Assembly (NCBI GenBank): GCA_963678315.1
Contig: OY782781.1
Span: 1,984,001 to 2,048,000, forward strand
Direction: 5' to 3'
Length of the DNA: 64,000 bases
Source of the DNA: Candidatus Cloacimonadales bacterium
GTDB taxonomy: Bacteria; Cloacimonadota; Cloacimonadia; Cloacimonadales; JAFGVF01
Shown here: piece after piece, positions 1-64,000 of the stretch
Layout: every line of letters begins with the position of its first letter
How positions within the stretch are numbered: the stretch's first letter is position 1
Made by a program: the position numbers and the translations under genes
The notes under the pieces: model-generated
Seen by the model: only the letters and a program-made list of their open reading frames with translations
Told to the model about the DNA's origin: nothing
Databases searched by the model: none

Positions 1-978
1 GCTAATAAAATGAGGAATAGAACTAACTTAACTGTTACTTTCTTGGAAGCACCATTACTAGCCTTGATAGTGTCTTATATTCTTAGGTTAGCTCCAACTG
101 CTGACACTTATAGTTTCTATGAAAATTCTAACATTTCATTGTTCTTATTTGTGAATATCATAATCTTTATGTTCTTTGGTCTAACCAATAGTATCAACGA
201 GTTCCTTGAAGAAAAGAAGTTTATCTTACGTGAGAAAGTTAGAAATATGAAAGTTACTCACTATCATGTATCTAAGTTTTGTGTATTAGCTTTATTTTCA
301 GTTATACAAGCTATCTTATATTGTATAATATCATCGTTTATACTTGAAATTCATGGCTTCTTCTTGCTAAATATAATTTACTTATCAATTTCTGGTTTTA
401 TTGGTATATCAATAGGATTACTGATTTCAACAATGATACATGATAATAAAAGTGTGATTAACATCTTACCGCTAATGCTTATCCCACAAATAATCTTTGC
501 TGGAGCTGTAATTCAGTTTGATAAGATGAATAGAAATTTGACCTTACTTAAGAAGAGTCCTATTCCTGAGGTAGTTCAATTCATTCCTTCTAGATGGCTG
601 TTTGAAGGTATGATTACTGGATACTCTACTGAGAATCTCAACACTAAGAAGTTAGCTGAAATAGATAAAAAGTTATTGACAAGAAATGCAAATAAATTAT
701 CAGATATAGATAGACGTGATTTAAAGTATGAGCTTATCGAAGAAACCAACAAGCTCTATAAAATAGATAAATATACTAATAAAGACATTAATTTGATTGT
801 TGATATGATGAAAGGTAAATTCTTGAATACTGATAAAAATGTCTTTCTGTCACCTAGAAAGAAAATTAGTTCTTTCAAGATAAAAACAGTTTATTTTAAC
901 TTATTTATAGTTCTTTTCTATATAACATTAATTAATTTAATAGTTGGTATAAGGCTAAAATACTATTATAATGAATAA
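1..978 (+). CDS. ABC-2/ABCG-type transporter permease domain (probably the 3' part of a longer gene; frame is open from base 1)
   Basis: Multiple hydrophobic segments; 'NSINEFLEEK..ILRE' and 'LPLMLIPQIIFAG...IPSRW' resemble ABC-2 membrane domain motifs; no stop between base 1 and the ATG at 10. Confidence 0.75.
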   Translation, partial: ANKMRNRTNLTVTFLEAPLLALIVSYILRLAPTADTYSFYENSNISLFLFVNIIIFMFFGLTNSINEFLEEKKFILREKVRNMKVTHYHVSKFCVLALFSVIQAILYCIISSFILEIHGFFLLNIIYLSISGFIGISIGLLISTMIHDNKSVINILPLMLIPQIIFAGAVIQFDKMNRNLTLLKKSPIPEVVQFIPSRWLFEGMITGYSTENLNTKKLAEIDKKLLTRNANKLSDIDRRDLKYELIEETNKLYKIDKYTNKDINLIVDMMKGKFLNTDKNVFLSPRKKISSFKIKTVYFNLFIVLFYITLINLIVGIRLKYYYNE

Positions 979-1002
979 AAAGATATATCAAAAGGAGATA
1001 TT

Positions 1003-1833
1003 ATGCGTAAAACTACTATCAGCATGCTATTTTTATTGCTTTCAATAGCTATTGTAGGATGTGGCGGAGACAAGAAGGGAACACCAGAAGCTGGAGCTTC
1101 AGAACAAGCTAACACTAATCAAGAAGTAAGTGTTGAATCTTCTATTAGAATGGATCCACTTCCTTTTAAAACTGTATTGGGTGGATTACAAGATGTTTCA
1201 AAAGAACTTGCTTATATGACACCTAAAGAAGCCTACAAAGTGGATGAGAATGTTTATAAACAAGCTTTTGCAATGGGGGTTATTAGTGCTGACGCTGTAA
1301 TGACTATCTCTTCTCGTGAAGAAGATAAATTAAAACAGTATACTGAATCATTAATTTACTACTCTAAGAATGTTGAACTTGGTGATGAGATATTAAAAAT
1401 GGCTGATGAGATTCAAACTACATTATCTAAAACAGATAGTAACAAATGGGATGAATTAGAAAAGTTAGTTCTTAAATACCAACATGAAGTAGAAAATACT
1501 TTCTATCAAAAAGGTTTGTTAGATCAGTTTACTCTTATGCAACTCGGTGGCTGGACAGAAGGACTTAACAAAATTACAGGTCTTTATCTTAATAATTGGG
1601 ATGAAAATGGTGTTAAGATTATTAACCAACAAGGTATTACTAATTCATTAATCAATAATTTAAATAGTATCAGATCAAAGAAAGTAAAAGAGCTAGATGT
1701 TTATGGTGTTTCAACTGAAGGCTACAAACATATTAAAGAACTTATTACTTTAACAGCAGAAAGAAAGAGCTATACTAAAGATGAAGTTAAGCAGATTAAT
1801 GAAATTACTAATAAGATTTTAAGTAGTTTATAG
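1003..1833 (+). CDS. Hypothetical lipoprotein
   Basis: AGGAG RBS; signal peptide with lipobox IVG-C; helical-looking body, no recognised motif. Confidence 0.7.
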   Translation: MRKTTISMLFLLLSIAIVGCGGDKKGTPEAGASEQANTNQEVSVESSIRMDPLPFKTVLGGLQDVSKELAYMTPKEAYKVDENVYKQAFAMGVISADAVMTISSREEDKLKQYTESLIYYSKNVELGDEILKMADEIQTTLSKTDSNKWDELEKLVLKYQHEVENTFYQKGLLDQFTLMQLGGWTEGLNKITGLYLNNWDENGVKIINQQGITNSLINNLNSIRSKKVKELDVYGVSTEGYKHIKELITLTAERKSYTKDEVKQINEITNKILSSL

Positions 1834-1851
1834 AAATAGATTTAAACATGT

Positions 1852-1879
1852 AAAAAGGAGCTTAAATAAGCTCCTTTTT
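1852..1879. terminator. Bidirectional intrinsic terminator
   Basis: aaaaaGGAGCTTA-aa-TAAGCTCCttttt between convergent genes. Confidence 0.85.
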
Positions 1880-1935
1880 CATGTCATAGACAAAAGTTAT
1901 AATGTTGAGAGCTCATTTTATAAAGTACAAATTAA

Positions 1936-2058
1936 TTTGCTTTTTTATAGATTCGACATATCTTAGCTAAATCTTTCACTCTCGGAGTATTACAATACAC
2001 CTTCGGCAAAAGATTCACCTAAGCTATTGTCGATTTATTTTTGTAAAAATAAAGCAAA
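1936..2058. repeat. Nested imperfect palindromic element (MITE/REP-like)
   Basis: Nested arms tttgcttt/aaagcaaa, tcgaca/tgtcga, cttag/ctaag, aatcttt/aaagatt around the core ctcggagtattacaatacaccttcg. Confidence 0.5.
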
Positions 2059-2082
2059 AACAAAGAGCCTTGACTTCAAACT

Positions 2083-3429
2083 TTATATGTTAGTTATTTT
2101 TGCTATTGTATCTTCTGCAATTTCTTTGGATCTTTCAGTAGATGGTGATTCCACATAAACCCTAATAATTGGTTCTGTACCAGACTTTCTAATGTGAATC
2201 CAATGATCATCTGCTATGATTTTAAGACCATCTTGCAAGTCTTTTTCATAATCTGCAAATATCTTGTGAGCATTTTCAATGATAGGGTCAAGAAGCTCAG
2301 CTTTAGTTTCAATTTTAGCTTTATGGAAGTAATAGTGAGGAATATCTGCTACAATCTCAGATAAAGGTCTGTTTTCCTTTGCTAGAAGTCCAAGAATTAC
2401 AGCCATACCTGCTGGTGCATCTCTAGTATAATGAACCTCTGGAACAATAATTCCACCATTACCTTCTCCGCCGATTGGAGATTTAATTTCTTTCATTTTC
2501 TTTCCAACGTTAATTTCGCCTACTTTAGTTCTATGGACATTAACACCATATTCCTTAGCTATATCATCTGAAGCCATTGAGGAAGAAAGATTAAGTACAA
2601 TATCACCTTTATTTATTGAAAGAACAAACTTTTCAGCTAATAGAAGTGAGAATTCTTCACCAATGTAGTCACCATTATTATCAACTATAGCTAATCTATC
2701 AACATCAGGGTCAGTAGCAAAACCTATATCTGCTTTATGCTCTTTAACTACTTTACACAAGTCTGTAAGATTTTCTTTTAAAGGTTCTGCAACATGGGCA
2801 AAGTGACCAGTTGGAGCAGTGTTCATTTCTATTACTTCACAGCCTAATTCTGAAAGCATAGCAGGGGATATTACTCCTCCAGCACCATTAACTGAATCAA
2901 TAACAACTTTGAATTTCTTTGCACGAATTTCTTCAATATTTAAGTAAGGAATTGCTAAAACTTTTTCAATATGTCTAAGAGTAGCATCAAAATCTTCATA
3001 TAGTTTTCCCATCTTATCCCAAGCAGCATATTCTACAGGACTGTTTAAAGACTCTTTATAAGCTAATGCTTTTTCAGGGAAGAAGAACATACCATTCGCA
3101 TCAACTAGTTTCATAGCATTCCAGTTTTGTGGATTATGAGAAGCAGTAATTGAAAGACCACCAGAAGCATTTGATTCTTCAACTGCTAACAAGGTAGTAG
3201 GTGTAGCAACAATACCGAGGTTTACTACATCGCAACCAACAGATAACAAGCCAGCTACAATTGCATGAAACATTGCTTCACCGGTTGTACGTGAATCTCT
3301 TCCAACAATAATTTTACCTCTATTACAGGCAATACCAAACTTAGCAGCAAACTTCACTGCTTGGTCGGGTGTTAAGCTCTCTCCATAAATTCCTCTGATA
3401 CCGGAAACACTTATCATTAATTTACTCAT
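2083..3429 (-). CDS. glmM: Phosphoglucosamine mutase / phosphomannomutase family (alpha-D-phosphohexomutase)
   Basis: SGIRG N-terminus, active-site TASHNP, metal loop DPDVDR, GEGNGG, RKSGTEP. Assignment to GlmM versus PMM/PGM is uncertain. Confidence 0.8.
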   Translation of the reverse strand: MSKLMISVSGIRGIYGESLTPDQAVKFAAKFGIACNRGKIIVGRDSRTTGEAMFHAIVAGLLSVGCDVVNLGIVATPTTLLAVEESNASGGLSITASHNPQNWNAMKLVDANGMFFFPEKALAYKESLNSPVEYAAWDKMGKLYEDFDATLRHIEKVLAIPYLNIEEIRAKKFKVVIDSVNGAGGVISPAMLSELGCEVIEMNTAPTGHFAHVAEPLKENLTDLCKVVKEHKADIGFATDPDVDRLAIVDNNGDYIGEEFSLLLAEKFVLSINKGDIVLNLSSSMASDDIAKEYGVNVHRTKVGEINVGKKMKEIKSPIGGEGNGGIIVPEVHYTRDAPAGMAVILGLLAKENRPLSEIVADIPHYYFHKAKIETKAELLDPIIENAHKIFADYEKDLQDGLKIIADDHWIHIRKSGTEPIIRVYVESPSTERSKEIAEDTIAKITNI

Positions 3430-3494
3430 AATATTATCCTTGTTGTTTACTATTTATTGGAACTCTAGCTATTATCTGGTTAAACCAAATAATT

Positions 3495-3521
3495 AAAAAA
3501 AGCCGATGATTTCATCGGCTT
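3495..3521 (-). terminator. Intrinsic terminator after the PpiD-like gene
   Basis: On minus strand aAGCCGATGA-aa-TCATCGGCTttttt. Confidence 0.8.
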
Positions 3522-3534
3522 AAGTTATAATTAA

Positions 3535-5859
3535 CTATTCAACTGGCATGAATCGTTTATCGACAATCTTAGCTTGCTTTAGCTGTTCAGCATACCATTT
3601 GTTGAATTCTGAATTTTTCTCATTCTCAACTTTCTTTGCAAAGTCATCTTCTTTAGTTTCATTGAATTTTTCCATATCTGGTTTTTCTTCACTTATAACT
3701 TTCAAGATGAAGTTACCTTGTTCAGTTTTGTTTAATCCTGTAAGTTTGTTCATAGGAGCATCAAACAGTATTTTGATAGCTTCTTCTGAATTACTAATTG
3801 GTGATAGATATTTAGAAGCTTTGTTAATATTCTTTGCTTCATTAACAGCCATTTGAATGTCTGCAACTACACCTTTATCAGAATTTGATAAAGTAACTAG
3901 GTAGTTTGTACCTTTTGCTTTTACAAGAGTTAAACCTTCTTTTTGACCTTTCTTTGCTAAGTTGTAATCAGCTTTAACAATATCAGTATCAGTTTCACCA
4001 TTAGGGAAAGTTGTATTTTCAATTTCATTAAAGAATATTTTAACTTTTACAGTGTCTAAAGAGCTAGATGCAAGTAATGAATCAGTAATCAAATGTTGAT
4101 AATCTGAAACATTATATTTAGCATTAAAGCTATCTAAGAATTTGTTTGCTTTTGCAATCTTCACATCTTTTTCTAGTTCTCTTCTGATAGTTTTTTCTAA
4201 GTCTTCATTTAAAGCTTTAAATGTACTTTCTTCTTTATCTGTAATCATTACAACAGCATAGTTACCTTCTTTATCTCTTAGAAGATTTGATATACTATTA
4301 ACATCATTTTCTTTCATAAAAGATGTGAAACTATAGTTTGTATAAGAAGTTGCGTAAAAAGCTAATTTGTCAAAGTTACTTGAACCACGACTTGAGAAGT
4401 CTGAACCATCAGCTGCTACAAAATCAGATTCTTCAATAACTGCACCTTTTTCAGCTGCGAGTTCATCAAAATTACCATGTTTAGCTTCAGTTGCAAATTC
4501 TTGCGCTGAAGTTTTGATATTCATAATTGTCTCATTACTTAATGTTGGTTTAATAAGAATATGTCTTGCTTTTAATTCTTCTTCACCTTCAGTTCCATCT
4601 TCATTTTCTTTATTTCTTCTATCATCAAGTTTAATGATGTGATAACCGAAATCTGTTTCGAAAGGTTCTGAAATCTCACCTTTTTTAAGAGCAAAAGCTA
4701 CTTCATCAAATTCTGGAACCATTCTACCACGAGCAAACCAGCCTAATAATCCACCACGACTTCCTGAACCTGGATCTTCTGAATATTGTTTTGCAAGTTC
4801 TGCGAATGAGTTTGGATCATCTTTTACATCATTATAAATATCAGTTAGCTTATCTAAAGCAGCTTGTTTGTCAGCTTCACTCATTTTTACTTCAAATCTA
4901 GCCATTTTAACTTTTACAGCATTTTCAATACTGTATTTATCAGACTTGTGTTCATTGTAATAATTAGTAATATCTTCAGAAGTTACTTCTAAAGAATCAA
5001 CTTTAAATCTGTAAGAAGGCATTGCTATTACTTTAGCAGATCTCTTACTATTTTTCTTAACATAATCTTCTTCAAATTCTTCAATTGTGCTTAATGAATC
5101 AGCTGATACTAAGTCCATAAGCTTTTTATATTTTAATTGTTGATAAGCACTTTCTTTAAAATCAGTAGGAGTCTGACCTGTTTGTTTGAAATAAACTTCT
5201 AACATATCTTCTTTTAATGCACCATTTTCATCGTATAAGAAAGGATATCTTTCTACAACAAAATCATTGTACTCATCTTTAGAAACATCTATATCGTTAG
5301 AATCTATAGCATCTTCAATAATCATTTTACCAATATAATCAACCCATGTTCTATCTTCTAATTGTAGCTTTTCTGCTTCTGTAATTGAACCAGTTTGCTT
5401 ATAATTATCATAGTTGATATTATATTGTTTTAAAGAATTCTTAAGACTTGTGATTTGATCTTCCATCTGAGTCTTAGTGTCTGCATTCTTTTGAACAGTA
5501 CTTTCTAAATATTCGATTTCTTCGTCTATTTCTGCAACTCTTAATGAGTCAGATTTAATCATAGACTTTTCTCTTTTCAATTTTCTGATTTCAGTATTAA
5601 GCTCTCTGTTTTCTGTATCATAGCTTTTTGACTGAACTTCACCTTGATTAATGTTACTTAACATTGCAGTTACATTATTGAAAGATGATTGTAATTGATT
5701 GTTATAATCAATTAAATCAACTTGATCCCCGTTAACTTTCCCTGCATTAGGGTTGCTTTTGAAGAGACTCATAATCCCAACAGGCACCATACCTAATACA
5801 AACACAATAGCGACAGCATAAATAATAAATTTTTGATTCTTTCTCATATCTTCAAGCAT
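3535..5859 (-). CDS. PpiD/SurA-like membrane-anchored parvulin peptidyl-prolyl isomerase chaperone
   Basis: N-terminal anchor '[23 protein letters not shown]'; parvulin motif '[53 protein letters not shown]'. Confidence 0.85.
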
Positions 5860-6177
5860 TATGACTCCTTTCTATGCTTAAACTTAATTTTTTTATATTT
5901 TTCCATATTATGGCAATTTCTTATATACAAGTAAAATGTTCAAGTAATTTTTTTAGAAAAAATAGTGTTGAATATCTAACGTACTATATATGAATACTTT
6001 AAAAAGCTATGTTTAAATAGGGGCTGGAATACATGTTAGCTTTAAGTCCTAATATGACATAAACTTTCAAAACAAATTTCATTTATTTTACTTCTAGAAA
6101 CAAATAATATATTAGCATTTTTATTGCTACTATATCCCTTTCTTTGCTAAGCAAGATAAGTAATGTTTATAATGTCG

Positions 6178-6685
6178 TCCTTACTCCCCTCCTTGAAAAA
6201 AAGCCGATTTTTCAAGGAGACCAGTAAGGATGGAGTTAGGAGTGAGGAGTTAGGAGTTAGGAGTTAGAAGTGAGGAGTTAGGAGTTAGAAGTGAGGAGTT
6301 AGGAGTTAGAAGTGAGGAGTTAGGAGTTAGGAGTTAGGAGTTAGTGAAGAATTGAGGAGATGCTATCCATAAAAACCCCGAAGGGGTGGCATATACTAAG
6401 CATGGAGGCTTGCCCTCCATGTAATAGTTAAAAAATAAAAAAAGCCCTGAAAGGGCGACATAAAGGCTAAGCTTTATCTGCAAACAGAGAAGTTTACCAC
6501 GAAAAGCACGAATAACACGAAAAACAGTCAAATTATTTAGGACTGGACAACTGGGAATTACGAGCTTCCACTGGCTTCACTTAGAACATAGTGATAAGTG
6601 AATTTGTAGAGACTTATTGAAACCTCTCTCATGCATTGTCCTAAAAGGACATATCTCTTCAGAGCCCGTGATTTCAATCGTGGGG
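6178..6685 (+). repeat. Modular hairpin mosaic repeat, copy 1 (modules A, heptamer tract, E, B, C)
   Basis: Modules recur near 18734-19528, 48649-49250 and, inverted, 59974-60325 (e.g. ctggcttcacttagaac..agt.ataagtgaattt; agccc.tgatttcaatcgtggg). Confidence 0.85.
6232..6343 (+). repeat. Heptamer tandem repeat G(G/A)AGT(T/G)A x16
   Basis: 16 contiguous 7-mers counted; includes the higher-order unit (ggagtta ggagtta gaagtga) x3. Confidence 0.95.
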
Positions 6686-6936
6686 ATGTTTGGAATTGAT
6701 AATGTTAGTGATCAGATCAAATCCTGGAATCACGGCAGTAGTAGCTTTTCCTAGATTAAGTCAATGTTTTTAATGGTGATGAGCTGATAATTAAATTGAA
6801 TTCTGATGTCCAAGTTAACAAAAGAAAATAATCTGATGAAGATAATAAATATTTTCCTTTACAAATAAAAGCATCAATTGTTTTTTGAACGTGTTACGTA
6901 ACGTAATGAAAAAATTAATATGATTAGGAGGCTGAA

Positions 6937-7206
6937 ATGGCTTTAAAAAAAGAAGCTAAATTGGCTGTCATGGCAGAGTATAAACTCCATGATTTAGATA
7001 CTGGTTCACCTGAAGTACAAATTGCCTTAATGTCAAACAGAATTAAGGAATTAACAGAGCACTTAAAAGTTCACAAGAAAGACTTTTCTTCTAGACGTGG
7101 TCTATTGATGATCATTGGTAAAAGAAGAAGATTACTTAACTATTTAATTAAAATTGATATTGAAAGATATCGTAGAATAATTAAAGCTTTAGGTATCAGA
7201 AAATAA
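6937..7206 (+). CDS. rpsO: 30S ribosomal protein S15
   Basis: [26 protein letters not shown] motif, 89 aa, upstream of pnp. Confidence 0.98.
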
Positions 7207-7215
7207 GACATATTT

Positions 7216-7238
7216 AAGGGGTGTAATGCCCCTTTTTT
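7216..7238 (+). terminator. Intrinsic terminator after rpsO
   Basis: aaGGGGtgtaatgCCCCtttttt. Confidence 0.8.
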
Positions 7239-7254
7239 ATATTATCAATAAAGT

Positions 7255-7321
7255 ACTGGACTTAGAGCAATACACTTAGTATATTTTCTAATGTATAATA
7301 AGTATATTGCTTTTCTCCAGT
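7255..7321 (+). promoter_or_regulatory. Long stem-loop in the pnp leader (candidate RNase III processing / autoregulation site)
   Basis: actgga/tccagt and agcaatacactta/taagtatattgct arms; same position as the RNase III hairpin in the E. coli pnp leader. Confidence 0.55.
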
Positions 7322-7347
7322 TAACAAACATATACTAAGGAGTCAAA

Positions 7348-9597
7348 ATGCATAATTTTGATATTACAAAAAAAACATTCAATATGAATGGTACAGAAAT
7401 TACTGCGGAAACTGGAAGAATTGCAAAACAAGCAAATGGATCAATTTTTATATCACAAGGTCAAACAACCTTATTAGTTACAGCTACAATGGGTAAAGTA
7501 CCAAGTGTACCTACAGACTTTTTCCCTTTAACAGTTGATTATGTAGAAAAAATGTATGCTTCAGGAAAAATTCCTGGTGGATTCATCAAAAGAGAAGCTA
7601 GACCTTCTACAGACGCTACTTTAACTGCACGTGTTATTGACCGTTCAATTAGACCTTTATTCCCAGAAGGATTTAGAAACCCTGTTCATGTTGTAGTAAC
7701 TATTCTTTCTTATGATGGAATTAACGATCCAAACATGTTAGGTTTAGTTGGTGCTTCATTGGCATTAACAATTTCTGATATTCCTTTCCATGGACCTATT
7801 GCCGGTGTTGCTGTAGGATGGGTAGATGGTGAAGCTGTTGTTAATCCTCCAATAAACGTGTTAAATGATGAATCTGACTTACATTTAAGCTTAGCTGGTT
7901 CTGATACATCTATCTGTATGATTGAATCATCAGCCAATGAACTTAAAGAAGATCAAATGCTTACTGCAATCTTTAAAGGCCATGATAAAATTAAAGAATT
8001 AGTTGAATGGCAAAGAGAATTTGCTAAAGATTGTGCTAAAGAAAAAGTTGAGATAGAACTTGATATTATTCCAGAAGAAATAATTGAAAATATCTCAAAA
8101 GACTTTGGTGACAAAATCAAAGAAGCAGCATTAATTAAAGGTAAACTTGAAAGATATGAAGCTTTTGCTACTTTAAAAGAAGAAGTAGTAGAACATTTTG
8201 CTTCTATGATTGCTGAAGAAGAATTTGCTGAATTAGAAAGATACTATAAAAATGGTTTTGAAGAACTTATTAAAAAATTTGTAAGACATGCTATTCTTTA
8301 TAATAACCACCGTGTAGATGGTAGAACAATGGACGAAATCAGAGATATTACATGTGAAATTGATATCTTACCTAGAGTTCATGGTTCAGCATTGTTTACA
8401 AGAGGTGAAACTCAAAGTATAGGAACAGTAACTCTCGCTGGTGCTGATTCTGTTCAAATGGTTGATGGTTTAGCTGCTGAATATAAAAAAGACTTCTACT
8501 TACATTACAACTTCCCGCCATATAGTGTTGGTGAAGCTGGCTTTATGAGAGGTCCTGGACGTCGTGAATTAGGTCATGGTAATTTAGCTGAAACAGCACT
8601 TCAACCAATTATACCATCTAAAGATGATTTCCCATACACAATTAGAGTAGTTTCAGATATCACTGAATCTAATGGTTCTTCATCACAAGCTACTATCTGT
8701 AGTGGTTCTTTAGCTTTAATGGCTGCTGGTGTTCCAATTAAGGCACCTGTAGCAGGTATTGCTAACGGTTTGATTATGGAAGGTGAAGACTATGTTGTTC
8801 TAACTGATATTATGGGTCTTGAAGATCACTTGGGTGATATGGACTTCAAAGTTGCAGGTACTAGAGATGGTATTACTGCTATGCAAATGGATATCAAAAT
8901 AGAAGGTATCACCGAAGCTATCATGAGAGAAGCATTATCTAAAGCTTATACTGCAAGAAATGAAATTCTTGATAGTATGGAAGCATGTATTGCTGCTCCG
9001 AAAGAAGACTTATCTGAATTCGCTCCTAGAATCGTTACTCTTAAAGTTCCTGTTGACAAAATAGGTGAGATAATCGGTAAAGGTGGTGAAACTATCAAAG
9101 GAATTATTGAAGAAACTGGTGTTGCAATTGATATTTCTGATGATGGTAATGTTAACATTCTTTCAGCAGATAAGAATTCATTACAGAGTGCTAAGGATAT
9201 TATCAACAATATTACTAGTATGCCTAAATATGATGTTGTATATGAGGGTGTCGTTTCTAGAATTGAAACTTATGGTGCTTTCATTAAAATAATGGGTGGT
9301 TATAAAGAAGGATTATGTCATGTTTCTAACATGCATACTGATAGGGTAGCTCATCCAGAAGATATAGTTAAACTTGGAGATAAAGTTTTCGTAACACTTA
9401 AAGCTATCGAACAAGGCAAAATTAATCTTAGCATGAAAGGTGTAGATGGTAATCCTGAACACAAACCAGATCCAAACAGACCAAAACCAGAAAGAAGACC
9501 TAGTAATGACCGTAATGGTGGTAGATATTCTAGAGGAAATGATAGAAATAACTCTAGAGGAAGAAATGATAGGTCAAACAATAATAGAAGAAATTAG
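7348..9597 (+). CDS. pnp: Polyribonucleotide nucleotidyltransferase (PNPase)
   Basis: DFFPLTVDY, RRELGHG, ESNGSSS, DHLGDMDFKVAGT; KH and S1 domains; R/N-rich tail. Confidence 0.98.
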   Translation: MHNFDITKKTFNMNGTEITAETGRIAKQANGSIFISQGQTTLLVTATMGKVPSVPTDFFPLTVDYVEKMYASGKIPGGFIKREARPSTDATLTARVIDRSIRPLFPEGFRNPVHVVVTILSYDGINDPNMLGLVGASLALTISDIPFHGPIAGVAVGWVDGEAVVNPPINVLNDESDLHLSLAGSDTSICMIESSANELKEDQMLTAIFKGHDKIKELVEWQREFAKDCAKEKVEIELDIIPEEIIENISKDFGDKIKEAALIKGKLERYEAFATLKEEVVEHFASMIAEEEFAELERYYKNGFEELIKKFVRHAILYNNHRVDGRTMDEIRDITCEIDILPRVHGSALFTRGETQSIGTVTLAGADSVQMVDGLAAEYKKDFYLHYNFPPYSVGEAGFMRGPGRRELGHGNLAETALQPIIPSKDDFPYTIRVVSDITESNGSSSQATICSGSLALMAAGVPIKAPVAGIANGLIMEGEDYVVLTDIMGLEDHLGDMDFKVAGTRDGITAMQMDIKIEGITEAIMREALSKAYTARNEILDSMEACIAAPKEDLSEFAPRIVTLKVPVDKIGEIIGKGGETIKGIIEETGVAIDISDDGNVNILSADKNSLQSAKDIINNITSMPKYDVVYEGVVSRIETYGAFIKIMGGYKEGLCHVSNMHTDRVAHPEDIVKLGDKVFVTLKAIEQGKINLSMKGVDGNPEHKPDPNRPKPERRPSNDRNGGRYSRGNDRNNSRGRNDRSNNNRRN

Positions 9598-9612
9598 TTT
9601 TTGAGGTGATAA

Positions 9613-11019
<1,407 letters not shown>

Positions 11020-11030
11020 TTATAACAAAT

Positions 11031-11058
11031 AGAGTAGCTCAAATATGGGCTACTCTTT
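11031..11058 (+). terminator. Intrinsic terminator after ahcY
   Basis: AGAGTAGCTC-aaatat-GGGCTACTCTtt. Confidence 0.75.
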
Positions 11059-11076
11059 ACCTTTTTGGACTATACA

Positions 11077-11646
11077 ATGGCTACAAAGAAACCTATTTAC
11101 GTTGATGAATTGTTTGGCACAATTGCTACAACTGACGAGAATGAAGAAATTAAGTGGTATGTTGTAAGAACTAAACCACAAAGAGAAAAGAAGTTAGCTC
11201 AATGGGCTAAAGATAATGAAATAGAATACTACCTCCCTCAATATACAAGCACTAGAATATATAAATACCGCAAAATAGAATTTACTAAGCCACTATTCCC
11301 AGGTTATCTATTTGTTAAAATGAATAAAAAACAACAAGAAATTCTTTATAGACCTGGACATCTAGTTACGTTTGTTAAAGTAAAAAACGAAAGAGAACTT
11401 GTGGCAGAACTTCAACAAATCTATATAGTAAGTAAATTTGGTATTAACATGCAACCTGTTGAGGATTATTCTATTCTTGAAAGAGGTACAAAGGTTAGAG
11501 TTACTAAAGGATCTTTACAAGGATTGATTGGTTTTGTTATTGAGTCTGAGAATAGTGACAAAGTGCTAATTTCTGTAAACATAATTAGACAAGCTGTTGA
11601 AGTAACATTAGATAGAGGATCTTTTGAAGTAGTTAAGGAGGATTAA
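11077..11646 (+). CDS. Specialised NusG paralog (UpxY/RfaH/LoaP-type antiterminator)
   Basis: NGN motifs WYVVRTKPQREKK and PLFPGYLFV; KOW motif GTKVRVTKGSLQGLIG. Start placed at ATG 11077 (track uses TTG 11065). Confidence 0.88.
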   Translation: MATKKPIYVDELFGTIATTDENEEIKWYVVRTKPQREKKLAQWAKDNEIEYYLPQYTSTRIYKYRKIEFTKPLFPGYLFVKMNKKQQEILYRPGHLVTFVKVKNERELVAELQQIYIVSKFGINMQPVEDYSILERGTKVRVTKGSLQGLIGFVIESENSDKVLISVNIIRQAVEVTLDRGSFEVVKED

Positions 11647-12662
11647 TGAAAACACTTTTACTTACTGGTGGTGCAGGTTATATTGGAAGTCATACATGTG
11701 TTGAACTTATTGAAAGTGGATTTGGTATTATTGTCGTAGATAATCTTTCAAATAGTAGTGAAGAATCATTAAAAAGAATCGAACAGATTACAGGCAAAAC
11801 TATAAACTTCATTAAAGGGGATGTTCGAGATTACAAGCTAATGACTTCAGTTTTTAAAGAAAACTCTATCTATGGAGTTATACATTTTGCAGGATTGAAA
11901 GCTGTGGGAGAATCAAATACAATTCCTTTAGAATACTATGACAATAACTTAAATAGTACCTTAAACTTGCTCAAGGTTATGAAAGAAAATAAGTGCTTTA
12001 ACTTTATATTTTCTTCTTCTGCTACTGTTTATGGAATACCAAAAAAGCTTCCTTTAGTCGAAGATATGCCTTTATCAGTAACCAACCCTTATGGACAAAC
12101 TAAACTAATGATAGAGAATATTCTAAAAGATTTATCTAAAGCTGAAGCTAACTGGAATATTGTCATTCTAAGATACTTTAATCCCGTTGGAGCACATGCT
12201 AGTGGACTGATTGGAGAAGATCCTAATGGAATGCCAAATAACCTTCTTCCATTCATTACTCAGGTTGCAGTAGGTAAACTAAAAGAACTTAGTATTTTTG
12301 GCAATGATTACGATACTCACGATGGAACTGGTGTTCGAGATTATATTCATGTGGTTGATTTAGCTAGGGGGCATGTTGCAGGAACTAGTAAATTAGTTGA
12401 AGGTTCAGGATTAAGTATTTATAACCTTGGTTCAGGTCATGGATATAGTGTTCTTGACATGTTGGAGATGTTTCGTAAAGTTTGTAATCAGGACATTCCT
12501 TATAAGATTGTTGGACGTAGGGAAGGAGATGTAGGTAAGTGTTTTGCTGATCCAACTAAAGCTAACCTTGAGTTGAATTGGCGTACAGAACATGATTTGG
12601 AAGATATTTGCCGTGATGCGTGGAAGTGGCAAAGTCTTAACCCTAACGGTTACAGAGAATAA
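11646..12662 (+). CDS. galE: UDP-glucose 4-epimerase
   Basis: TGGAGYIGSH, HFAGLKAVGES, SSSATVYG, YGQTK, LRYFNPVGAH, DGTGVRDYIHV. Confidence 0.96.
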   Translation: MKTLLLTGGAGYIGSHTCVELIESGFGIIVVDNLSNSSEESLKRIEQITGKTINFIKGDVRDYKLMTSVFKENSIYGVIHFAGLKAVGESNTIPLEYYDNNLNSTLNLLKVMKENKCFNFIFSSSATVYGIPKKLPLVEDMPLSVTNPYGQTKLMIENILKDLSKAEANWNIVILRYFNPVGAHASGLIGEDPNGMPNNLLPFITQVAVGKLKELSIFGNDYDTHDGTGVRDYIHVVDLARGHVAGTSKLVEGSGLSIYNLGSGHGYSVLDMLEMFRKVCNQDIPYKIVGRREGDVGKCFADPTKANLELNWRTEHDLEDICRDAWKWQSLNPNGYRE

Positions 12663-12679
12663 AATAAAAGAGGTCAATT

Positions 12680-13999
12680 ATGAAGCTTGCAGTTGTCGGA
12701 ACTGGCTATGTCGGATTAGTAACAGGAACTTGTTTTGCAGAAATGGGTAACCAAGTAATTTGTGTTGATAATGATAAAAGTAAGATTGATTTGTTAAATA
12801 ATGGTGGTATTCCTATCTGGGAACCAGGTCTAGAAGAAATGGTTGTAAGCAATCATAAAGAAGGTAGATTAACTTTTACTACTGATATCGCTAGTGCAGT
12901 TAAAGCTTCTGATATCTGCTTCATTGCTGTTGGAACTCCTCCTGATGAAGATGGCTCAGCTGACTTACAGTATGTACTTGCAGTAGCAACTGATATTGCT
13001 ACTCACATGAATGGTCATAAGATTATCATTGATAAATCTACTGTTCCAATTGGCACTGCAGATAAAGTAAGAGCAAGAGTGCAAAAGGTTCTTGATGAAA
13101 GAGGAGTTGATTATACTTTCGATGTTGTATCTAATCCTGAATTCTTAAAAGAAGGTGACGCTATTTCTGATAGTATGAAGCCTGATAGAGTAGTTGTTGG
13201 AACTGATAATCCTAAGTGTGCTGAAATTATGCATGAACTATATAAGCCATTTGCTCGCTCTAGAGAAAAGGTGATTATTATGTCAATTAGATCAGCTGAA
13301 ATGACTAAATACGCTGCGAATTCAATGCTTGCTACTAAGATTTCATTTATGAATGATATTGCAAGACTTTGTGAATTAGTTGGTGCAGATGTAAGTGATG
13401 TACGTCATGGCATTGGTTCTGATTCTCGTATTGGCTACCAATTTATATATCCCGGTGCTGGTTATGGTGGATCATGCTTCCCTAAAGATGTAAAAGCTTT
13501 AATTAAAATAGCAGAAAAAGAAGGCATGGATGCTAGAGTTCTAAGAGCTGTTGAAGATGTTAATGATGATCAAAAACGTCTTATGGCTGAAAAGGTAATT
13601 AAGAGATTTGGTAATGACTTATCCGGAAAGACTATTGCTATCTGGGGACTGTCATTCAAACCTAAAACTGATGATATGAGAGAAGCGCCATCTAGAGTAA
13701 TTATCGGAATGCTTAAAGAAGCAGGTGCTAAGATTGTCGCTTATGACCCAGTTGCTATGGAAGAAGCACAAAGAATATTTGGTGATGATCCTCAAATTAG
13801 CTATGCAGAAGGTAATTATGAAGCTCTTAAAGATGCTGATGCTCTAGTGTTGGTTACAGAATGGAACCAATTCAGAAACCCTGATTTTAATGCAATCAAA
13901 GATAGATTGAAAAACCCAATAATATTCGATGGAAGAAATCAATATAATCCAAGAGAATTGAAAGAGCTTGGCTTTGAGTATTTCTCTATCGGTAGATAG
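12680..13999 (+). CDS. ugd: UDP-glucose 6-dehydrogenase
   Basis: [15 protein letters not shown], catalytic [24 protein letters not shown]. Confidence 0.95.
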
Positions 14000-14004
14000 A
14001 TTAT

Positions 14005-14027
14005 AAGCGAGGTTAATCCTCGCTTTT
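14005..14027 (+). terminator. Intrinsic terminator after ugd
   Basis: aaGCGAGG-ttaat-CCTCGCtttt. Confidence 0.85.
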
Positions 14028-14037
14028 ATTTTTACTT

Positions 14038-14481
14038 ATGAATGATGAATTTTATATAAGAAAAGCTATTGAACAAGCTATTAAAGCTCAGGAAGAGGGT
14101 GAAATCCCTGTAGGAGCACTATTAGTAAAAGATAATGAGATAGTTGCTAGCAATCACAACAGAACAATTCAATTAAACAATCCTCTTGCTCACGCTGAGA
14201 AGCTAATACTTGATTCAGTAGAAGAGAAGTTCTTATATGATTATACCCTATACATCACTTTGGAACCATGTATAATGTGTTCAGGAATGATAATTTTACG
14301 TCGAGTTGGTAGGGTTGTTTTTGGGGCTTTTGATTTAAAAGGTGGAGCTTGTGGTTCTGTATATAATGTACTGCTAGATAAAAGAATTAATCATACACCA
14401 AAATTAACAAGTGGTCTGTTAAAAGATGAATGTTCTCAGATATTGACAGAGTTCTTTGCTAGCAAAAGAAGAAAGAAGTAA
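14038..14481 (+). CDS. tadA: tRNA adenosine(34) deaminase
   Basis: EIPVGA, HAE and TLEPCIMC zinc motifs, GACGS. Confidence 0.9.
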   Translation: MNDEFYIRKAIEQAIKAQEEGEIPVGALLVKDNEIVASNHNRTIQLNNPLAHAEKLILDSVEEKFLYDYTLYITLEPCIMCSGMIILRRVGRVVFGAFDLKGGACGSVYNVLLDKRINHTPKLTSGLLKDECSQILTEFFASKRRKK

Positions 14482-14485
14482 TTGC

Positions 14486-15046
14486 ATGAAGATATTAAAA
14501 GAAGAAGATTATATTGTAACTGAGTGGAGTGGGGGGAAGACCAAACAGCTTTATATCTATCCTGAAGATGCAAACTTGCAAGAAAGAAACTTTATATTTA
14601 GGATTAGTTCTGCTACGGTCGAAGTTGAAGAAAGTAAATTTTCAAAGTTTGAAGGTTATGACAGAGAGTTAATGGTCATTGATGGAAAGCTAGAAATCAA
14701 ACATGATGAACATCATTCGGCAGTATTAAATCAATTTGATGTTGATTCTTTTAGTGGAGAATGGAATACTATTTCTCATGGTAAGGTAACAGATTTTAAT
14801 TTAATCTATAAGAAGGGTAATGTTGGTAAGTTGATTTATCTACCAATGGTAAAAGAACAAGTACTTGAATTTCCGCATGCTAGCACTAGCTTATTTGCTA
14901 TATATGTCTATGAAGGTGGAGTTTTGATTAATAATAGTAAGTTGATAAAAGAAGGTAACTTATTGGTCTCACGTTTAGATCAAGTAATAAGAATAAGATC
15001 TTTAGAAGACTCAGCATTGATTATTTCTAGGATTTCTATTCGTTAA
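14486..15046 (+). CDS. HutD/Ves family cupin protein
   Basis: WSGGKT..L, FRISSATV, FSKFEGYDR, DFNL motifs. Start placed at ATG 14486. Confidence 0.8.
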   Translation: MKILKEEDYIVTEWSGGKTKQLYIYPEDANLQERNFIFRISSATVEVEESKFSKFEGYDRELMVIDGKLEIKHDEHHSAVLNQFDVDSFSGEWNTISHGKVTDFNLIYKKGNVGKLIYLPMVKEQVLEFPHASTSLFAIYVYEGGVLINNSKLIKEGNLLVSRLDQVIRIRSLEDSALIISRISIR

Positions 15047-15060
15047 TCTTTGTAAATTTA

Positions 15061-15089
15061 AAAAGCCCAAGTTTAAACACTTGGGCTTT
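15061..15089. terminator. Bidirectional intrinsic terminator
   Basis: aaaaGCCCAAGT-ttaaac-ACTTGGGCttt between convergent genes. Confidence 0.85.
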
Positions 15090-15105
15090 GTTATATGTTT
15101 AAATC

Positions 15106-18100
15106 TTATTTCATAAGAATCATTTTTCTTGTTAATGTTTTGTCAGCAGTTTTAAGTTTATAGTAGTAAACACCGCTAGCAACATTACTATCATTATTAT
15201 TTGTTCCATTCCAAACAATGTTATGTGCACCTTTCATCATTTCACCAGCAACTAGAGTTTTAACTAATTGACCTTTCACATTATATACTGATAAGTTAAC
15301 ATCATCATAGTTTTCTTTTAAAGAAAATGAAATGTTAGTTTCAGGGTTAAATGGGTTAGGGTAGTTTTGACTTAATGAATTGCTTAATAAAGCTTGTTCA
15401 GGATCATTGCTTACATATTCATCTGGAGCGTTCTTAGTGAATTTTATTGCCATTCCATTTTGAAGTTCGTTACCTGATTCAGGGTAGATATCAGCATAAG
15501 TGTACAATACACCATCTTCTTGGATTCCATTCTCAATACCTACTGTTGAGTAGTTAGAAGTAATCGCAGGGTTAGTTATTGTATGATATTGATAAGTGAT
15601 ATCTCCATCTTCATTATTCATTGGTTCTAAAATTACTTGGAACTTTTCTAATTCAGCATTTTCGAACTGGTTGATTGTATATTGACTGTAGCAGTCATTC
15701 CATTCGATAATATATCTGTTGTTAGCTTGATCATGATATGTTATAATTCTCATATCATCAAATACATTTTCTTCAGACTGGAGACCTTTTAAATCATCCC
15801 AATAAGGACATAATTGATATTTAGGACCTAATAAAGAAGGAATGTTTAAGTTTCTAAAGTTGATATACCAGGTTGAACCGAAACTTGCCCATCCATTTGA
15901 ACAGATGGTTATTTGGTCAAAATCTTCACCATAGTATTTGAAACTAAATGGTAAGCTTGTAACAAATGACTCATCATCTCCTACTAAAGTAACTTGGCCA
16001 TTACCGCCATCACGAGGATCGATTTCCATCCAGTCGTAGCTAGGAGCTTGTGAGTAGTCAGTATCGAAGCTGTCATAAGCCCAGTATCCATAAGTGTCTG
16101 GTCCAGTTGGGTCTGTAGATTCAACACCGCCAACATTTGCTACTGCAAATTGAGTTACTGTGTAACCTGAAGCATTTTCGATAAAGTCAAATCTGAATGG
16201 TACATGTGCACCTGGAGTAGCATCAGCAGCAACTTCTGGTGAGAATGTAATTGTCAAATCTTCATTTTCTTCTGTTGCACCATAGTTAACTTCTAAGTCA
16301 GAATTAAGAATTGCTGTGTGTAATGCTCTGATTCTAACTGTACCAGAAGCTAATGCTTCATTACCAATGTTTTCAAAAGTGAATGAAAGTTCACTACTGT
16401 TACCAACTAGCATCTCTCCTGATTTGTCTTCTAATTGAAGGAATCCACCACCTAACGGTAAGCTAAATTTTTCAGTATTTCCTGATTGGCTAAATTCTAA
16501 ATCAAACTGAGCCATTTCTCCAAACTCTGCTACATCAGATACTGATACTTCAAAAGATATATTAGAAGTTCCATTATTACTGATTGAACTAATGTTTGCT
16601 GTGTTATTTGTTACAGTAACATTAGGATTGTTAGAAACTAAAGTAGCTGTTACATTGTTATATTCTGACCCATGATTAAGTACTTGGATATCCAAGGTAG
16701 AGTTGTATCCAGGTTGGAATTGTCCATCAACATCAATATCAGATACAGCTATATTGCTATTTGCATTGATAGGTATAGTAACTCGTAATGGTTCATAATT
16801 TGATTTTGTGATTTGTAATTTAACTTCATCACCTTCAATAGATGTGTCTATTGGAACGATTGCATGCCCATTATCTACTCTTACATATTCAAAACTTAAG
16901 TCATCTTTTGTAGTAGTTACAAAAGCATTGTGAAGACCTGCTAAATCTAATTCTATATATGAAGTACCTGAGTCTAAACTTTGTGGTAAGTCCGCAAAAA
17001 GTGTATTTGGTTCAAGAACCCACATCTTTAATGAAGGATCACAAAGCATATTATATACGTGGAAATAGAAAGCAACAAGACCACCATCTTCAATATCTAA
17101 TGGATAGTTTTTGTATAATTCAACTTTACCATCTAAAACAGTAGTACCAAAGATTCTATTACCATCTTGTAAGAAACTTGAGAACATACCAGCTGAGATT
17201 GCATTATTAAGTTTTGTTTTAGTGTGTAAATCAGATGGACCTACGAATGCTACACAACCACTAGGGTTTGCTGGAGTACCCATTCGCATCCATTTTTCAC
17301 CAAAGTTAGGATTAACAGAGTTAGCAAAGTCACCAGTATTACATACAATTGAATAAACAATAGGTAATTGGTTTAGATTTGATGTTTGATCTAAATCTTC
17401 TTTATGGAATAGAGGATAGTGCCATCCATTAGCATCACCCCAACCACGATAAGAAATATATTGTGCACCATTATTAATACCAGAAATGATAGAAGAAGTT
17501 CCTGGGAATGTAGGTGGGTAGAATACTGTATCTACTTGAGCATAACCAGCTTCAAACATTCTTTCACGTATCCATTTAGACATTCTTACAGGAGTTGAAG
17601 GTTGGAGTTGCCCTTCAGCAAAGTTTCCTGCAACAACTAGAGATTTATGCATCCATTCATTGTTGTCAGACAATTGATTTCTTTCATAATTTCTAGTTTT
17701 AATAATCATTGTTAGGAGCTGAGAAGTGTCATTTGCAGAGAATCTACCAATCATTGCTTCAGGGAAATAGTCATCGCCTTCTAGCATAGTATAGAAGTTA
17801 TCATCTGCGTCATTTTCTGTTCCGTCAGGAGAAATGTACATATTTGTTGGAATGGATAATTCACCAATTGTATCACCTAATAGAAGTATGTAATCTGGGT
17901 GATGTTCTTCGTAGTAGCTATAAATATGTTGCTTAACATGAGCAGCTGTGTCCCAAGTGTTATCTTTCATAATTATATCAACTACAAAACCTGATGCTCT
18001 CTTCCATCTAGCAAATTCGTTTACATAAACATTGGCAGAACTTGAAGAATTAATGATTAACATTTTTGGTCTTGCCAAAGGTAAAGTTTGTAAATAAGAA

Positions 18101-18567
18101 TCTTCGAAATTGTCAGCTAATTTGCTATATGTAGCTCTGAAAGCTTCAGAAACACTTTCAGGGATTTCAACACTATTTATACCTGTTAGAGTAAAATCAA
18201 TAGCTTCTAAAACAGTAGTTCCTCTTTCTGTTTCTTGAGTCGCATTCATAACAACTGTAAAACCATACATTTCCCTCATTTGAAAATTGTGGGCAATAGT
18301 TGCTATGTTTTCATCAATATCTCTAGTAGATTCAACAATGTTGCCTAACTCATCATAAGTTGTAAGTTGTGCTGAGTTGATTGTTAAAACTGCTTCGGTA
18401 GCTGGAATAGCAAAAGTTCTAGAAAGTCTTTCAGGGATTTCTTCTCGTGTGTCCATTCTGTAAGAATAATCAACTGAGTTTCCTACAGTAGAAATTCTTT
18501 CATTGGAAATCGCATTTAAACTTGCTATTAGTAACAAAACTAACAAGAACACTATGTTCTTCTTCAT
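15106..18567 (-). CDS. Secreted C25 (gingipain-like) peptidase-family protein with Ig-like domains and C-terminal FlgD-Ig/T9SS-like sorting domain
   Basis: YILLLGD, DNFY...IGRF, VCNTGDF, YNMLCDP motifs; CTD QNYPNPFNPET..KMILMK. Start placed at ATG 18567 (GGAGG RBS, signal peptide MKKNIVFLL). Confidence 0.85.
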   Translation of the reverse strand: MKKNIVFLLVLLLIASLNAISNERISTVGNSVDYSYRMDTREEIPERLSRTFAIPATEAVLTINSAQLTTYDELGNIVESTRDIDENIATIAHNFQMREMYGFTVVMNATQETERGTTVLEAIDFTLTGINSVEIPESVSEAFRATYSKLADNFEDSYLQTLPLARPKMLIINSSSSANVYVNEFARWKRASGFVVDIIMKDNTWDTAAHVKQHIYSYYEEHHPDYILLLGDTIGELSIPTNMYISPDGTENDADDNFYTMLEGDDYFPEAMIGRFSANDTSQLLTMIIKTRNYERNQLSDNNEWMHKSLVVAGNFAEGQLQPSTPVRMSKWIRERMFEAGYAQVDTVFYPPTFPGTSSIISGINNGAQYISYRGWGDANGWHYPLFHKEDLDQTSNLNQLPIVYSIVCNTGDFANSVNPNFGEKWMRMGTPANPSGCVAFVGPSDLHTKTKLNNAISAGMFSSFLQDGNRIFGTTVLDGKVELYKNYPLDIEDGGLVAFYFHVYNMLCDPSLKMWVLEPNTLFADLPQSLDSGTSYIELDLAGLHNAFVTTTKDDLSFEYVRVDNGHAIVPIDTSIEGDEVKLQITKSNYEPLRVTIPINANSNIAVSDIDVDGQFQPGYNSTLDIQVLNHGSEYNNVTATLVSNNPNVTVTNNTANISSISNNGTSNISFEVSVSDVAEFGEMAQFDLEFSQSGNTEKFSLPLGGGFLQLEDKSGEMLVGNSSELSFTFENIGNEALASGTVRIRALHTAILNSDLEVNYGATEENEDLTITFSPEVAADATPGAHVPFRFDFIENASGYTVTQFAVANVGGVESTDPTGPDTYGYWAYDSFDTDYSQAPSYDWMEIDPRDGGNGQVTLVGDDESFVTSLPFSFKYYGEDFDQITICSNGWASFGSTWYINFRNLNIPSLLGPKYQLCPYWDDLKGLQSEENVFDDMRIITYHDQANNRYIIEWNDCYSQYTINQFENAELEKFQVILEPMNNEDGDITYQYHTITNPAITSNYSTVGIENGIQEDGVLYTYADIYPESGNELQNGMAIKFTKNAPDEYVSNDPEQALLSNSLSQNYPNPFNPETNISFSLKENYDDVNLSVYNVKGQLVKTLVAGEMMKGAHNIVWNGTNNNDSNVASGVYYYKLKTADKTLTRKMILMK

Positions 18568-18617
18568 ATCTATCCTCCAATTTATATTCATTATTATAAT
18601 ATATATATTTTACTTAT

Positions 18618-18635
18618 ATGCAATAAGTATTCCTT
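18618..18635 (-). promoter_or_regulatory. Candidate sigma54 (-24/-12) promoter of the C25 gene
   Basis: Minus strand aaGG-AATACTTATT-GCat: exact GG-N10-GC spacing with TTGCA, about 50 nt upstream of the start. Confidence 0.5.
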
Positions 18636-18733
18636 GATAATAAAAAACTACAAAATTACCTACTAATACATTATTTGATATTATTGTTACATGTTGATGC
18701 ACTATTGGTCAGATTGATTAAAATTAACTTGCA

Positions 18734-19528
18734 CCTTACTAGTCTCATTGAAAATAAAACGTTTTTTCAAAGAGGCAAGTAAGCAAGGCGTTATGAGTGA
18801 GGAGTTAGGACATTGGGCATACTGGGATCGCCAGCCTCTATGCTGGCTTCACTTAGAACGTAGTTATAAGTGAATTTGTATAGACCTACGGATGTTTGTA
18901 TAAATGAAAAAAAGATGGAAGAGAATTGAGCTCCATTTTATAACCCATGGTTAAAACCATGGGCTCTTTATTGATTTACCCTTCAGGGTATAAATATCTT
19001 TATGTCCCTTGGGGACATATCGCTTCAAAGCCCATGATTTCAATCGTGGGTGATATGAGGATGAATCGATAATTGACAAATGATAATGAATGACGATTGT
19101 ATTAGTCCCAAAGGGACGGCATGTATTAAGCCAGGGCTGTGTCAGGCTTTGACTGGGTCTTTTACCCCATGTATAATGATATAAATGGTTTGAGTCCCGA
19201 AGGGACGATATAATGATAAATGAAAAGTGAAAAATTAAAAATAGAACACAGAAAAGGCAGATTATACAGATTAAAATGAAAAGAATGTTTAATAGTTGAG
19301 GGGTTTAGTTGTTGAGAGTTGAAGGGTTTTAATTGTTTAGGACTGGACATAGTCCCAAAAGGACTGTATAATTTTAAATAGAAAGTGAATAATGAAAAAC
19401 TTTAGTTAGGTTCAGACAGATGAAAACTGAAAAAAGCTTTGCCTTCAGTCCGGTTGCTGCCGGATAGCTGGCAAAAAAGAAATAGAAGTGTAAGCATTCA
19501 CTGTTAGCTTAAACAAAGTTCATATTTA
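18734..19528 (+). repeat. Modular hairpin mosaic repeat, copy 2 (A, heptamer, B, D, C, E, tail, F)
   Basis: A 18734-18783, B 18821-18880, D 18943-18990, C 19003-19050, E 19104-19211, F 19488-19528; each matches a module in another copy. Confidence 0.85.
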
Positions 19529-19735
19529 GGGAAAGAGAATATTCAAATAACCTATTTTAGTTTTCTAGCATGAAAAGGAAATCAGCTTGATTGAAAAAGA
19601 ATTATAAAAAATAAGATATTATGAAATATTGATATAATTGGAATGAATATTGTATAAATAAAAGTAAGGATATTGTATTAGGCCAATAAGCAATATTCTC
19701 AAGTATTTCAATTATATTATTAAGGAGATCTTTTT

Positions 19736-22700
19736 ATGCTAAAGAAATTAAGTATTCTATTAGTATTTTTAGTAGCACTACTATCTCTCTATTCAGTAGA
19801 CGTAGAGATAGGAACTGGAACAGCAGAGACTTATTACATTCCGGTTAACGGATTATGGGATTATGGATGGTCAAGAACGGTCTATTATCAATCTGAGTTA
19901 GGAAACGCAGCAGACTTTACATCTATAAGTTACAATGTAAGTAATGAACCTTCAAACTACATATTCGAAAACCAACAAATTTATTATAAGCTAACCGATG
20001 CAACATCATTTTCAGAAACAGTGTGGGTAGACCCTGCGAATGATGATTCTTATACTTTAATTTATGATGCAAACATTACATATAATGGTTCTGGTTGGAA
20101 ACAAATTAATCTAGACCAGCCTATACAATATAATGGTACAGATAATATCGAAATTGTGTTTGTTAATAATGATGCAGATTATGTATCAAATTATCCAAAA
20201 TTCCTTAAAACAGATGCTGAAGAATCTCGTTCTGTTTATAAATATGCAGATAATGAATTTCCTGCTGTTGATGGTACTTTAGCTAGTTATTATCCAAATA
20301 TCAGATTTAGCTATGCAGCTGAGAATGAACCAACTGCTTCAGTACTTGTATCACCAGAAGATAATGAAATTGATATTACTATTAATACAACATTAGAGTG
20401 GGAAACAGGTGAAAATACTGATGAAGTTGATGTTTATCTATCATCTGATTTATCATTAGTAAGCTCAATGGACTCATCAGCTTTATTGGCAAGTTCAATT
20501 ACTGCAACATCTTATCAAGTAAACGATTTGGACTACAATACTAACTATTATTGGATGATAGTATCTAGAAATACAACAAATAGTTTAACTGCAATTTCAA
20601 CAATAAAATCATTTAGAACTGAAATGCCTCAAGGTTCAGTACTTATCGGTACTGGTACAGCAACTGGACAGAGTTTACCATTTGAACCTTATTATAAGTA
20701 TACAGTTTCACAAACAATATATCAACAATCTCAAATTAATGTTCAAGATAAAAGAGTTGTTTCTCTTTCATACCAATATAATGGTAACTCAGCTTGGGAA
20801 GAAGATATCGTTATTTATATGGGAACAACAGATTTAACAGCTTTTGAAACAACTTCATCATGGGTTAGTTTAGATAACTTAGAAGAAGTCTACAATGGCG
20901 TAATATCTGTCCCTGATACAGAAGGTTGGGTTAGCATCCTCTTAGATGTACCTTTTACTCTCAGTAATACTCAAAACTTAGTTATCGCAACTGAATCAAA
21001 TACTCCTGTTTATCATGCAAGTAGTGATGAATTCTTCTGTACAAGTGTTGAAGAAAATGTTTCACTTGTAAAATTCAGTGATAGTGTTGATTATGATTTT
21101 ATTACTCCTCCAGAAGGAACATTAAAGAATTCATTCGCTAACATAGTTATGGAAGTAGAAGATTTACCAACTGAACCTGTTTTAGCGGTAAATCCTACAA
21201 GTATAGATTTTGGTGAGAATTTAATCAATACTACTTCATTAAATACTAGTGTAACTGTTAGAAATAATGGTCTAGGTGTACTTAATGTTAACAGTGTTGT
21301 CCTTGATAATACAGACAACTTTATATTAACTGATACAAACACTTACCCTCTTGAATTAACTGATGGTACTATTACTTTTAACGTAAGTTTTACAGCTGAT
21401 ACTGTTGGTGATTACACTGGAAACATTACTGTAACGGATAGTGAAGCAAATGAAGTTACTGTTGCTTTAACAGCTACTGCTGTTGATGCCATGATTTATG
21501 ACTTCCCTTACAGTGAAGGTTTTGAAGATATTACTTCAGGAACATTACCAGCTTACTGGTCTTCAATTACTAACTCAACTGCTTCTTTAGCTGGTTCATC
21601 TATATCAACATATTCAGCTTATGAAGGTTCTAATTGTTTAAAGATGACCAACTCAAGTGATGCTGAAGCTGAAGTGAAAGCTATAACTAGACCTATCTCT
21701 GAAATCAATACAAAAAGAGTTAAGTTCTTTGCTAGAGTTTATGATCCAACTGTATCTCTACAAGTTGGAACAATTAGTGATGTTAACGACGCTACTACTT
21801 TCAATATGATTCAAAATGTTACATTAAGTTCTACTTATGCAGAATATATTGTTAGCTTTACTGCAGCTCAAGCAGGTGAAAATATGATTTGCTTTAACTT
21901 TGTAGGCAATGGGGATACTTATGAATCAATAATGATTGATAATGTTGTTGTTGAAAATATTCCTGCTGGTTCTCAAATCAGTGTTTTACCTGATTCACTA
22001 GACTTTGGAAACGTTTATCTAGATAGAACTGCTGAAGCAAACTTAGAAATCGGTAACTGGGGTTCTGACGACTTAGAAGTTTCTCTTAGCTCAGATAATG
22101 GAATTTTCACTTTTGTTCCAGAAACTTTGACAGTTGAACCTTCTCAAACAGCTACAGTAGTTGTAACTTTACATCCAAATGCTGAAGGTCCTTTGTCAGA
22201 ATATTTCACAATTACTTCTAATGACACTGAAAATACAGAAATGCAAGTGCTTGGCTATGCTAATATCTTAGCAGCACTTCCAGAAGGTGTTGTCGTTATT
22301 GGTGATGAAACATTAACTCAAAATCTTCCTATTGAACCATTCTATGGATATTCATATTCACAAATGATTTATACTCCAAATGAAGTTGCAATTGAAGGTC
22401 AGCAAATAGAAAAAATATCTTTCTATTATAATGGTCACTCAGCTTTTGAAGGCGATGAATTTAAAATCTACATGGCTCATACTGACTTAACAGAATTTGC
22501 TGATACAGATAGCTGGATAGATATCAATGATTTCATGAATGTTTATACTGGTACTTTAACAGTATTTGAGCTTGAAGGTTGGGTTGAATTTGAACTTGAT
22601 ATCCCATTTGTTTATGATAATACACATAATTTAGTTATAGCTTGTGAAGAAAATACAACAGGTTATCATGGTTCAAGTGATGATTTCTATAGTTCTGCTC

Positions 22701-24760
22701 GTACTGAAGCCAGATCAATAGTTCATTATAGTGATTCAATTGATGCAGATCCTTACAATCCTCCAACAGCTAATGCTACAAAAAATGCAATTGCTAATGT
22801 TAGATTACAATTCGGACAACTTCAAGATGCACCTGTTTTATCTGTGTATCCTGCAGTTAATGAATTTGAATTAACTCCTGTTGATGGACAATCTACAGAA
22901 AGACAAATCACTTTCAGATCAATTGGTCTACAAGATGTTGTTATCAATGAAGCTCCTGTTTTGACAGGTGCTGATGCTAGTCAATTTACAATCTCATCAG
23001 ATGATAACACATATCCTTTAACTATTCCTTTCAATGAAACTGCAACTATCAATGTTCAGTTCACTCCAACTAGCGATGGTGCAAAAACTGCTCAGTTAAG
23101 TGTTACTGATAACGCTACTAGAGTTGTAAATACAATTGATTTAACTGGTTATGCTTACGCAGATGATAATAATGATACTGTAACTGATGCTACTTCATTA
23201 GTTATTCCTCTTGATGGTGAAACTTTCTCAATAATGCCAGAAGGTGATGTTGATTGGTACAAAATCCCTGCTTTAGGTATTCAAGATACTATTACTATTT
23301 ATACTGAAATGGAAGATGGTTCTGACATCAACTTAAAAGCTTGGTTATATGGACCTGCTGCAAGTCCTAATGCTGTTGATGTTGCTAATCCAGTTGCTTC
23401 TGATGATAATACTCATGGTAATTCTCAACCTGAAATAGAATTCTCAGTTCCTGCAAGTGGAGATTACTATTTAAGAATCTCACAAAATACCTATGGACCT
23501 GAAGGTGCTAGAAGAAATAATCAAAGAAAGAATATTAATGGTGACGACTTAAGAGACCAAAGAAATACTACTGGTTTATATAACCTGTTTATTGAGGCTA
23601 TCTTCAATTATGACTATAATGCTCCTCTAAATGTTGAAGCTAATAACCAAAATGGTTATGTAGAAGTTTCATGGGATGAACCTCCTTACGAAAGAGCTTT
23701 AGTTTCTTATAATGTATATAGAGATGATGAAATGATAAACACAGAAGCAATTCCATTAGGCACTAATAGCTATAATGATGCATCAGTTATTATTGGTGAA
23801 GAATATACTTATTACGTTGTTGGTGTTTATACTGACCCTAATGGTGAATCTGTTCCTTCAAACAGCTCAACAATTACTTACTTTAGTATCGGTGATCCTT
23901 TATGGGGTGATGATTTTGAAGACCATGCTGACTTTGCTTTAAATCTTAATGGTTGGATTCAGTATGACTTAGATGAAAGTGATACTTATGGTGTTAATGA
24001 CATTGATTTCCCTAACTCAGGTTCTGCTATGTCATTTATCGCATTCAATCCATCTCAAACTACTCCTGCAATGACTAGCATGGAAACAATTTCTGGTGAA
24101 AAGATTGCTTGTTCTTTCTCAGCTTATGAAGGAAACAATGACTTCTTAGTTTCTCCAGCTATCACAGTTGGTACTACTTCTGTTCTTTCATTCTGGGCTA
24201 GATCATATACTGATGAATACTCACTAGAAAGATTTAAAGTTCTTCTTTCACTTGGTGGTGAAGATCCAGATGACTTTAGTTATACTCTTAATGATGGGGA
24301 ATATGTAGAAGCTCCAAACGAATGGACTTTCTATACATTCAATGTAAGTGAACTTGCTGGTTCAACAATCAGATTCGCAATCAACTGTGTAAGTGAGCAA
24401 TCATTTATCTTCATGCTTGATGATGTTAGATTTGATTCAACATCTGATGCTGTTCCAAATACAAATAATGATGTTGAAGTTATTACTTCAGCTCTTAGAA
24501 ATAACTACCCTAACCCATTCAACCCAGAAACTACTATTTCTTATGACTTAAAAGAACAAGGCAAAGTTTCAATTGATATCTTCAATATCAAAGGACAAAA
24601 AGTTAAAACTTTAGTTGATGCTAATCAAGAAAGTGGTAACCATAATGTTGTTTGGAATGGTAGAGATGATAATAATAAAAAAGTATCTTCAGGTGTTTAT
24701 TTCTACAAAATGAAAACTGATAATTACTCTGCAACTAAGAAAATGATTCTTATGAAATAG
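19736..24760 (+). CDS. Large secreted multidomain surface/adhesin-like protein (internal repeats, Ig-like and FN3 domains, cleaved-adhesin-like domain, FlgD-Ig/T9SS-like CTD), paralog 1
   Basis: Signal peptide; three copies of an 'IG....P...Y.YS.SQ.IY...E' type domain; DDFE..NDFLVSP..FMLDDV domain; NNYPNPFNPET..KKMILMK. Confidence 0.8.
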   Translation: MLKKLSILLVFLVALLSLYSVDVEIGTGTAETYYIPVNGLWDYGWSRTVYYQSELGNAADFTSISYNVSNEPSNYIFENQQIYYKLTDATSFSETVWVDPANDDSYTLIYDANITYNGSGWKQINLDQPIQYNGTDNIEIVFVNNDADYVSNYPKFLKTDAEESRSVYKYADNEFPAVDGTLASYYPNIRFSYAAENEPTASVLVSPEDNEIDITINTTLEWETGENTDEVDVYLSSDLSLVSSMDSSALLASSITATSYQVNDLDYNTNYYWMIVSRNTTNSLTAISTIKSFRTEMPQGSVLIGTGTATGQSLPFEPYYKYTVSQTIYQQSQINVQDKRVVSLSYQYNGNSAWEEDIVIYMGTTDLTAFETTSSWVSLDNLEEVYNGVISVPDTEGWVSILLDVPFTLSNTQNLVIATESNTPVYHASSDEFFCTSVEENVSLVKFSDSVDYDFITPPEGTLKNSFANIVMEVEDLPTEPVLAVNPTSIDFGENLINTTSLNTSVTVRNNGLGVLNVNSVVLDNTDNFILTDTNTYPLELTDGTITFNVSFTADTVGDYTGNITVTDSEANEVTVALTATAVDAMIYDFPYSEGFEDITSGTLPAYWSSITNSTASLAGSSISTYSAYEGSNCLKMTNSSDAEAEVKAITRPISEINTKRVKFFARVYDPTVSLQVGTISDVNDATTFNMIQNVTLSSTYAEYIVSFTAAQAGENMICFNFVGNGDTYESIMIDNVVVENIPAGSQISVLPDSLDFGNVYLDRTAEANLEIGNWGSDDLEVSLSSDNGIFTFVPETLTVEPSQTATVVVTLHPNAEGPLSEYFTITSNDTENTEMQVLGYANILAALPEGVVVIGDETLTQNLPIEPFYGYSYSQMIYTPNEVAIEGQQIEKISFYYNGHSAFEGDEFKIYMAHTDLTEFADTDSWIDINDFMNVYTGTLTVFELEGWVEFELDIPFVYDNTHNLVIACEENTTGYHGSSDDFYSSARTEARSIVHYSDSIDADPYNPPTANATKNAIANVRLQFGQLQDAPVLSVYPAVNEFELTPVDGQSTERQITFRSIGLQDVVINEAPVLTGADASQFTISSDDNTYPLTIPFNETATINVQFTPTSDGAKTAQLSVTDNATRVVNTIDLTGYAYADDNNDTVTDATSLVIPLDGETFSIMPEGDVDWYKIPALGIQDTITIYTEMEDGSDINLKAWLYGPAASPNAVDVANPVASDDNTHGNSQPEIEFSVPASGDYYLRISQNTYGPEGARRNNQRKNINGDDLRDQRNTTGLYNLFIEAIFNYDYNAPLNVEANNQNGYVEVSWDEPPYERALVSYNVYRDDEMINTEAIPLGTNSYNDASVIIGEEYTYYVVGVYTDPNGESVPSNSSTITYFSIGDPLWGDDFEDHADFALNLNGWIQYDLDESDTYGVNDIDFPNSGSAMSFIAFNPSQTTPAMTSMETISGEKIACSFSAYEGNNDFLVSPAITVGTTSVLSFWARSYTDEYSLERFKVLLSLGGEDPDDFSYTLNDGEYVEAPNEWTFYTFNVSELAGSTIRFAINCVSEQSFIFMLDDVRFDSTSDAVPNTNNDVEVITSALRNNYPNPFNPETTISYDLKEQGKVSIDIFNIKGQKVKTLVDANQESGNHNVVWNGRDDNNKKVSSGVYFYKMKTDNYSATKKMILMK

Positions 24761-24812
24761 TATCATATGAATAATAAAAAGTGTTGATAGAATTAAACAC
24801 TTAACAAGTTAT

Positions 24813-24844
24813 AAGGAGAAAAGACTTAGTTCTTTTCTCCTTTT
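24813..24844 (+). terminator. Intrinsic terminator
   Basis: aaGGAGAAAAGA-cttagt-TCTTTTCTCCtttt. Confidence 0.85.
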
Positions 24845-25027
24845 CTTTTTATATGTGACCTAGTATAATTGTTCCATGAAATAAAGAATTATGGTTACAA
24901 TTACACTCCGAATAACATACTATACAGACAGAAATAGATGTAACTGTTTGCTTAATAATTAAATAAGATCACCCTATACACGAAAAAACTTCTTTGTTTT
25001 ACAAATACTAATTTCTGTAAAAAATAC

Positions 25028-25056
25028 TTGTCAAAAATAATACAATATTGTACAAT
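25028..25056 (+). promoter_or_regulatory. Sigma70-type promoter for paralog 2
   Basis: TTGTCA-N17-TACAAT. Confidence 0.55.
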
Positions 25057-25192
25057 ACTATTGTTAATTGCATTTTCTCTAGTTGTTTCGACAATTCGCC
25101 ACTTTCGAAACGAATAAAACTTTTGAATCTAAAGTTAACAAATTGAGAGAACTAAAATACTTTTATTACAAAAAAAGACAAAAGGAGTGACA

Positions 25193-28100
25193 ATGCGAAA
25201 GAAAATTAGTTTCGTGATGGTTTTTTTAATGACGTTGATTTCACTAAGCGCAGTTTATGTAGAAATCGGTGCAGGTACAGAAATTAATCAATATGTACCA
25301 GCTTATGGGTGGTTTGACAATAGTTGGTCACGTTCAATTTACTTACAAACTGAAATTCAAAATGCGATTTCTATTAACATGTTAAGTTATCATGTTGGTC
25401 AAGATGGTGATAACTATGAGATGATTAATCAAAAAATTTATATTAAACACACAACAGACACATCTTATGATGCAGCGACTTATGTTGATCCGCTATCAGA
25501 TGAATCATACGAACTCGTTTTTGATGGTTCTATTACCTGGAATGGTATAGGTTGGAATGATATTCAATTAGACACTGAATTTGATTACAATGGTACAGAC
25601 AACATAGAAATCTTATGGATTAATGAAGATGGTTCTTATGTAACTGCTGAACCAAACTTTTCTGGTACAACTTTAGAAACTCCTAGAGCTATGTATAAGT
25701 ATCAAGATGGTGAATTCCCAGCAGTTGATGGTACATTAATTAATATTCTTCCAAATATTAGATTACACTTTGCAGCTGAAAATGAACCTGGATTACCAAC
25801 GCTTGTTAGTCCAGCAAATAATTCATTCAACTTAGCTACTGAAGTAGAATGTACATGGGAAACTGGTGATAATACAACCGGTATAGCTTTCTATTTTGGT
25901 GAAGATATGAACTTAGTATCTTCTTTAGATGAAACAGTTTTAATAGCTGAAGATTTAACTACAACTTCATATACAATGAGTGATCTAGATAACTTAACTA
26001 CTTATTATTGGAGAGTTGTTGCTTCTAATGATGTAAGTGAGTTTTTATCAATGTCACCTGTATGGACTTTAACAACTAACCCAGGTGATGATATAGTAAT
26101 GATTGGTAATGGTGAGTTAACAAACCAAGCTTTACCAATGGAACCTTTCTATGGTTATACTGTTTCTCAATCTATCTATCTTAATGAATGGTTGAATGTT
26201 GAAAACAAACGTGTAGAAGAAATCTCTTATTATTACAATGGTGGTAGTGGCTTCACAGAAGACAATATTCAAGTTTATATTGGATATACTAATCTTACTC
26301 AATTCGAGACAACAGAATCATGGATTGCTTTAGATCAACTTGTTGAAGTATATAATGGTGCTTTTACAGTTCCTGCAGAAGCTGGCTGGGTAACTATTAC
26401 TCTTGACACACCTGTAAACTTACCAAACTCTGAGAACTTAGTGATAGCTTTTGAATCTAATACAACAGGTTATTTTTCTTCATCAGATGAATTCTTATGT
26501 ACTTCTTCAATGGAAAATAGTTCTATTGTAAAATATAGTGATTCTCAAAACTATGATTTCATTACCCCACCGGAAGGTACTTTAAAAACTGCTTATCCGA
26601 ATGTAATGTTAGCTATTGATGATATTTCTACAGAAGCAGAAATATTTGTAAGCCCAACTGAAATTGTTTGGGATGAAACTGTTATTAATACTGCAACTGC
26701 TCCTACAACTATCTCTGTTAGAAATCTTGGTATCAATCCTTTAACTATATCAAGTATTGTTTTAGATGAAGAAACTAACTTCACATTAACTGATAACAAT
26801 ACATATCCAGCTCAAGTAACTGGTGAGCCTCTTCAAGTAGATGTAGTTTTCAACCCAACTGCTGTTGGTGATTATACTGGAAACATAACTGTAACAGAAG
26901 GTGATGGTTCAGAAACTATGATTACTCTAGCAGGTTCAGGTTATGATCAAGTTATTTCAGAATTCCCTCACTTTGAAGGTTTCGATGATTTAGCAACAGG
27001 TGAACTACCTAGAGATTGGTTACGCTATGTAATCTCAACATCTGATTACGCTGTAGTTGGTGCAAGCACATATAGTCAATTTGAAGGTGATGCTTGTTTC
27101 AAATTATCAAATTCTAGTGATACTGAAGCTACACTTTTAGCTATTACTCCACCAATTGATAATTTACCTGCAAGAAGAGTTAGATTTATGGCTAAGGGTT
27201 CTACAGCAGGACTTCAAATGGCTATCGGTACAGTTAACCTTGTTGATAGTACATTTACAGTTAGAGATACCTTAACTCTTACAAATGATTATACACAATT
27301 CGCACATAATTTTGCTAATTATGAAGGTACTGATGTAAATATCGGATTGCAATTAATTAATAATGGTTCTACATATCAAACTATCTATCTTGATAATTTC
27401 TATATAGAAAATATACCTACAGGTCCAGCAGGTATTGTTCACTCAGATACATTAGATTTCGGTGATGTATATCTAAACAGAACAGGTGTTGCAATGTTTG
27501 AAGCACAAAACTGGGGTATTGATGACTTCGTTATCAACTTAACTGATGAAGGTAACTTTAGTTTTCCTGAAAATACCGTAACAATAGATCCTGAATCTAT
27601 TGGAAATGTAACTGTTCTATTTACACCAAGTGAAGAAGGAGAATTCTTAGGTTCATTTACATTCACAACTAATGATCCAAACGTAACAAACCTTACAATA
27701 TGGGGTAGAGCTTTTGTCTTACCAGCATTACCTGATAACATAGCTGTTATAGGTACTGATGAGTTAACTAATCAGCACATGCCTATTGAACCATTCTATG
27801 GATATACTTATTCACAAGTAATCTACTATGCTAATGAGATTGGTATTGAAGGACAACAAATCGAGAAGATTTCTTGGTATTATAATGGTAACTCAGCTTG
27901 GTCTGGTGATGAATTTAAAATTTACATGGGACATACTGATGAAGTAAGTTTTGAAACTAATGATAGTTGGTTAGATATTAATGAATTCATGACAGTTTAT
28001 ACAGGTACACTTGATGTAACAGATCAAGCTGGTTGGATTGAATTCGAACTTGATATTCCTTTCGTTTATGATTATACTCAAAACTTAGTTGTGGCAGTTG

Positions 28101-30226
28101 AAGAAGATACACAAGGATATCATGCTAGTAATGATGAATTTTATTGTACAGCTTCTACTGTTCCAAGAGGTATAATTTATTATAGTGATGGAACTAATCC
28201 TGATCCTGTTGATCCTCCTTCTGCTAACTATCGTATGAACTCTTTTGCTAACATTAAATTAGAGTTCGGTGAAATTCCTAATGAACCAATGTTAACTGTT
28301 TATCCAGTAAATACAACTTACGAAATGGTTCCAGTTGACGGTGAATCAATGGAAAGACAATTCACAATGAGATCTATTGGTCTTCAACCTGTAACAGTTG
28401 CTAGTGCTCCTGTTTTAGGTGGAGATGACGCTGATCAATTTACAATATCAAATGACGATAATACTTATCCATTAACACTTGCATTTAATGAAACTGCAAC
28501 ATTTGGTGTTAAGTTTACTCCTACTAGTGAAGGTACAAAAAGTGCTTCTATTGAAGTAACTGATGATGCAGCAAGAATTACTCATACTCTTAACTTAGGT
28601 GGATACTCTTATGCAGATGATGGTAATGATACCATTGGTGATGCATCTACGTTAACACTTCCTGTTGATGGTGAGACTTACGCTATTATGCCAGTAGGTG
28701 ATATAGATTGGTATAAAATTCCAGCTATGGGTATCTTAGATACATTACTAGTTCATACTGAAATGACTGGTGGATCTAATATTAACTTAAAAGCATGGAT
28801 TTATGGTCCAGCTACTAATCCAGATGATATTGACTTAGCTTCTCCACTTGCAAGTGGTGGTTCTTCTACTGAAATCCAAACTGAATTGCCAGCAAGTGGT
28901 GACTATTACCTAAGAATTGCTGAATACTATAATGGACCAAGCTCAGCTATTAATCCTAGAACAAGAAAGAATGCTAATGGAAGCAATGAAAGAAATACAC
29001 GTGATGATATCGGACTTTATAACTTATTTGTAGATGCTATCTATAATTACGATTATAATGAACCAATTGATGTTGCAGCTGAAAATCAAAACGGTTATGT
29101 TGAAATCACATGGACTGAACCTGAATACGAAAGATACTTAGTAAGTTATGATATCTATAGAGACGAAAACATGAACGATGAAAATTGGGGTAGCATAATT
29201 AATGATAACCCAATTCCAATTGGAACTAACACTTATAACGATGCTACAGTTATCGTTGGTACAACTTATGGTTACACTATAGTAGCTAACTATGAAGATC
29301 CAGAAGGTTCATCTCTACACTCACAACAAGTTGTTATTACATATCAAAGTATTGGTGCTCCTCTTTGGGGTGATGACTTTGAAGAATATGATGACTTTGC
29401 TTTATCAATGGATCAATGGATTCAACATGATGGTGATGGTGCAGATACTTATAGTATAAGTGAAGTTGACTTTGCTAATGCTGGTTCTCCAATGTCTTAT
29501 ATCGTATTTAACCCATCAGCAACTACTCCTCCTCTAGAAAGTATGACTCCTCAATCAGGAGAAAAATTACTTTGTTCATTCTCTTCTACTGAAGGATATA
29601 ATGATGATTGGATTATCTCTCCAAGAATTACAGTTGGAACAACATCTGTTCTTTCTTTCTATGCAAGATCTTATACTGATGATTATGACTTAGAAAAATT
29701 CAAAATATTAATGTCATTAGGTGGAGAAGATCCTGAAGATTTCGCATATTCAGTTGGTTATGAAGGTGATTATATAGAAGCTCCAAACGAATGGACTCCT
29801 TATTTCATCAACTTAAGTGAACTTCAAGGTACTTCTGTAAGATTTGCTATCAATTGTGTTAGTGAAAATGCATTTATCTTCATGATAGATAACTTACGTT
29901 TCGATTCTGATAACGCAGTTCCAACAGTTGATAATGAAGTAATCCCAGTAGTAAGTAGCTTAGAACAAAACTACCCTAACCCATTCAATCCTGAAACAAC
30001 AATCTCTTTTGATGTTCCTCAAGCTAACAATGTTTCTATTGACGTTTATAATATTAAAGGTCAAAAAGTTAAAACACTTGTTAATGAAAACATGCAAGCA
30101 GGAAGACATTCAGTTGTTTGGAATGGTAAAGATTCTAACAATAAGCAAGTTGCATCAGGTGTTTATTTCTACAAAATGAAATCAGGTAAATATAGTAAAA
30201 CTAAGAAAATGATTCTTATGAAATAG
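25193..30226 (+). CDS. Large secreted multidomain surface/adhesin-like protein, paralog 2
   Basis: Collinear with 19736..24760 along its whole length; same CTD. Start placed at ATG 25193 after AAGGAG (track uses GTG 25187). Confidence 0.8.
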   Translation: MRKKISFVMVFLMTLISLSAVYVEIGAGTEINQYVPAYGWFDNSWSRSIYLQTEIQNAISINMLSYHVGQDGDNYEMINQKIYIKHTTDTSYDAATYVDPLSDESYELVFDGSITWNGIGWNDIQLDTEFDYNGTDNIEILWINEDGSYVTAEPNFSGTTLETPRAMYKYQDGEFPAVDGTLINILPNIRLHFAAENEPGLPTLVSPANNSFNLATEVECTWETGDNTTGIAFYFGEDMNLVSSLDETVLIAEDLTTTSYTMSDLDNLTTYYWRVVASNDVSEFLSMSPVWTLTTNPGDDIVMIGNGELTNQALPMEPFYGYTVSQSIYLNEWLNVENKRVEEISYYYNGGSGFTEDNIQVYIGYTNLTQFETTESWIALDQLVEVYNGAFTVPAEAGWVTITLDTPVNLPNSENLVIAFESNTTGYFSSSDEFLCTSSMENSSIVKYSDSQNYDFITPPEGTLKTAYPNVMLAIDDISTEAEIFVSPTEIVWDETVINTATAPTTISVRNLGINPLTISSIVLDEETNFTLTDNNTYPAQVTGEPLQVDVVFNPTAVGDYTGNITVTEGDGSETMITLAGSGYDQVISEFPHFEGFDDLATGELPRDWLRYVISTSDYAVVGASTYSQFEGDACFKLSNSSDTEATLLAITPPIDNLPARRVRFMAKGSTAGLQMAIGTVNLVDSTFTVRDTLTLTNDYTQFAHNFANYEGTDVNIGLQLINNGSTYQTIYLDNFYIENIPTGPAGIVHSDTLDFGDVYLNRTGVAMFEAQNWGIDDFVINLTDEGNFSFPENTVTIDPESIGNVTVLFTPSEEGEFLGSFTFTTNDPNVTNLTIWGRAFVLPALPDNIAVIGTDELTNQHMPIEPFYGYTYSQVIYYANEIGIEGQQIEKISWYYNGNSAWSGDEFKIYMGHTDEVSFETNDSWLDINEFMTVYTGTLDVTDQAGWIEFELDIPFVYDYTQNLVVAVEEDTQGYHASNDEFYCTASTVPRGIIYYSDGTNPDPVDPPSANYRMNSFANIKLEFGEIPNEPMLTVYPVNTTYEMVPVDGESMERQFTMRSIGLQPVTVASAPVLGGDDADQFTISNDDNTYPLTLAFNETATFGVKFTPTSEGTKSASIEVTDDAARITHTLNLGGYSYADDGNDTIGDASTLTLPVDGETYAIMPVGDIDWYKIPAMGILDTLLVHTEMTGGSNINLKAWIYGPATNPDDIDLASPLASGGSSTEIQTELPASGDYYLRIAEYYNGPSSAINPRTRKNANGSNERNTRDDIGLYNLFVDAIYNYDYNEPIDVAAENQNGYVEITWTEPEYERYLVSYDIYRDENMNDENWGSIINDNPIPIGTNTYNDATVIVGTTYGYTIVANYEDPEGSSLHSQQVVITYQSIGAPLWGDDFEEYDDFALSMDQWIQHDGDGADTYSISEVDFANAGSPMSYIVFNPSATTPPLESMTPQSGEKLLCSFSSTEGYNDDWIISPRITVGTTSVLSFYARSYTDDYDLEKFKILMSLGGEDPEDFAYSVGYEGDYIEAPNEWTPYFINLSELQGTSVRFAINCVSENAFIFMIDNLRFDSDNAVPTVDNEVIPVVSSLEQNYPNPFNPETTISFDVPQANNVSIDVYNIKGQKVKTLVNENMQAGRHSVVWNGKDSNNKQVASGVYFYKMKSGKYSKTKKMILMK

Positions 30227-30267
30227 TATCGTTTGAATGTATAATTCATAGTTAATAAAAGATAATT

Positions 30268-30294
30268 AGGCTGACCTTGTGTCAGCCTTTTTTT
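30268..30294 (+). terminator. Intrinsic terminator
   Basis: AGGCTGAC-cttgt-GTCAGCCTtttttt. Confidence 0.88.
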
Positions 30295-30437
30295 ATTGCT
30301 TATTCTTTCATAGAAAATAAATGTTAAAGATCCTTCATGCTTTCCAAGTGGTATATTACGAATATATTATTCCGAAGTGATAAGTTGTCTAAAGCATAGC
30401 ATTAAACCTAATGCATTATATGGGTTAAAACTCACTC

Positions 30438-30488
30438 AAAAGAAAAGGGTCTCCTGCATTAAAATACTATTTAATGCATGTGACTCTT
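30438..30488 (-). terminator. Probable terminator of the dcw/lpxB operon
   Basis: Minus strand aagagtc..tgcattaaa-tagtat-tttaatgca..gaccctt followed by ttctttt. Confidence 0.55.
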
Positions 30489-30551
30489 AATGATGAACTA
30501 TTTTTTTATATTGGAAATAAGGGGGAAATAAATTGTTTTGCTAGATAGAAA

Positions 30552-31166
30552 TCATTTTATATTGCTAGAAGTTAGTGAACCTTTTAGGTAGTCCATTTCA
30601 TTCTTTAAATCTAATTTAACTTTTTCAAAGTCTTCTTTAGATTCAACAAAATGTTCATCTCCATAGGCGATATGGATTGTAGAGAAAGGTTTTGGGAATC
30701 TAAATTTATCCCATGAATTAAAAACCCATTCTTTATTTATATCAACAGCTATGGGAATAATAGGCTTTTTAGTTAAATAGGCTGTTGTAAGAATACCATC
30801 TTTAATAGAATAAATAGGACCTCTAGGTCCATCTGGAGTGATGGTTATTGGGTAATGTTTTAAGTGTTTAATAATGTTTCGTAAAGCTGTTGTACCACCT
30901 CGTGAAGATGAACCTCTAATTGGTTCAAAACCGAGTTTTGAGACTGGACCAGCTATCAATTGACCATCTTTAGAATTCGAAATCATTGCTCCAATGTTAT
31001 TGTATTTATGAGCTAATGTTAAAGGAATTTGGTCTCTATGCCATATCATGTAGATAGCAGGATAGTTAACAAAAGGTCTGTTTCGTTTGATTTTAACTGT
31101 CCAGCTTAAAAGATTAAGTAATCCAGCTCCTAGATATGATTCAGCTTCAAGTAAAAACTTATTCAT
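30552..31166 (-). CDS. DUF374 / lysophospholipid acyltransferase family protein
   Basis: WH, MISNSKDG, IRGSSSRGG, ITPDGPRGP, SWDKFRFPKPF. Confidence 0.88.
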   Translation of the reverse strand: MNKFLLEAESYLGAGLLNLLSWTVKIKRNRPFVNYPAIYMIWHRDQIPLTLAHKYNNIGAMISNSKDGQLIAGPVSKLGFEPIRGSSSRGGTTALRNIIKHLKHYPITITPDGPRGPIYSIKDGILTTAYLTKKPIIPIAVDINKEWVFNSWDKFRFPKPFSTIHIAYGDEHFVESKEDFEKVKLDLKNEMDYLKGSLTSSNIK

Positions 31167-32271
31167 TTGATAGTCTCAAAATATGCTGTGCAACTCTTTC
31201 AGATGCATGTTTATTCCCTAGTAATGAACTAATTGAGTTAAGCTTAGCTTCAAAATCTTTGTAAAGATTGCTATCAGAAAGATAATAGTTTGCTTGTTTT
31301 AAAATATTGGAGGCTGTAGCTTCTTCTTGTATAAGCTCTTGAACAACTAGATCATCAGCAATTAGATTAGGTAAACCAATATATTTAATCTTTAGTATCT
31401 TTTTAGCTATAAAAACAGAGAGTTGATTTGCTTTGTAGATTATTAAGAATGGTGTTCCAATTAGGGCTGCTTCCAGAGTAGTAGTGCCAGACTTAGTAAC
31501 TAAGAAATCACTATGCTTCATTATATCATAGTTGTAATCAGTAATAACTTTTACATTTTTAAGACTATAAAAACTGGAATACATATCTTTATATGATTGA
31601 TCAGCAAGTGATATAATATATTGATAGGCAGGATTACTTTGGATTATATCATAAAAGAGTGGAAGGTGACGTTTAAGTTCCATTCTTCTACTACCGGGAA
31701 AAAGTCCAATAGTAGTTCTATTAAAATTAAGCTCCATTTCAGAAAAAAAGGCTTCTTTAGTATATTTTGTTGAAATCTCTTCAGCTACAGGGTGTCCAAC
31801 AAATTCATTTGCTACATCATATTGATTGAGTAGGGGAGACTCAAAAGGATTGATGCAACAAACAAAATCAGTATAATCTCTAATTTTAAAAACTCTTTTA
31901 TGCTTCCAAGCCCAAAACTGGGGACAGATATAGTAGAGCACTTTGATACCTAGCGACTTAGCAATCTTAGCAATTCTCAAATTAAGTCCTGGATAGTCGA
32001 CTAATACAAGGAGACTAGGCTTATCTTTTCTTAGTATTTCAGTAATGTCTTTTTCAACTTTAGAAAAGAAATCTAAATGCTTAATAACTTCAACAAATCC
32101 CATAACATTAAACTTTTCAAACTCAAAAAGAGATTGAAAACCGTGACTTGCCATTAATGGACCACCGACTCCATAATTATGAAAGTCACCTAGTTTGTTT
32201 AATTCTTTTAAGGCGTATGATGCATGTAAGTCACCAGACTTTTCTCCTGCTATCCAGAAAATCTTATTCAT
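31159..32271 (-). CDS. lpxB: Lipid-A-disaccharide synthase
   Basis: AGEKSGDLH, VDYPGLN, YYICPQFWAW, FVGHP, FPGSR, KSGTTTLE, GLPN. Confidence 0.95.
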   Translation of the reverse strand: MNKIFWIAGEKSGDLHASYALKELNKLGDFHNYGVGGPLMASHGFQSLFEFEKFNVMGFVEVIKHLDFFSKVEKDITEILRKDKPSLLVLVDYPGLNLRIAKIAKSLGIKVLYYICPQFWAWKHKRVFKIRDYTDFVCCINPFESPLLNQYDVANEFVGHPVAEEISTKYTKEAFFSEMELNFNRTTIGLFPGSRRMELKRHLPLFYDIIQSNPAYQYIISLADQSYKDMYSSFYSLKNVKVITDYNYDIMKHSDFLVTKSGTTTLEAALIGTPFLIIYKANQLSVFIAKKILKIKYIGLPNLIADDLVVQELIQEEATASNILKQANYYLSDSNLYKDFEAKLNSISSLLGNKHASERVAQHILRLSNE

Positions 32272-33467
32272 TAATCTAAAGATTTAATCCATGGTGGAAT
32301 ATCTGAAGGTAAAGAGGTCTTCTCTACTTTAGGTATTTCTTCAATCTCTGCTTCTGGGGTTGGTATTGATTTATATGCAACTGGAGTCTCTTCTTCAATA
32401 GGCTTCTTCTTAGTCTGGATAGGTCTGCTGAAAGCGTTTATACTATCTAGTTCTATAGAAGTTTTTTGCTTTGAAGCTTTATATAAACTAGATGTTTCTT
32501 TCTTATCACGTTTTTCCTCAATACCTGTAGCTAGAACTAAAACTTTAATTTTATCATCGTATAGAGGATCTAATAAAAGACCAAGATTGAATGATGCATT
32601 TGGATCAGAGTGACTCTGAATAGTATTAGAAATATCTTCAATTTCTCTAGCTTTCATATCTTTACCTGAGAATATTGCAACAATTACAGATTTGCATCCT
32701 TCAATTGAATAATCATCAAATAGTGGATTATTAATAGCTTGTTGAGCAGCATTAATAGCTCTATCTTCACCTTCAGATTCTCCAATGCCCATGATAGCAT
32801 ATCCTTTGTTTTGAAGAATTGTATGAACATCAGAGAATTCAATATTAATCATACCAGCTTTATTGATAACTTCAATTAAACTAACAATGCCATTAAATAT
32901 AATCATATTAGACTTGTTGAATGCTTCAACATAATCAAGATCATTAAAAAGTTGAGAGATTTTATTGTTAGGAACTACAATTAAAGCGTTAATTGTTTCA
33001 TACAGCTCGTCAATACCAGCTTCAGCATAATCACTTCTAACCTTACCTTCAAAGTTGAATGGCTTGGTTACAACTGCAATTGAAGCGATGTTTAACTCTT
33101 TAGCAGCAGCTGCTACTACTGGGGCTGCACCAGTTCCTGTTCCTCCACCCATTCCAGCAACAATAAACAACAAATTAGTACCTTGAATAGCTTCTTTAAT
33201 CTCTTCATAAGATTCTTCTGCTGCTTGCTTACCTATAGCTGGATTTGAACCAGCTCCTCTACCGTGGGTTGTCTTTGGACCAAGTTGAATCAAATTTAAT
33301 GCCTTAGATTTTTGAAGATCTTGCATATCTGTGTTCATAGCAATATATTCAACTTCATCATTATGATTTTCTATCATTGCGTTGATAGCGTTCCCGCCAG
33401 CACCACCAACACCAACTATCTTTATTTTAGTAGAAACAATATCAGGTGTTTCTTTTATTTCAAACAT
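32271..33467 (-). CDS. ftsZ: Cell division protein FtsZ
   Basis: GVGGAGGNA, tubulin signature GMGGGTGTG, PFNFEG, C-terminal DIPPW. Confidence 0.97.
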   Translation of the reverse strand: MFEIKETPDIVSTKIKIVGVGGAGGNAINAMIENHNDEVEYIAMNTDMQDLQKSKALNLIQLGPKTTHGRGAGSNPAIGKQAAEESYEEIKEAIQGTNLLFIVAGMGGGTGTGAAPVVAAAAKELNIASIAVVTKPFNFEGKVRSDYAEAGIDELYETINALIVVPNNKISQLFNDLDYVEAFNKSNMIIFNGIVSLIEVINKAGMINIEFSDVHTILQNKGYAIMGIGESEGEDRAINAAQQAINNPLFDDYSIEGCKSVIVAIFSGKDMKAREIEDISNTIQSHSDPNASFNLGLLLDPLYDDKIKVLVLATGIEEKRDKKETSSLYKASKQKTSIELDSINAFSRPIQTKKKPIEEETPVAYKSIPTPEAEIEEIPKVEKTSLPSDIPPWIKSLD

Positions 33468-33475
33468 CTCTACTC

Positions 33476-34738
33476 CTATTCTGTAAAAAAGTTTTTAACT
33501 TTAGTAATTATATTATTAACTGTTTCTTTATTAATCTTTGGATTAATCCTATTTGTATGCTTCTCTGTTTTGTTGCTTAAAGCAAATATCAACATGCCGT
33601 AAGCAGTCGAAAACTCTAATGAATCTTCAACAATCTGTTCATTCTTGAAATACTCAGATTGTATCTGCCCTGTAATAATTGGTAAATTGAATACTTCTTT
33701 CGCAATTGCTTTGAAATAAGCAGACTGAACTGCATTACCTGTTAAGTACAAGCCAGATGATACCTCTTCAAAATCGTAGAATTTAACTAAGTTCTTGTAG
33801 TTCAATTCCAATATCTCTGTCACTCTACTGACAATAATATCTCTAATTAATTTTGATGGAACAGAATGACTTTCGCTTTGGTCATAACTAGCTAAGCTAA
33901 CAGGTTCATCCCAATTGTAATTGTCTTCAATAATGCTTCCTATCTCTTTCTTGAGTTTCTCAGCATGAGTTGGAGGGGTCTTCAAGATTGAATAAATATC
34001 ATTAGTTATCAAACTTGAACCACTCTCTATTGATGATACTAATTTAATATTGTTATTAATGAAGATCATTGAATCAGATAAAGCACTTCCAATATCTATA
34101 GTTACACAGCCAATCTCTCTATTCTCTTTGCTTGTAATTGCATAAGAAGAAGCAATTGGTGAAGCAATAAAGCCAGTTAAATTACATCCTGCTAGCTTAA
34201 ATGCTTTTCTGTAGTTCATAAGCTCTTTTTCTTTAGCAAGAATAAGAGTAATCTCACCATAGACTTTTTTTGCATTAAACATTACTGGGTGTTTATAAGT
34301 ATCTTCTGAATCATCTAATTTATAAGCCCTTGGAATTGTATGAATAATTTCATAACCTTCAAACTCTTCATTGTTAAGAACATCTTTCTTAATTTCGTCA
34401 GTAATACTGTTTAAATGAGCATCATTTATTTCGGTCATTGACCCATCTTCTGAAAGAGTATATTCCGTTGATTTATTGATGTGGATGATAGATGTCCCTG
34501 AAATATTAGTATATATTTCAGTTGAAGTAGCTTCTGATTCCTTGATTAACCTTGATGTAATTTCATTTATTTGTTTGGATAAGTCATTGATATCATTAAT
34601 TCTTCCATTCTTTACACCAATGCTTTTAGTTGTTGCAGTACTTAAAATCTCTAGTTTTCTATCATCAGTTACCGAAGCAATTGCCCCTTTAATAGTACTG
34701 TTTCCCACATCAATTACAGTTAATACTCTATCACTCAT
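33476..34738 (-). CDS. ftsA: Cell division protein FtsA
   Basis: IDVGNSTIK, IDIGS, AEKLK, LTG actin-fold motifs; between ftsQ and ftsZ. Confidence 0.9.
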   Translation of the reverse strand: MSDRVLTVIDVGNSTIKGAIASVTDDRKLEILSTATTKSIGVKNGRINDINDLSKQINEITSRLIKESEATSTEIYTNISGTSIIHINKSTEYTLSEDGSMTEINDAHLNSITDEIKKDVLNNEEFEGYEIIHTIPRAYKLDDSEDTYKHPVMFNAKKVYGEITLILAKEKELMNYRKAFKLAGCNLTGFIASPIASSYAITSKENREIGCVTIDIGSALSDSMIFINNNIKLVSSIESGSSLITNDIYSILKTPPTHAEKLKKEIGSIIEDNYNWDEPVSLASYDQSESHSVPSKLIRDIIVSRVTEILELNYKNLVKFYDFEEVSSGLYLTGNAVQSAYFKAIAKEVFNLPIITGQIQSEYFKNEQIVEDSLEFSTAYGMLIFALSNKTEKHTNRINPKINKETVNNIITKVKNFFTE

Positions 34739-34750
34739 CTGTATCTCCGC

Positions 34751-35503
34751 TTAATATTTGTTTTTCCGTGTAATAATTCTGTCTTTAAATGTGAAGTCTA
34801 TATATAAATCTTCACAATAGGATGAAGAATATTTTTCATACAAATCGATTTTGTAAGCTAAATCTTCTTCTCCAAAGTTGATTACTGATGCAGTATAAAT
34901 ATCCCTGATTAAACAATAATCATCTTTAATAAACATATCTGAAATTTTATTAGCAAAACTTGGGTTTGCACTTACAAGTTTATCGTAATAATTCTTTAAT
35001 CTAACTATCTCATCATCATTAATATTCTCACCAAAAACATTGTTAGTATCTTGTGCACTAGCAATTATAATTGGTACTGAATTATCTAAATAACCTTCAT
35101 TAAGGTCTTCAAGCAAAGTTAATTCTCTGTCTATATAATAGAAGTTTCTATTATTATAATTAATTGCCAAAATAGGCTTTCTTATATCATATTTTACAAG
35201 TAATTCATTAGGAAGCTTCCTGTAGAACTTGCAATTCTGTACAACTGGGAAGTTATCTATTAAGTCACCTTCTCCGCTTTCTCTGTCAATACTAAAAAGG
35301 TTTTCGTCATTGTATTTATACAAAAACTCTTCAATATCAAAGCTTAACTCAAGATTTTGTCCTTCAACTACGACGTTATCTATTTCGAAAACATTTATAC
35401 TTTTCATGATTTCGAAAGTTATGTATCCTACTGTTAATGAACCAAAAACAATTAGGAAGAATATGAATATATATTTTGAATAACTTTTTCTAACTCTTGG
35501 CAT
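34751..35503 (-). CDS. ftsQ: Cell division protein FtsQ/DivIB
   Basis: Single N-terminal TM, POTRA-like 'FEIDNVVVEG..RKLPNELLV'; dcw position. Confidence 0.75.
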   Translation of the reverse strand: MPRVRKSYSKYIFIFFLIVFGSLTVGYITFEIMKSINVFEIDNVVVEGQNLELSFDIEEFLYKYNDENLFSIDRESGEGDLIDNFPVVQNCKFYRKLPNELLVKYDIRKPILAINYNNRNFYYIDRELTLLEDLNEGYLDNSVPIIIASAQDTNNVFGENINDDEIVRLKNYYDKLVSANPSFANKISDMFIKDDYCLIRDIYTASVINFGEEDLAYKIDLYEKYSSSYCEDLYIDFTFKDRIITRKNKY

Positions 35504-36866
35504 GTAAATCTTCTAAAATATGCGTTCCGAACTCGTAGATTCTTCCAGCTCCCATGGTAATAAAAATATCTCCATCTTGAAGCTCTTCTTTTACTGTGTT
35601 AACGATTTTATCATTTGAATCAATGAATGTCACATTACGATGGCCAGAAGCTATAGCTTCGTTAGCAATTAATTCACCAGTTACACCAGCTATTGGAGCT
35701 TCTCTTGCAGGATATATAGGTGCTATGAATAACTTATCACATGAGAAGAATGATCGGCCAAACTCTTTGGCAAAATCTCTAGTCCTTGAATATAAGTGAG
35801 GTTGGAATAAGACAACAATTCTTCTTGAAGTAGAATCTCTAAATCCGTCTAAAGTAGCACTTATCTCTGTTGGATGATGTGCGTAATCATCAAAGAAAGA
35901 TATACCTGCAACTGAACCTTTATTCTCAAATCTGCGATAGACACCTTTGAATTCAGCAAGACCTGCTTTTATATCTTCAAAAGGAACATTTAACTCCAAT
36001 CCACATGCACAAGCTAGAAGAGAATTAAGTATGTTGTGTTTTCCGGTTACTTGCATTGAAATTCTACCAAGTTTGTAGTTCTTATATATCAGATCATAAG
36101 ATGAAGTAAAATCTACCATTTGGAAGTTCTCAGCTCTTACATCAGCTTGTTTAGAAAAACCGTAAGTCATGATATTTTTGGTAATCTTAGGTAAAATTGA
36201 TTGAACACCCTTATCATCCAAACATGCTATAACAGTACCAAAGAAAGGTACTTTCTCTGCATAACTTAAAAAAGCACTTTTTATATCGTCAAGATTCTTA
36301 TAACAATCAAGATGATCGGCATCAATGTTTGTTATACCTGCAATAATAGGGGAGAGGGTTAAGAAAGAATGATCATATTCATCTGCTTCCACAACAATGT
36401 ATTTGCCCGAACCCATTAAGTTATTTGAGCCAAGGTTCTTAACTTTACCACCAACAATGATTGTTGGTTCAAGCTTGGCCTTTTCTAACATGATACCAAC
36501 CATAGAGGTAGTTGTAGTTTTGCCATGTGTACCTGCAATGCCAATACTATAACTCATTCTAGTTATCTCAGCTAGCATTTCGGCTCTTCTTATAACAGGA
36601 ATCCTTAACTTGGTTGCAGCTTGTATCTCTGGATTATCACATTTTACAGCTGATGAGCGAACTACAACATCAACGTCAGTTAGGTTCTCAGGTGAGTGAC
36701 CTTCAACAACAGAAATCCCAATATCTTCTAAGTGTTGAGTAATATCAGATTTCTTCATGTCTGAGCCTGTAATTATTAGCCCTTGGTTGAATAGTAGTTC
36801 TGCTATACTACTCATACCTATTCCACCTATCCCAACAAAATGTATTTTCTTTGTACTTCCAAGCAT
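35490..36866 (-). CDS. murC: UDP-N-acetylmuramate--L-alanine ligase
   Basis: GIGGIGMS, AGTHGKTTTT, VEADEYD, DDYAHHPTE, FQPHLYSRT. Confidence 0.97.
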   Translation of the reverse strand: MLGSTKKIHFVGIGGIGMSSIAELLFNQGLIITGSDMKKSDITQHLEDIGISVVEGHSPENLTDVDVVVRSSAVKCDNPEIQAATKLRIPVIRRAEMLAEITRMSYSIGIAGTHGKTTTTSMVGIMLEKAKLEPTIIVGGKVKNLGSNNLMGSGKYIVVEADEYDHSFLTLSPIIAGITNIDADHLDCYKNLDDIKSAFLSYAEKVPFFGTVIACLDDKGVQSILPKITKNIMTYGFSKQADVRAENFQMVDFTSSYDLIYKNYKLGRISMQVTGKHNILNSLLACACGLELNVPFEDIKAGLAEFKGVYRRFENKGSVAGISFFDDYAHHPTEISATLDGFRDSTSRRIVVLFQPHLYSRTRDFAKEFGRSFFSCDKLFIAPIYPAREAPIAGVTGELIANEAIASGHRNVTFIDSNDKIVNTVKEELQDGDIFITMGAGRIYEFGTHILEDLHAKS

Positions 36867-36875
36867 ATCAACCTC

Positions 36876-37937
36876 TTAAATGTTCTCTAGTATCTTATTA
36901 ACAATAACTTTTACAGCAGTTAAATGAATACACTTAGAAAAATTATTTCTATAGCTGTTTATGTTATTTATCATGCTATCTATTTCATTAATAAAGGAAT
37001 TATCGTCAAGATTATTTTGATTTAAAGTTTTAGCTAAACCTTTATCTTCTTGCTCTATTGCATTTTTGCTTTGATGATCTTCTGCTGACGTTGGTAGAGG
37101 AATGAAAATAGCAGGTATTTTCTTTGCTTCTAATTCAGCAATTGTAAGAGCTCCAGAGCGACAAATAGCAATATCTGCTAAATTATAATACTTATCTATT
37201 TCATAAGAAAAATCAAACATAAGAAGATTAGCATAGTTTGTGTTTTTATCATTAAATCTATGGAATGTGTTCTTTCCTAATTGCCAAATCACATTGTAAT
37301 GCTTAGTAAGATAATCAAGCTTTCTATCAATTAGATTATTTAGAAAAAGAGAACCTTGGCTTCCTCCTATGATGAAGATGGTTTTCTTATTTGAAGATAA
37401 GCCTATTTCAGTTAAGTCAAACTTTCTTTCAGAACTTACAATATTCTTATTGATAGGATTGCCACTATATACTAAATTGTCTGAATGTAGGTACTTTTTT
37501 GCATTCTGCTGTCCAATAAATATAAACTTGCTCTTTCTTGCTAGTAATCTGGTAGTTAAGCCAGGATAGCTGTTTTGTTCTTGCAAGAAGATTGGAACTC
37601 CCTTTCTAAAGGCTACATATCCTCCAGGTCCACTTACAAAACCACCTGTTCCAATGTAGGCATCAGGCTTAAAACTATTGAACAGTCTTCTTACTTTTAA
37701 AACACTATTAAATAGCTTAATTGGAAATAATAAATGCTTAATAGTTATTCTTCTATATAGTTTTTGAACGTTGATAGGGAAGAAATCAAAGCCTTTTTTT
37801 TCAGCTATAGCTTGTTCCATACTATCCTTGTTGCCTAAATAAAGCACTTCATGTCCTTGCTCTTTCAGTTCTGTAGCAACATTTATGGCTGGGACTATAT
37901 GCCCGCCAGTTCCTCCTGCAGATATTATAAATCTCAT
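36876..37937 (-). CDS. murG: Lipid II N-acetylglucosaminyltransferase
   Basis: GGTGGHI, GTGGFVS, EQNSYPG, GGSQGS, RSGALT, HQ..NA. Confidence 0.96.
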   Translation of the reverse strand: MRFIISAGGTGGHIVPAINVATELKEQGHEVLYLGNKDSMEQAIAEKKGFDFFPINVQKLYRRITIKHLLFPIKLFNSVLKVRRLFNSFKPDAYIGTGGFVSGPGGYVAFRKGVPIFLQEQNSYPGLTTRLLARKSKFIFIGQQNAKKYLHSDNLVYSGNPINKNIVSSERKFDLTEIGLSSNKKTIFIIGGSQGSLFLNNLIDRKLDYLTKHYNVIWQLGKNTFHRFNDKNTNYANLLMFDFSYEIDKYYNLADIAICRSGALTIAELEAKKIPAIFIPLPTSAEDHQSKNAIEQEDKGLAKTLNQNNLDDNSFINEIDSMINNINSYRNNFSKCIHLTAVKVIVNKILENI

Positions 37938-39079
37938 TCTTGCTCCAAATCTTTAAGTTCTAAAAGCTTTAATATTAATACCAAACTTAAAGAATCAAAT
38001 AAAAAGGCTGTTCCTCCGTAGCTTATAAATGGAAGAGATACACCTGTTGACGGTAGAACTGAAATTGCAACACCAGTGTTAACAACAACAGTAATAATTA
38101 AATTAAAACAAAGACCCATTGCAAAATATCTATAAAAGACATCTTCTATTTTAAATGACCTAATCAGCAATCCAAACAATAGAAATGCATATAGAGCTAG
38201 AACTAATACTGCAACAATGAAACCTGAAACATCACATATTAGTGTGAAAATGTAGTCTGTGTTACTCTCGGAAACATACTGTTTTAATGTGTTAGTAAAC
38301 TTTTCTTCATTGCCGAATAGCTTTCCACAGGATATAGCAATTAAACTCTCTTTAACTTGTCTTTCTTCATCAGCAGTTACTTTAACTTCATCACGGTAAG
38401 GGTTTATTAGCATATACTTTTTATAAACTCTTAGTCTTTTAAATCTGTAAGACTTACCAAGCATAAAGATAGCTGAAACCCCTATTAGAACAATCAAAAG
38501 CATTATTAAGATAGTTTTTAATCGTAATCCTGCTATAACAAAGAGTAGGAATATTGAAAGAAATGTAATAATTAACACACTTAAATGAGGTTCTATGAAT
38601 ATAACGATACCAGAAGTAACGACATAGATTAAAGAAAGATAATTCTTCTTCAAAAAAAGGACTAAGTTATTTTCTCTTATAATATCCAAGTTTTTAGATA
38701 TCACATAACTTGAGATACCAATCATGACAATTCTTGAATAATAACTAGGCTGAAAAGAACCAAAACCAAATAAGTTTAAACGTCTAACAGCCCCCTTTGT
38801 TGATTCTCCAACAATAAGAACAATAACAATTAGAAAAAAGGACACTGCTATATGGAATATAGGAATCTTTAATTTAGGAAAGGGAAACTTTATGATTCGT
38901 TCTGCTGACTGAAATTTAAACAGATAGAAACTAATAAGAGCAATAACTACATTTTTGATAGTTTGATTAATAGTATAGCTGTCTCCTTTAGCTTGGTTAA
39001 GGTAATAGAGAAACACCAGTCCCATAACTGACATAAGCACGTAAATCAAAAAGTAGATGTTATTTTTATGCTTTTCCAT
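37934..39079 (-). CDS. ftsW: SEDS peptidoglycan polymerase FtsW
   Basis: Polytopic membrane protein; GAVRR, SFQPS, TDYIF, PSTGVSLPFISYGG. Confidence 0.88.
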   Translation of the reverse strand: MEKHKNNIYFLIYVLMSVMGLVFLYYLNQAKGDSYTINQTIKNVVIALISFYLFKFQSAERIIKFPFPKLKIPIFHIAVSFFLIVIVLIVGESTKGAVRRLNLFGFGSFQPSYYSRIVMIGISSYVISKNLDIIRENNLVLFLKKNYLSLIYVVTSGIVIFIEPHLSVLIITFLSIFLLFVIAGLRLKTILIMLLIVLIGVSAIFMLGKSYRFKRLRVYKKYMLINPYRDEVKVTADEERQVKESLIAISCGKLFGNEEKFTNTLKQYVSESNTDYIFTLICDVSGFIVAVLVLALYAFLLFGLLIRSFKIEDVFYRYFAMGLCFNLIITVVVNTGVAISVLPSTGVSLPFISYGGTAFLFDSLSLVLILKLLELKDLEQE

Positions 39080-40397
39080 CTTTAATCCTAGCTACAATTT
39101 CTTTGAAGCAGTCTCCTCGGTGCTCGAAATTATTGAACATATCATAGCTTGCACATGCAGGTGATAAAAGCACAATGTCATCTTTTACTGCATCATTATA
39201 GGCATTCTCAACAGCATCAAAGAGAGAGCTAAAGGCTTGAACATTATCTAATGAAGCAAAAGCTAGTTGCATTTTCTCAGTGGTTGCACCGATTAAATAG
39301 ATCTTCTTTGCATAAGAAGTTAAGGAAGGAAGAAGTATGGAGAAGTCTTCGCCTTTATCAGACCCACCTAATATTATCCTAACTTTCTTGTTAAAAGCAT
39401 CTAGGGCATATTTAACAGAGTCTGTATTGGTAGCTTTAGAATCATTAATAAAAGTAATATTATTAATTGTATCAACAAGTTCTAGTCTATGGTTTAAACC
39501 TTTAAAATTAGTTAAGTAGTTCTGTATATCATAGTCACTAAAGTTTATGTTAATACTTGATATGCATAGTAGACTTGCCATAAGATTTAAGATATTGTGT
39601 TTTCCCGGGAGTTTGAATGATTGCATATCAATGTTATGTTGAGAGAAGGATATCTTATTGTCTTTTAGAGTAATATCCTTTGAGTCAAAGAGGGAGAAGT
39701 ATTTGATTGTGCCATTAATAGTAGACACAAACTTATCAATCTGTACATCATTTTGTAATATTATAGTAGTATCAGTTGAACTTTGATTTTTTGTAATATT
39801 GAATTTAGTTTGAGAGTAGTGGTCAAAAGAATCATATCTATTTAGATGGTCGGGAGTTATGTTTAAAATAACTGCAACATCTGCTTTAAAAGAATCTACT
39901 AAATCAAGTTGGAATGAACTTAATTCTAGCACAATATAATCATAATAGTCTTTTTCAATGTCAAGACTCGTAAAGGCAGTACCAATATTTCCAGCTAGGG
40001 CAGTTTTGTAGCCTAAACTTGTTAGAAGGTGGTGAATTAGTGTTACAGTAGTACTTTTGCCGTTAGAACCTGTAACAGCAATAATCTTTGCATTCTTGTT
40101 CATTATTCTGTAACCAAATTCTATTTCGCTAATGAGCTCTTTACCTCTTTTTCTTAATTCTTGGATGATGTCTGAATTGAGAGGAATTCCAGGAGATACG
40201 ATGAATGTATCATAAGCAAAAATCTTATCAGTATGACCACCAACTTCATAAGAGTAACCTTCTAAATCAGAGCTTTTAATTCCTAATTGTTCTAAGCTCT
40301 TTAGCTCTGAAGCAAATGTTTCATAACCTAATGCTGTGGCTTTTTTTAATGCTGCAATTCCACTTTTAGCAAGTCCAAGAATACATACCTTATCCAT
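39066..40397 (-). CDS. murD: UDP-MurNAc-L-Ala--D-glutamate ligase
   Basis: VTGSNGKSTT, LELSSFQL, NDSKATN, LSPACASYD. Confidence 0.97.
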   Translation of the reverse strand: MDKVCILGLAKSGIAALKKATALGYETFASELKSLEQLGIKSSDLEGYSYEVGGHTDKIFAYDTFIVSPGIPLNSDIIQELRKRGKELISEIEFGYRIMNKNAKIIAVTGSNGKSTTVTLIHHLLTSLGYKTALAGNIGTAFTSLDIEKDYYDYIVLELSSFQLDLVDSFKADVAVILNITPDHLNRYDSFDHYSQTKFNITKNQSSTDTTIILQNDVQIDKFVSTINGTIKYFSLFDSKDITLKDNKISFSQHNIDMQSFKLPGKHNILNLMASLLCISSININFSDYDIQNYLTNFKGLNHRLELVDTINNITFINDSKATNTDSVKYALDAFNKKVRIILGGSDKGEDFSILLPSLTSYAKKIYLIGATTEKMQLAFASLDNVQAFSSLFDAVENAYNDAVKDDIVLLSPACASYDMFNNFEHRGDCFKEIVARIKDGKA

Positions 40398-40406
40398 TAA
40401 TCTCTC

Positions 40407-41507
40407 CTATCGAAGTTTTATAGTGCTTAATCCAATTACAAGGAATAAAATTGATACGATCCAGAATCTAACAACTATTTTTGATTCAGCTATACCTTTG
40501 AGTTCATAGTGATGATGAAGAGGTGCCATTTTGAAGACTCTTCTACCAGTTCCATATTTTCTTTTTGTATATCTAAAATATCTTCTTTGTATAATAACAC
40601 TCATTGCTTCAGCGATGAAGATAACACCTACAATGGCAAAGAATATCTCTTCTTTAATTAGAATTGAAATCATGGCTAAGATACCACCAAGGGGAAGAGA
40701 TCCAGTGTCTCCCATGAATATCTCAGCAGGTCTAGTATTATACCACAGAAAACCAATCAATGTCCCAACCAAAGCTGCAATAAAAACAGTGATTTCACCT
40801 GCATTTTCTATGAATCCTAAGTTAAGGTAGCCAGCATAATTGACATTACCCTTGAGATAGGACATAATACCTAAACCTGTAGCAACAATTGCTGAAATGC
40901 CTTCAGCAAGACCGTCAAGGCCATTGGTTAAGTTAACTGCATTTGAAGATCCAACAATCATGAATAAAACTAATGGAATAAAGGTTAGACCAAGGTATAT
41001 TGAAACATGTTTGAAGAATGGTACACCAATTGATGCTAGATGATTACTGTCAGGGTTAAAATACAAATAGCTTGCAATAATTAGAGATAAAGAAACTTGT
41101 CCAATCAACTTGTAAACTGGGATTAGTCCTTTCTTTGAATTAGCAAAATTCTTAAGATAATCATCAAGGAAACCCACTCCTCCAAGCCATATAGTTGATA
41201 GATAGAGTATCCAGATATAGCTGTTATCCATTCTAGTCCATATAAAGGATGCTCCTAACAAAGCAAAAAGTATAATCAAGCCTCCCATTGTAGGAGTTCC
41301 ACTTTTAGATTGATGCCTATCAGGCATATCTTCATCAATTGTTTCAGTTGCTTTATGATTTTTAAGAGTTTTAATTAGCACTGGAGCTAAAAAGTAAGTG
41401 AAAATTAAGGCAGTGATAAAAGCTCCTGCAGATCTAAAAGTAACATAACTAAAGATTCTGAGAGGGTTATCTGAATTAAAGAAATTACTAAACAAATGAT
41501 ACAGCAT
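40407..41507 (-). CDS. mraY: Phospho-MurNAc-pentapeptide transferase
   Basis: GTPTMGG, GFLDDY, NAVNLTNGLDGL, FMGDTGS, MAPLHHHYE. Confidence 0.97.
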   Translation of the reverse strand: MLYHLFSNFFNSDNPLRIFSYVTFRSAGAFITALIFTYFLAPVLIKTLKNHKATETIDEDMPDRHQSKSGTPTMGGLIILFALLGASFIWTRMDNSYIWILYLSTIWLGGVGFLDDYLKNFANSKKGLIPVYKLIGQVSLSLIIASYLYFNPDSNHLASIGVPFFKHVSIYLGLTFIPLVLFMIVGSSNAVNLTNGLDGLAEGISAIVATGLGIMSYLKGNVNYAGYLNLGFIENAGEITVFIAALVGTLIGFLWYNTRPAEIFMGDTGSLPLGGILAMISILIKEEIFFAIVGVIFIAEAMSVIIQRRYFRYTKRKYGTGRRVFKMAPLHHHYELKGIAESKIVVRFWIVSILFLVIGLSTIKLR

Positions 41508-44319
41508 CTATCTTCTCCATTATTTTTTCTAAGTGTATGCCATGTGAGCCTTTTATAAGAACTACACAATCTTTAAAATCATTAATTAAATTCTCTGATA
41601 GAAATGATTCAACATTATCGAAATGTTTATTAGCTAGGTAATTGATTGAATCTCTTCCCACAGAATAGACAACTTTATCTTTAATCAAAGTAAGTTGTTT
41701 GCCAATATTTTTATGTAATTCAAGTGATTGTGTGCCAAGTTCCAACATGTCTCCTAAAATTGCAACATGCTTTTTTTCTTTTTTATAGTTGCTCCAAAAG
41801 TCAATAGCAGCTTTAGTTGAGGCTGGATTAGCATTGTAACAGTCAACTATAAAGATATTTGTATCTTTGCTTGCAAAGCTCATTCTATTGTTAAGTTTTA
41901 ACTGATTTGAAAGTCCTCTTGTGATGGTATAGTTAGCTAATCCAAGAAGTTTAGCAAGTGTGATTGCTAGAGAATAATTATGTGCAAAATAGGGGATAGG
42001 GCAGTTTACTTCATAAGAAGAGTTGTTTATACTTAGTTCAAATGAATCATTTTTAAACTGAGTAACTTCATAAGTGAAATCATTACTTTCTTTTTGTCCA
42101 AGAGAATAGCCAAAATTCTTATAAAAGTCTTCTTTGAATTCGTCAAAGAGTATGTTATCACCAGGGAAAAGAAAAGCTTTTAATTCTCTTCTAAAAATAT
42201 CGGTTTTCTCTTGATAAACGCCTTCAAGACTGCCTAACAATTCTAGGTGAGCCTGGTCAACAGAAGTTATTATTGCATAATCAGGCTTTATGATGTTACT
42301 TAAGTAATTGATTTCTCCGGGAGCATTGGTTCCAATTTCTAAAACTGCATAAGATTGATTTGCTTTTGCTCTAAAAATAGTTCTTGGAAGCCCAATATAG
42401 TTGTTCTCATTTCCACGAGTAACTAGAACATTGCTTGATTCTCTAATAATATTAGCAATAATCTCTTTAGTTGTAGTCTTGCCAGTTGAACCAGTAATAG
42501 CAATTTTAGTTAAATCGAATATGGATAAGTATCTTTTTGCTAAAATTCCATAGAATTCCAGAGAGTCTTCTACCTTTAAATAATTAGTCTTATCTATGTC
42601 TGAAGTTCCGACAGCAAATGCCTCTTCTGTATTTTCAAGGACACTATCAATATAGTTGTTACCATCAAAGTTATCACCTTTTAATGCAATAAATAAAGAC
42701 TTTTCAGTAATCGATCTTGAGTCTGTCGATATATTTTCAATATACTGGTCTGGAATGTCTATTTTTGACCAATCAAATTCATGATTGTGTTTTTCTACTA
42801 AATCAAATAAATTTATAATGTCTAGATCAACATGAAGCCTATTTTCTGCTTTCTCTACATGTATGAAATCTTGAATTACTTTTTTATCTGAGAACGGTGT
42901 TTTTCTATCACCGATTTCTTGATAATCTTCATGACCTTTTCCAAGAATAGCTACTATAGAGTCAGATTTAGCAATATCTAATGCAGTGTTAATAGCTCTT
43001 TTTCTATCCCTAATTATGATATAGTTGTCACTTGATAGGTCTTTAACCATATCGTATATTATTGAGTAGTTTTTTTCCTTTCTTGGATTATCATCTGTAA
43101 ATATTACAAAGTCTGATAGTAGGGTAGCTCTTTTAGCCATTAATGGTCTTTTAGCTTGATCTCGATTTCCTCCACAGCCAAGTACTGTGATTAATCTTTT
43201 TGCTTTCGTTTCCTTAAGCGTAGTAATCACCTGTTGAACTGCATCTGGTGTATGTGCATAGTCTAAGAATACTTTAGCTAATGATTTAGACTCTATATAT
43301 TCTAATCTTCCAGAAGTCTTTTTAAGTGAAGAGTATATTTTTGGTGTAATAGATCCGTACAACTTATTACAAATTAGATGCGCTAAAGTTAAGTTATACG
43401 CATTGAATAGTCCGTAATAATTTGAGACTATCTGTAAATTATTGTTACTTTTCTGTTCAATCAAAGTAAAGGCGGTTCCTTTGTCATGGCTTCTTATATC
43501 ACTTATCTGATAATCACTTATTGCTTGGCTACCATAAGATATTTTATCACCGTTAAACTCACTGTAATATTTCTTGCCATACTGGTCGTCTGTATTAATA
43601 ACAGCAAAAGCTTTTTGATTAAAAGCAATATCGAAGAGCATTTTTTTAGCATTGAAATAACTTTCAAAGTCTTTATGGAAATCTAAATGGTCTTGCGTTA
43701 AATTTGTGAAACCAATTGCATCAAATTGAATAGAGTGAACTCTATTAAGTACAAGTGAATGCGAAGACACTTCCATTACTACAGCTTGACAATCTTGCTT
43801 GACCATTGATGCTAAAATTGCATTTAATTCTACGAAATCAGGAGTTGTCCTTGAGTGTGATATTGTTTCTTTATTATCAAAACTATACCCTAAAGTACCT
43901 ATAGAACCACATTTAATCCCTGATTTATTCAAGACGTCGCAAATTATAGTAGAAGTAGTAGTTTTACCATTGGTTCCAGTAATACCAATTACCTTCAACT
44001 TTGATGAAGGATTATCGTAGTATAGACATGCCAGTATTGAACCGGCTTTCCTTGAATCAGTTACTAAAATGCTATTAGTTTTCACTGATTTCTCTTTAGA
44101 AGAATAAACTACTAAAGATGAGCCTTGTTCTTCTGCTTTTTCAATAAATTTATTACCATCACTAGTTAAACCTTTAATGGCTATGAATGCCCAGTTTTGA
44201 CTAACTTGGCGTGAATCAAATGTAATACCTTCTATTTCAATCTTTTCTGTAAGTCTGTAACTTAAAAGAATATTTTCTTCTTTCAGTTTCAATATATATT
44301 TATTTAAATCTATTTTCAT
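41488..44319 (-). CDS. murE-murF: Bifunctional MurE-MurF fusion (meso-DAP ligase plus D-Ala-D-Ala adding enzyme)
   Basis: N-half: GITGTNGKTT, MEVSSH, DYAHTPD, DNPR, GKGHE. C-half: TDSR, AITGSTGKTTTK, DCYNANP, LGDMLELG, IKGSH. One open frame of 943 aa. Confidence 0.93.
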   Translation of the reverse strand: MKIDLNKYILKLKEENILLSYRLTEKIEIEGITFDSRQVSQNWAFIAIKGLTSDGNKFIEKAEEQGSSLVVYSSKEKSVKTNSILVTDSRKAGSILACLYYDNPSSKLKVIGITGTNGKTTTSTIICDVLNKSGIKCGSIGTLGYSFDNKETISHSRTTPDFVELNAILASMVKQDCQAVVMEVSSHSLVLNRVHSIQFDAIGFTNLTQDHLDFHKDFESYFNAKKMLFDIAFNQKAFAVINTDDQYGKKYYSEFNGDKISYGSQAISDYQISDIRSHDKGTAFTLIEQKSNNNLQIVSNYYGLFNAYNLTLAHLICNKLYGSITPKIYSSLKKTSGRLEYIESKSLAKVFLDYAHTPDAVQQVITTLKETKAKRLITVLGCGGNRDQAKRPLMAKRATLLSDFVIFTDDNPRKEKNYSIIYDMVKDLSSDNYIIIRDRKRAINTALDIAKSDSIVAILGKGHEDYQEIGDRKTPFSDKKVIQDFIHVEKAENRLHVDLDIINLFDLVEKHNHEFDWSKIDIPDQYIENISTDSRSITEKSLFIALKGDNFDGNNYIDSVLENTEEAFAVGTSDIDKTNYLKVEDSLEFYGILAKRYLSIFDLTKIAITGSTGKTTTKEIIANIIRESSNVLVTRGNENNYIGLPRTIFRAKANQSYAVLEIGTNAPGEINYLSNIIKPDYAIITSVDQAHLELLGSLEGVYQEKTDIFRRELKAFLFPGDNILFDEFKEDFYKNFGYSLGQKESNDFTYEVTQFKNDSFELSINNSSYEVNCPIPYFAHNYSLAITLAKLLGLANYTITRGLSNQLKLNNRMSFASKDTNIFIVDCYNANPASTKAAIDFWSNYKKEKKHVAILGDMLELGTQSLELHKNIGKQLTLIKDKVVYSVGRDSINYLANKHFDNVESFLSENLINDFKDCVVLIKGSHGIHLEKIMEKIDAVSFV

Positions 44320-44320
44320 T

Positions 44321-46519
44321 TTATTTACACCAAAATATTATTTCTTCAATTTCTTCTATTGATGTGTCAGGAGCTACACTTTGTTTATAAATTAAACCAC
44401 TTCCTTTAAACTGGAAACCTATACTCTTATGAGAACAATAATCTACAGCTTCTCTAATTGTTTTCCCTTTAAAGTTTGGTACATTATTGTTTGCTAAATC
44501 AATATTTTGTTTAGCCCCAATCATTACATCCCTTTGATTTTTTGGGAAAACAACACCTGCAGAAGGGAACTGTTTTTGTATAATTTGACTATCATCTATC
44601 AATTCAGTAGTATAACTTATGTCAAGATTTTTAAGTTTGATTTTAGCATCTTTAAGTGTCATTCCTATTAGAGATGGCATAGTTGTGAAATCTTTCTGTT
44701 TTGAAATAAATTCTTCTGTTGTATACGAACCTTTGGAATATAGAATTTTCTTCATTACAGAATCAAAAATTGGTAATGCAGACTGAGAACCATAACGAGA
44801 AGCAAATTTAGGCTTATCGAAGGTGACAACAATTACATATTCTGGATTATCAGCTGGGAAATAGCCTGCAAATGAGGCAGAGTAGTCCCATTTATTTGTA
44901 TGTTTAGTCTTAGAATTTTTGGATTGTGCAGTACCAGTTTTACCAGCAAGTTTAATAATATCGTTTTTGAAATATCTTGCTGTACCATATTCGAATACTT
45001 TTTCAAGATTAGATCTAACAATATTCAGAGGACCTTGTTGAGAGATCTTCCTCAAGGGTTCTCTTTTACTCTCGAATACAATATTATTGTTCTTATCAAG
45101 AATCTTCTTTACTATATGAGGTTTAAGAAGGTAGCCACCATTAGCTAGTGAGCAATAAGCATTAGCTAGTTGCAATTGTGTAACGCCTATTTCTTGACCA
45201 TAAGATATAGAGTGTAAAGAGAATTGAGTCCAATTAGGATAGGATGCAAGAATACCTCTAACTGACTGTGAAATTGGTGTTGGAACTTTTTGACCAAATC
45301 CCATAGTCCTTAACATTGTGTAAAGATTAAAAGGCCCGATTTTTTCAGCTATCTTTGCAATACCAACATTAGATGAATAGGCTATAATTTGTTCTCCATT
45401 CAAAGGGAAATCTTTGGGATGGTCATCACTAATTTCTCTATGAGCATCTCTACCTTTTCCTTCATAATCAGGAACATAAAGAGAACAATCTATTGTTGAT
45501 TCAGGGTCGTAAACATCTAGATTAAGAGCACTTAGCATTGTAAAAGGTTTGAAGGTAGAACCAGGTTCAAAAATATAATTAGCTGGAAGATTAGCATAAC
45601 CTCGGATAACATTTTCATTCTTATCTAATTCATCTCTATCAATGCCAGCCATAACTAATATCTCACCAGTATTAGGGTCCATAACAGTACACATTGCAGC
45701 TTTAGAATCATGCTCAACTATTGCTTCTCTAAGTAATTCTTCAACTTCTCTTTGTAAATTAAAGTCTATAGTAAGATAAATATCTTGTCCCTCTTTATAT
45801 GGCTTAGTTTGAAGTCCTTTCTTAGGTAAAGGCTGACCTTTTGCATCATTATAGACTTCTTTCCAACCAAACTCACCGTTCAACTCCTTATTATAAGCAT
45901 ATTCTATACCATTTAATCCTTCAAGAGTATGTTTAGAATATTTAGGCAAGGTGTTAAGAATTGTATCATTAGAGACTTTTGCCGTTCCAAGTAATCTTAA
46001 TCCCGTTTTATCGCTGGCATGATCTCTTCTATAGTCTGAAAGAGTTACAACTATATCATGTATATCGTTTTCTTCTGCCATCATAAGTAATTGGTCTTTC
46101 TTGGATTCTACAAGCTTTAAAAAGAGAATTGGATTTGTTCTTTCTAATTTTTTAAGGAAATGTTTTTTTGATTTAGATGATACCTGACTGCAAAGTTCTG
46201 CGACTTGATTGCAGTAGTCTTCCATTGCTTTGTCACTTCCAAGTCTTTTTCTAGCTGAAGGTTTGTGTAGTTCTACTTGGTAGTATTTTGTTGTTGTAAC
46301 TAAGAGCTCATCATTGCGATCTAGTATATTCCCTCTAGTGGGGATGATAAACTCTTTTTTAGGGGTTGCTCTTCGGTATCGGTCTTCTGAAAAATCGTAA
46401 ACATCAACTATCTGAATTAGATACAGTTGTGTTATCCAAATTATTCCGACAAGAATAAAAACTAATATTACAAATTTAAATCTAATAGCTTCATTGCTTT
46501 TAGTTTTACTTGAGCTCAT
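44321..46519 (-). CDS. ftsI: Class B penicillin-binding protein FtsI with C-terminal PASTA domains
   Basis: RGNILDRN, EPGSTFK (SxxK), SSN, KTGT; two PASTA-like repeats (MPSLIGMT, VPNFKGKT). Confidence 0.92.
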   Translation of the reverse strand: MSSSKTKSNEAIRFKFVILVFILVGIIWITQLYLIQIVDVYDFSEDRYRRATPKKEFIIPTRGNILDRNDELLVTTTKYYQVELHKPSARKRLGSDKAMEDYCNQVAELCSQVSSKSKKHFLKKLERTNPILFLKLVESKKDQLLMMAEENDIHDIVVTLSDYRRDHASDKTGLRLLGTAKVSNDTILNTLPKYSKHTLEGLNGIEYAYNKELNGEFGWKEVYNDAKGQPLPKKGLQTKPYKEGQDIYLTIDFNLQREVEELLREAIVEHDSKAAMCTVMDPNTGEILVMAGIDRDELDKNENVIRGYANLPANYIFEPGSTFKPFTMLSALNLDVYDPESTIDCSLYVPDYEGKGRDAHREISDDHPKDFPLNGEQIIAYSSNVGIAKIAEKIGPFNLYTMLRTMGFGQKVPTPISQSVRGILASYPNWTQFSLHSISYGQEIGVTQLQLANAYCSLANGGYLLKPHIVKKILDKNNNIVFESKREPLRKISQQGPLNIVRSNLEKVFEYGTARYFKNDIIKLAGKTGTAQSKNSKTKHTNKWDYSASFAGYFPADNPEYVIVVTFDKPKFASRYGSQSALPIFDSVMKKILYSKGSYTTEEFISKQKDFTTMPSLIGMTLKDAKIKLKNLDISYTTELIDDSQIIQKQFPSAGVVFPKNQRDVMIGAKQNIDLANNNVPNFKGKTIREAVDYCSHKSIGFQFKGSGLIYKQSVAPDTSIEEIEEIIFWCK

Positions 46520-46898
46520 TTGCGTAAACAGTTGAGGTGAAGAAGTCTAAGAGCCTAATGTTATTGATTTTCTCAGTAGATTTATTAGTAGACAATTCAA
46601 CAAAACAAATCAGGTTTGGATCATTTTTTGGTTCAATCAAGCCAAGTTTATCCTTAGCTATCTTCACTATTCTTGTTTTGCTGTTTAATCTTGTGAATAA
46701 TTGTTCCTTTTGATTAATATCTTGATTTAGCTCTTGAATCTTGTTCTTATAGCAAGCAATTTCACGGGAAAGAGTAGTGATCTTTCCTTGAATATGCATA
46801 ACTGCCATACAACCAAGTAATATAATAATTAATGCAAAAATCAGTGTTTTTAATTCATAACTCATTGTATTGCTCCTAGATCGCTTTTTTTTCGGCAA
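46506..46898 (-). CDS. ftsL: Cell division protein FtsL-like
   Basis: TM plus coiled coil, 'RIVKIAKDKLGL..P'; between rsmH and ftsI. Confidence 0.75.
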   Translation of the reverse strand: MPKKKRSRSNTMSYELKTLIFALIIILLGCMAVMHIQGKITTLSREIACYKNKIQELNQDINQKEQLFTRLNSKTRIVKIAKDKLGLIEPKNDPNLICFVELSTNKSTEKINNIRLLDFFTSTVYANELK

Positions 46899-47805
46899 TT
46901 CTCAATTTTGCACTTCTTGATCGAGGATTCTCAATAATTTCATCCTCGGAAGCTGTGATTGGTTTCTTGTTAATAATTTTTAATGTTGATATTTTTCCAC
47001 AATTGCATATTGGAGATGAGGGCAAACAGGTGCAATCAAGGGCTTCATATCTGAAGAAATCTTTAATAATTTTATCTTCAAGGCTATGATAAGATTCTAC
47101 TACTATTCTTCCACCTGGATTTAAAAGATAAAGAGCATCTTTTAAAACGGATTTAAGAACGTCCATTTCGCCATTTACTTCAATTCTTAATGCTTGATAA
47201 ATTCTTGATAGCATTTTTGTGAAAAACTTAGGATTCATTCTCATGTTCTTTTCTAACAGGGAATTTAAGTCGTTTGAATTTTGAAAATCTATGCTTTTTC
47301 TGTTGTTAACTACTAAATTAGCAATTTTCCGAGAAGCTTTTTCTTCTCCATATTCTCTGAAGATTCTTGTTAAGTGATTCAAATCATAATTGTTCAATAT
47401 ATATGCTGCTGTTAGATCACGTGATTGATCCATACGCATATCTAAAGGGGAAACTTGTGAAAATGAGAAGCCTCTAGCTGCATCATCAATTTGATGTGAA
47501 CTGATACCTAAGTCAAATAGAATACCATCAATCCTGTTTACTTTGTTATAGGCTAATTGGGTTCTTAATTCACTGAAATTACTTTGAATGAAAGTTACCC
47601 TGTCTGCAAACTCTTCAAGTCTCTTCTTTGCAAATGAAATAGCATCAGGATCTTGATCAAAGCAGTATAATCTGGCTGTAGGGTTCGCTTTTAATATACC
47701 TTCTGAATGCATGGCTCCACCAGTCGTAGCATCAACTATGATACCATTATCCCTGATGTTTAATCCATCTATACACTCTCTAAACATTACCGCTTTATGA
47801 TACAT
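46876..47805 (-). CDS. rsmH: 16S rRNA m4C1402 methyltransferase
   Basis: DLGISSHQ, RGFSF, PLDMRMD, QALRIEVN, SYHSLED, NPRSRSAKLR. Confidence 0.97.
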   Translation of the reverse strand: MYHKAVMFRECIDGLNIRDNGIIVDATTGGAMHSEGILKANPTARLYCFDQDPDAISFAKKRLEEFADRVTFIQSNFSELRTQLAYNKVNRIDGILFDLGISSHQIDDAARGFSFSQVSPLDMRMDQSRDLTAAYILNNYDLNHLTRIFREYGEEKASRKIANLVVNNRKSIDFQNSNDLNSLLEKNMRMNPKFFTKMLSRIYQALRIEVNGEMDVLKSVLKDALYLLNPGGRIVVESYHSLEDKIIKDFFRYEALDCTCLPSSPICNCGKISTLKIINKKPITASEDEIIENPRSRSAKLRIAEKKAI

Positions 47806-48260
47806 TATATCCTCACTGATGATTTCATTGTGCTGTTAGCTAACGCTGCAAGAAGATCTTGCTCAATTTGATCTGATTTGTCTTTTGCCCATATTGTGAT
47901 GTGATCTTTTTGTCCGATAAATTTAATATCTTTATCCATTGATAAACTACTCAAGAGTTCTTGGGGAATTCTTACTCTACCGTTTGCTTCAAGTTTTTTT
48001 GAACCTGTTGAGAAGTGTTCCCATACTCTAAGCTTAGCTATATCTATGGAATTACCATTTTCCAAAATATCACAGTATTTGTAAAAAACACTTTCAGGAA
48101 ACAAGATTAAACACTCTTCGCCACCTCTGGTGATAATGATGTTTTTTGAGTCACCATAGAATTTCAACTCTTTAACGAATATCTTAGGTATAACAATTCT
48201 ACGGTCTGTTATTGTACCGTAAAATGTACCATAAAATCTTCCTTGGTTGTTTTGATTCAT
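47805..48260 (-). CDS. mraZ: Division/cell-wall cluster transcriptional repressor MraZ (divergent)
   Basis: Two AbrB-like repeats (RRIVIP..; NGRVRIP..FIGQKDHITIW); first gene of dcw. Start placed at ATG 48260 with GGAG RBS. Confidence 0.82.
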   Translation of the reverse strand: MNQNNQGRFYGTFYGTITDRRIVIPKIFVKELKFYGDSKNIIITRGGEECLILFPESVFYKYCDILENGNSIDIAKLRVWEHFSTGSKKLEANGRVRIPQELLSSLSMDKDIKFIGQKDHITIWAKDKSDQIEQDLLAALANSTMKSSVRI

Positions 48261-48290
48261 TAGGGAACTCCTATTCATTATTATTATCTT

Positions 48291-48316
48291 GTGACTACTT
48301 GTGACAGAATATGACT
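48291..48316 (-). promoter_or_regulatory. Putative MraZ operator 1: three GTCA boxes at 10-bp period
   Basis: TGAC at 48292, 48302, 48312 on + (GTCA-N6 repeats on -), just upstream of the mraZ start. Confidence 0.6.
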
Positions 48317-48575
48317 TTTTACAACAAATGTCAATTATTATTATATAATTTATTATTAATATAACTATATTTAACAAAGAATGCTTTTATAAAAGGCTTT
48401 TAGCAATAATCAAATATATATCATTATGATTAATTATTGCCAAATTATTGTGTAAAATTATACATATTATTAGCTTTAGGTCATCTTGAGACATATCTTA
48501 ATCTACTGAAAAACAATATAGTATGGTTGATATACATTATAAGAGGGATTAAATTGCATAAAAGTGTATAATTTT

Positions 48576-48639
48576 GTCATCATTTTGACTAAAAATGACT
48601 AGGATTTAAATGGTTTTACTAACCATGACCAATTATGAC
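48576..48639 (-). promoter_or_regulatory. Putative MraZ operator 2: distal phased GTCA array
   Basis: TGAC at 48586, 48596, 48626, 48636, degenerate TTAC at 48616, inverted GTCA at 48576; all in one 10-bp register. Confidence 0.5.
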
Positions 48640-48648
48640 CAAGTGCAC

Positions 48649-49250
48649 CCTTACTCCCCTCCTTGAAAAATCGGCTTTTTTTCAATGAGGCTAGTATGTT
48701 AGGAGTTGGGGGTGAATGTATTAGAGACTGGTAACTGGGATCGCCAGCCTCTGAGCTGGCTTCACTTAGAACGTAGTTATAAGTGAATTTGTAGATAGCT
48801 TTAGAAAGAAGTCTCAGAAAATGGAGTGTAAGCATCCACCGATAGGTTGAACACGGTTCATGCTTACGCAAATATGCTGCTTTGTCCTGAAGGGACATAT
48901 CTCTACAGAGCCCATGATTTCAATCGTGGGTGATAGAAGGATTTCAGACTTGAGAAGTAGTAAGAACCTGGCTAGGCAGATTTAAGAATGTTTAAGAGTT
49001 TAGAGGTTTAATTGTTTATTTGTTGATAGATTTATTGATTAATTGTTTAGGATTTGAATTCGTGAAGATTGGGGTTATTAGTAGCTGATTTACTAATTTG
49101 TATTTAGTCCCGAAGGGACGGTATATATTAGCATGGGGTCTTGTACCCCATGTTACATTATATAAACGAATTGAGTCCCGAAGGGACGACATAGATTTTA
49201 AATAGAATGTGAATAATGAAATTACACTGAATATCCAGATGAAACTTGAA
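48649..49250 (+). repeat. Modular hairpin mosaic repeat, copy 3 (A, heptamer, B, F, C, E, tail)
   Basis: A 48649-48696, B 48734-48794, F 48826-48868, C 48883-48930, E 49106-49193; tail ttttaaatagaa.gtgaataatgaaa shared with copy 2. Confidence 0.85.
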
Positions 49251-49274
49251 TTTATGATTATTGAATATTAGGAG

Positions 49275-49304
49275 AAAAAAAGAAAGCACCCTGTTAGAGT
49301 GCTT
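49275..49304 (-). terminator. Intrinsic terminator ending the PqqD/ATP-grasp operon
   Basis: Minus strand aAGCACTCT-aac-AGGGTGCTttctttttt. Confidence 0.75.
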
Positions 49305-49336
49305 GCATCGATAGTTTATCATTAAGTTAATTTATA

Positions 49337-50521
49337 TTATTTCAAAATAACTTGTTTGCTAGTAACAAACTTAGATTTTGGTAATTCAACTCTAAGGAAA
49401 TATATACCTGAAGGCAATGACTCCTTCAGTAAACTTGATAGCTCTAAGCTAGCACTTTTAGATGGATTACTAAATTCTGAAATCTTTTGACCCTTTAAAT
49501 TATAAACTGAAACAGAAATAATACTTTCATTAGATTTCACAGTGAAAGAGTTTCTAGACGGATTAGGGTAGCTAGTAATGGAAGGAAGAGCATTCTCAAT
49601 GTTTTGCTCATGGTTGGAGACTACAGGAATATATTCATAGGAATACTTAGTAGAGTTTTCCCAATTGCTAGTATCATTTGACCATAGTTGAGTTATAAGA
49701 AGGTCAGCGTATATGTAATCAGAATACTGATAAGACGCTAGGCTGTAGTTAATCCATTCATTATTTTCTGCAGTCAGACCTGTAACATTATTTAAAATCA
49801 TTGCATCATTATAAGAGTAAACATACTTTGAATAATCTTGCCAGGACTCATTACTCCAAGTTTGCCATATTTCATTTATAAGATAACTATTAATGTCCCT
49901 CTCATAGTTACATTTTGAATAATTATCCCAATTTACACCATCGTTGGAAACTTCCCAAAGCTCATAAATCTTATATCCTAAGAGATTGTATTCATAACTG
50001 ACTCTGTACTGCTCATTATCTTTTCCAGAAGAAAAATAAACCCATTCTTCATCAACAAGAATTCCATCTTCGTAAGTATAATTAATTGTTAATGAATCTT
50101 GCCAAGCAGTATTAACCCATTTTTGTAGATTATAGCTTTCAACTAAATTATCATCATTATATGAGTAATTCTCTTGTCTATAATTATAGAGAGTAGGAAT
50201 GTAAATTTGATATAGCATATTTGTTAAATTATTATTAGTGTCGTATGTGTAAGTATAGTATTCAAAATCAGTCCATATCTCTTCAATATTCTTATCAACA
50301 TCTATTGATGTAACATTATTTACATTATATGTATAGATACTATTATAGATATCTTCCCATTGATTATCTAGGTATTCTGAATAAGTATACTCTGATATAA
50401 GTCCTTCAGTACTCCTAGTGTTGTAAATGTCATGAGTTGGCTTAAGAATCAATGTCTTATCAATTGCAGTGATTGAAAGAATACTAAGAACGATACATAA
50501 AATTAAGAATGTCTTTTTCAT
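49337..50521 (-). CDS. Secreted Tyr/Trp-rich beta-repeat protein with T9SS-like CTD
   Basis: Signal peptide; roughly 30-aa repeats of the type 'YTYD.N.N......W....W....Y.Y'; CTD 'SYPNP...VYNLKGQKI...SGIYFL..KQVILK'. Confidence 0.75.
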   Translation of the reverse strand: MKKTFLILCIVLSILSITAIDKTLILKPTHDIYNTRSTEGLISEYTYSEYLDNQWEDIYNSIYTYNVNNVTSIDVDKNIEEIWTDFEYYTYTYDTNNNLTNMLYQIYIPTLYNYRQENYSYNDDNLVESYNLQKWVNTAWQDSLTINYTYEDGILVDEEWVYFSSGKDNEQYRVSYEYNLLGYKIYELWEVSNDGVNWDNYSKCNYERDINSYLINEIWQTWSNESWQDYSKYVYSYNDAMILNNVTGLTAENNEWINYSLASYQYSDYIYADLLITQLWSNDTSNWENSTKYSYEYIPVVSNHEQNIENALPSITSYPNPSRNSFTVKSNESIISVSVYNLKGQKISEFSNPSKSASLELSSLLKESLPSGIYFLRVELPKSKFVTSKQVILK

Positions 50522-51435
50522 TTATTATCTCCGATTATAAATTTGCCTGGATTATTTACCAAAACTAGAAAGCAATTTGCGATTATTCTAGTCTGAGTAT
50601 ATATATTAATCTCATCACTTAGTTCATATATCAACTCTGAACCATCAGAAAATATCTGTTTAAGCTGAAGTTCAGCTGGGTCAAGTTCTGGAGGGAAAGG
50701 AATGTATAGGATAGGATGAGAAGAGTTTGTAGGGTTATTAAGTATAAGATGGTGAAATTGGTCATAGGGATATGAATCAAACCATATTTCATATTCTGCA
50801 ATATATTCTGTATTATTATGCTTGATAAATGAAATGTCCTGTACGTTATAGGGTAAGATTCTATCCGGCATAATGAACTGAGCTTGATTGATAGATAGGT
50901 TTATAGATTCTGAAGTCCCCTTTCTATAGGAGATTGAATCAGAAACTGATTCACCAACTGTAGAATTATATACTCCAGATCCCCCAAAGTAGAAGTAGCA
51001 ATAACCATTATCATAATATGAATAATAGGCTTGTAGTTCATCACTGATGGGGGTATTATAAAACCTATGTATACCAGTTCCATAAAAATTAAGGTTGGTA
51101 AATGGATTTGATTTAATCGCCATAAGTGGAAATTCATCTATGAAAGGAATCCAAACACCATTGTTAGATAGGAATGATATATTGTAATATTCAGAAGCAT
51201 CAGTCAAATTATATTGTTGGTTTATATAGTCAAAACCTTCAAGGTAATCAACCTTTTCTACAAGTATCTGTAAGCTATCGTTACCAAAATCATACAAACC
51301 ATCCTGGTCAATATAAATTGCTTCATCTATGATCTTAAAAGGTGATACTGCTGATGGTAAAGACTCATCTTCTCTAATATTACAAGCAGCCAAGGTAACA
51401 AGTGATAATAATATAAATAAATATCTAGAAAGCAT
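50518..51435 (-). CDS. Hypothetical lipoprotein
   Basis: Lipobox LAA-C; overlaps both neighbours. Confidence 0.7.
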   Translation of the reverse strand: MLSRYLFILLSLVTLAACNIREDESLPSAVSPFKIIDEAIYIDQDGLYDFGNDSLQILVEKVDYLEGFDYINQQYNLTDASEYYNISFLSNNGVWIPFIDEFPLMAIKSNPFTNLNFYGTGIHRFYNTPISDELQAYYSYYDNGYCYFYFGGSGVYNSTVGESVSDSISYRKGTSESINLSINQAQFIMPDRILPYNVQDISFIKHNNTEYIAEYEIWFDSYPYDQFHHLILNNPTNSSHPILYIPFPPELDPAELQLKQIFSDGSELIYELSDEINIYTQTRIIANCFLVLVNNPGKFIIGDNK

Positions 51436-52627
51436 AACTTACCCCACTTCCATAACAAGTATCTTCTAAGTCTGTAATCTTGTATCTAAGATATATTTTG
51501 CTCTTGATATAACTGATATCTATTCCTACTGTGTGCTGATTGTTCTCAATATCAAAATCATCATAAACAAGCATATTCTCATCAACTAGGAAGTTTGATT
51601 TGCCATAAGAAAGACTATACATCAAATTTATATAATCTGTTACTTGATAGTTTACTTTAAACTTAGCTGAAAGTTCATGCTTATCAAAGTTAGGAGTAAT
51701 ATAATCAAGATACTGATAATTAATAGAAGATGAAAGTTGGAGTTTTGAGAAGACAGGAGAATATCCTAAAGTAACTTGACTAACAGATAATGATTCCCAG
51801 TAAGAATAACTAGCTAGGAGAGATAAGATTGAGGAAAATTCTCTATGCTGAAGAGTAGATGTTATCTTAGAGGATGCTAAATAACTATCGTATAGCTTAT
51901 CGTAATCACCATCTAAATAACCAATCGCTAATTCAAAGCTAGTGTCGGCTATGTAATATGCTAAATCAATATTATAATAGTCTCGACTTATCTCATCATC
52001 ATTATATCTATTATAGTTCAATGCAATGCTTGCGTTAACAAAGTCAATAAAGTAAGCTGAATTAACTGTTTGTGTCTTTGAAGAAGCTTGATAGAATAAT
52101 TCTATATAATTATAAAGATAGTTATTCTTAAAAAACAGTTCTTCATCTAAAGGAGTAGAATCAAGGTAGTCGCTACTGATTAAATCAGTGTAAAGCATAG
52201 CATTCCTAATATCTCCTTTATAGTATTTTGACCATGCAATACCTGAATACTCAATATCTTTACTATCTGAATCCTTCAAGGCTTTATGATAATAATACAA
52301 ACTTTGAGAATAGTCCTTCTGCATAAAGAGAGCATAAGCATGTATTCTATCTAAGAGATAATTATCAATAGAGCTTGGGATGCTTGAGAAATGATTAATA
52401 ATTTCACTAAACTTCTGTTGTGCAGATAAAGAACTTAATAGCCCTATCCAACAAGCTTCATTATATGAATCTTCATTTAACAATGTTTTAAACTGTGCCT
52501 GAGAAAGTTGATATAATCCCATATTATAGTTTCTTTGTGCTTCATCCAATGTTAATGAAAAGATAAGGCTATATGACAACAGAAATAGTAGTAATACAAT
52601 CCTCTGCTTACTTAAATTTACTTTCAT
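51425..52627 (-). CDS. TPR protein with probable C-terminal outer-membrane beta-barrel
   Basis: Signal peptide; N-terminal TPR-like helices; C-half of alternating aromatic strands ending GSGVSYAF (terminal Phe beta-signal). Confidence 0.6.
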   Translation of the reverse strand: MKVNLSKQRIVLLLFLLSYSLIFSLTLDEAQRNYNMGLYQLSQAQFKTLLNEDSYNEACWIGLLSSLSAQQKFSEIINHFSSIPSSIDNYLLDRIHAYALFMQKDYSQSLYYYHKALKDSDSKDIEYSGIAWSKYYKGDIRNAMLYTDLISSDYLDSTPLDEELFFKNNYLYNYIELFYQASSKTQTVNSAYFIDFVNASIALNYNRYNDDEISRDYYNIDLAYYIADTSFELAIGYLDGDYDKLYDSYLASSKITSTLQHREFSSILSLLASYSYWESLSVSQVTLGYSPVFSKLQLSSSINYQYLDYITPNFDKHELSAKFKVNYQVTDYINLMYSLSYGKSNFLVDENMLVYDDFDIENNQHTVGIDISYIKSKIYLRYKITDLEDTCYGSGVSYAF

Positions 52628-53213
52628 AGGTTTTTACAAATTGATTATCAGGACTTAACTTTCTTAGTTTAGTAAAAATCTTCTTAGCGTCACTTAACTG
52701 ATTAGACTCAACTAAAGCACTAAGATAATATCCCATAGCGTCTAAGTTATAAGTATAAATCTCGTAGCCAGTTCCATAGTATTTAGCAGATTCAGCATAA
52801 TTGCCTTTAGCATAGTAAGAATATGCAATCTTACTAATAGCAAGATAATCTTTAGGGATTACTAATAGAACCTTGTTAGCTGTTTTAATAGTGTTATCCC
52901 AATCACCTAGATAGTAATAACTTGTTAATAATCCTTGTAAAGCATCAAAATTACTGTCTATCTCATAGCTCTTAGCGTAATAAGTTGTTGCATCTTGATA
53001 ATTACCTAATGAAATGTATAACCAACCTATTCTAAGGTTGAAGAATGCATTGTTTGGCTCTAAATGGCTTGCTGCTAACATATTTGTAAGTGCAACTTGG
53101 TAATTACCATTATATTCGTTTGTATAAGATGACCTGACATAATCATCAGTTTTACTTGCAAATACTATTGTCGAAATCATTAGAACTATTATTAGTAAAG
53201 TAATCTTTTTCAT
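52608..53213 (-). CDS. Exported tetratricopeptide repeat protein
   Basis: Signal peptide; TPR motifs LRIGWLYISLGNYQDA, YYLGDWDN, AYSYYAKGNYAESA. Confidence 0.8.
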   Translation of the reverse strand: MKKITLLIIVLMISTIVFASKTDDYVRSSYTNEYNGNYQVALTNMLAASHLEPNNAFFNLRIGWLYISLGNYQDATTYYAKSYEIDSNFDALQGLLTSYYYLGDWDNTIKTANKVLLVIPKDYLAISKIAYSYYAKGNYAESAKYYGTGYEIYTYNLDAMGYYLSALVESNQLSDAKKIFTKLRKLSPDNQFVKTYESKFK

Positions 53214-53218
53214 ATATT

Positions 53219-55366
53219 TTAATCCATCCTTAAATTAGCTTTGATAACTGTTTTATTATCTTTGTTTAATATCTCAATATCTGTAAAACCTGTCAATTCT
53301 TTTAAAGTTATCTTGCCTGAGTAACTTGAGATTGACTTGTTTAGAACACTGAAATTATTCTTAAATGAAGTTGTTACATTGTCCTTTGTTGGGGTTGATT
53401 TAGCTTTGTATTCAAGCTTTGAAAACTTGAATATTGACTGTAGAAATAGTAGAGTGCTCTCAAGAGTCGGGTTAGCAAGAATTGAATAAGGGGGATAATC
53501 ATTCCAGTTCAACTCTTCATCCTTATATAGTGGTAATCTACAAAGAGATAAGGCTAATCCATGGAGAGCAGATTTCTTGTTACCTGTGAAGTTTAGTACA
53601 TTAAATATGCCATCATAAACAGAAAACTCTAAAGAAGCATTTCTATCAGACTTTATAAAGAATGAACCATAAAGATTAACATCAACCTTCCATTTCTCAG
53701 TAAACTTCTTTCCGTAAGCTTCTACTTCATAAACAGCTTCATCATCTACTTTAAGGTGCAGTACATCTTGTAAGTAGTTAACAGGGAAAAGGGGAGATAC
53801 TATATCATCCTTTTTAGGTATGTCATAAGCTTTAAACATATAGTCATCAGCCTTTTTCTTAAAGTTAATTAAGAAAGACTTCACGGTAACACTACCAGGC
53901 TCTGCTCCATACTGAATATTAAAATGCAAATGTGGAACTGCTGACCTACCAGAATTACCGACTACACCAAGTTTAGCACCTTTAGCAACCCATTCACCAT
54001 TCTTAAATTTAAGACTACCCTTTTTTAAGTGACAATACATTGAGTAAAGTCCATAGCCATGATTCAAGACAATGAAGTTACCCCAGCGTTCTCTTGTATT
54101 AATCTGTCCAACAGGGTTATCTGCAATCCCATCAGCAAGATTTACAACCCAACCACCAGCTGAACTGAGAACAGGTTTATTGTAGCAGAAGTAATCTGTA
54201 ACTACTTTACCATCGTTCTTAGCTTGATAGCCTTCTTTATCCTTGATCTCGAAATCCCATGCATAAGCCCATTGCTCTTTATGTGTTATTTCTCCATGGT
54301 TACCTTGAGTGATGGTCCATTCCCCAGTAAATGGTAAATAGAATTGTGGACCTCCTCCATCATAGAATCGTTTAATTCTAGAAAAATAGAATTTTAAATT
54401 CTCTTCTGGAAGCATAACACCAAAGTCAGCTATGTAAGGGTTTTTGTTTTGTAGTCTCATTCTTAATGCGATAATAATGAAGATAACTGTTAGATTCATT
54501 GGGAAAGCATAAGGTGCTACATAATAATTCTCGAACAAGAATTGCATAGCGTAAGAGGTAATAAAGCCTAAGAAACAAGCAAATATAGCTATTAAATACG
54601 ACCTCAAAGATGGGATTAAAAATACACCACCAATACTCATAGCAATAAGCATTAAGTTGAATGACGTGTATGATATTTGATATAATCCGATATCCTGAAA
54701 GTCTGTAAGGTTAAATCTATTTACAAGGAAGTAGCTCAAATAAAAGCCCATCATGGTTAGAATAAAACCTATTCTAGAGGTAAGAATAAGTGCAATAAGA
54801 ACCAGTATTCCAGCTAATATATAGGGCTGGAAGAATATACTACCTAAACTTTTCAGGTAGAAGTTTATCATATTGCTAGATGTAGGCATTATATTAATAA
54901 TCGCCTCACGTTCTTGACTAACCAAGAACTGTCCAACTCTCATCATAAAGAAGGAAAGGAGGATTGCAACAACCGAGAAGGATAAACTCATCGAGGGCAT
55001 TCTTAGATAAGTCGTTGTAAGATAGTTTAAAGCAATGAATAGTAAGAGTGCTATCAAGGAACCACTAACTAAAGCAAGCCAATATTCCAAGCTTCCTATT
55101 AGCTGATTAGGCATATAGAAACCTACCCCTAAACTTACCAGCATGCTATTAAATGCTAGTAATCCTGATTTAGAATTCCAGTCTTCAAAGTTTAACAATC
55201 TTGCAACAACTAATGCTATTATTGTTCCTAAAATACCAGTTATACCAGTTCTAGGTTCAACAAGAGTACTTAATAGAATCAATAACCCTACTATATATTT
55301 ATCGCTAAATAAAATAGTAGAGTATGTATTGATTATAGATTTACTTAGGTTAAGTATTATATTCAT
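53219..55366 (-). CDS. Urea-transporter-family membrane domain fused to an M23 metallopeptidase domain
   Basis: N-terminal polytopic domain with duplicated UT-like motifs (STILF/GSIFF; GLLAFNSML/TSFNLML; SLSF/AFPM); C-terminal M23 motifs TH..WAYAWD, YCHL, GNSGRSAVPHLHF. Confidence 0.82.
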   Translation of the reverse strand: MNIILNLSKSIINTYSTILFSDKYIVGLLILLSTLVEPRTGITGILGTIIALVVARLLNFEDWNSKSGLLAFNSMLVSLGVGFYMPNQLIGSLEYWLALVSGSLIALLLFIALNYLTTTYLRMPSMSLSFSVVAILLSFFMMRVGQFLVSQEREAIINIMPTSSNMINFYLKSLGSIFFQPYILAGILVLIALILTSRIGFILTMMGFYLSYFLVNRFNLTDFQDIGLYQISYTSFNLMLIAMSIGGVFLIPSLRSYLIAIFACFLGFITSYAMQFLFENYYVAPYAFPMNLTVIFIIIALRMRLQNKNPYIADFGVMLPEENLKFYFSRIKRFYDGGGPQFYLPFTGEWTITQGNHGEITHKEQWAYAWDFEIKDKEGYQAKNDGKVVTDYFCYNKPVLSSAGGWVVNLADGIADNPVGQINTRERWGNFIVLNHGYGLYSMYCHLKKGSLKFKNGEWVAKGAKLGVVGNSGRSAVPHLHFNIQYGAEPGSVTVKSFLINFKKKADDYMFKAYDIPKKDDIVSPLFPVNYLQDVLHLKVDDEAVYEVEAYGKKFTEKWKVDVNLYGSFFIKSDRNASLEFSVYDGIFNVLNFTGNKKSALHGLALSLCRLPLYKDEELNWNDYPPYSILANPTLESTLLFLQSIFKFSKLEYKAKSTPTKDNVTTSFKNNFSVLNKSISSYSGKITLKELTGFTDIEILNKDNKTVIKANLRMD

Positions 55367-55375
55367 AATTATTAA

Positions 55376-56728
55376 TTATAATGATCTTAAATATTCAGGT
55401 ATTTTCTCTTGTCTGTTGATATCTTCTAAAACTTCTTTGCTTCTGATTTCATAAGTTTCACCTGTTTCTGAAACAAGAACTACAGCAGGTCTGTACTCAA
55501 TAAACTGCATCCATTGGGTCACATTGTAAGCACCTACTGGATGTACAATAAGTTTATCACCAACTTTTAAATCAGGATAAGGTGTAGCATGTTTAACTAT
55601 GTCGATATTCATACATAGAGGACCATAGAAGACAGTTGATAGAGAGGTTCCTGAAGTTGGTTGTGCAGGAAGAACTTTAAGATTATACCACCAAGTAGTA
55701 AATAAGATATTTACACCTGCGTCAATAATTACAGCTCTTTGACCAGAAGCTAAGTCTTTTTTAGCTAATACAGAGGTAATAAGAGTTCCTGATTCGTCAA
55801 CCAGTGTTCTACCTGTTTCTAGAATCAGTTTTGGTTTTTCATCGATAGCAAACTTTGATTCATTAAATGCTTTTCCTATTGCTGAAGCGTATTGGTCATA
55901 AGAAGGTGAAGCAAATTCCCCTGGTGTATACTGATTATGAAGAGTGTTCTTAGAAGCGAATCCACCACCTAAATCAATGTATTCAACTGTAATACCTAGA
56001 TTATCTTTGATATTTTGAGCTAATGTTAAGAGCTTTGAAGCTGAAATATAGTAAGGGTTTGCATCAAGCATAAATGTTCCGATATGAGCATGAAGACCTA
56101 TTAGTTCGAGTTTATCTGCAGTAATTAATCTTTGAACAGTTCTGTAAGCTTCGCCATTATCATAGTTGAATCCAAATCTTTGCCATTGAGGATATATTCC
56201 TGTGTCCATGTTGATTCTAATTGCAACTTTAGGTTTTATGCCTAGTTCTTCTGCAACTTCTTCAAGTAAAAGAAGCTCATTGAAATGGTCTATATGCACA
56301 GTTACATCATCTTCTAGAACTGTTATTAAATCTTCCTTTCTTTTTCCAGGACCATTAAATATAATATCTTTGCCTTCAACACCTAAATGTTTTGCCATAT
56401 CATATTCCATGATACTAACTATCTCTGCTTTTGCTCCCTCTTGATGGAATATTGAGCAGATTGCGCCCAAATAGTTAGTTTTGTATGACCACGATACTTC
56501 TGAATTAGGATAATATTCTCTTATAATGGACTGAAGCTCTCTGTAACTATCACGCATTTTATTCTCTGAAAAGACAAAGAGTGGAGAACCATATTTCTTA
56601 ACTAATTCAGTAACTTCTATACCGTTAACATGTGTCTGGTAGTTAATTCTATTTTTACTATATGCTATTTTATTGCTTATGCCTGCTTGATTTCTTTGTA
56701 TTCTAGGTGGATTATATTTCTTTTTCAT
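55376..56728 (-). CDS. PLP-dependent fold-III (Orn/DAP/Arg family) decarboxylase with N-terminal extension
   Basis: YGSPLFVF, SYKTN (PLP lysine), IFNGPGK, HAHIGT, DLGGGF, ETGR, GPLCMNID, VGAY. Substrate unknown; not called lysA. Confidence 0.88.
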   Translation of the reverse strand: MKKKYNPPRIQRNQAGISNKIAYSKNRINYQTHVNGIEVTELVKKYGSPLFVFSENKMRDSYRELQSIIREYYPNSEVSWSYKTNYLGAICSIFHQEGAKAEIVSIMEYDMAKHLGVEGKDIIFNGPGKRKEDLITVLEDDVTVHIDHFNELLLLEEVAEELGIKPKVAIRINMDTGIYPQWQRFGFNYDNGEAYRTVQRLITADKLELIGLHAHIGTFMLDANPYYISASKLLTLAQNIKDNLGITVEYIDLGGGFASKNTLHNQYTPGEFASPSYDQYASAIGKAFNESKFAIDEKPKLILETGRTLVDESGTLITSVLAKKDLASGQRAVIIDAGVNILFTTWWYNLKVLPAQPTSGTSLSTVFYGPLCMNIDIVKHATPYPDLKVGDKLIVHPVGAYNVTQWMQFIEYRPAVVLVSETGETYEIRSKEVLEDINRQEKIPEYLRSL

Positions 56729-57803
56729 TTTTTACTCCTTTAATTAATTCTCCCATTGATGATAATTGTCCCATTACATCGATGCTGGAAATAATATCTT
56801 CTGCGTGTCTAATGAATATAGTTCCTGTTTTGAACTCTTTCATTGGATCTACATGTTCATTTAAGGCTAATTTAAAGACCATGGCTGGTAGATTCTGTCC
56901 AGCACCTTCTGCTAGTTTTATCCATGCTGGGAATCTTGGATTTATCTCAATCAAATAGAAGTTATCTTGGTGGTCTTTAATTAATTCAAGTTCACATGGA
57001 CCTCTCCATGATATTGCCTTAATAACATCTTCTGCAAATTTGTTCAATAATGGATTGTTTACAACAACGCCACCAAATCCTTTACCTTTATCAGTGATGA
57101 TTAGTTTTCTTTGTGGAATCATTCCAAGAATGTTACCTTGACCATCACCAACTAATGATATATTGAATTCATCCCCAATTACAGCTTCTTGTGCTAGTAC
57201 TGGAAGCCCCCATTTGTTCTTTATAAGATTGAAGTAATATAGTACATCATTAATGTTGTTAGCCTTATAAGCTTCATAGAAGTTACCTTTTATATACATA
57301 GGAAAATTCATCTTATATTCAAGGCTGTATACTTGAGCTATATCAGTGACATATTCAGTGTGGGGAACATTAATTCCCTTGTCTGGTAGAATTCTAAATA
57401 TTTTAGACTTGTCACGCATTAAGAGTTGTTCTTCAGAAGGAAGGTAAACTTTAATTCCTCTCTTGTTCAATTCTTTCTCAAGTCTAATATAGCCAATGAT
57501 TTCAGAATCTAAAGTTGGAATAAGAACATCAATCTTAGTTTTAGTAAGTATGTAATCTAGCCTGGATAATATTGCGTCTTTACCGTCAGCTGGGTAAGGC
57601 ATCTGATAAATTTCTTGAGCTAAATCATCAACATAAACACCAGACTCAAGATTGTCATAGATTAAACCAACAATCTTCCCTTTAAAACCAGCATTTCTAA
57701 TAGATCTGATTATAGGAACACCTGGTTGAGGATTATCGCCAGTCTTAAGACCTGTCACTGCTAAAACTAAATCTTCATGAGATAATTTAATACACATTTC
57801 CAC
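56712..57803 (-). CDS. ATP-grasp ligase (CarB-like stand-alone)
   Basis: LIPTLDSE, RDK, FPMYIKG, QEAVIGDE, C-terminal 'YLIEINPRFPAW'. Confidence 0.85.
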   Translation of the reverse strand: MEMCIKLSHEDLVLAVTGLKTGDNPQPGVPIIRSIRNAGFKGKIVGLIYDNLESGVYVDDLAQEIYQMPYPADGKDAILSRLDYILTKTKIDVLIPTLDSEIIGYIRLEKELNKRGIKVYLPSEEQLLMRDKSKIFRILPDKGINVPHTEYVTDIAQVYSLEYKMNFPMYIKGNFYEAYKANNINDVLYYFNLIKNKWGLPVLAQEAVIGDEFNISLVGDGQGNILGMIPQRKLIITDKGKGFGGVVVNNPLLNKFAEDVIKAISWRGPCELELIKDHQDNFYLIEINPRFPAWIKLAEGAGQNLPAMVFKLALNEHVDPMKEFKTGTIFIRHAEDIISSIDVMGQLSSMGELIKGVKNEKEI

Positions 57804-58047
57804 TATCCACTAAATTATAGTTTTCTAATACTCTAAAAAAGTATTCAACATCACTAACCGCTTCATCGTAGTTAGTCTCATATTCTGAAACTAAATACTG
57901 AGCTATTTCTTCAATATCTTTGCCAGCAATCAAGTTTTCTAATATGCAAATTGCTGTGTCGTTAGCATTATAACTATAACCGGTAGCAGGATCAAAAATA
58001 AATCCGTTTTGGTTTATAGCCAAAGAGTCTAGTTTATTAGTTCTCAT
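57787..58047 (-). CDS. PqqD-family / RiPP recognition element (RRE) protein
   Basis: 86 aa; beta3-alpha3 pattern 'GFIFDPATGYSYNANDTAICILENL..GK..EEIAQYL..EYE...EAVSDV..F...L..YNL'; AGAGGT RBS. Confidence 0.82.
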   Translation of the reverse strand: MRTNKLDSLAINQNGFIFDPATGYSYNANDTAICILENLIAGKDIEEIAQYLVSEYETNYDEAVSDVEYFFRVLENYNLVDSGNVY

Positions 58048-58083
58048 AAATACCTCTGCATTAATTTATTTGAAAATAGATAA

Positions 58084-58101
58084 TGCAGTTTGTATTCCAA
58101 A
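58084..58101 (-). promoter_or_regulatory. Candidate sigma54 (-24/-12) promoter of the PqqD/ATP-grasp operon
   Basis: Minus strand ttTGG-AATACAAACT-GCa, exact GG-N10-GC; implied start near 58073, just upstream of the RBS. Confidence 0.55.
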
Positions 58102-58146
58102 GATATTGAAAATACATTTAAAGTAGAAAAATATGCTACATAAAAA

Positions 58147-59589
58147 TTACAGTTTTAATTTTTGTCCCGGATAAATGAACACTACTCCATTGGATTTCTT
58201 TTTGAGCTTGTTTACCTGAATAAGTCTAGATACCTTTATATTAAGCTTTTTTGATATAGAACTTAAGGAATCTCCTTTTTTTACTACGTATTCTTTGTTA
58301 CTGGAATAAGTAACATTACCGTATAGCTTTAGTTTTTGACCAGGTTTTATCATATTGCTCTTGAGTCCATTTAACTCCATTACTTTGTTTACTGTAGTAT
58401 GATATTTTCTTGCAATATCATAAAGGTTGTCTCCTTTTTTTACAATATGATGAGTGAAGTATCCAGCATTCTTGTTAAGAAAAGACTTTTCTATCTTCGC
58501 TACTAGTAAACTGTCTGATATAGAATTATGAGGTATAAGGATGTTGAAGTGTCCTTCTGGTAAAACCACATCGTTAACAGCAGAATATTTCTGTCGTGCT
58601 CTTCTATAAATTTTAATCCATGGGTTAAGTTCATATACTTTCCCGATGGAAGTTCCTTGAGCTTTTGCCCAAGAATCTATTTTATAGTGACCATTAAGTT
58701 GTAAATTTATTACTTTTGTAGTTGATAGGAGTGACGGATCCTTCTCGAACTGTTTAGAGAAGATCTTTTCTTCATTATCAAAGATATATTTTATAGCAAT
58801 TGCTTTCCAAACATATTCATTTGTTTCTTCTGTCTTAAATATTAGATCTTCGAATCTTGTTCCACCTTGAGCAGTGAGAACTTTGTTTACAGAACCCATA
58901 CCTGCATTATAAGCACAAAAGGATAATAACCAATCTGTTGAACCTTTTCTTTTGAAGTATCTATACATATCATTAAGGAAATCACAAGCAGCTTGTGTTG
59001 ATTTGTAAATATCTCTTCGCTCGTCAATAAAGTCATTAACCTTAAGTTTATATTCACGTGCAGTAGCAGGCATTATCTGCCAAATACCATCAGCTCCGGC
59101 ATGAGAATGAGCACTATAGGTTAACTTGCTTTCTGCAACAGCTAAATATTTAGCATCCAATGGAATATTGTTCTTAGTAAATAGTGAATCCATAATTGAA
59201 AAATATAAACCAGACTTAGGAATAAATCTCGCTGCCGATCTAAGCTCATTCTTATAAGCTTTTTTGAATCTTACTAAGTTGCGTTCATTGGTTAAATCAA
59301 TTTCTTGGTCTGCAAAATATACCTTTGTTGGGAATCCGACATCACTCACTACAATATTATCTTTCAATTTGCTGATTTCGAATGCCAGTGAATCTATTAG
59401 GTCTTCTTTAACTTCTAATTCTGTGTAAAGGGAATCAATAGTATGCTTATAGCTTAATTCAATTTGTTCTAATGATTTTTCGTCTTTCTGGATCTGGCTT
59501 TCCTCAGAATGTTTTATCTGCTTGTTGATGTTAGAACAAGCGATTACGGACATAAATAATAATATAATAAACAATTTAATGATTTTCAC
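58147..59589 (-). CDS. MltD-like lytic transglycosylase lipoprotein with two LysM domains
   Basis: Lipobox VIA-C; SLT motifs AVAES, GIWQIMPATA, AYNAG, ET..YV; LysM HIVKKGDNLYDIARKY and YVVKKGDSLSSIS. Confidence 0.9.
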   Translation of the reverse strand: MKIIKLFIILLFMSVIACSNINKQIKHSEESQIQKDEKSLEQIELSYKHTIDSLYTELEVKEDLIDSLAFEISKLKDNIVVSDVGFPTKVYFADQEIDLTNERNLVRFKKAYKNELRSAARFIPKSGLYFSIMDSLFTKNNIPLDAKYLAVAESKLTYSAHSHAGADGIWQIMPATAREYKLKVNDFIDERRDIYKSTQAACDFLNDMYRYFKRKGSTDWLLSFCAYNAGMGSVNKVLTAQGGTRFEDLIFKTEETNEYVWKAIAIKYIFDNEEKIFSKQFEKDPSLLSTTKVINLQLNGHYKIDSWAKAQGTSIGKVYELNPWIKIYRRARQKYSAVNDVVLPEGHFNILIPHNSISDSLLVAKIEKSFLNKNAGYFTHHIVKKGDNLYDIARKYHTTVNKVMELNGLKSNMIKPGQKLKLYGNVTYSSNKEYVVKKGDSLSSISKKLNIKVSRLIQVNKLKKKSNGVVFIYPGQKLKL

Positions 59590-59771
59590 ATTTCCTCACA
59601 TTTAATAATTTAGACTAGTGTACAATGATAATTCATAAATATTTTAGTTTATAAATAAGTAAATATATTTTTTTGAAGCAGCTTGTAGGAAGGTTAATAA
59701 TTGTAATTTCATTAAATTTCTCTGAACAGGACTAATACCAAAGCTAGGTAAAACTTTACTGCTAGAAGGAA

Positions 59772-59947
59772 GGAACGCGGACACTCCGAATTTGATGAAA
59801 CTTGTTGAGTCAAATGAAGGTTGGTCCGCTTTAAAAGGTCTTTCCTCGATGGAAAGAGCTTTTAATAAATCATATACTCTTTGTTTTATTCTTACCTTTC
59901 AAACATCGAATTTGAAAGCTAAGAAGCGGATCAAGTATCCACGTTCC
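59772..59947. ncRNA. Multibranched palindromic element (candidate structured ncRNA or MITE)
   Basis: Closing stem ggaacgcggacact/agtatccacgttcc; inner stems atttga/tcaaat, ttggtccgctt/aagcggatcaa, ttaaaag.tctttcc/ggaaaga.cttttaa, ctttcaaa/tttgaaag. Confidence 0.45.
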
Positions 59948-59973
59948 GTCAACTGTAGCTTTAGCTAACAGCT

Positions 59974-60325
59974 ACCCATGATTGAAATCATGGGCTTTGG
60001 ATAATTTACCCCGTTGGGGTATTATGAACAAACTGGGACCGTGTGAAACTCAGACTTATAGCTACAATCCTAAATCCATTGATACCCTGTATGGGTTAAT
60101 CAACAAAGAGCCCTGGGTTTTAACCCTGGGTGATCATAGAAGTGTTTGAGACGTTATGCCTAACGTCTCTTCTAATTCACTTATAACGATGTTCTAAGTG
60201 AAGCCAGCACGGAGGCTGGGAATCCCATTACTAGGCCAAACTCTAACTCCTCACTCCTCACCTCTAACTCCTGTCTTACTAGCCTCATTGAAAAATCGGC
60301 TTTTTTTCAAGGAGACCAGTAAGGA
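59974..60325 (-). repeat. Modular hairpin mosaic repeat, copy 4 (inverted: A, heptamer, B, D, C)
   Basis: Reverse complements of C 59974-60021, D 60083-60131, B 60174-60227, heptamers 60239-60272, A 60274-60325. Confidence 0.85.
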
Positions 60326-60358
60326 AGAGGTGAGGATCTATATTTTTTTACAAAAATA

Positions 60359-60387
60359 TTGACACAGTAATTACAAATAAATATTGT
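60359..60387 (+). promoter_or_regulatory. Sigma70-type promoter of mutAB
   Basis: TTGACA-N17-TATTGT, followed by an inverted repeat cattaat..attaatg near 60397-60420. Confidence 0.5.
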
Positions 60388-60451
60388 CTTATAAATCATT
60401 AATTGATGTGATTATTAATGTTAAATAACATAAAAATCAGGGAGTTAGCTT

Positions 60452-62587
60452 ATGGATAAGGCTCAAGCTAAGCCAAATGAAAAGCTTTTAACTGAATTTG
60501 ATGTTCCTAGTTATGAGGAATGGAAAGTTGTAGTTGAGAGTCTGTTAAAGGGTAAGCCGTTTGAAAAAGCGATGTTTACTAAGACATATGAAGATATAGT
60601 GTTACAACCTATCTATCGTATGGAAGATGTTGCAGAACTTGAACACATGAAGAAGCTTCCAGGGGAAGACGGTAATCCACGTTCACCAAAAACTAGTGGT
60701 TACTTAAACAACTCTTGGTCAGTTGGACAAGAACAAACAGATTATTTACCATCAGAAGTAAATAAATCTTTACTAGAAGAACTTTCTAGGGGAATTACAA
60801 AAGTTAATTTGAGAGCAGATGATGCTTCAAGAAATGGTAAAAATCCTCACAAATTAGAAGGTGTTAAGAGATATGTAGGAACTTCTATCTCTACACTTGA
60901 AGATTTAAAAACAGTTTTAAATGGTGTGTTTATCGAAAACATCGAAGTCGACATTAACGCTGGGATTATGGCACCTGCATATCTTGGAATGTTTAAAGAA
61001 ATTGCTAAAGAAAGAAATATTGATTTTAGTCAATTAACTGGTTGTATTGGATTAGATCCAATCAACTGTTTAGCAAGTGATGGGGAGCTAAAAGTTGAGT
61101 TAAAAGAAGCTCTTAATTATATGGCTTGTATGACAGATTGGGCTGTAAAAAACAATTCAGCTATCAAAACAATCTTGATTGATACTTGTGTCTATGCAGA
61201 CCGAGGAGCCAATATAAATCAGGAGTTAGCTATTGCTCTAAATACAGCAGTTTATTATATTAATGAAATGCTTGATAGAAAACTTGCTATCCAAGATATT
61301 CTCGCTCATATTCAATTTAATTTATCAATAGGACAAAAATTCTTCTTAGAAATTGCTAAATTTAGATCATTCAGATTATTGTTTGATAATTTAGTAAAAG
61401 CCTATCAAGAAGATTTAAGTTTAACAACATATATTCATGCAATTCCATCAAAATGGAACAAAACAAAATATGACCCTTATGTGAATGTTCTTAGAACTGC
61501 TACAGAATCTTTCTCTGCAGTTTTAGGTGGCATTGACTCATTAGCAGTTTCACATTTAGATGAACTTCTTGCTAGACCTACTGCTTTCACAAGAAGAATT
61601 GCTAGAAATCAACAAATCATTCTTAATGAAGAAGCGAATCTATATAAAGTAATCGACCCTGCTGGTGGATCTTGGTATATTGAAAAGATGACTGCAGAAA
61701 TTGCTGAATCAGCTTGGGAACAATTCCAAACTTATGAAGCTGAAGGTGGAATCATTGCTTCATTAACTAATGGTATCATTCAAGATGATGTTATTGGTAT
61801 TGCTAATGAGAAAATTAAGAATGTTGCAACAAGAAAAGATGTATTTATCGGTTCAAATATGTTTGCTAACTTAGAAGAAAAAGCTATTGACTTTGATGAA
61901 GCTGATTTTGACAGTAAAATTGATTCTAGAATCAAAAAAATATACGATTTAGTTAATAATAGAGAATTAAAACAGACTTGTAATTGTGCTGGTAGCTGTG
62001 GTGGTCAATGTGATTGTTCATCAGATAGTGAAAAACATATCATAGATGATTTTGCTGAATTCTTTGTGAATGGTGGAACTATTGGTGAATGTTTCGGTAG
62101 AATGTATAGTGATTCTCATGGTATCAAAGTAGATTCTATAACTAATCAAAGAGTTACTACTGCTATTGAAGAGCTTAGAAGCTCAGTTGAATCTATGACT
62201 GAAACCCCTAAAGTTTACCTAGCAAACTTCGGTTCAATTCCAACATTCAAAGCAAGAGCTGATTTTGCTAAAGGTTTCTTTGAAGTAGGAGCTTTAGATG
62301 TTGTTACTTCTAATGGATATCAAGATATTGATTCTTTAGTAGATGCTACTATTGAAGCTAATTGTCCAAGTGTTTGTATCTGTTCAACAGACGCAAATTA
62401 TGTTGAAATTATTCCTTCTTTTGTAGCTAAATTGAAAGAGAAAGCTTTCAAAGGTAAATTGATAGTTGCTGGTTATCCTAAAGAACATGTTGAATCATTC
62501 AAAGAAGCTGGTATAGATGAGTTTATCCATGTAAGAGCTAATTGCTATGGTGTGCTCAAAAATTTACTAGAGAAGGCAGGAGAATAA
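60452..62587 (+). CDS. mutA: Methylmalonyl-CoA mutase small (beta) subunit
   Basis: 'EF...SYEEW', '[12 protein letters not shown]', '[13 protein letters not shown]...[12 protein letters not shown]', degenerate B12 domain 'ICSTD..Y..AG....GIDEFIH'; no DxHxxG. Confidence 0.92.
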
Positions 62588-62588
62588 G

Positions 62589-64000
62589 ATGACTAAGAAA
62601 CCTGAATTTAAAAATGTAAATTTAAATGTTTCAACAAGCAAATCTGACTTGAATAATTGGAAAGCTAGTGTTGAAAAAGAGACAAATAAAAAATGGGACC
62701 AGCTTTTCTGGGAAACCAATGAAAAAATAAATGTAAAACCATTATATACACAAGATGATCTTGTAGATATGGAACACCTTGGCTTTATGTCTGGTATTGC
62801 TCCAAATCTTAGAGGTCCTTATGGTTCAATGTATGTAACAAGACCTTGGACTATTAGACAATATGCTGGTTTCTCTACTGCAGAAGAATCTAATGCTTTC
62901 TATAGAAGAAATCTTGCTATGGGACAAAAAGGTCTTTCTATTGCCTTTGACCTTGCTACTCATAGAGGCTACGACTCTGATCATGAAAGAGTTGTCGGTG
63001 ATGTCGGTAAAGCTGGTGTTGCTGTAGATTCTATCTTAGACATGAAGATTCTTTTTGACCAAATTCCATTAGATAAGATGTCTGTTTCAATGACTATGAA
63101 TGGTGCTGTTCTTCCTGTTCTTGCTTTTTACATTGTTGCTGCTGAAGAACAAGGTGTAAAATGGGAACAATTGACTGGTACAATTCAAAATGATATCTTA
63201 AAAGAATACATGGTTAGAAATACTTATATTTATAAACCAGAAGGCTCAATGAAGATTATTGCAGATATCTTTGAGTTTACTTCAAAGCATATGCCTAAAT
63301 TCAATTCTATTTCTATTTCAGGCTATCACATGCAAGAAGCTGGAGCTACTGCAGACCTTGAAATGGCTTACACTATAGCTGATGGTCTTCAATATATCAG
63401 AACTGGTATTGATGCAGGTATTGATATAGATAAATTTGCTCCTAGATTATCATTCTTCTGGGCTGAAGGTATGAACTATTTCATGGAAGTTGCTAAGCTA
63501 AGAGCTGCTAGACTTCTTTGGGCTAAAATAGTTAAACAATTCAATCCTAAGAATCCTAAATCTCTTGCTCTAAGAACTCACTCACAAACTTCTGGTTGGT
63601 CTTTGACAGAACAAGATCCATTCAATAACATCACTAGAACATGTGTTGAAGCTATGGCTGCGACTATGGGTCACACTCAATCACTTCACACTAATGCTCT
63701 TGACGAAGCTATTGCGCTTCCAACAGACTTCTCTGCTCGTATTGCTAGAAATACTCAGTTATTCCTACAAAATGAAACAGGTATCTGTAATGTTATCGAT
63801 CCATGGGGCGGTTCTTATTACCTAGAATCACTTACTAATGCTCTTATGCACTTAGGTTGGAATCACATCCAAGAAGTTGAAGAACTTGGTGGTATGGCTA
63901 AAGCTATCGAAACTGGTTTACCTAAACTTAGAATCGAAGAAGCTGCTGCTAGAAGACAAGCTAAAATTGACTCTGGTGTTGAAACTATTGTTGGTGTTAA
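62589..64000 (+). CDS. mutB: Methylmalonyl-CoA mutase large (alpha) subunit, truncated by the window end (absent from the ORF track)
   Basis: Read from ATG 62589: MTKKPEF...[66 protein letters not shown]; frame runs to the end of the window. Confidence 0.95.

Follow-up and report, generated by a model that had tools for sequence, protein, structure and literature searches.

In several described systems, an amino acid is tethered to a larger group and is then decarboxylated on it. According to the consulted part of PMC7857480, FigC, SbnH, AcsE, MccE and BtrK form one clade with diaminopimelate (DAP) decarboxylases and D-ornithine decarboxylase, and act on such tethered amino acids. In the rhizoferrin (FigA/FigC; FslA/FslC in Francisella), staphyloferrin B (SbnH) and AcsE pathways, a fold-III decarboxylase works on the free alpha-amino-acid end of a conjugate that has first been formed by amide or ester ligation. 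In butirosin synthesis (BtrI/BtrJ/BtrK), an ATP-grasp ligase and a fold-III decarboxylase act on tethered glutamate (the same part of PMC7857480), and the neighbouring genes include one for a small protein, about 87 aa long. Other relevant components are known from different settings: B1 proteins recognise actinobacterial lasso peptides by a motif in the leader, YxxPxL (PMC6784204, in the part consulted), and urea transporters have both their N- and C-termini inside the cell (PMC11589576, likewise in part). In the exporters BcsC, PelB/PelC and PgaA, a TPR domain in the periplasm precedes a barrel in the outer membrane. Here we compare with these systems a locus of Candidatus Cloacimonadales bacterium (GCA_963678315.1, contig OY782781.1).

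Within the window, the whole stretch of 64,000 nucleotides that was analysed, eight co-oriented genes (g1 to g8, from 5' to 3') occupy positions 49337-58047 of the minus strand, on which all features given below are located. According to the ORF coordinates, neighbouring genes overlap (by 17, 17, 20, 11 and 4 nt) or are separated by gaps of 9 and 5 nt. The initial annotation had described this tight layout, which was borne out with no more than 9 nt between ORFs, and its domain assignments were upheld for all genes by Pfam and NCBIfam profile searches and, for g6, by a structure model. The two bounding elements that it had named were also located. A predicted sigma54-like -24/-12 element (TGGAATACAAACTGC; sequence and pattern match) lies at 58085..58099, 38 nt 5' of the g1 start codon, and a hairpin resembling an intrinsic terminator, with a 9-pair stem and then a T-run (TCTTTTTTTC), is found just 3' of g8 at 49284..49304. 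The TGG-N9-TGC pattern has 24 matches in the window, the operon's being one of them, for a chance expectation of 13.9. Of 19 Cloacimonadota loci, 13 have this pattern 5' of the PqqD gene, and rpoN was found in the host genome; the operon appears, judging by these motifs, to be under sigma54 control in the host lineage. With moderate confidence, we regard the region as a single operon, predicted to be co-transcribed, around a conserved five-gene module.

Not all eight genes belong to the conserved unit, which comprises those coding for a PqqD-like protein (g1), an ATP-grasp ligase (g2), a fold-III PLP decarboxylase (g3) and a fusion of a urea-transporter-fold channel with an M23 peptidase (UT::M23, g4), usually followed by a TPR protein (g5). 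The core g1-g4 was syntenic in 10/10 loci of relatives, and the gene order is identical in four phylum-level groups, Cloacimonadota, Ignavibacteria/Chlorobiota, Bacteroidota and Myxococcota. Counts were taken in 80 genome loci, collected by the ATP-grasp profile, and in an independent set of 80 metagenome loci. In the genome loci, tblastn detected g3 in 78, g4 in 68, g1 in 67 and g5, located 3' of the UT::M23 gene, in 56, with misses mostly at contig ends. In the metagenome loci, ligase and decarboxylase genes were adjacent in 76 of the 77 holding both, the PqqD gene was 5' of the ATP-grasp gene in all 67 with room for it, and UT::M23 was present in 51 of 53 with room. Since the fusion gene was missing downstream in the other two, including the one locus with a fused ligase-decarboxylase, the channel is not obligatory. 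A full-length UT::M23 is encoded in 18 of 41 Cloacimonadales genomes, with an adjoining g3-type gene (by coordinates) in 16 of these 18, and g3 orthologues in Cloacimonadales genomes were found only alongside the cassette. The arrangement in the ten relatives and in both locus sets is far beyond chance. A lack of co-occurrence in other genomes had been set beforehand as a possible refutation; the core genes do co-occur, across the four groups and both sets.

The fusion gene g4 (53219-55366) scores 153.7 bits for UT and 60.3 bits for Peptidase_M23. Residues 1-334 (54365..55366; PF03253; model pLDDT 92.8) form a channel domain that VIA-align superimposed on human UT-A3 with a Z of 36 and an rmsd of 2.4 A over 307 residues, and on 3k3f with a Z of 35. 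The fold match to the urea transporters dvUT, UT-A and UT-B extends over the entire core (Z 35-36, rmsd 2.4-2.6 A) and the score is well over the Pfam UT cut-off, but sequence identity is only 19-21% and the urea transporter equivalog TIGR03441 reaches 81 bits where its cut-off is 274.6. Unlike in urea transporters, the channel continues into an M23 peptidase with intact catalytic residues and then into another beta domain, and the cassette contains no urease or urea-metabolism genes. The M23 domain (residues 336-515; 53822..54361; PF01551) matches DipM, EnpA, Csd and LytM domains with Z 13-14, and 54 sequences without exception share its metal and catalytic residues H362, D371, H446, H479 and H481. 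The C-terminal beta-rich domain (residues 530-715; 53222..53779) resembles 4fvs (Z 10.1) and open barrels of the lipovitellin/ApoB type (Z 8-9); an Atlas feature search with it gave nothing above 0.77. After the last UT helix the protein has no other hydrophobic segment, and by homology to the urea transporter topology the M23 domain would be turned to the cytoplasm rather than to the cell wall. The reading that we favour, at roughly even confidence, is that an amino acid is first ligated, then decarboxylated in its tethered state, and that the product is released where the M23 domain of the UT-type channel faces the cytoplasm. A urea-type pore is narrow, which counts against passage of a product through g4.

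The genes following g4 code for predicted envelope or secreted proteins. g5 (52608..53213) encodes a TPR protein of 201 aa that begins with a signal-like segment at its N-terminus and matches several TPR Pfam families, and g6 (51425..52627) a 400-aa outer-membrane protein composed, in a model with pLDDT 90, of TPRs and a 14-strand beta-barrel. A Pfam search with g6 gave no match; its best Foldseek hits were BcsC (9b8a, E 8.5e-12) and PelBC (9h80, E 1.1e-8), for which the TM-scores were low (0.35-0.37), and its Atlas neighbours are TPR and YaiO-barrel clusters. g6 thus shares the domain order of BcsC, PelB/PelC and PgaA, but its barrel is smaller, it has no sequence-family match (PgaA gives 18.5 bits, and against g5 only), and the core lacks a polysaccharide synthase. 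g7 (50518..51435) codes for a 305-aa putative lipoprotein with a lipoprotein-type signal ending in Cys and a weak LPAM_1 match; towards its C-terminus it matches the end of longer proteins (904-1227 aa) from other Cloacimonadota. g8 (49337..50521) codes for a repeat protein of 394 aa whose C-terminus is a T9SS sorting domain (PF18962, Por_Secre_tail, 42.1 bits; TIGR04183, 42.8 bits). The suggestion that these last two genes are passengers was supported: g7 recurs in 3/80 and g8 in 1/80 loci, and both the lipoprotein and the T9SS cargo are confined to particular lineages. In other lineages, the cassette is flanked by unrelated T9SS-tail proteins.

The likeness of g6 to TPR-barrel exporters would also suit a system decorating envelope polymers or peptidoglycan, in which an activated or amine-bearing group from the cytoplasm crosses the inner membrane and is attached to exopolysaccharide, peptidoglycan or a surface protein, without a free product. 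We consider this unlikely, although an M23 fold typically marks a peptidoglycan peptidase and the operon lies between a gene for an MltD-like lytic transglycosylase on one side and the mraZ/rsmH/ftsL/PBP cluster on the other. These flanking cell-wall genes are common to the nearest genus only (MltD neighbour in 2/80 loci), and the M23 domain is the one placed in the cytoplasm by the predicted topology. Acyltransferases do accompany the cassette in places: in one Cloacimonadota lineage (3/90 loci), the UT::M23 and TPR genes are separated by an MBOAT and a DUF1574-like gene, a pairing known from systems for the O-acylation of polymers, and some Ignavibacteria loci have an Acyl_transf_3 membrane acyltransferase downstream and SLBB, sugar-dehydratase and transglutaminase-like genes upstream. 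However, the acyltransferases are lineage-specific, the conserved core has neither a glycosyltransferase nor a polymerase, and the TM-scores and the 14 strands of g6 set it apart from BcsC and PelBC. If, as we favour, the product is released at the channel, it would exit via the UT-fold pore and meet the periplasmic TPR protein and the TPR/beta-barrel outer-membrane protein.

g1 (57787..58047) encodes an 86-aa PqqD-family (RRE-type) protein (PF05402, 37.5 bits versus a cut-off of 23.4), the sole PqqD-family match in the genome. Its likeness to lasso B1 proteins is twofold. Its top NCBIfam model is the lasso-peptide PqqD chaperone, although at 36.7 bits it stays under the cut-off of 70, and its putative partner g3 bears at codons 5-10 (YNPPRI; 56699..56716) a leader-like aromatic-xx-P-x-aliphatic motif, conserved as Y/W-xx-P-x-I/L/V, in an N-terminal extension outside the FigC and DAP decarboxylase alignments. 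This motif was present in 57/57 g3 orthologues and 10/10 relatives versus 20/1046 other ORFs, in 67/70 metagenome loci, with F at the aromatic position in the remaining three, and it is retained in the inter-domain linker of 6/6 fused ligase-decarboxylase proteins. Unlike in lasso systems, it is located on the tail of an enzyme or in a fusion linker and not on a precursor peptide, and the cassette has no B2 protease and no lasso cyclase. From this conservation, the decarboxylase tail is likely the partner of g1, with docking predicted, and delivery of a separate leader peptide, the role first proposed for g1, is improbable.

A classical RiPP pathway, with a precursor encoded elsewhere whose leader is bound by PqqD and cut off by M23 after modification of the peptide by ATP-grasp ligase and decarboxylase, seems to us quite improbable. 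A scan for small ORFs (ATG start, 12-75 aa) that reached 2.5 kb upstream and 6 kb downstream of the examined cassettes found none that is conserved, and the arrangement is held across four phylum-level groups without a peptide gene; both speak against that pathway. A bona fide PqqD-family protein nearest to lasso chaperones and an M23 peptidase with intact catalytic residues speak for it. Peptidase and exporter are joined in one protein in several RiPP systems, but we know of no UT-fold pore that exports peptides, and the leader-like motif lies on the decarboxylase itself. The cluster and the scanned flanking ORFs contain no radical SAM or pqq gene, and the lack of these and of a precursor peptide had been seen correctly at first; a search of the genome for PqqC likewise gave no match, but the control genomes gave none either, which makes this a weak negative.

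Ligation and decarboxylation, the first steps of the reading that we favour, would be carried out by g2 and g3. g2 (56712..57803; PF15632, PF02655, PF02786) encodes a 363-aa ATP-grasp ligase, overlaps g1 by 17 nt and shows 53 invariant columns over 40 orthologues, including EINPRFPAW. Its solved relatives are distant only (2pn1, then carbamoyl-phosphate synthetase and biotin carboxylases), and because the nearest ones activate bicarbonate, a different chemistry of g2 is possible. A search returned 18 proteins, natural fusions, with ATP-grasp and decarboxylase Pfam domains, and one fused locus has a PqqD gene directly upstream; such fusions suggest a functional link of ligase and decarboxylase.

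g3 (55376..56728) codes for a 450-aa alanine-racemase-fold decarboxylase of the FigC/BtrK/MccE/DAPDC clade (Orn_Arg_deC_N and Orn_DAP_Arg_deC). Among solved structures, FigC/FslC (7kh2) was its best match with 211 bits, followed by DAP decarboxylases with 150 and BtrK with 111. Across 57 orthologues, K83, T344, W347, GPLCMNID and TQWMQF show little or no variation. By comparison with the available part of PMC7857480, all 57 have Met after the catalytic Cys, where DAP decarboxylases have an acidic residue, and Thr at the position of the DAP-binding Arg343; g3 shares with FigC both this Met and the Thr on the specificity helix. The pocket thus lacks the DAP-binding residues, which argues against plain DAP decarboxylation. 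Since only 1/41 Cloacimonadales genomes has a match above the LysA cut-off, the absence of LysA looks common in this order. That g3 is simply the LysA for lysine synthesis of its 2.99-Mb genome, amid unrelated neighbours, a refutation set in advance, holds as far as g3 is the only LysA-like gene there, with dapA and dapF present and 230.6 bits for TIGR01048, but is very improbable given a cut-off of 297.9, the substituted active site, the scarcity of LysA in relatives, and orthologues that occur only with the cassette and in some relatives are fused to the ligase.

There are also departures from the described pathways. In rhizoferrin synthesis the ligase is a NIS synthetase and not an ATP-grasp enzyme, the FigC residues proposed to hold citrate (H357/R387/N389) are I/Q/M in g3, NF041039 gives g3 243.8 bits against a cut-off of 500, and the FigA/FigC, SbnH and AcsE pathways have no PqqD protein, UT::M23 or TPR-barrel. 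The comparison with BtrJ/BtrK made in the initial annotation is valid in kind, with a ligase and a fold-III decarboxylase for a tethered amino acid, FigC being closest and fusions supporting it; it does not extend to a carrier, as none is encoded in the cluster and the small protein has a PqqD fold, in which no conserved C-terminal acceptor was found. Furthermore, the butirosin side-chain system has no membrane channel. Overall, that interpretation is supported in part: it was right about domains, operon, missing precursor gene, passengers and the analogy of ligase and decarboxylase in kind, but there is no carrier, and leader delivery by PqqD is improbable. Its proposal that a product crosses both membranes or decorates the envelope is still a hypothesis.

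We found no published description of the five-gene module in the literature searched, in agreement with the initial statement that no characterised pathway with this gene combination was known; the core module is undescribed and occurs across several bacterial phyla. In the mechanism that we propose, g2 would link an amino acid via its side chain to the carboxylate or amine of a partner, and the FigC-like g3 would then strip the alpha-carboxyl from the tethered amino acid to leave an amine-bearing amide, following the ligate-then-decarboxylate logic of FigA/FigC, SbnH and BtrJ/BtrK. Docking of g1 on the tail of g3 would assemble the enzymes without a separate precursor peptide, and the M23 domain at the cytoplasmic mouth of the channel would process or release the product. 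The product of the module would be a small amine-bearing compound made in the cytoplasm and handed to g4.

The eight ORFs called on the minus strand at window positions 49337-58047 (the window being C1:1984001-2048000 of a 2.99-Mb single contig, C1) were tightly packed: by ORF coordinates, five of the junctions were overlaps (17, 17, 20, 11 and 4 nt) and two were gaps (9 and 5 nt). On the same strand, a sigma54-like element, TGGAATACAAACTGC, lay 38 nt 5' of the first gene (g1), and a terminator-like hairpin was found 3' of the last (g8). When the products were searched against Pfam and NCBIfam, g1 was assigned to PqqD, g2 to ATPgrasp_Ter and ATP-grasp_3 and g5 to TPR, and no family was matched by g6 or g7; the domains named in the initial annotation (PqqD, ATP-grasp, fold-III decarboxylase, UT plus M23, and TPR) were all recovered by HMM search. 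By the same databases, the upstream neighbour of the operon encodes an MltD-like lytic transglycosylase and, downstream, about 950 nt in which no ORF matched a family are followed by mraZ, rsmH, ftsL and a PBP gene. A wastewater sequencing run of uncertain kind yielded five short contigs of 95-99% identity, none of the five spanning a gene junction, and three RNA runs labelled as another organism gave zero reads.

Within the 950 nt that separate g8 from mraZ there is a match to the Acido-Lenti-1 sRNA of Rfam (window 49106-49152, minus strand; 44.7 bits against a gathering score of 37). Across the whole genome there were 30 such matches, of which 16 reached the gathering score, and this points to Acido-Lenti-1 being a multi-copy element of a Cloacimonadota genome. 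A short GC-rich hairpin, GTCCCTTCGGGAC or closely similar to it, occurs three times in the same intergenic stretch (48900-49220, minus strand), one copy being part of the Acido-Lenti-1 match, and an ORF of 99 aa without a family lies at 48599-48898. The mraZ ORF (47805-48377, minus strand) has 190 aa when counted from its TTG start; because the matches to MraZ models begin only near residue 48, its true start is probably further downstream. Two PASTA domains (51.6 bits) lie at the C-terminus of the PBP of this division cluster (44321-46519, minus strand), a feature more usual in Gram-positive bacteria.

Gene-neighbourhood comparison, as proposed in the initial annotation, showed that the genes co-occur across genomes, with a conserved core of g1 to g4, usually together with g5. 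A full-length UT::M23 protein, the product of g4, was present in 18 of 41 Cloacimonadales genomes, including all 12 of the window's family (its own genome among them), with a patchy distribution elsewhere. In ten loci from UT::M23-bearing Cloacimonadales genomes, g1-g4 were syntenic without exception, g5 was present in nine and g6 in seven. Next to this, an ATP-grasp profile scan of species-representative genomes gave at least 565 confirmed loci, the best 80 of which belong to Cloacimonadota, Ignavibacteria/Chlorobiota, Bacteroidota and Myxococcota and, by ORF clustering, have one gene order throughout. In these best 80 loci, tblastn (E <= 1e-4) detected g3 in 78, g4 in 68, g1 in 67, g5 in 56, g6 in seven, g7 in three and g8 in one, most of the misses being accounted for by contig ends. 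The counts for g7 and g8 bear out the earlier suggestion that the last two genes are incidental; as passengers, they belong to the genus-level group of the window. A metagenome scan gave at least 578 loci, and 80 metagenome loci served as a second set, independent of the genome loci. Here the ligase gene adjoined the decarboxylase gene in 76 of the 77 loci with both, the PqqD gene lay upstream in 67/67 loci with room for it, and UT::M23 lay downstream in 51 of the 53 with room for it. Because synteny holds in both the genome and the metagenome sets, selection acts on a unit made up of PqqD, ATP-grasp, decarboxylase and UT::M23, to which the TPR protein usually belongs. The outer-membrane or secreted partners vary by lineage: in Ignavibacteria loci, the TPR gene is followed by one for a 275-aa protein and PqqD is preceded by one for a T9SS-tail protein, and Myxococcota loci encode additional TPR proteins. 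At one locus (L014:2511-4360) an inserted segment of about 1.85 kb, which encodes a Mutator/MULE-type transposase, splits the ATP-grasp gene, and this copy of the cassette is probably inactivated. Bacteroides thetaiotaomicron, a genetically tractable gut species used as a control genome, gave a PqqD match over the cut-off and a UT match below it, and may hold a divergent copy.

For this cassette, ligation followed by decarboxylation of the tethered amino acid is the best-supported mechanism, and its main rival is the decoration of an envelope polymer. The model of g6 (pLDDT 90) has a barrel of 14 strands in addition to a TPR domain; in Foldseek, BcsC and PelBC ranked first, at low TM-scores, and the Atlas neighbours were TPR and YaiO-barrel clusters. 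This resemblance to BcsC/PelB speaks for envelope decoration, as do an Acyl_transf_3 gene in some Ignavibacteria loci and a pair of MBOAT and DUF1574-like genes inserted into the operon in a single lineage of Cloacimonadota, where the pair separates the UT::M23 gene from the TPR gene (loci L013:9115-11461, L020 and L031). However, although the g6 model shares the layout of TPR domain and outer-membrane barrel with the BcsC, PelB and PgaA exporters, it has no sequence-family match, and the core contains no polymer synthase. A pair homologous to the MBOAT/DUF1574-like genes is present in the window's genome at C1:1502016-1504381 (44% and 28% identity). As for the remaining two products, g7 opens with a lipoprotein-type signal, and g8, with a T9SS sorting domain over both cut-offs (TIGR04183, 42.8 versus 23; PF18962, 42.1 versus 27), is a predicted T9SS cargo.

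The N-terminal domain of g4 is predicted to have the UT fold: PF03253 (UT) scored 153.7 bits, and residues 1-334 of the model (pLDDT 92.8) aligned to UT-A3, UT-B and dvUT at Z 35-36. The urea transporter equivalog TIGR03441 reached 81.2 against a cut-off of 274.6. Residues 336-515 of the model aligned to M23 domains at Z 13-14 (Peptidase_M23, 60.3 bits), and H362, D371, H446, H479 and H481, which by analogy we take to be the M23 metal and catalytic residues, were invariant in 54 sequences. The last 185 residues of the model gave a moderate match to open beta-barrel lipid-binding folds (Z 8-10), and an Atlas search with this C-terminal domain was not usable, with a best score of 0.77. Conserved arginines follow the last UT helix, and neither sequence nor model revealed a further hydrophobic segment beyond it. 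Since UT proteins have both ends toward the cell interior, according to the available text of PMC11589576, and no hydrophobic segment follows the last UT helix, we infer that the M23 domain would be cytoplasmic, beside the soluble enzymes.

On the basis of its sequence, g1 is assigned to the PqqD / RiPP recognition element (RRE) family, with 37.5 bits for PF05402 (cut-off 23.4) and a G15, F18, G23 core conserved in 41 orthologues. Its best NCBIfam model was a lasso PqqD chaperone, below the cut-off, the lasso B1 chaperone models NF033530 and NF033536 scoring 36.7 versus 70 and 18.4 versus 80. No conserved C-terminal acceptor was seen in g1. The search for PqqC in the genome gave no match, which is weak since control genomes were silent too; likewise, no fused PqqD protein scored among the longer proteins, which is weak evidence. 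The decarboxylase g3 has an N-terminal extension of about 30 residues, outside the FigC and DAP decarboxylase alignments, that holds the motif Y5-x-x-P8-x-I10. The pattern [YW]xxPx[ILVM] was found in 57/57 g3 orthologues and 10/10 relatives versus 20 of 1046 other ORFs, and in 67 of 70 metagenome loci, with Phe in the remaining three. It was retained in the inter-domain linker of all six fusion proteins (see below) and absent from two second paralogues. In the available part of PMC6784204, actinobacterial lasso peptides are described as having YxxPxL for their leader motif. These results suggest that the partner of the PqqD protein may be the decarboxylase's own N-terminal tail. A RiPP pathway with a remote precursor peptide is less likely, given that the leader-like motif sits on the decarboxylase itself and that, in agreement with the initial annotation, no separate precursor gene is conserved near the cassettes, where ORFs of 12-75 aa with ATG starts amounted only to antisense or lineage-private fragments. 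A complex prediction for the PqqD protein with the ATP-grasp enzyme scored 0.23 against a mark of 0.32 and is evidence neither way. A conserved lysine of the tail (NK[FY]G) was considered as a carrier site and rejected, because one group of the fusion proteins lacks this block.

The g3 product has both fold-III Pfam domains (PF02784, 118.9 bits; PF00278, 47.1 bits) and a PLP lysine, K83, and a catalytic cysteine, C372, that are invariant in orthologues; it is a fold-III (alanine-racemase-fold) PLP decarboxylase. The LysA equivalog TIGR01048 scored 230.6 versus a cut-off of 297.9, and among solved relatives FigC ranked best with 211 bits, followed by DAP decarboxylases with 150 and BtrK with 111. 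DAP decarboxylase has Arg343 on its specificity helix and an acidic residue beside the catalytic Cys, positions at which FigC has Thr and Met (PMC7857480). In HMMER alignments g3 has T344 and C372-M373 there, with T344 kept as Thr in 56 of 57 orthologues and M373 as Met in all 57, in which the blocks GPLCMNID and TQWMQF were also invariant. Because of the sub-cut-off LysA score, the FigC-first ranking and these specificity residues, the results argue against plain DAP decarboxylation, and g3 is presumably not LysA. The initial annotation had allowed that g3 might be the only LysA of the genome and a plain DAP decarboxylase; it is indeed the sole LysA-like match, in a genome with dapA and dapF, but a plain LysA function is less likely, its DAP-binding residues being replaced. 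The LysA cut-off was exceeded in one of 41 Cloacimonadales genomes, and by no match in the window's own. Relatives have a second LysA-like gene, which was weighed as a candidate for the true LysA; with Cys-Asp as in ornithine/lysine decarboxylases and 168-190 bits, it is probably not LysA either. Since only one genome in 41 exceeded the cut-off and this second paralogue looks ornithine/lysine-type, absence of LysA seems common across the order, and Cloacimonadales may largely be without the last step of lysine synthesis.

As regards the substrate, the available text of PMC7857480 places FigC, SbnH, AcsE, MccE and BtrK in one clade with DAP decarboxylases and D-ornithine decarboxylase, and gives the substrates of these five as amino acids joined to larger groups. 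The FigC/FslC model NF041039 scored 243.8 on g3 versus a cut-off of 500, and the FigC citrate residues H357, R387 and N389 correspond to I375, Q405 and M407. FigC's citrate-holding residues are not kept, and therefore the group tethered to the amino acid in the substrate of g3 is predicted to be other than citrate, in a more aromatic pocket.

The product of g2 belongs to the ATP-grasp superfamily (PF15632, 40.5 bits, cut-off 29.1; PF02655, 27.6 bits, cut-off 23.2), and E286, N288 and the EINPRFPAW block, presumably its metal ligands, were invariant in 40 sequences. Solved structures included no close characterised relative, the best being 2pn1 (unannotated), followed by carbamoyl-phosphate synthetase and biotin carboxylases. 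Of 36 longer relatives of g2 recovered by a search, half (18) combine ATP-grasp and decarboxylase Pfam domains. Six of the fused proteins were examined and retained the g3-type pocket motifs; one fused relative gave a weak PylC-like match in its N-terminal domain. In the one fused gene with context, a PqqD gene ends at the start codon of the fusion, and UT::M23 was absent from the 8 kb downstream. Such fusions are consistent with ligase and decarboxylase acting together. Unlike BtrI/BtrJ/BtrK, which include a phosphopantetheinyl carrier protein, no carrier domain was found in the eight products or the conserved neighbours. Another 16 of the 36 (703-748 aa, one from Colwellia psychrerythraea) have ATP-grasp domains alone at about twice the length of g2, and may be tandem double ATP-grasp proteins.

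The GG and GC elements of the sigma54-like sequence before g1 are spaced as in canonical sigma54 sites, and rpoN is present in the genome. Since TGG-N9-TGC has 24 matches in the window versus 13.9 expected, the operon's single site by itself means little. When loci were compared, 13 of the 19 from Cloacimonadota had the element 77-181 nt upstream of the conserved PqqD motif, as did 5 of the 43 other loci; its frequency in the window predicts about 0.05 matches per 260 nt.

According to the proposed mechanism, the ligase would join the amino acid and the decarboxylase would then act on it in the tethered state, the enzymes would be brought together by PqqD and the tail of the decarboxylase, and the product would be passed to the M23 face of the UT-fold channel and then to the TPR and barrel proteins. 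A bolder version, which we put forward tentatively and at somewhat less than an even chance, is that an RRE has been recruited as an adaptor for enzyme assembly: PqqD would grip the built-in 'leader' of the decarboxylase and form a membrane-docked ligase/decarboxylase/M23 metabolon on a UT-fold pore, making and exporting an amine-bearing amide in at least four phylum-level groups. Neither an RRE in such a role nor a UT-type channel-peptidase fusion is described in the literature searched. No description of the gene combination was found there either, a prediction in the amidoligase survey of Iyer et al. (2009) and supplementary files being outside its scope, and the available portions of PMC12419801 and PMC10352776 make no mention of the cassette.

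The cassette is common, with at least 565 genome loci and at least 578 metagenome loci over Cloacimonadota, Ignavibacteria, Bacteroidota and Myxococcota. For annotation, a decarboxylase of the g3 type should not be called LysA, even when it is the sole LysA-like gene of a genome. Solving the cassette would also test whether RiPP recognition elements can act as docking modules for enzymes, and would give a function to an otherwise unexplained fusion of UT-fold channel and M23 peptidase. Once solved, its function would add a metabolite or envelope modification for abundant bacteria of gut, digester and sediment.

Follow-up and report, generated by a model that had tools for sequence, protein, structure and literature searches.

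The window, i.e., the whole 64,000-nucleotide stretch analyzed here, carries on its minus strand an operon encoding a stand-alone PqqD-family protein, an ATP-grasp ligase, a PLP-dependent decarboxylase and a urea-transporter-like membrane protein fused to an M23 peptidase domain (UT/M23). The coordinates of these genes and of the features discussed below are compiled in Table 1. The PqqD gene is located two genes upstream of the decarboxylase gene, and the neighborhood is conserved in that the ATP-grasp gene adjoins the decarboxylase gene across related loci. Signals from a promoter and terminator scan of the locus did not rise above those of shuffled sequences.

Table 1. Genes and sequence features of the decarboxylase operon (positions are those of the window).
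Feature	Position	Strand	Basis
Fold-type III PLP decarboxylase, 450 aa	55376..56728	minus	Pfam, FslC/LysA model matches
N-terminal extension (tail) of the decarboxylase, codons 1-30	56639..56728	minus	translation; precedes LysA/FslC model starts
Y5-N-P-P8-R-I10, RRE-binding-type motif [Y/W]xxPx[L/V/I]	56699..56716	minus	kept in 227/227 complete N-termini
N19-K20-I21-A22, second conserved tail block (consensus N-K-[FY]-[GA])	56663..56674	minus	corresponds to lasso leader positions -3 to +1
AAGGAG ribosome-binding site, 6 nt before the decarboxylase ATG at 56728	56735..56740	minus	direct sequence reading
ATP-grasp ligase, 363 aa, overlapping both neighbor genes	56712..57803	minus	PF15632 2.9e-10, PF02655 3.6e-06
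Stand-alone PqqD-family protein (lasso B1-type RRE), 86 aa	57787..58047	minus	PF05402 3e-09
Urea-transporter-like membrane domain fused to M23 peptidase domain, 715 aa	53219..55366	minus	PF03253 7.8e-45, PF01551 2.2e-16

The decarboxylase, whose translation begins MKKKYNPPRIQRNQAGISNKIA (minus-strand reading frame: MKKKYNPPRIQRNQAGISNKIAYSKNRINYQTHVNGIEVTELVKKYGSP...), belongs to the fold-type III superfamily, since both of its domains score above their cut-offs (PF02784, 3.1e-34; PF00278, 2.9e-12). It falls below the cut-offs of the more specific models, with 230.6 bits against the LysA model TIGR01048 (diaminopimelate decarboxylase; cut-off 297.9) and 243.8 bits against the FslC model NF041039 (N-citrylornithine decarboxylase; cut-off 500). 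The AF2 model of the protein has a mean pLDDT of 85.6, and the putative PLP lysine is K83, which is invariant in 33 sequences within the segment W-S-Y-K-T-N-Y.

About 30 extra residues had been noted at the N-terminus of this enzyme when the DNA was read from its sequence alone, and both the model alignments and the solved relatives bear this out. Position 7 of TIGR01048 aligns with residue 30 of the decarboxylase and position 18 of the FslC model with residue 38, which places a tail of approximately 30 residues ahead of the model starts. At E<=1e-20, 30 fold-III decarboxylases of known structure matched a family profile. A stretch was scored for 29 of them, and these start at profile positions 26-75, the exception being 3vab, a weak LysA match running from position 10. 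Since the matches start this far into the profile, essentially no solved relative covers the tail. The gene has no usable start other than the ATG at 56728. This ATG is preceded by a ribosome-binding site and lies within the 17 nt that the gene shares with the end of the ATP-grasp gene (in related loci, the two genes for the most part overlap by -4 or -1), and the next in-frame ATG, GTG or TTG does not occur before codon 58, inside the conserved core. These features contradict a true start downstream of the tail motif, the outcome that the sequence-only reading had named as speaking against itself. The tail is predicted to be disordered: the AF2 monomer has a confident decarboxylase core, the pLDDT is below 50 at residues 1-3 and 6-26, and the tail is not packed on the decarboxylase.

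The aromatic-anchored motif of the tail is conserved among the cluster homologs, as had been anticipated for a docking element. It was present in 76 of the 80 loci of our first set, where the four misses are cut or broken genes, in 154 of 154 complete N-termini of a smaller locus set, and, in the form [YFW]xxPx[ILVM], in all 227 complete decarboxylase N-termini from loci that combine the PqqD, ATP-grasp and decarboxylase genes and span more than 15 phyla. This pattern exceeds chance. Of the 2208 ORFs in the organism's own genome that start with ATG and encode at least 100 aa, 7 have [YFW]xxPx[ILVM] within the first 12 residues and 32 within the first 30, and the decarboxylase is the only one to combine the motif with the spacing of the G and K. 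The second half of the tail is also well kept; a Lys is found 15 positions after the aromatic residue in 149/154 tails and a Gly or Ala 17 positions after it in 143/154. In one clade, R, Q, T or H stands in place of the Lys; over the full set of loci such replacements occur in 12 loci, and they are also seen in most fusions.

The PqqD protein, the sole one encoded in the genome, is a small stand-alone protein that scores 37.5 bits against PF05402 (cut-off 23.4). By sequence and predicted fold, it is closest to the B1 leader-binding proteins of lasso peptide systems, in agreement with its initial assignment as the RRE partner. Profile E-values were 6.6e-10 for TfuB1, 1.4e-09 for TbiB1 and 2.5e-05 for PbaB1, and 0.023 for the PqqD of the PQQ pathway. 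A Foldseek search with the AF2 model (pLDDT 83.4) gave TM scores of 0.71 to 6jx3_B and 0.74-0.75 to 5v1u/5v1v, versus 0.55. Mapped by sequence alignment only, F70 corresponds to the divider F83 of PbaB1, L74 to PbaB1 L87, and D66 to LppB D70, the acceptor of the leader Tyr hydroxyl that is equivalent to Q79 of PbaB1. Each of these three residues is at least 90% conserved; PqqD thus keeps pocket residues of the B1 proteins.

Recognition of leaders by RREs organizes many RiPP pathways and is used in genome mining for peptide natural products. The consensus of lasso leaders has a Gly at x3-G-x5, whereas the Gly of the decarboxylase tail sits at x5-G-x3, which speaks against a leader-type tail. 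The published RRE-binding motif reads [Y/W]xxPx[L/V/I/F/A] (PMC13381572), and Y5-x-x-P8-x-I10 of the tail falls within the lasso leader motif. Lasso leaders are numbered such that YxxPxL occupies positions -17 to -12, followed by Thr-2 and Gly1 (PMC10368454); the tail is spaced alike, with Y-17, P-14, I-12, K-2 and G/A+1 and 15 residues from the Tyr to position -2, but the -2 residue is Lys, where lasso leaders have Thr, Ile or Val. Lasso and LPP systems further have in common with the operon the [Y/W]xxPx[L/V/I] motif, a small wHTH RRE and the pocket residues (TfuB1/FusB1 6jx3, TbiB1 5v1u/5v1v, PbaB1 9x90, LppB 9x8z). In contrast to lasso precursors of 40-50 aa, the leader-like segment is here the in-frame N-terminus of a 450-aa enzyme and thus no stand-alone precursor, and the partners differ as well, being an ATP-grasp ligase, a PLP decarboxylase and the UT/M23 membrane protein. 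The Pfam matches of the operon include no B2 protease and no lasso cyclase, and the B2 protease family PF13471 had no match in the entire genome (97.9% complete). Since position -2 is Lys instead of Thr and no lasso protease is present, the lasso analogy is partial.

Motif and PqqD gene go together, as the sequence-only reading had predicted. Among the 201 loci with at least 1500 nt of upstream DNA, the PqqD gene is adjacent in 199, and in the remaining two it is encoded elsewhere in the genome (E 5.5e-23 and 2.7e-16). Relatives fetched with a four-sequence alignment were cassette members only, and all of them were tailed. Seven orphan decarboxylase loci were obtained by using a single tail-less protein (P0137, which like P0138 is one of several tail-less metagenomic relatives) as the query. 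None of these seven carries the aromatic-anchored motif; their fetched 5-kb flanks, only four of which comprise at least 3 kb of upstream DNA, contain no PqqD, ATP-grasp or UT match, and PqqD was not matched in any of the five orphan-relative genomes searched. Two of the orphans without PqqD retain the second half of the tail (L165, ..NKFGG; L166, ..NKLG), so that part of the tail may serve the enzyme itself.

Tail and PqqD also appear to change together. All 11 Phe-type tails are paired with a residue other than Asp at PqqD position 66 (Y in 7, S in 3 and F in 1), and Asp66 accompanies 175 of 181 Tyr-type and 10 of 11 Trp-type tails. The position that changes along with the Tyr to Phe replacement is the homolog of the acceptor of the leader-Tyr hydroxyl in solved complexes. 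However, the Phe-tail state arose only twice in the decarboxylase tree, so that this co-variation amounts to one or two independent pairs and a sign test cannot reach significance; phylogenetic sign tests of both co-variations that we followed comprised one to two independent events each. Co-folding of PqqD with decarboxylase residues 1-40, each supplied with its own alignment, scored 0.54, 0.54 and 0.56 (best control 0.08), values that are rated as weak support and may reflect solved B1-leader complexes remembered by the model; we count them neither for nor against docking. The mark used for co-folding admits 116 of 157 solved complexes along with 2 of 215 mismatches, and scores up to 0.60 are found for only 18 of the 157 solved complexes but for both of these mismatches. 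In our runs the partner pLDDT was at least 52 and at least 79% of the contacts agreed between runs; we report no interface from them.

Taken as a whole, the PqqD protein probably grips the decarboxylase itself via its leader-like tail. We consider it somewhat better than an even chance (a probability of about 0.6) that the tail is a lasso-leader-type RRE docking peptide with a role in presentation or assembly. Residues 1 to ~21 of the decarboxylase would form this built-in docking peptide, with Y5, P8 and I10 inserting into a hydrophobic cleft of PqqD in the way YxxPxL leaders do in lasso systems, and the RRE ligand would be the decarboxylase and not a separate precursor. The most likely purpose of docking would be to fix the place of G16...N19-K20-[FY]21-[GA]22, and with it that of the enzyme, with respect to its partners, namely the ATP-grasp ligase and, in loci that have it, the UT/M23 membrane protein. 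Such docking would be presentation or assembly in the RiPP sense and not a mere rope between two enzymes.

One may ask instead whether the tail is intrinsic to the decarboxylase, as an arm to the other subunit, a lid or an autoinhibitory element, with its likeness to lasso leaders a coincidence and PqqD binding something else or nothing. The tail remnants of L165 and L166 and the two events on which the Tyr/Phe co-variation rests would fit such a view, but we regard it as unlikely because the orphan loci, which have no PqqD, are just the ones that lack the aromatic anchor, while every complete locus with the triad keeps it, the residue that changes with Tyr to Phe is the counterpart of the hydroxyl acceptor, and the AF2 monomer leaves the tail unpacked. 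A regulatory use of the same contact, in place of catalysis or assembly, would make the RRE a sensor for free decarboxylase tails through which enzyme activity or transcription of the operon is governed. It draws on fusions of PqqD: in 6 of 9 Trp-tail loci PqqD makes up the C-terminal part of a protein of ~270 aa whose N-terminal region is of the TetR family, and the 69 longer PqqD forms listed are mostly of the TetR type and include one sigma-70::PqqD fusion (P0337). The TetR fusion is, however, confined to one clade, PqqD being elsewhere a protein of 80-90 aa whose gene overlaps the ATP-grasp gene, and fusion to a regulator may merely reflect neighboring genes; regulation is therefore an improbable account of the tail.

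Least probable of all, to the point that we give it very little weight, is a conventional small precursor that was missed (an ORF that is short or unconserved and may lie elsewhere in the genome) and that would be the true ligand of the RRE and the substrate of the ATP-grasp ligase. Short ORFs are easily overlooked, and the genome-wide search covered tail-like ORFs only. Yet in most loci the genes overlap or abut and leave no room, and in the operon studied here no ORF of at least 20 aa fits between the upstream gene and PqqD. An HMM of the tail matched only the decarboxylase in the own genome, with no free-standing tail peptide, and in 160 loci it found neither a free tail-like peptide nor a conserved extra small ORF with the motif. 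A missed precursor would moreover leave the perfectly conserved leader-like tail unexplained. If the tail itself is the RRE ligand, the missing precursor is explained. The sequence-only reading had argued in this way from a leader fused to the enzyme; the searches uphold the absence of a tail-like peptide, and the binding itself is what we infer.

That reading had also left open whether docking serves as a tether or presents the tail as a substrate. Our sequence comparisons favor docking and bear on both variants. All 14 ATP-grasp::decarboxylase fusion proteins keep [YW]xxPx[IL] at an unchanged distance from the core, as does one decarboxylase::UT fusion, and PqqD is kept in 4 of 4 genomic fusions with upstream DNA. 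Since enzymes already joined in one chain keep the motif and PqqD, simple tethering is not enough, and a pure tether model is weakened. We reject Lys20 as a universal acyl acceptor because of its replacement by R, Q, T or H in the 12 loci and most fusions mentioned above. A more far-reaching proposal, which we advance tentatively and regard as doubtful, is that the tail is a complete working leader of the lasso type with the enzyme as its "core," the RRE presenting residues 16-22 for cleavage or for use as a swinging arm. A cut at -1/+1 after [FY]21 might mature or activate the decarboxylase at the membrane channel. Alternatively, the ATP-grasp ligase might build the substrate on the tail, the decarboxylase would act on it in cis, and the M23 domain would release the product into the urea-transporter-like pore.

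Other systems offer partial precedents for these proposals. FslC/FigC, the N-citrylornithine decarboxylase of the rhizoferrin pathway, is the best match among both solved structures and NCBIfam models (7kh2, 5.9e-90; NF041039, 243.8 bits) and takes for decarboxylation an amino acid that has been ligated to an acid beforehand; it has no tail, its alignment beginning at profile position 26, and to our knowledge neither an RRE nor an ATP-grasp partner has been described for it. Butirosin BtrK (7ru7, L-glutamyl-[BtrI ACP] decarboxylase; 7.8e-46) is among the closer solved relatives, and the BtrI/BtrJ/BtrK system likewise pairs an ATP-grasp ligase with a fold-III decarboxylase acting on a conjugated substrate. 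In butirosin synthesis the substrate is borne as a thioester on a separate acyl carrier protein, whereas the operon studied here is without a carrier gene, has its candidate arm within the enzyme and includes an RRE. The LysW/LysX system likewise has an ATP-grasp ligase and an attachment point on a protein, together with a product-releasing metallohydrolase, but LysW is a separate protein that uses its C-terminal Glu, no RRE takes part, and the candidate Lys in the decarboxylase tail is not universal. RiPP recognition is reused for a non-peptide product in the synthesis of fosfazinomycin on FzmZ, with later release by a peptidase (PMC13622209); there the scaffold is a free short peptide with the chemistry at its C-terminus, whereas the candidate scaffold is here fused to an enzyme. 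Our literature search for either the cassette or an RRE gripping an enzyme's leader-like tail found no paper describing one.

If PqqD does grip the decarboxylase tail, "orphan" RREs without a precursor need not signal undiscovered peptides, the widespread and uncharacterized ligase-decarboxylase-channel cassette gains its first concrete protein-protein contact, and it becomes worth seeking elsewhere a mechanism by which leaders guide the assembly or processing of enzymes. Were the tail a full leader with the enzyme as its core, this would be RiPP-style leader-guided processing of a full-size enzyme in a system found in more than 15 phyla. Among cultured bacteria, Thermodesulfatator autotrophicus S606 (L229) has the cassette. 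As to the membrane component, the presence of the UT/M23 gene in related loci accompanies a Lys in the decarboxylase tail, and the HxH and other M23 positions of the UT/M23 protein are at least 97% conserved among 70 orthologs.

The decarboxylase begins with MKKKYNPPRIQRNQAGISNKIAYSKNRINYQTHVNGIEVTELVKKYGSP, identical to the sequence-only reading, and the extension of about 30 residues claimed there (the tail) is real. Alignments of the protein to the decarboxylase models begin at residue 30 (LysA) and residue 38 (FslC). At E<=1e-20 the family profile finds 30 solved decarboxylases, the best being FslC (7kh2), LysA (1twi) and BtrK (7ru7); the 29 with a scored stretch start at profile positions 26-75, except for a weak LysA match (3vab, position 10). 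The tail is thus covered by essentially none of the solved relatives. A true start codon further downstream, named by the same reading as a possible refutation, fails: AAGGAG is found 6 nt 5' of the ATG at 56728, and after it no in-frame ATG, GTG or TTG comes before codon 58, within the conserved core. The ATP-grasp and decarboxylase genes share 17 nt here; at 80 related loci they mostly overlap by 4 or 1 nt, with an ATG at the equivalent place.

Features of the gene row and of the decarboxylase tail
Feature	Positions	Strand	Length	Remark
PqqD-family protein	57787-58047	-	86 aa	
ATP-grasp ligase	56712-57803	-	363 aa	
Fold-type III PLP decarboxylase	55376-56728	-	450 aa	
Urea-transporter-like (UT) membrane domain fused to M23 peptidase domain	53219-55366	-	715 aa	
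Final gene of the row	49337-50521	-		C-terminal type IX secretion sorting domain, PF18962 (1.1e-10)
Codon of Lys20	56669-56671	-		Invariant Lys of the tail

The row consists of tightly packed genes, all on the minus strand, and continues downstream of the UT/M23 gene with TPR and secreted proteins. The sorting domain at the end of its last gene indicates that one product of the operon is secreted or exposed at the surface.

To assess conservation of the motif [YFW]xxPx[ILVM] (Y5, P8 and I10 in the window), we collected 239 loci in three scans of species-representative genomes, most of them MAGs. The motif lies within the first 30 residues in 76 of 80 decarboxylase ORFs of the first set, the remaining four being broken or cut by contig ends. 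The first two sets and the window comprise 159 non-duplicate loci, and all 154 with a complete N-terminus carry it. Over all three sets the count is 227/227, excluding an own-genome copy (L081), duplicates (L150, L158, L217), loose PqqD loci (L162-L164) and seven orphan loci. The hosts include Cloacimonadota, Bacteroidota, Ignavibacteriota, Myxococcota, Planctomycetota, Zetaproteobacteria, Campylobacterales, Omnitrophota, Leptospiraceae, Gemmatimonadota and Aquificales, among others. P8, G16 and K20 are invariant in an alignment of 33 sequences, in which conservation of I10 reaches at least 90%. Only seven of 2208 ORFs of the window's own genome have the motif in their first 12 residues, and the full spacing is found in the window decarboxylase only. 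Judged from these sequences, conservation and spacing of the motif are not explained by chance.

The motif also tracks with the PqqD gene, a check that the sequence-only reading had proposed. A PqqD match is present at 199 of the 201 motif loci whose upstream sequence spans 1500 nt or more, and both exceptions have a strong PqqD match at another site of the genome (E 5.5e-23 and 2.7e-16). In one of them, a Riflebacteria genome, the cassette is split: at L114 the operon is broken by an integrase fragment, which together with toxin-antitoxin-like genes precedes the ATP-grasp gene, and PqqD is found at L163 on a different contig, next to the same integrase fragment; this split probably reflects a mobile-element insertion. 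The small contrast set, found from the tail-less metagenomic relative P0137, consists of seven orphan loci (L165-L171) of Methylococcales and Planctomycetes. Their decarboxylases are close relatives: the six copies that are intact match the family HMM at E 1e-145 to 1e-190, and L170 carries a split copy. PqqD, ATP-grasp and UT had no match in the 5-kb flanks fetched of these seven loci, only four of which have at least 3 kb upstream, and a PqqD search of five genomes, subject to MAG incompleteness, gave no match. None of the seven decarboxylases carries the aromatic-anchored motif: four have no tail and three a degenerate one (e.g., SGAPAI...NKFGG). Co-occurrence is near-perfect, and the anchor is lost where the RRE is absent. 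In two orphans the degenerate tail still ends in NK[FL]G; orphan neighbors are copper-resistance (multicopper oxidase, CopB), Hsp90 or multihaem cytochrome genes.

The closest solved relatives of the window PqqD protein are lasso B1 proteins. A profile of 24 orthologs matches TfuB1 (6jx3, 6.6e-10), TbiB1 (5v1u, 1.4e-09) and PbaB1 (9x90, 2.5e-05), but PqqD of the PQQ pathway (3g2b) only at 0.023. The AF2 model (pLDDT 83.4) has TM scores of 0.71-0.75 to B1-leader complexes and 0.55 to PqqD. According to Popov et al. (2026; PMC13381572), the RRE ligand motif is [Y/W]xxPx[L/V/I/F/A], a conserved Phe (PbaB1 F83) splits the cleft, and the hydroxyl of the leader Tyr is hydrogen-bonded by an Asp (LppB D70). 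An ungapped sequence alignment pairs cleft residues of the solved complexes with F70, L74 and D66 in the window protein, each at least 90% conserved in the family. The protein is a B1-type RRE whose cleft, by this alignment, is intact. In the own genome, which is 97.9% complete, it is the only PqqD gene product, and there is no lasso B2 protease.

Position 66 of PqqD varies with the aromatic residue of the tail. It is Asp with 175 of 181 Tyr tails and 10 of 11 Trp tails, and never Asp at the 11 paired loci with Phe tails (Y 7, S 3, F 1). The change makes physical sense because this position accepts the Tyr hydroxyl in solved complexes. Since the Phe state arose only twice on the decarboxylase tree, an independent-pairs sign test cannot be significant, and the co-variation is suggestive only. 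The Trp-tail clade comprises Zetaproteobacteria, one Desulfobulbaceae locus and some Gammaproteobacteria, and six of its nine loci (L072, L074, L075, L078, L093, L112) encode a TetR-family::PqqD protein of about 265-280 aa, with TetR (PF00440) in the N-terminal ~190 aa and PqqD C-terminal. Most of the 69 longer PqqD forms listed (P0271-P0339) are such regulator fusions; one is a sigma-70::PqqD (P0337), and none is a PqqD::ATP-grasp fusion.

The tail has two parts, the first going with PqqD and the second with the UT protein. In lasso leaders, according to PMC10368454, YxxPxL spans -17 to -12, the recognition residue is -2 and position +1 is Gly. With Y5 set at -17, K20 falls at -2, [FY]21 at -1 and [GA]22 at +1; Lys follows the aromatic residue at +15 in 149 of 154 tails and Gly or Ala at +17 in 143. 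No free-standing tail peptide was found in the own genome or in 160 loci. Of the 182 loci whose downstream sequence reaches 3 kb or more, 168 have both Lys and UT, 12 neither, two Lys without UT, and none UT without Lys; L172-L188 are the loci concerned. This pairing is a single change on the tree, an observation rather than a test, and carries little weight. In the AF2 monomer of the decarboxylase (pLDDT 85.6), residues 1-3 and 6-26 score below 50 and the core is confident from about residue 30, which fits a flexible linear motif; the tail is probably disordered. Variant cassettes were seen at L085, L087, L088, L096, L099, L172 and L187: some carry a further gene of ~1 kb between ligase and decarboxylase and a UT matching only the UT part of the HMM, without M23, whereas others lack UT and lie beside DUF5939 and Ser/Thr kinase genes, or P450, methyltransferase and radical SAM genes.

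Most likely, the operon's RRE would dock on this tail by clamping Y5, P8 and I10; clamping would in turn fix where the next segment, and the enzyme with it, sits with respect to ligase and membrane protein, after which the tail may be modified, cut or only held. Fusions bear on these alternatives. Among the fusion proteins P0131 and P0340-P0353, fourteen are ATP-grasp::decarboxylase proteins of 824-934 aa, recurring in Myxococcales/Polyangia, and one (P0352) is a decarboxylase::UT fusion; all keep [YW]xxPx[IL] (15/15), 39-46 residues before the GSP anchor and, in the fourteen, in the inter-domain linker. Five such fusions, checked with Pfam, lie in Myxococcales genomes (L172-L175, L177), with PqqD upstream in all four with room. 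As ligase and decarboxylase already form one chain, a tether would be pointless, and docking must do more. Most fusions have Arg in place of the tail Lys, an argument against Lys being the acyl acceptor in general, and we rejected this general role.

The closest decarboxylase relatives, FslC and BtrK, act on conjugated substrates; by analogy, this likeness fits a ligase-then-decarboxylase order. The cassette decarboxylase, the only fold-III decarboxylase of the own genome, scores 230 bits against a LysA cut-off of 297.9. The enzyme may double as LysA; otherwise, the organism would be unable to make lysine. DapF is encoded at G000:C1:1927973-1928725 of this genome, but no decarboxylase exceeds the LysA cut-off. 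In the literature searched (subscription journals and preprint supplements lay outside reach), we found no paper on the cassette, an RRE ligand built into an enzyme or a leader fused to one; 'decarboxylase' and 'urea' are both absent from the accessible text of a recent RRE survey (PMC12710340). Among control genomes, Bacteroides thetaiotaomicron also has a Pfam-level match to PF05402, which, if a cassette member, would provide a genetically tractable host.
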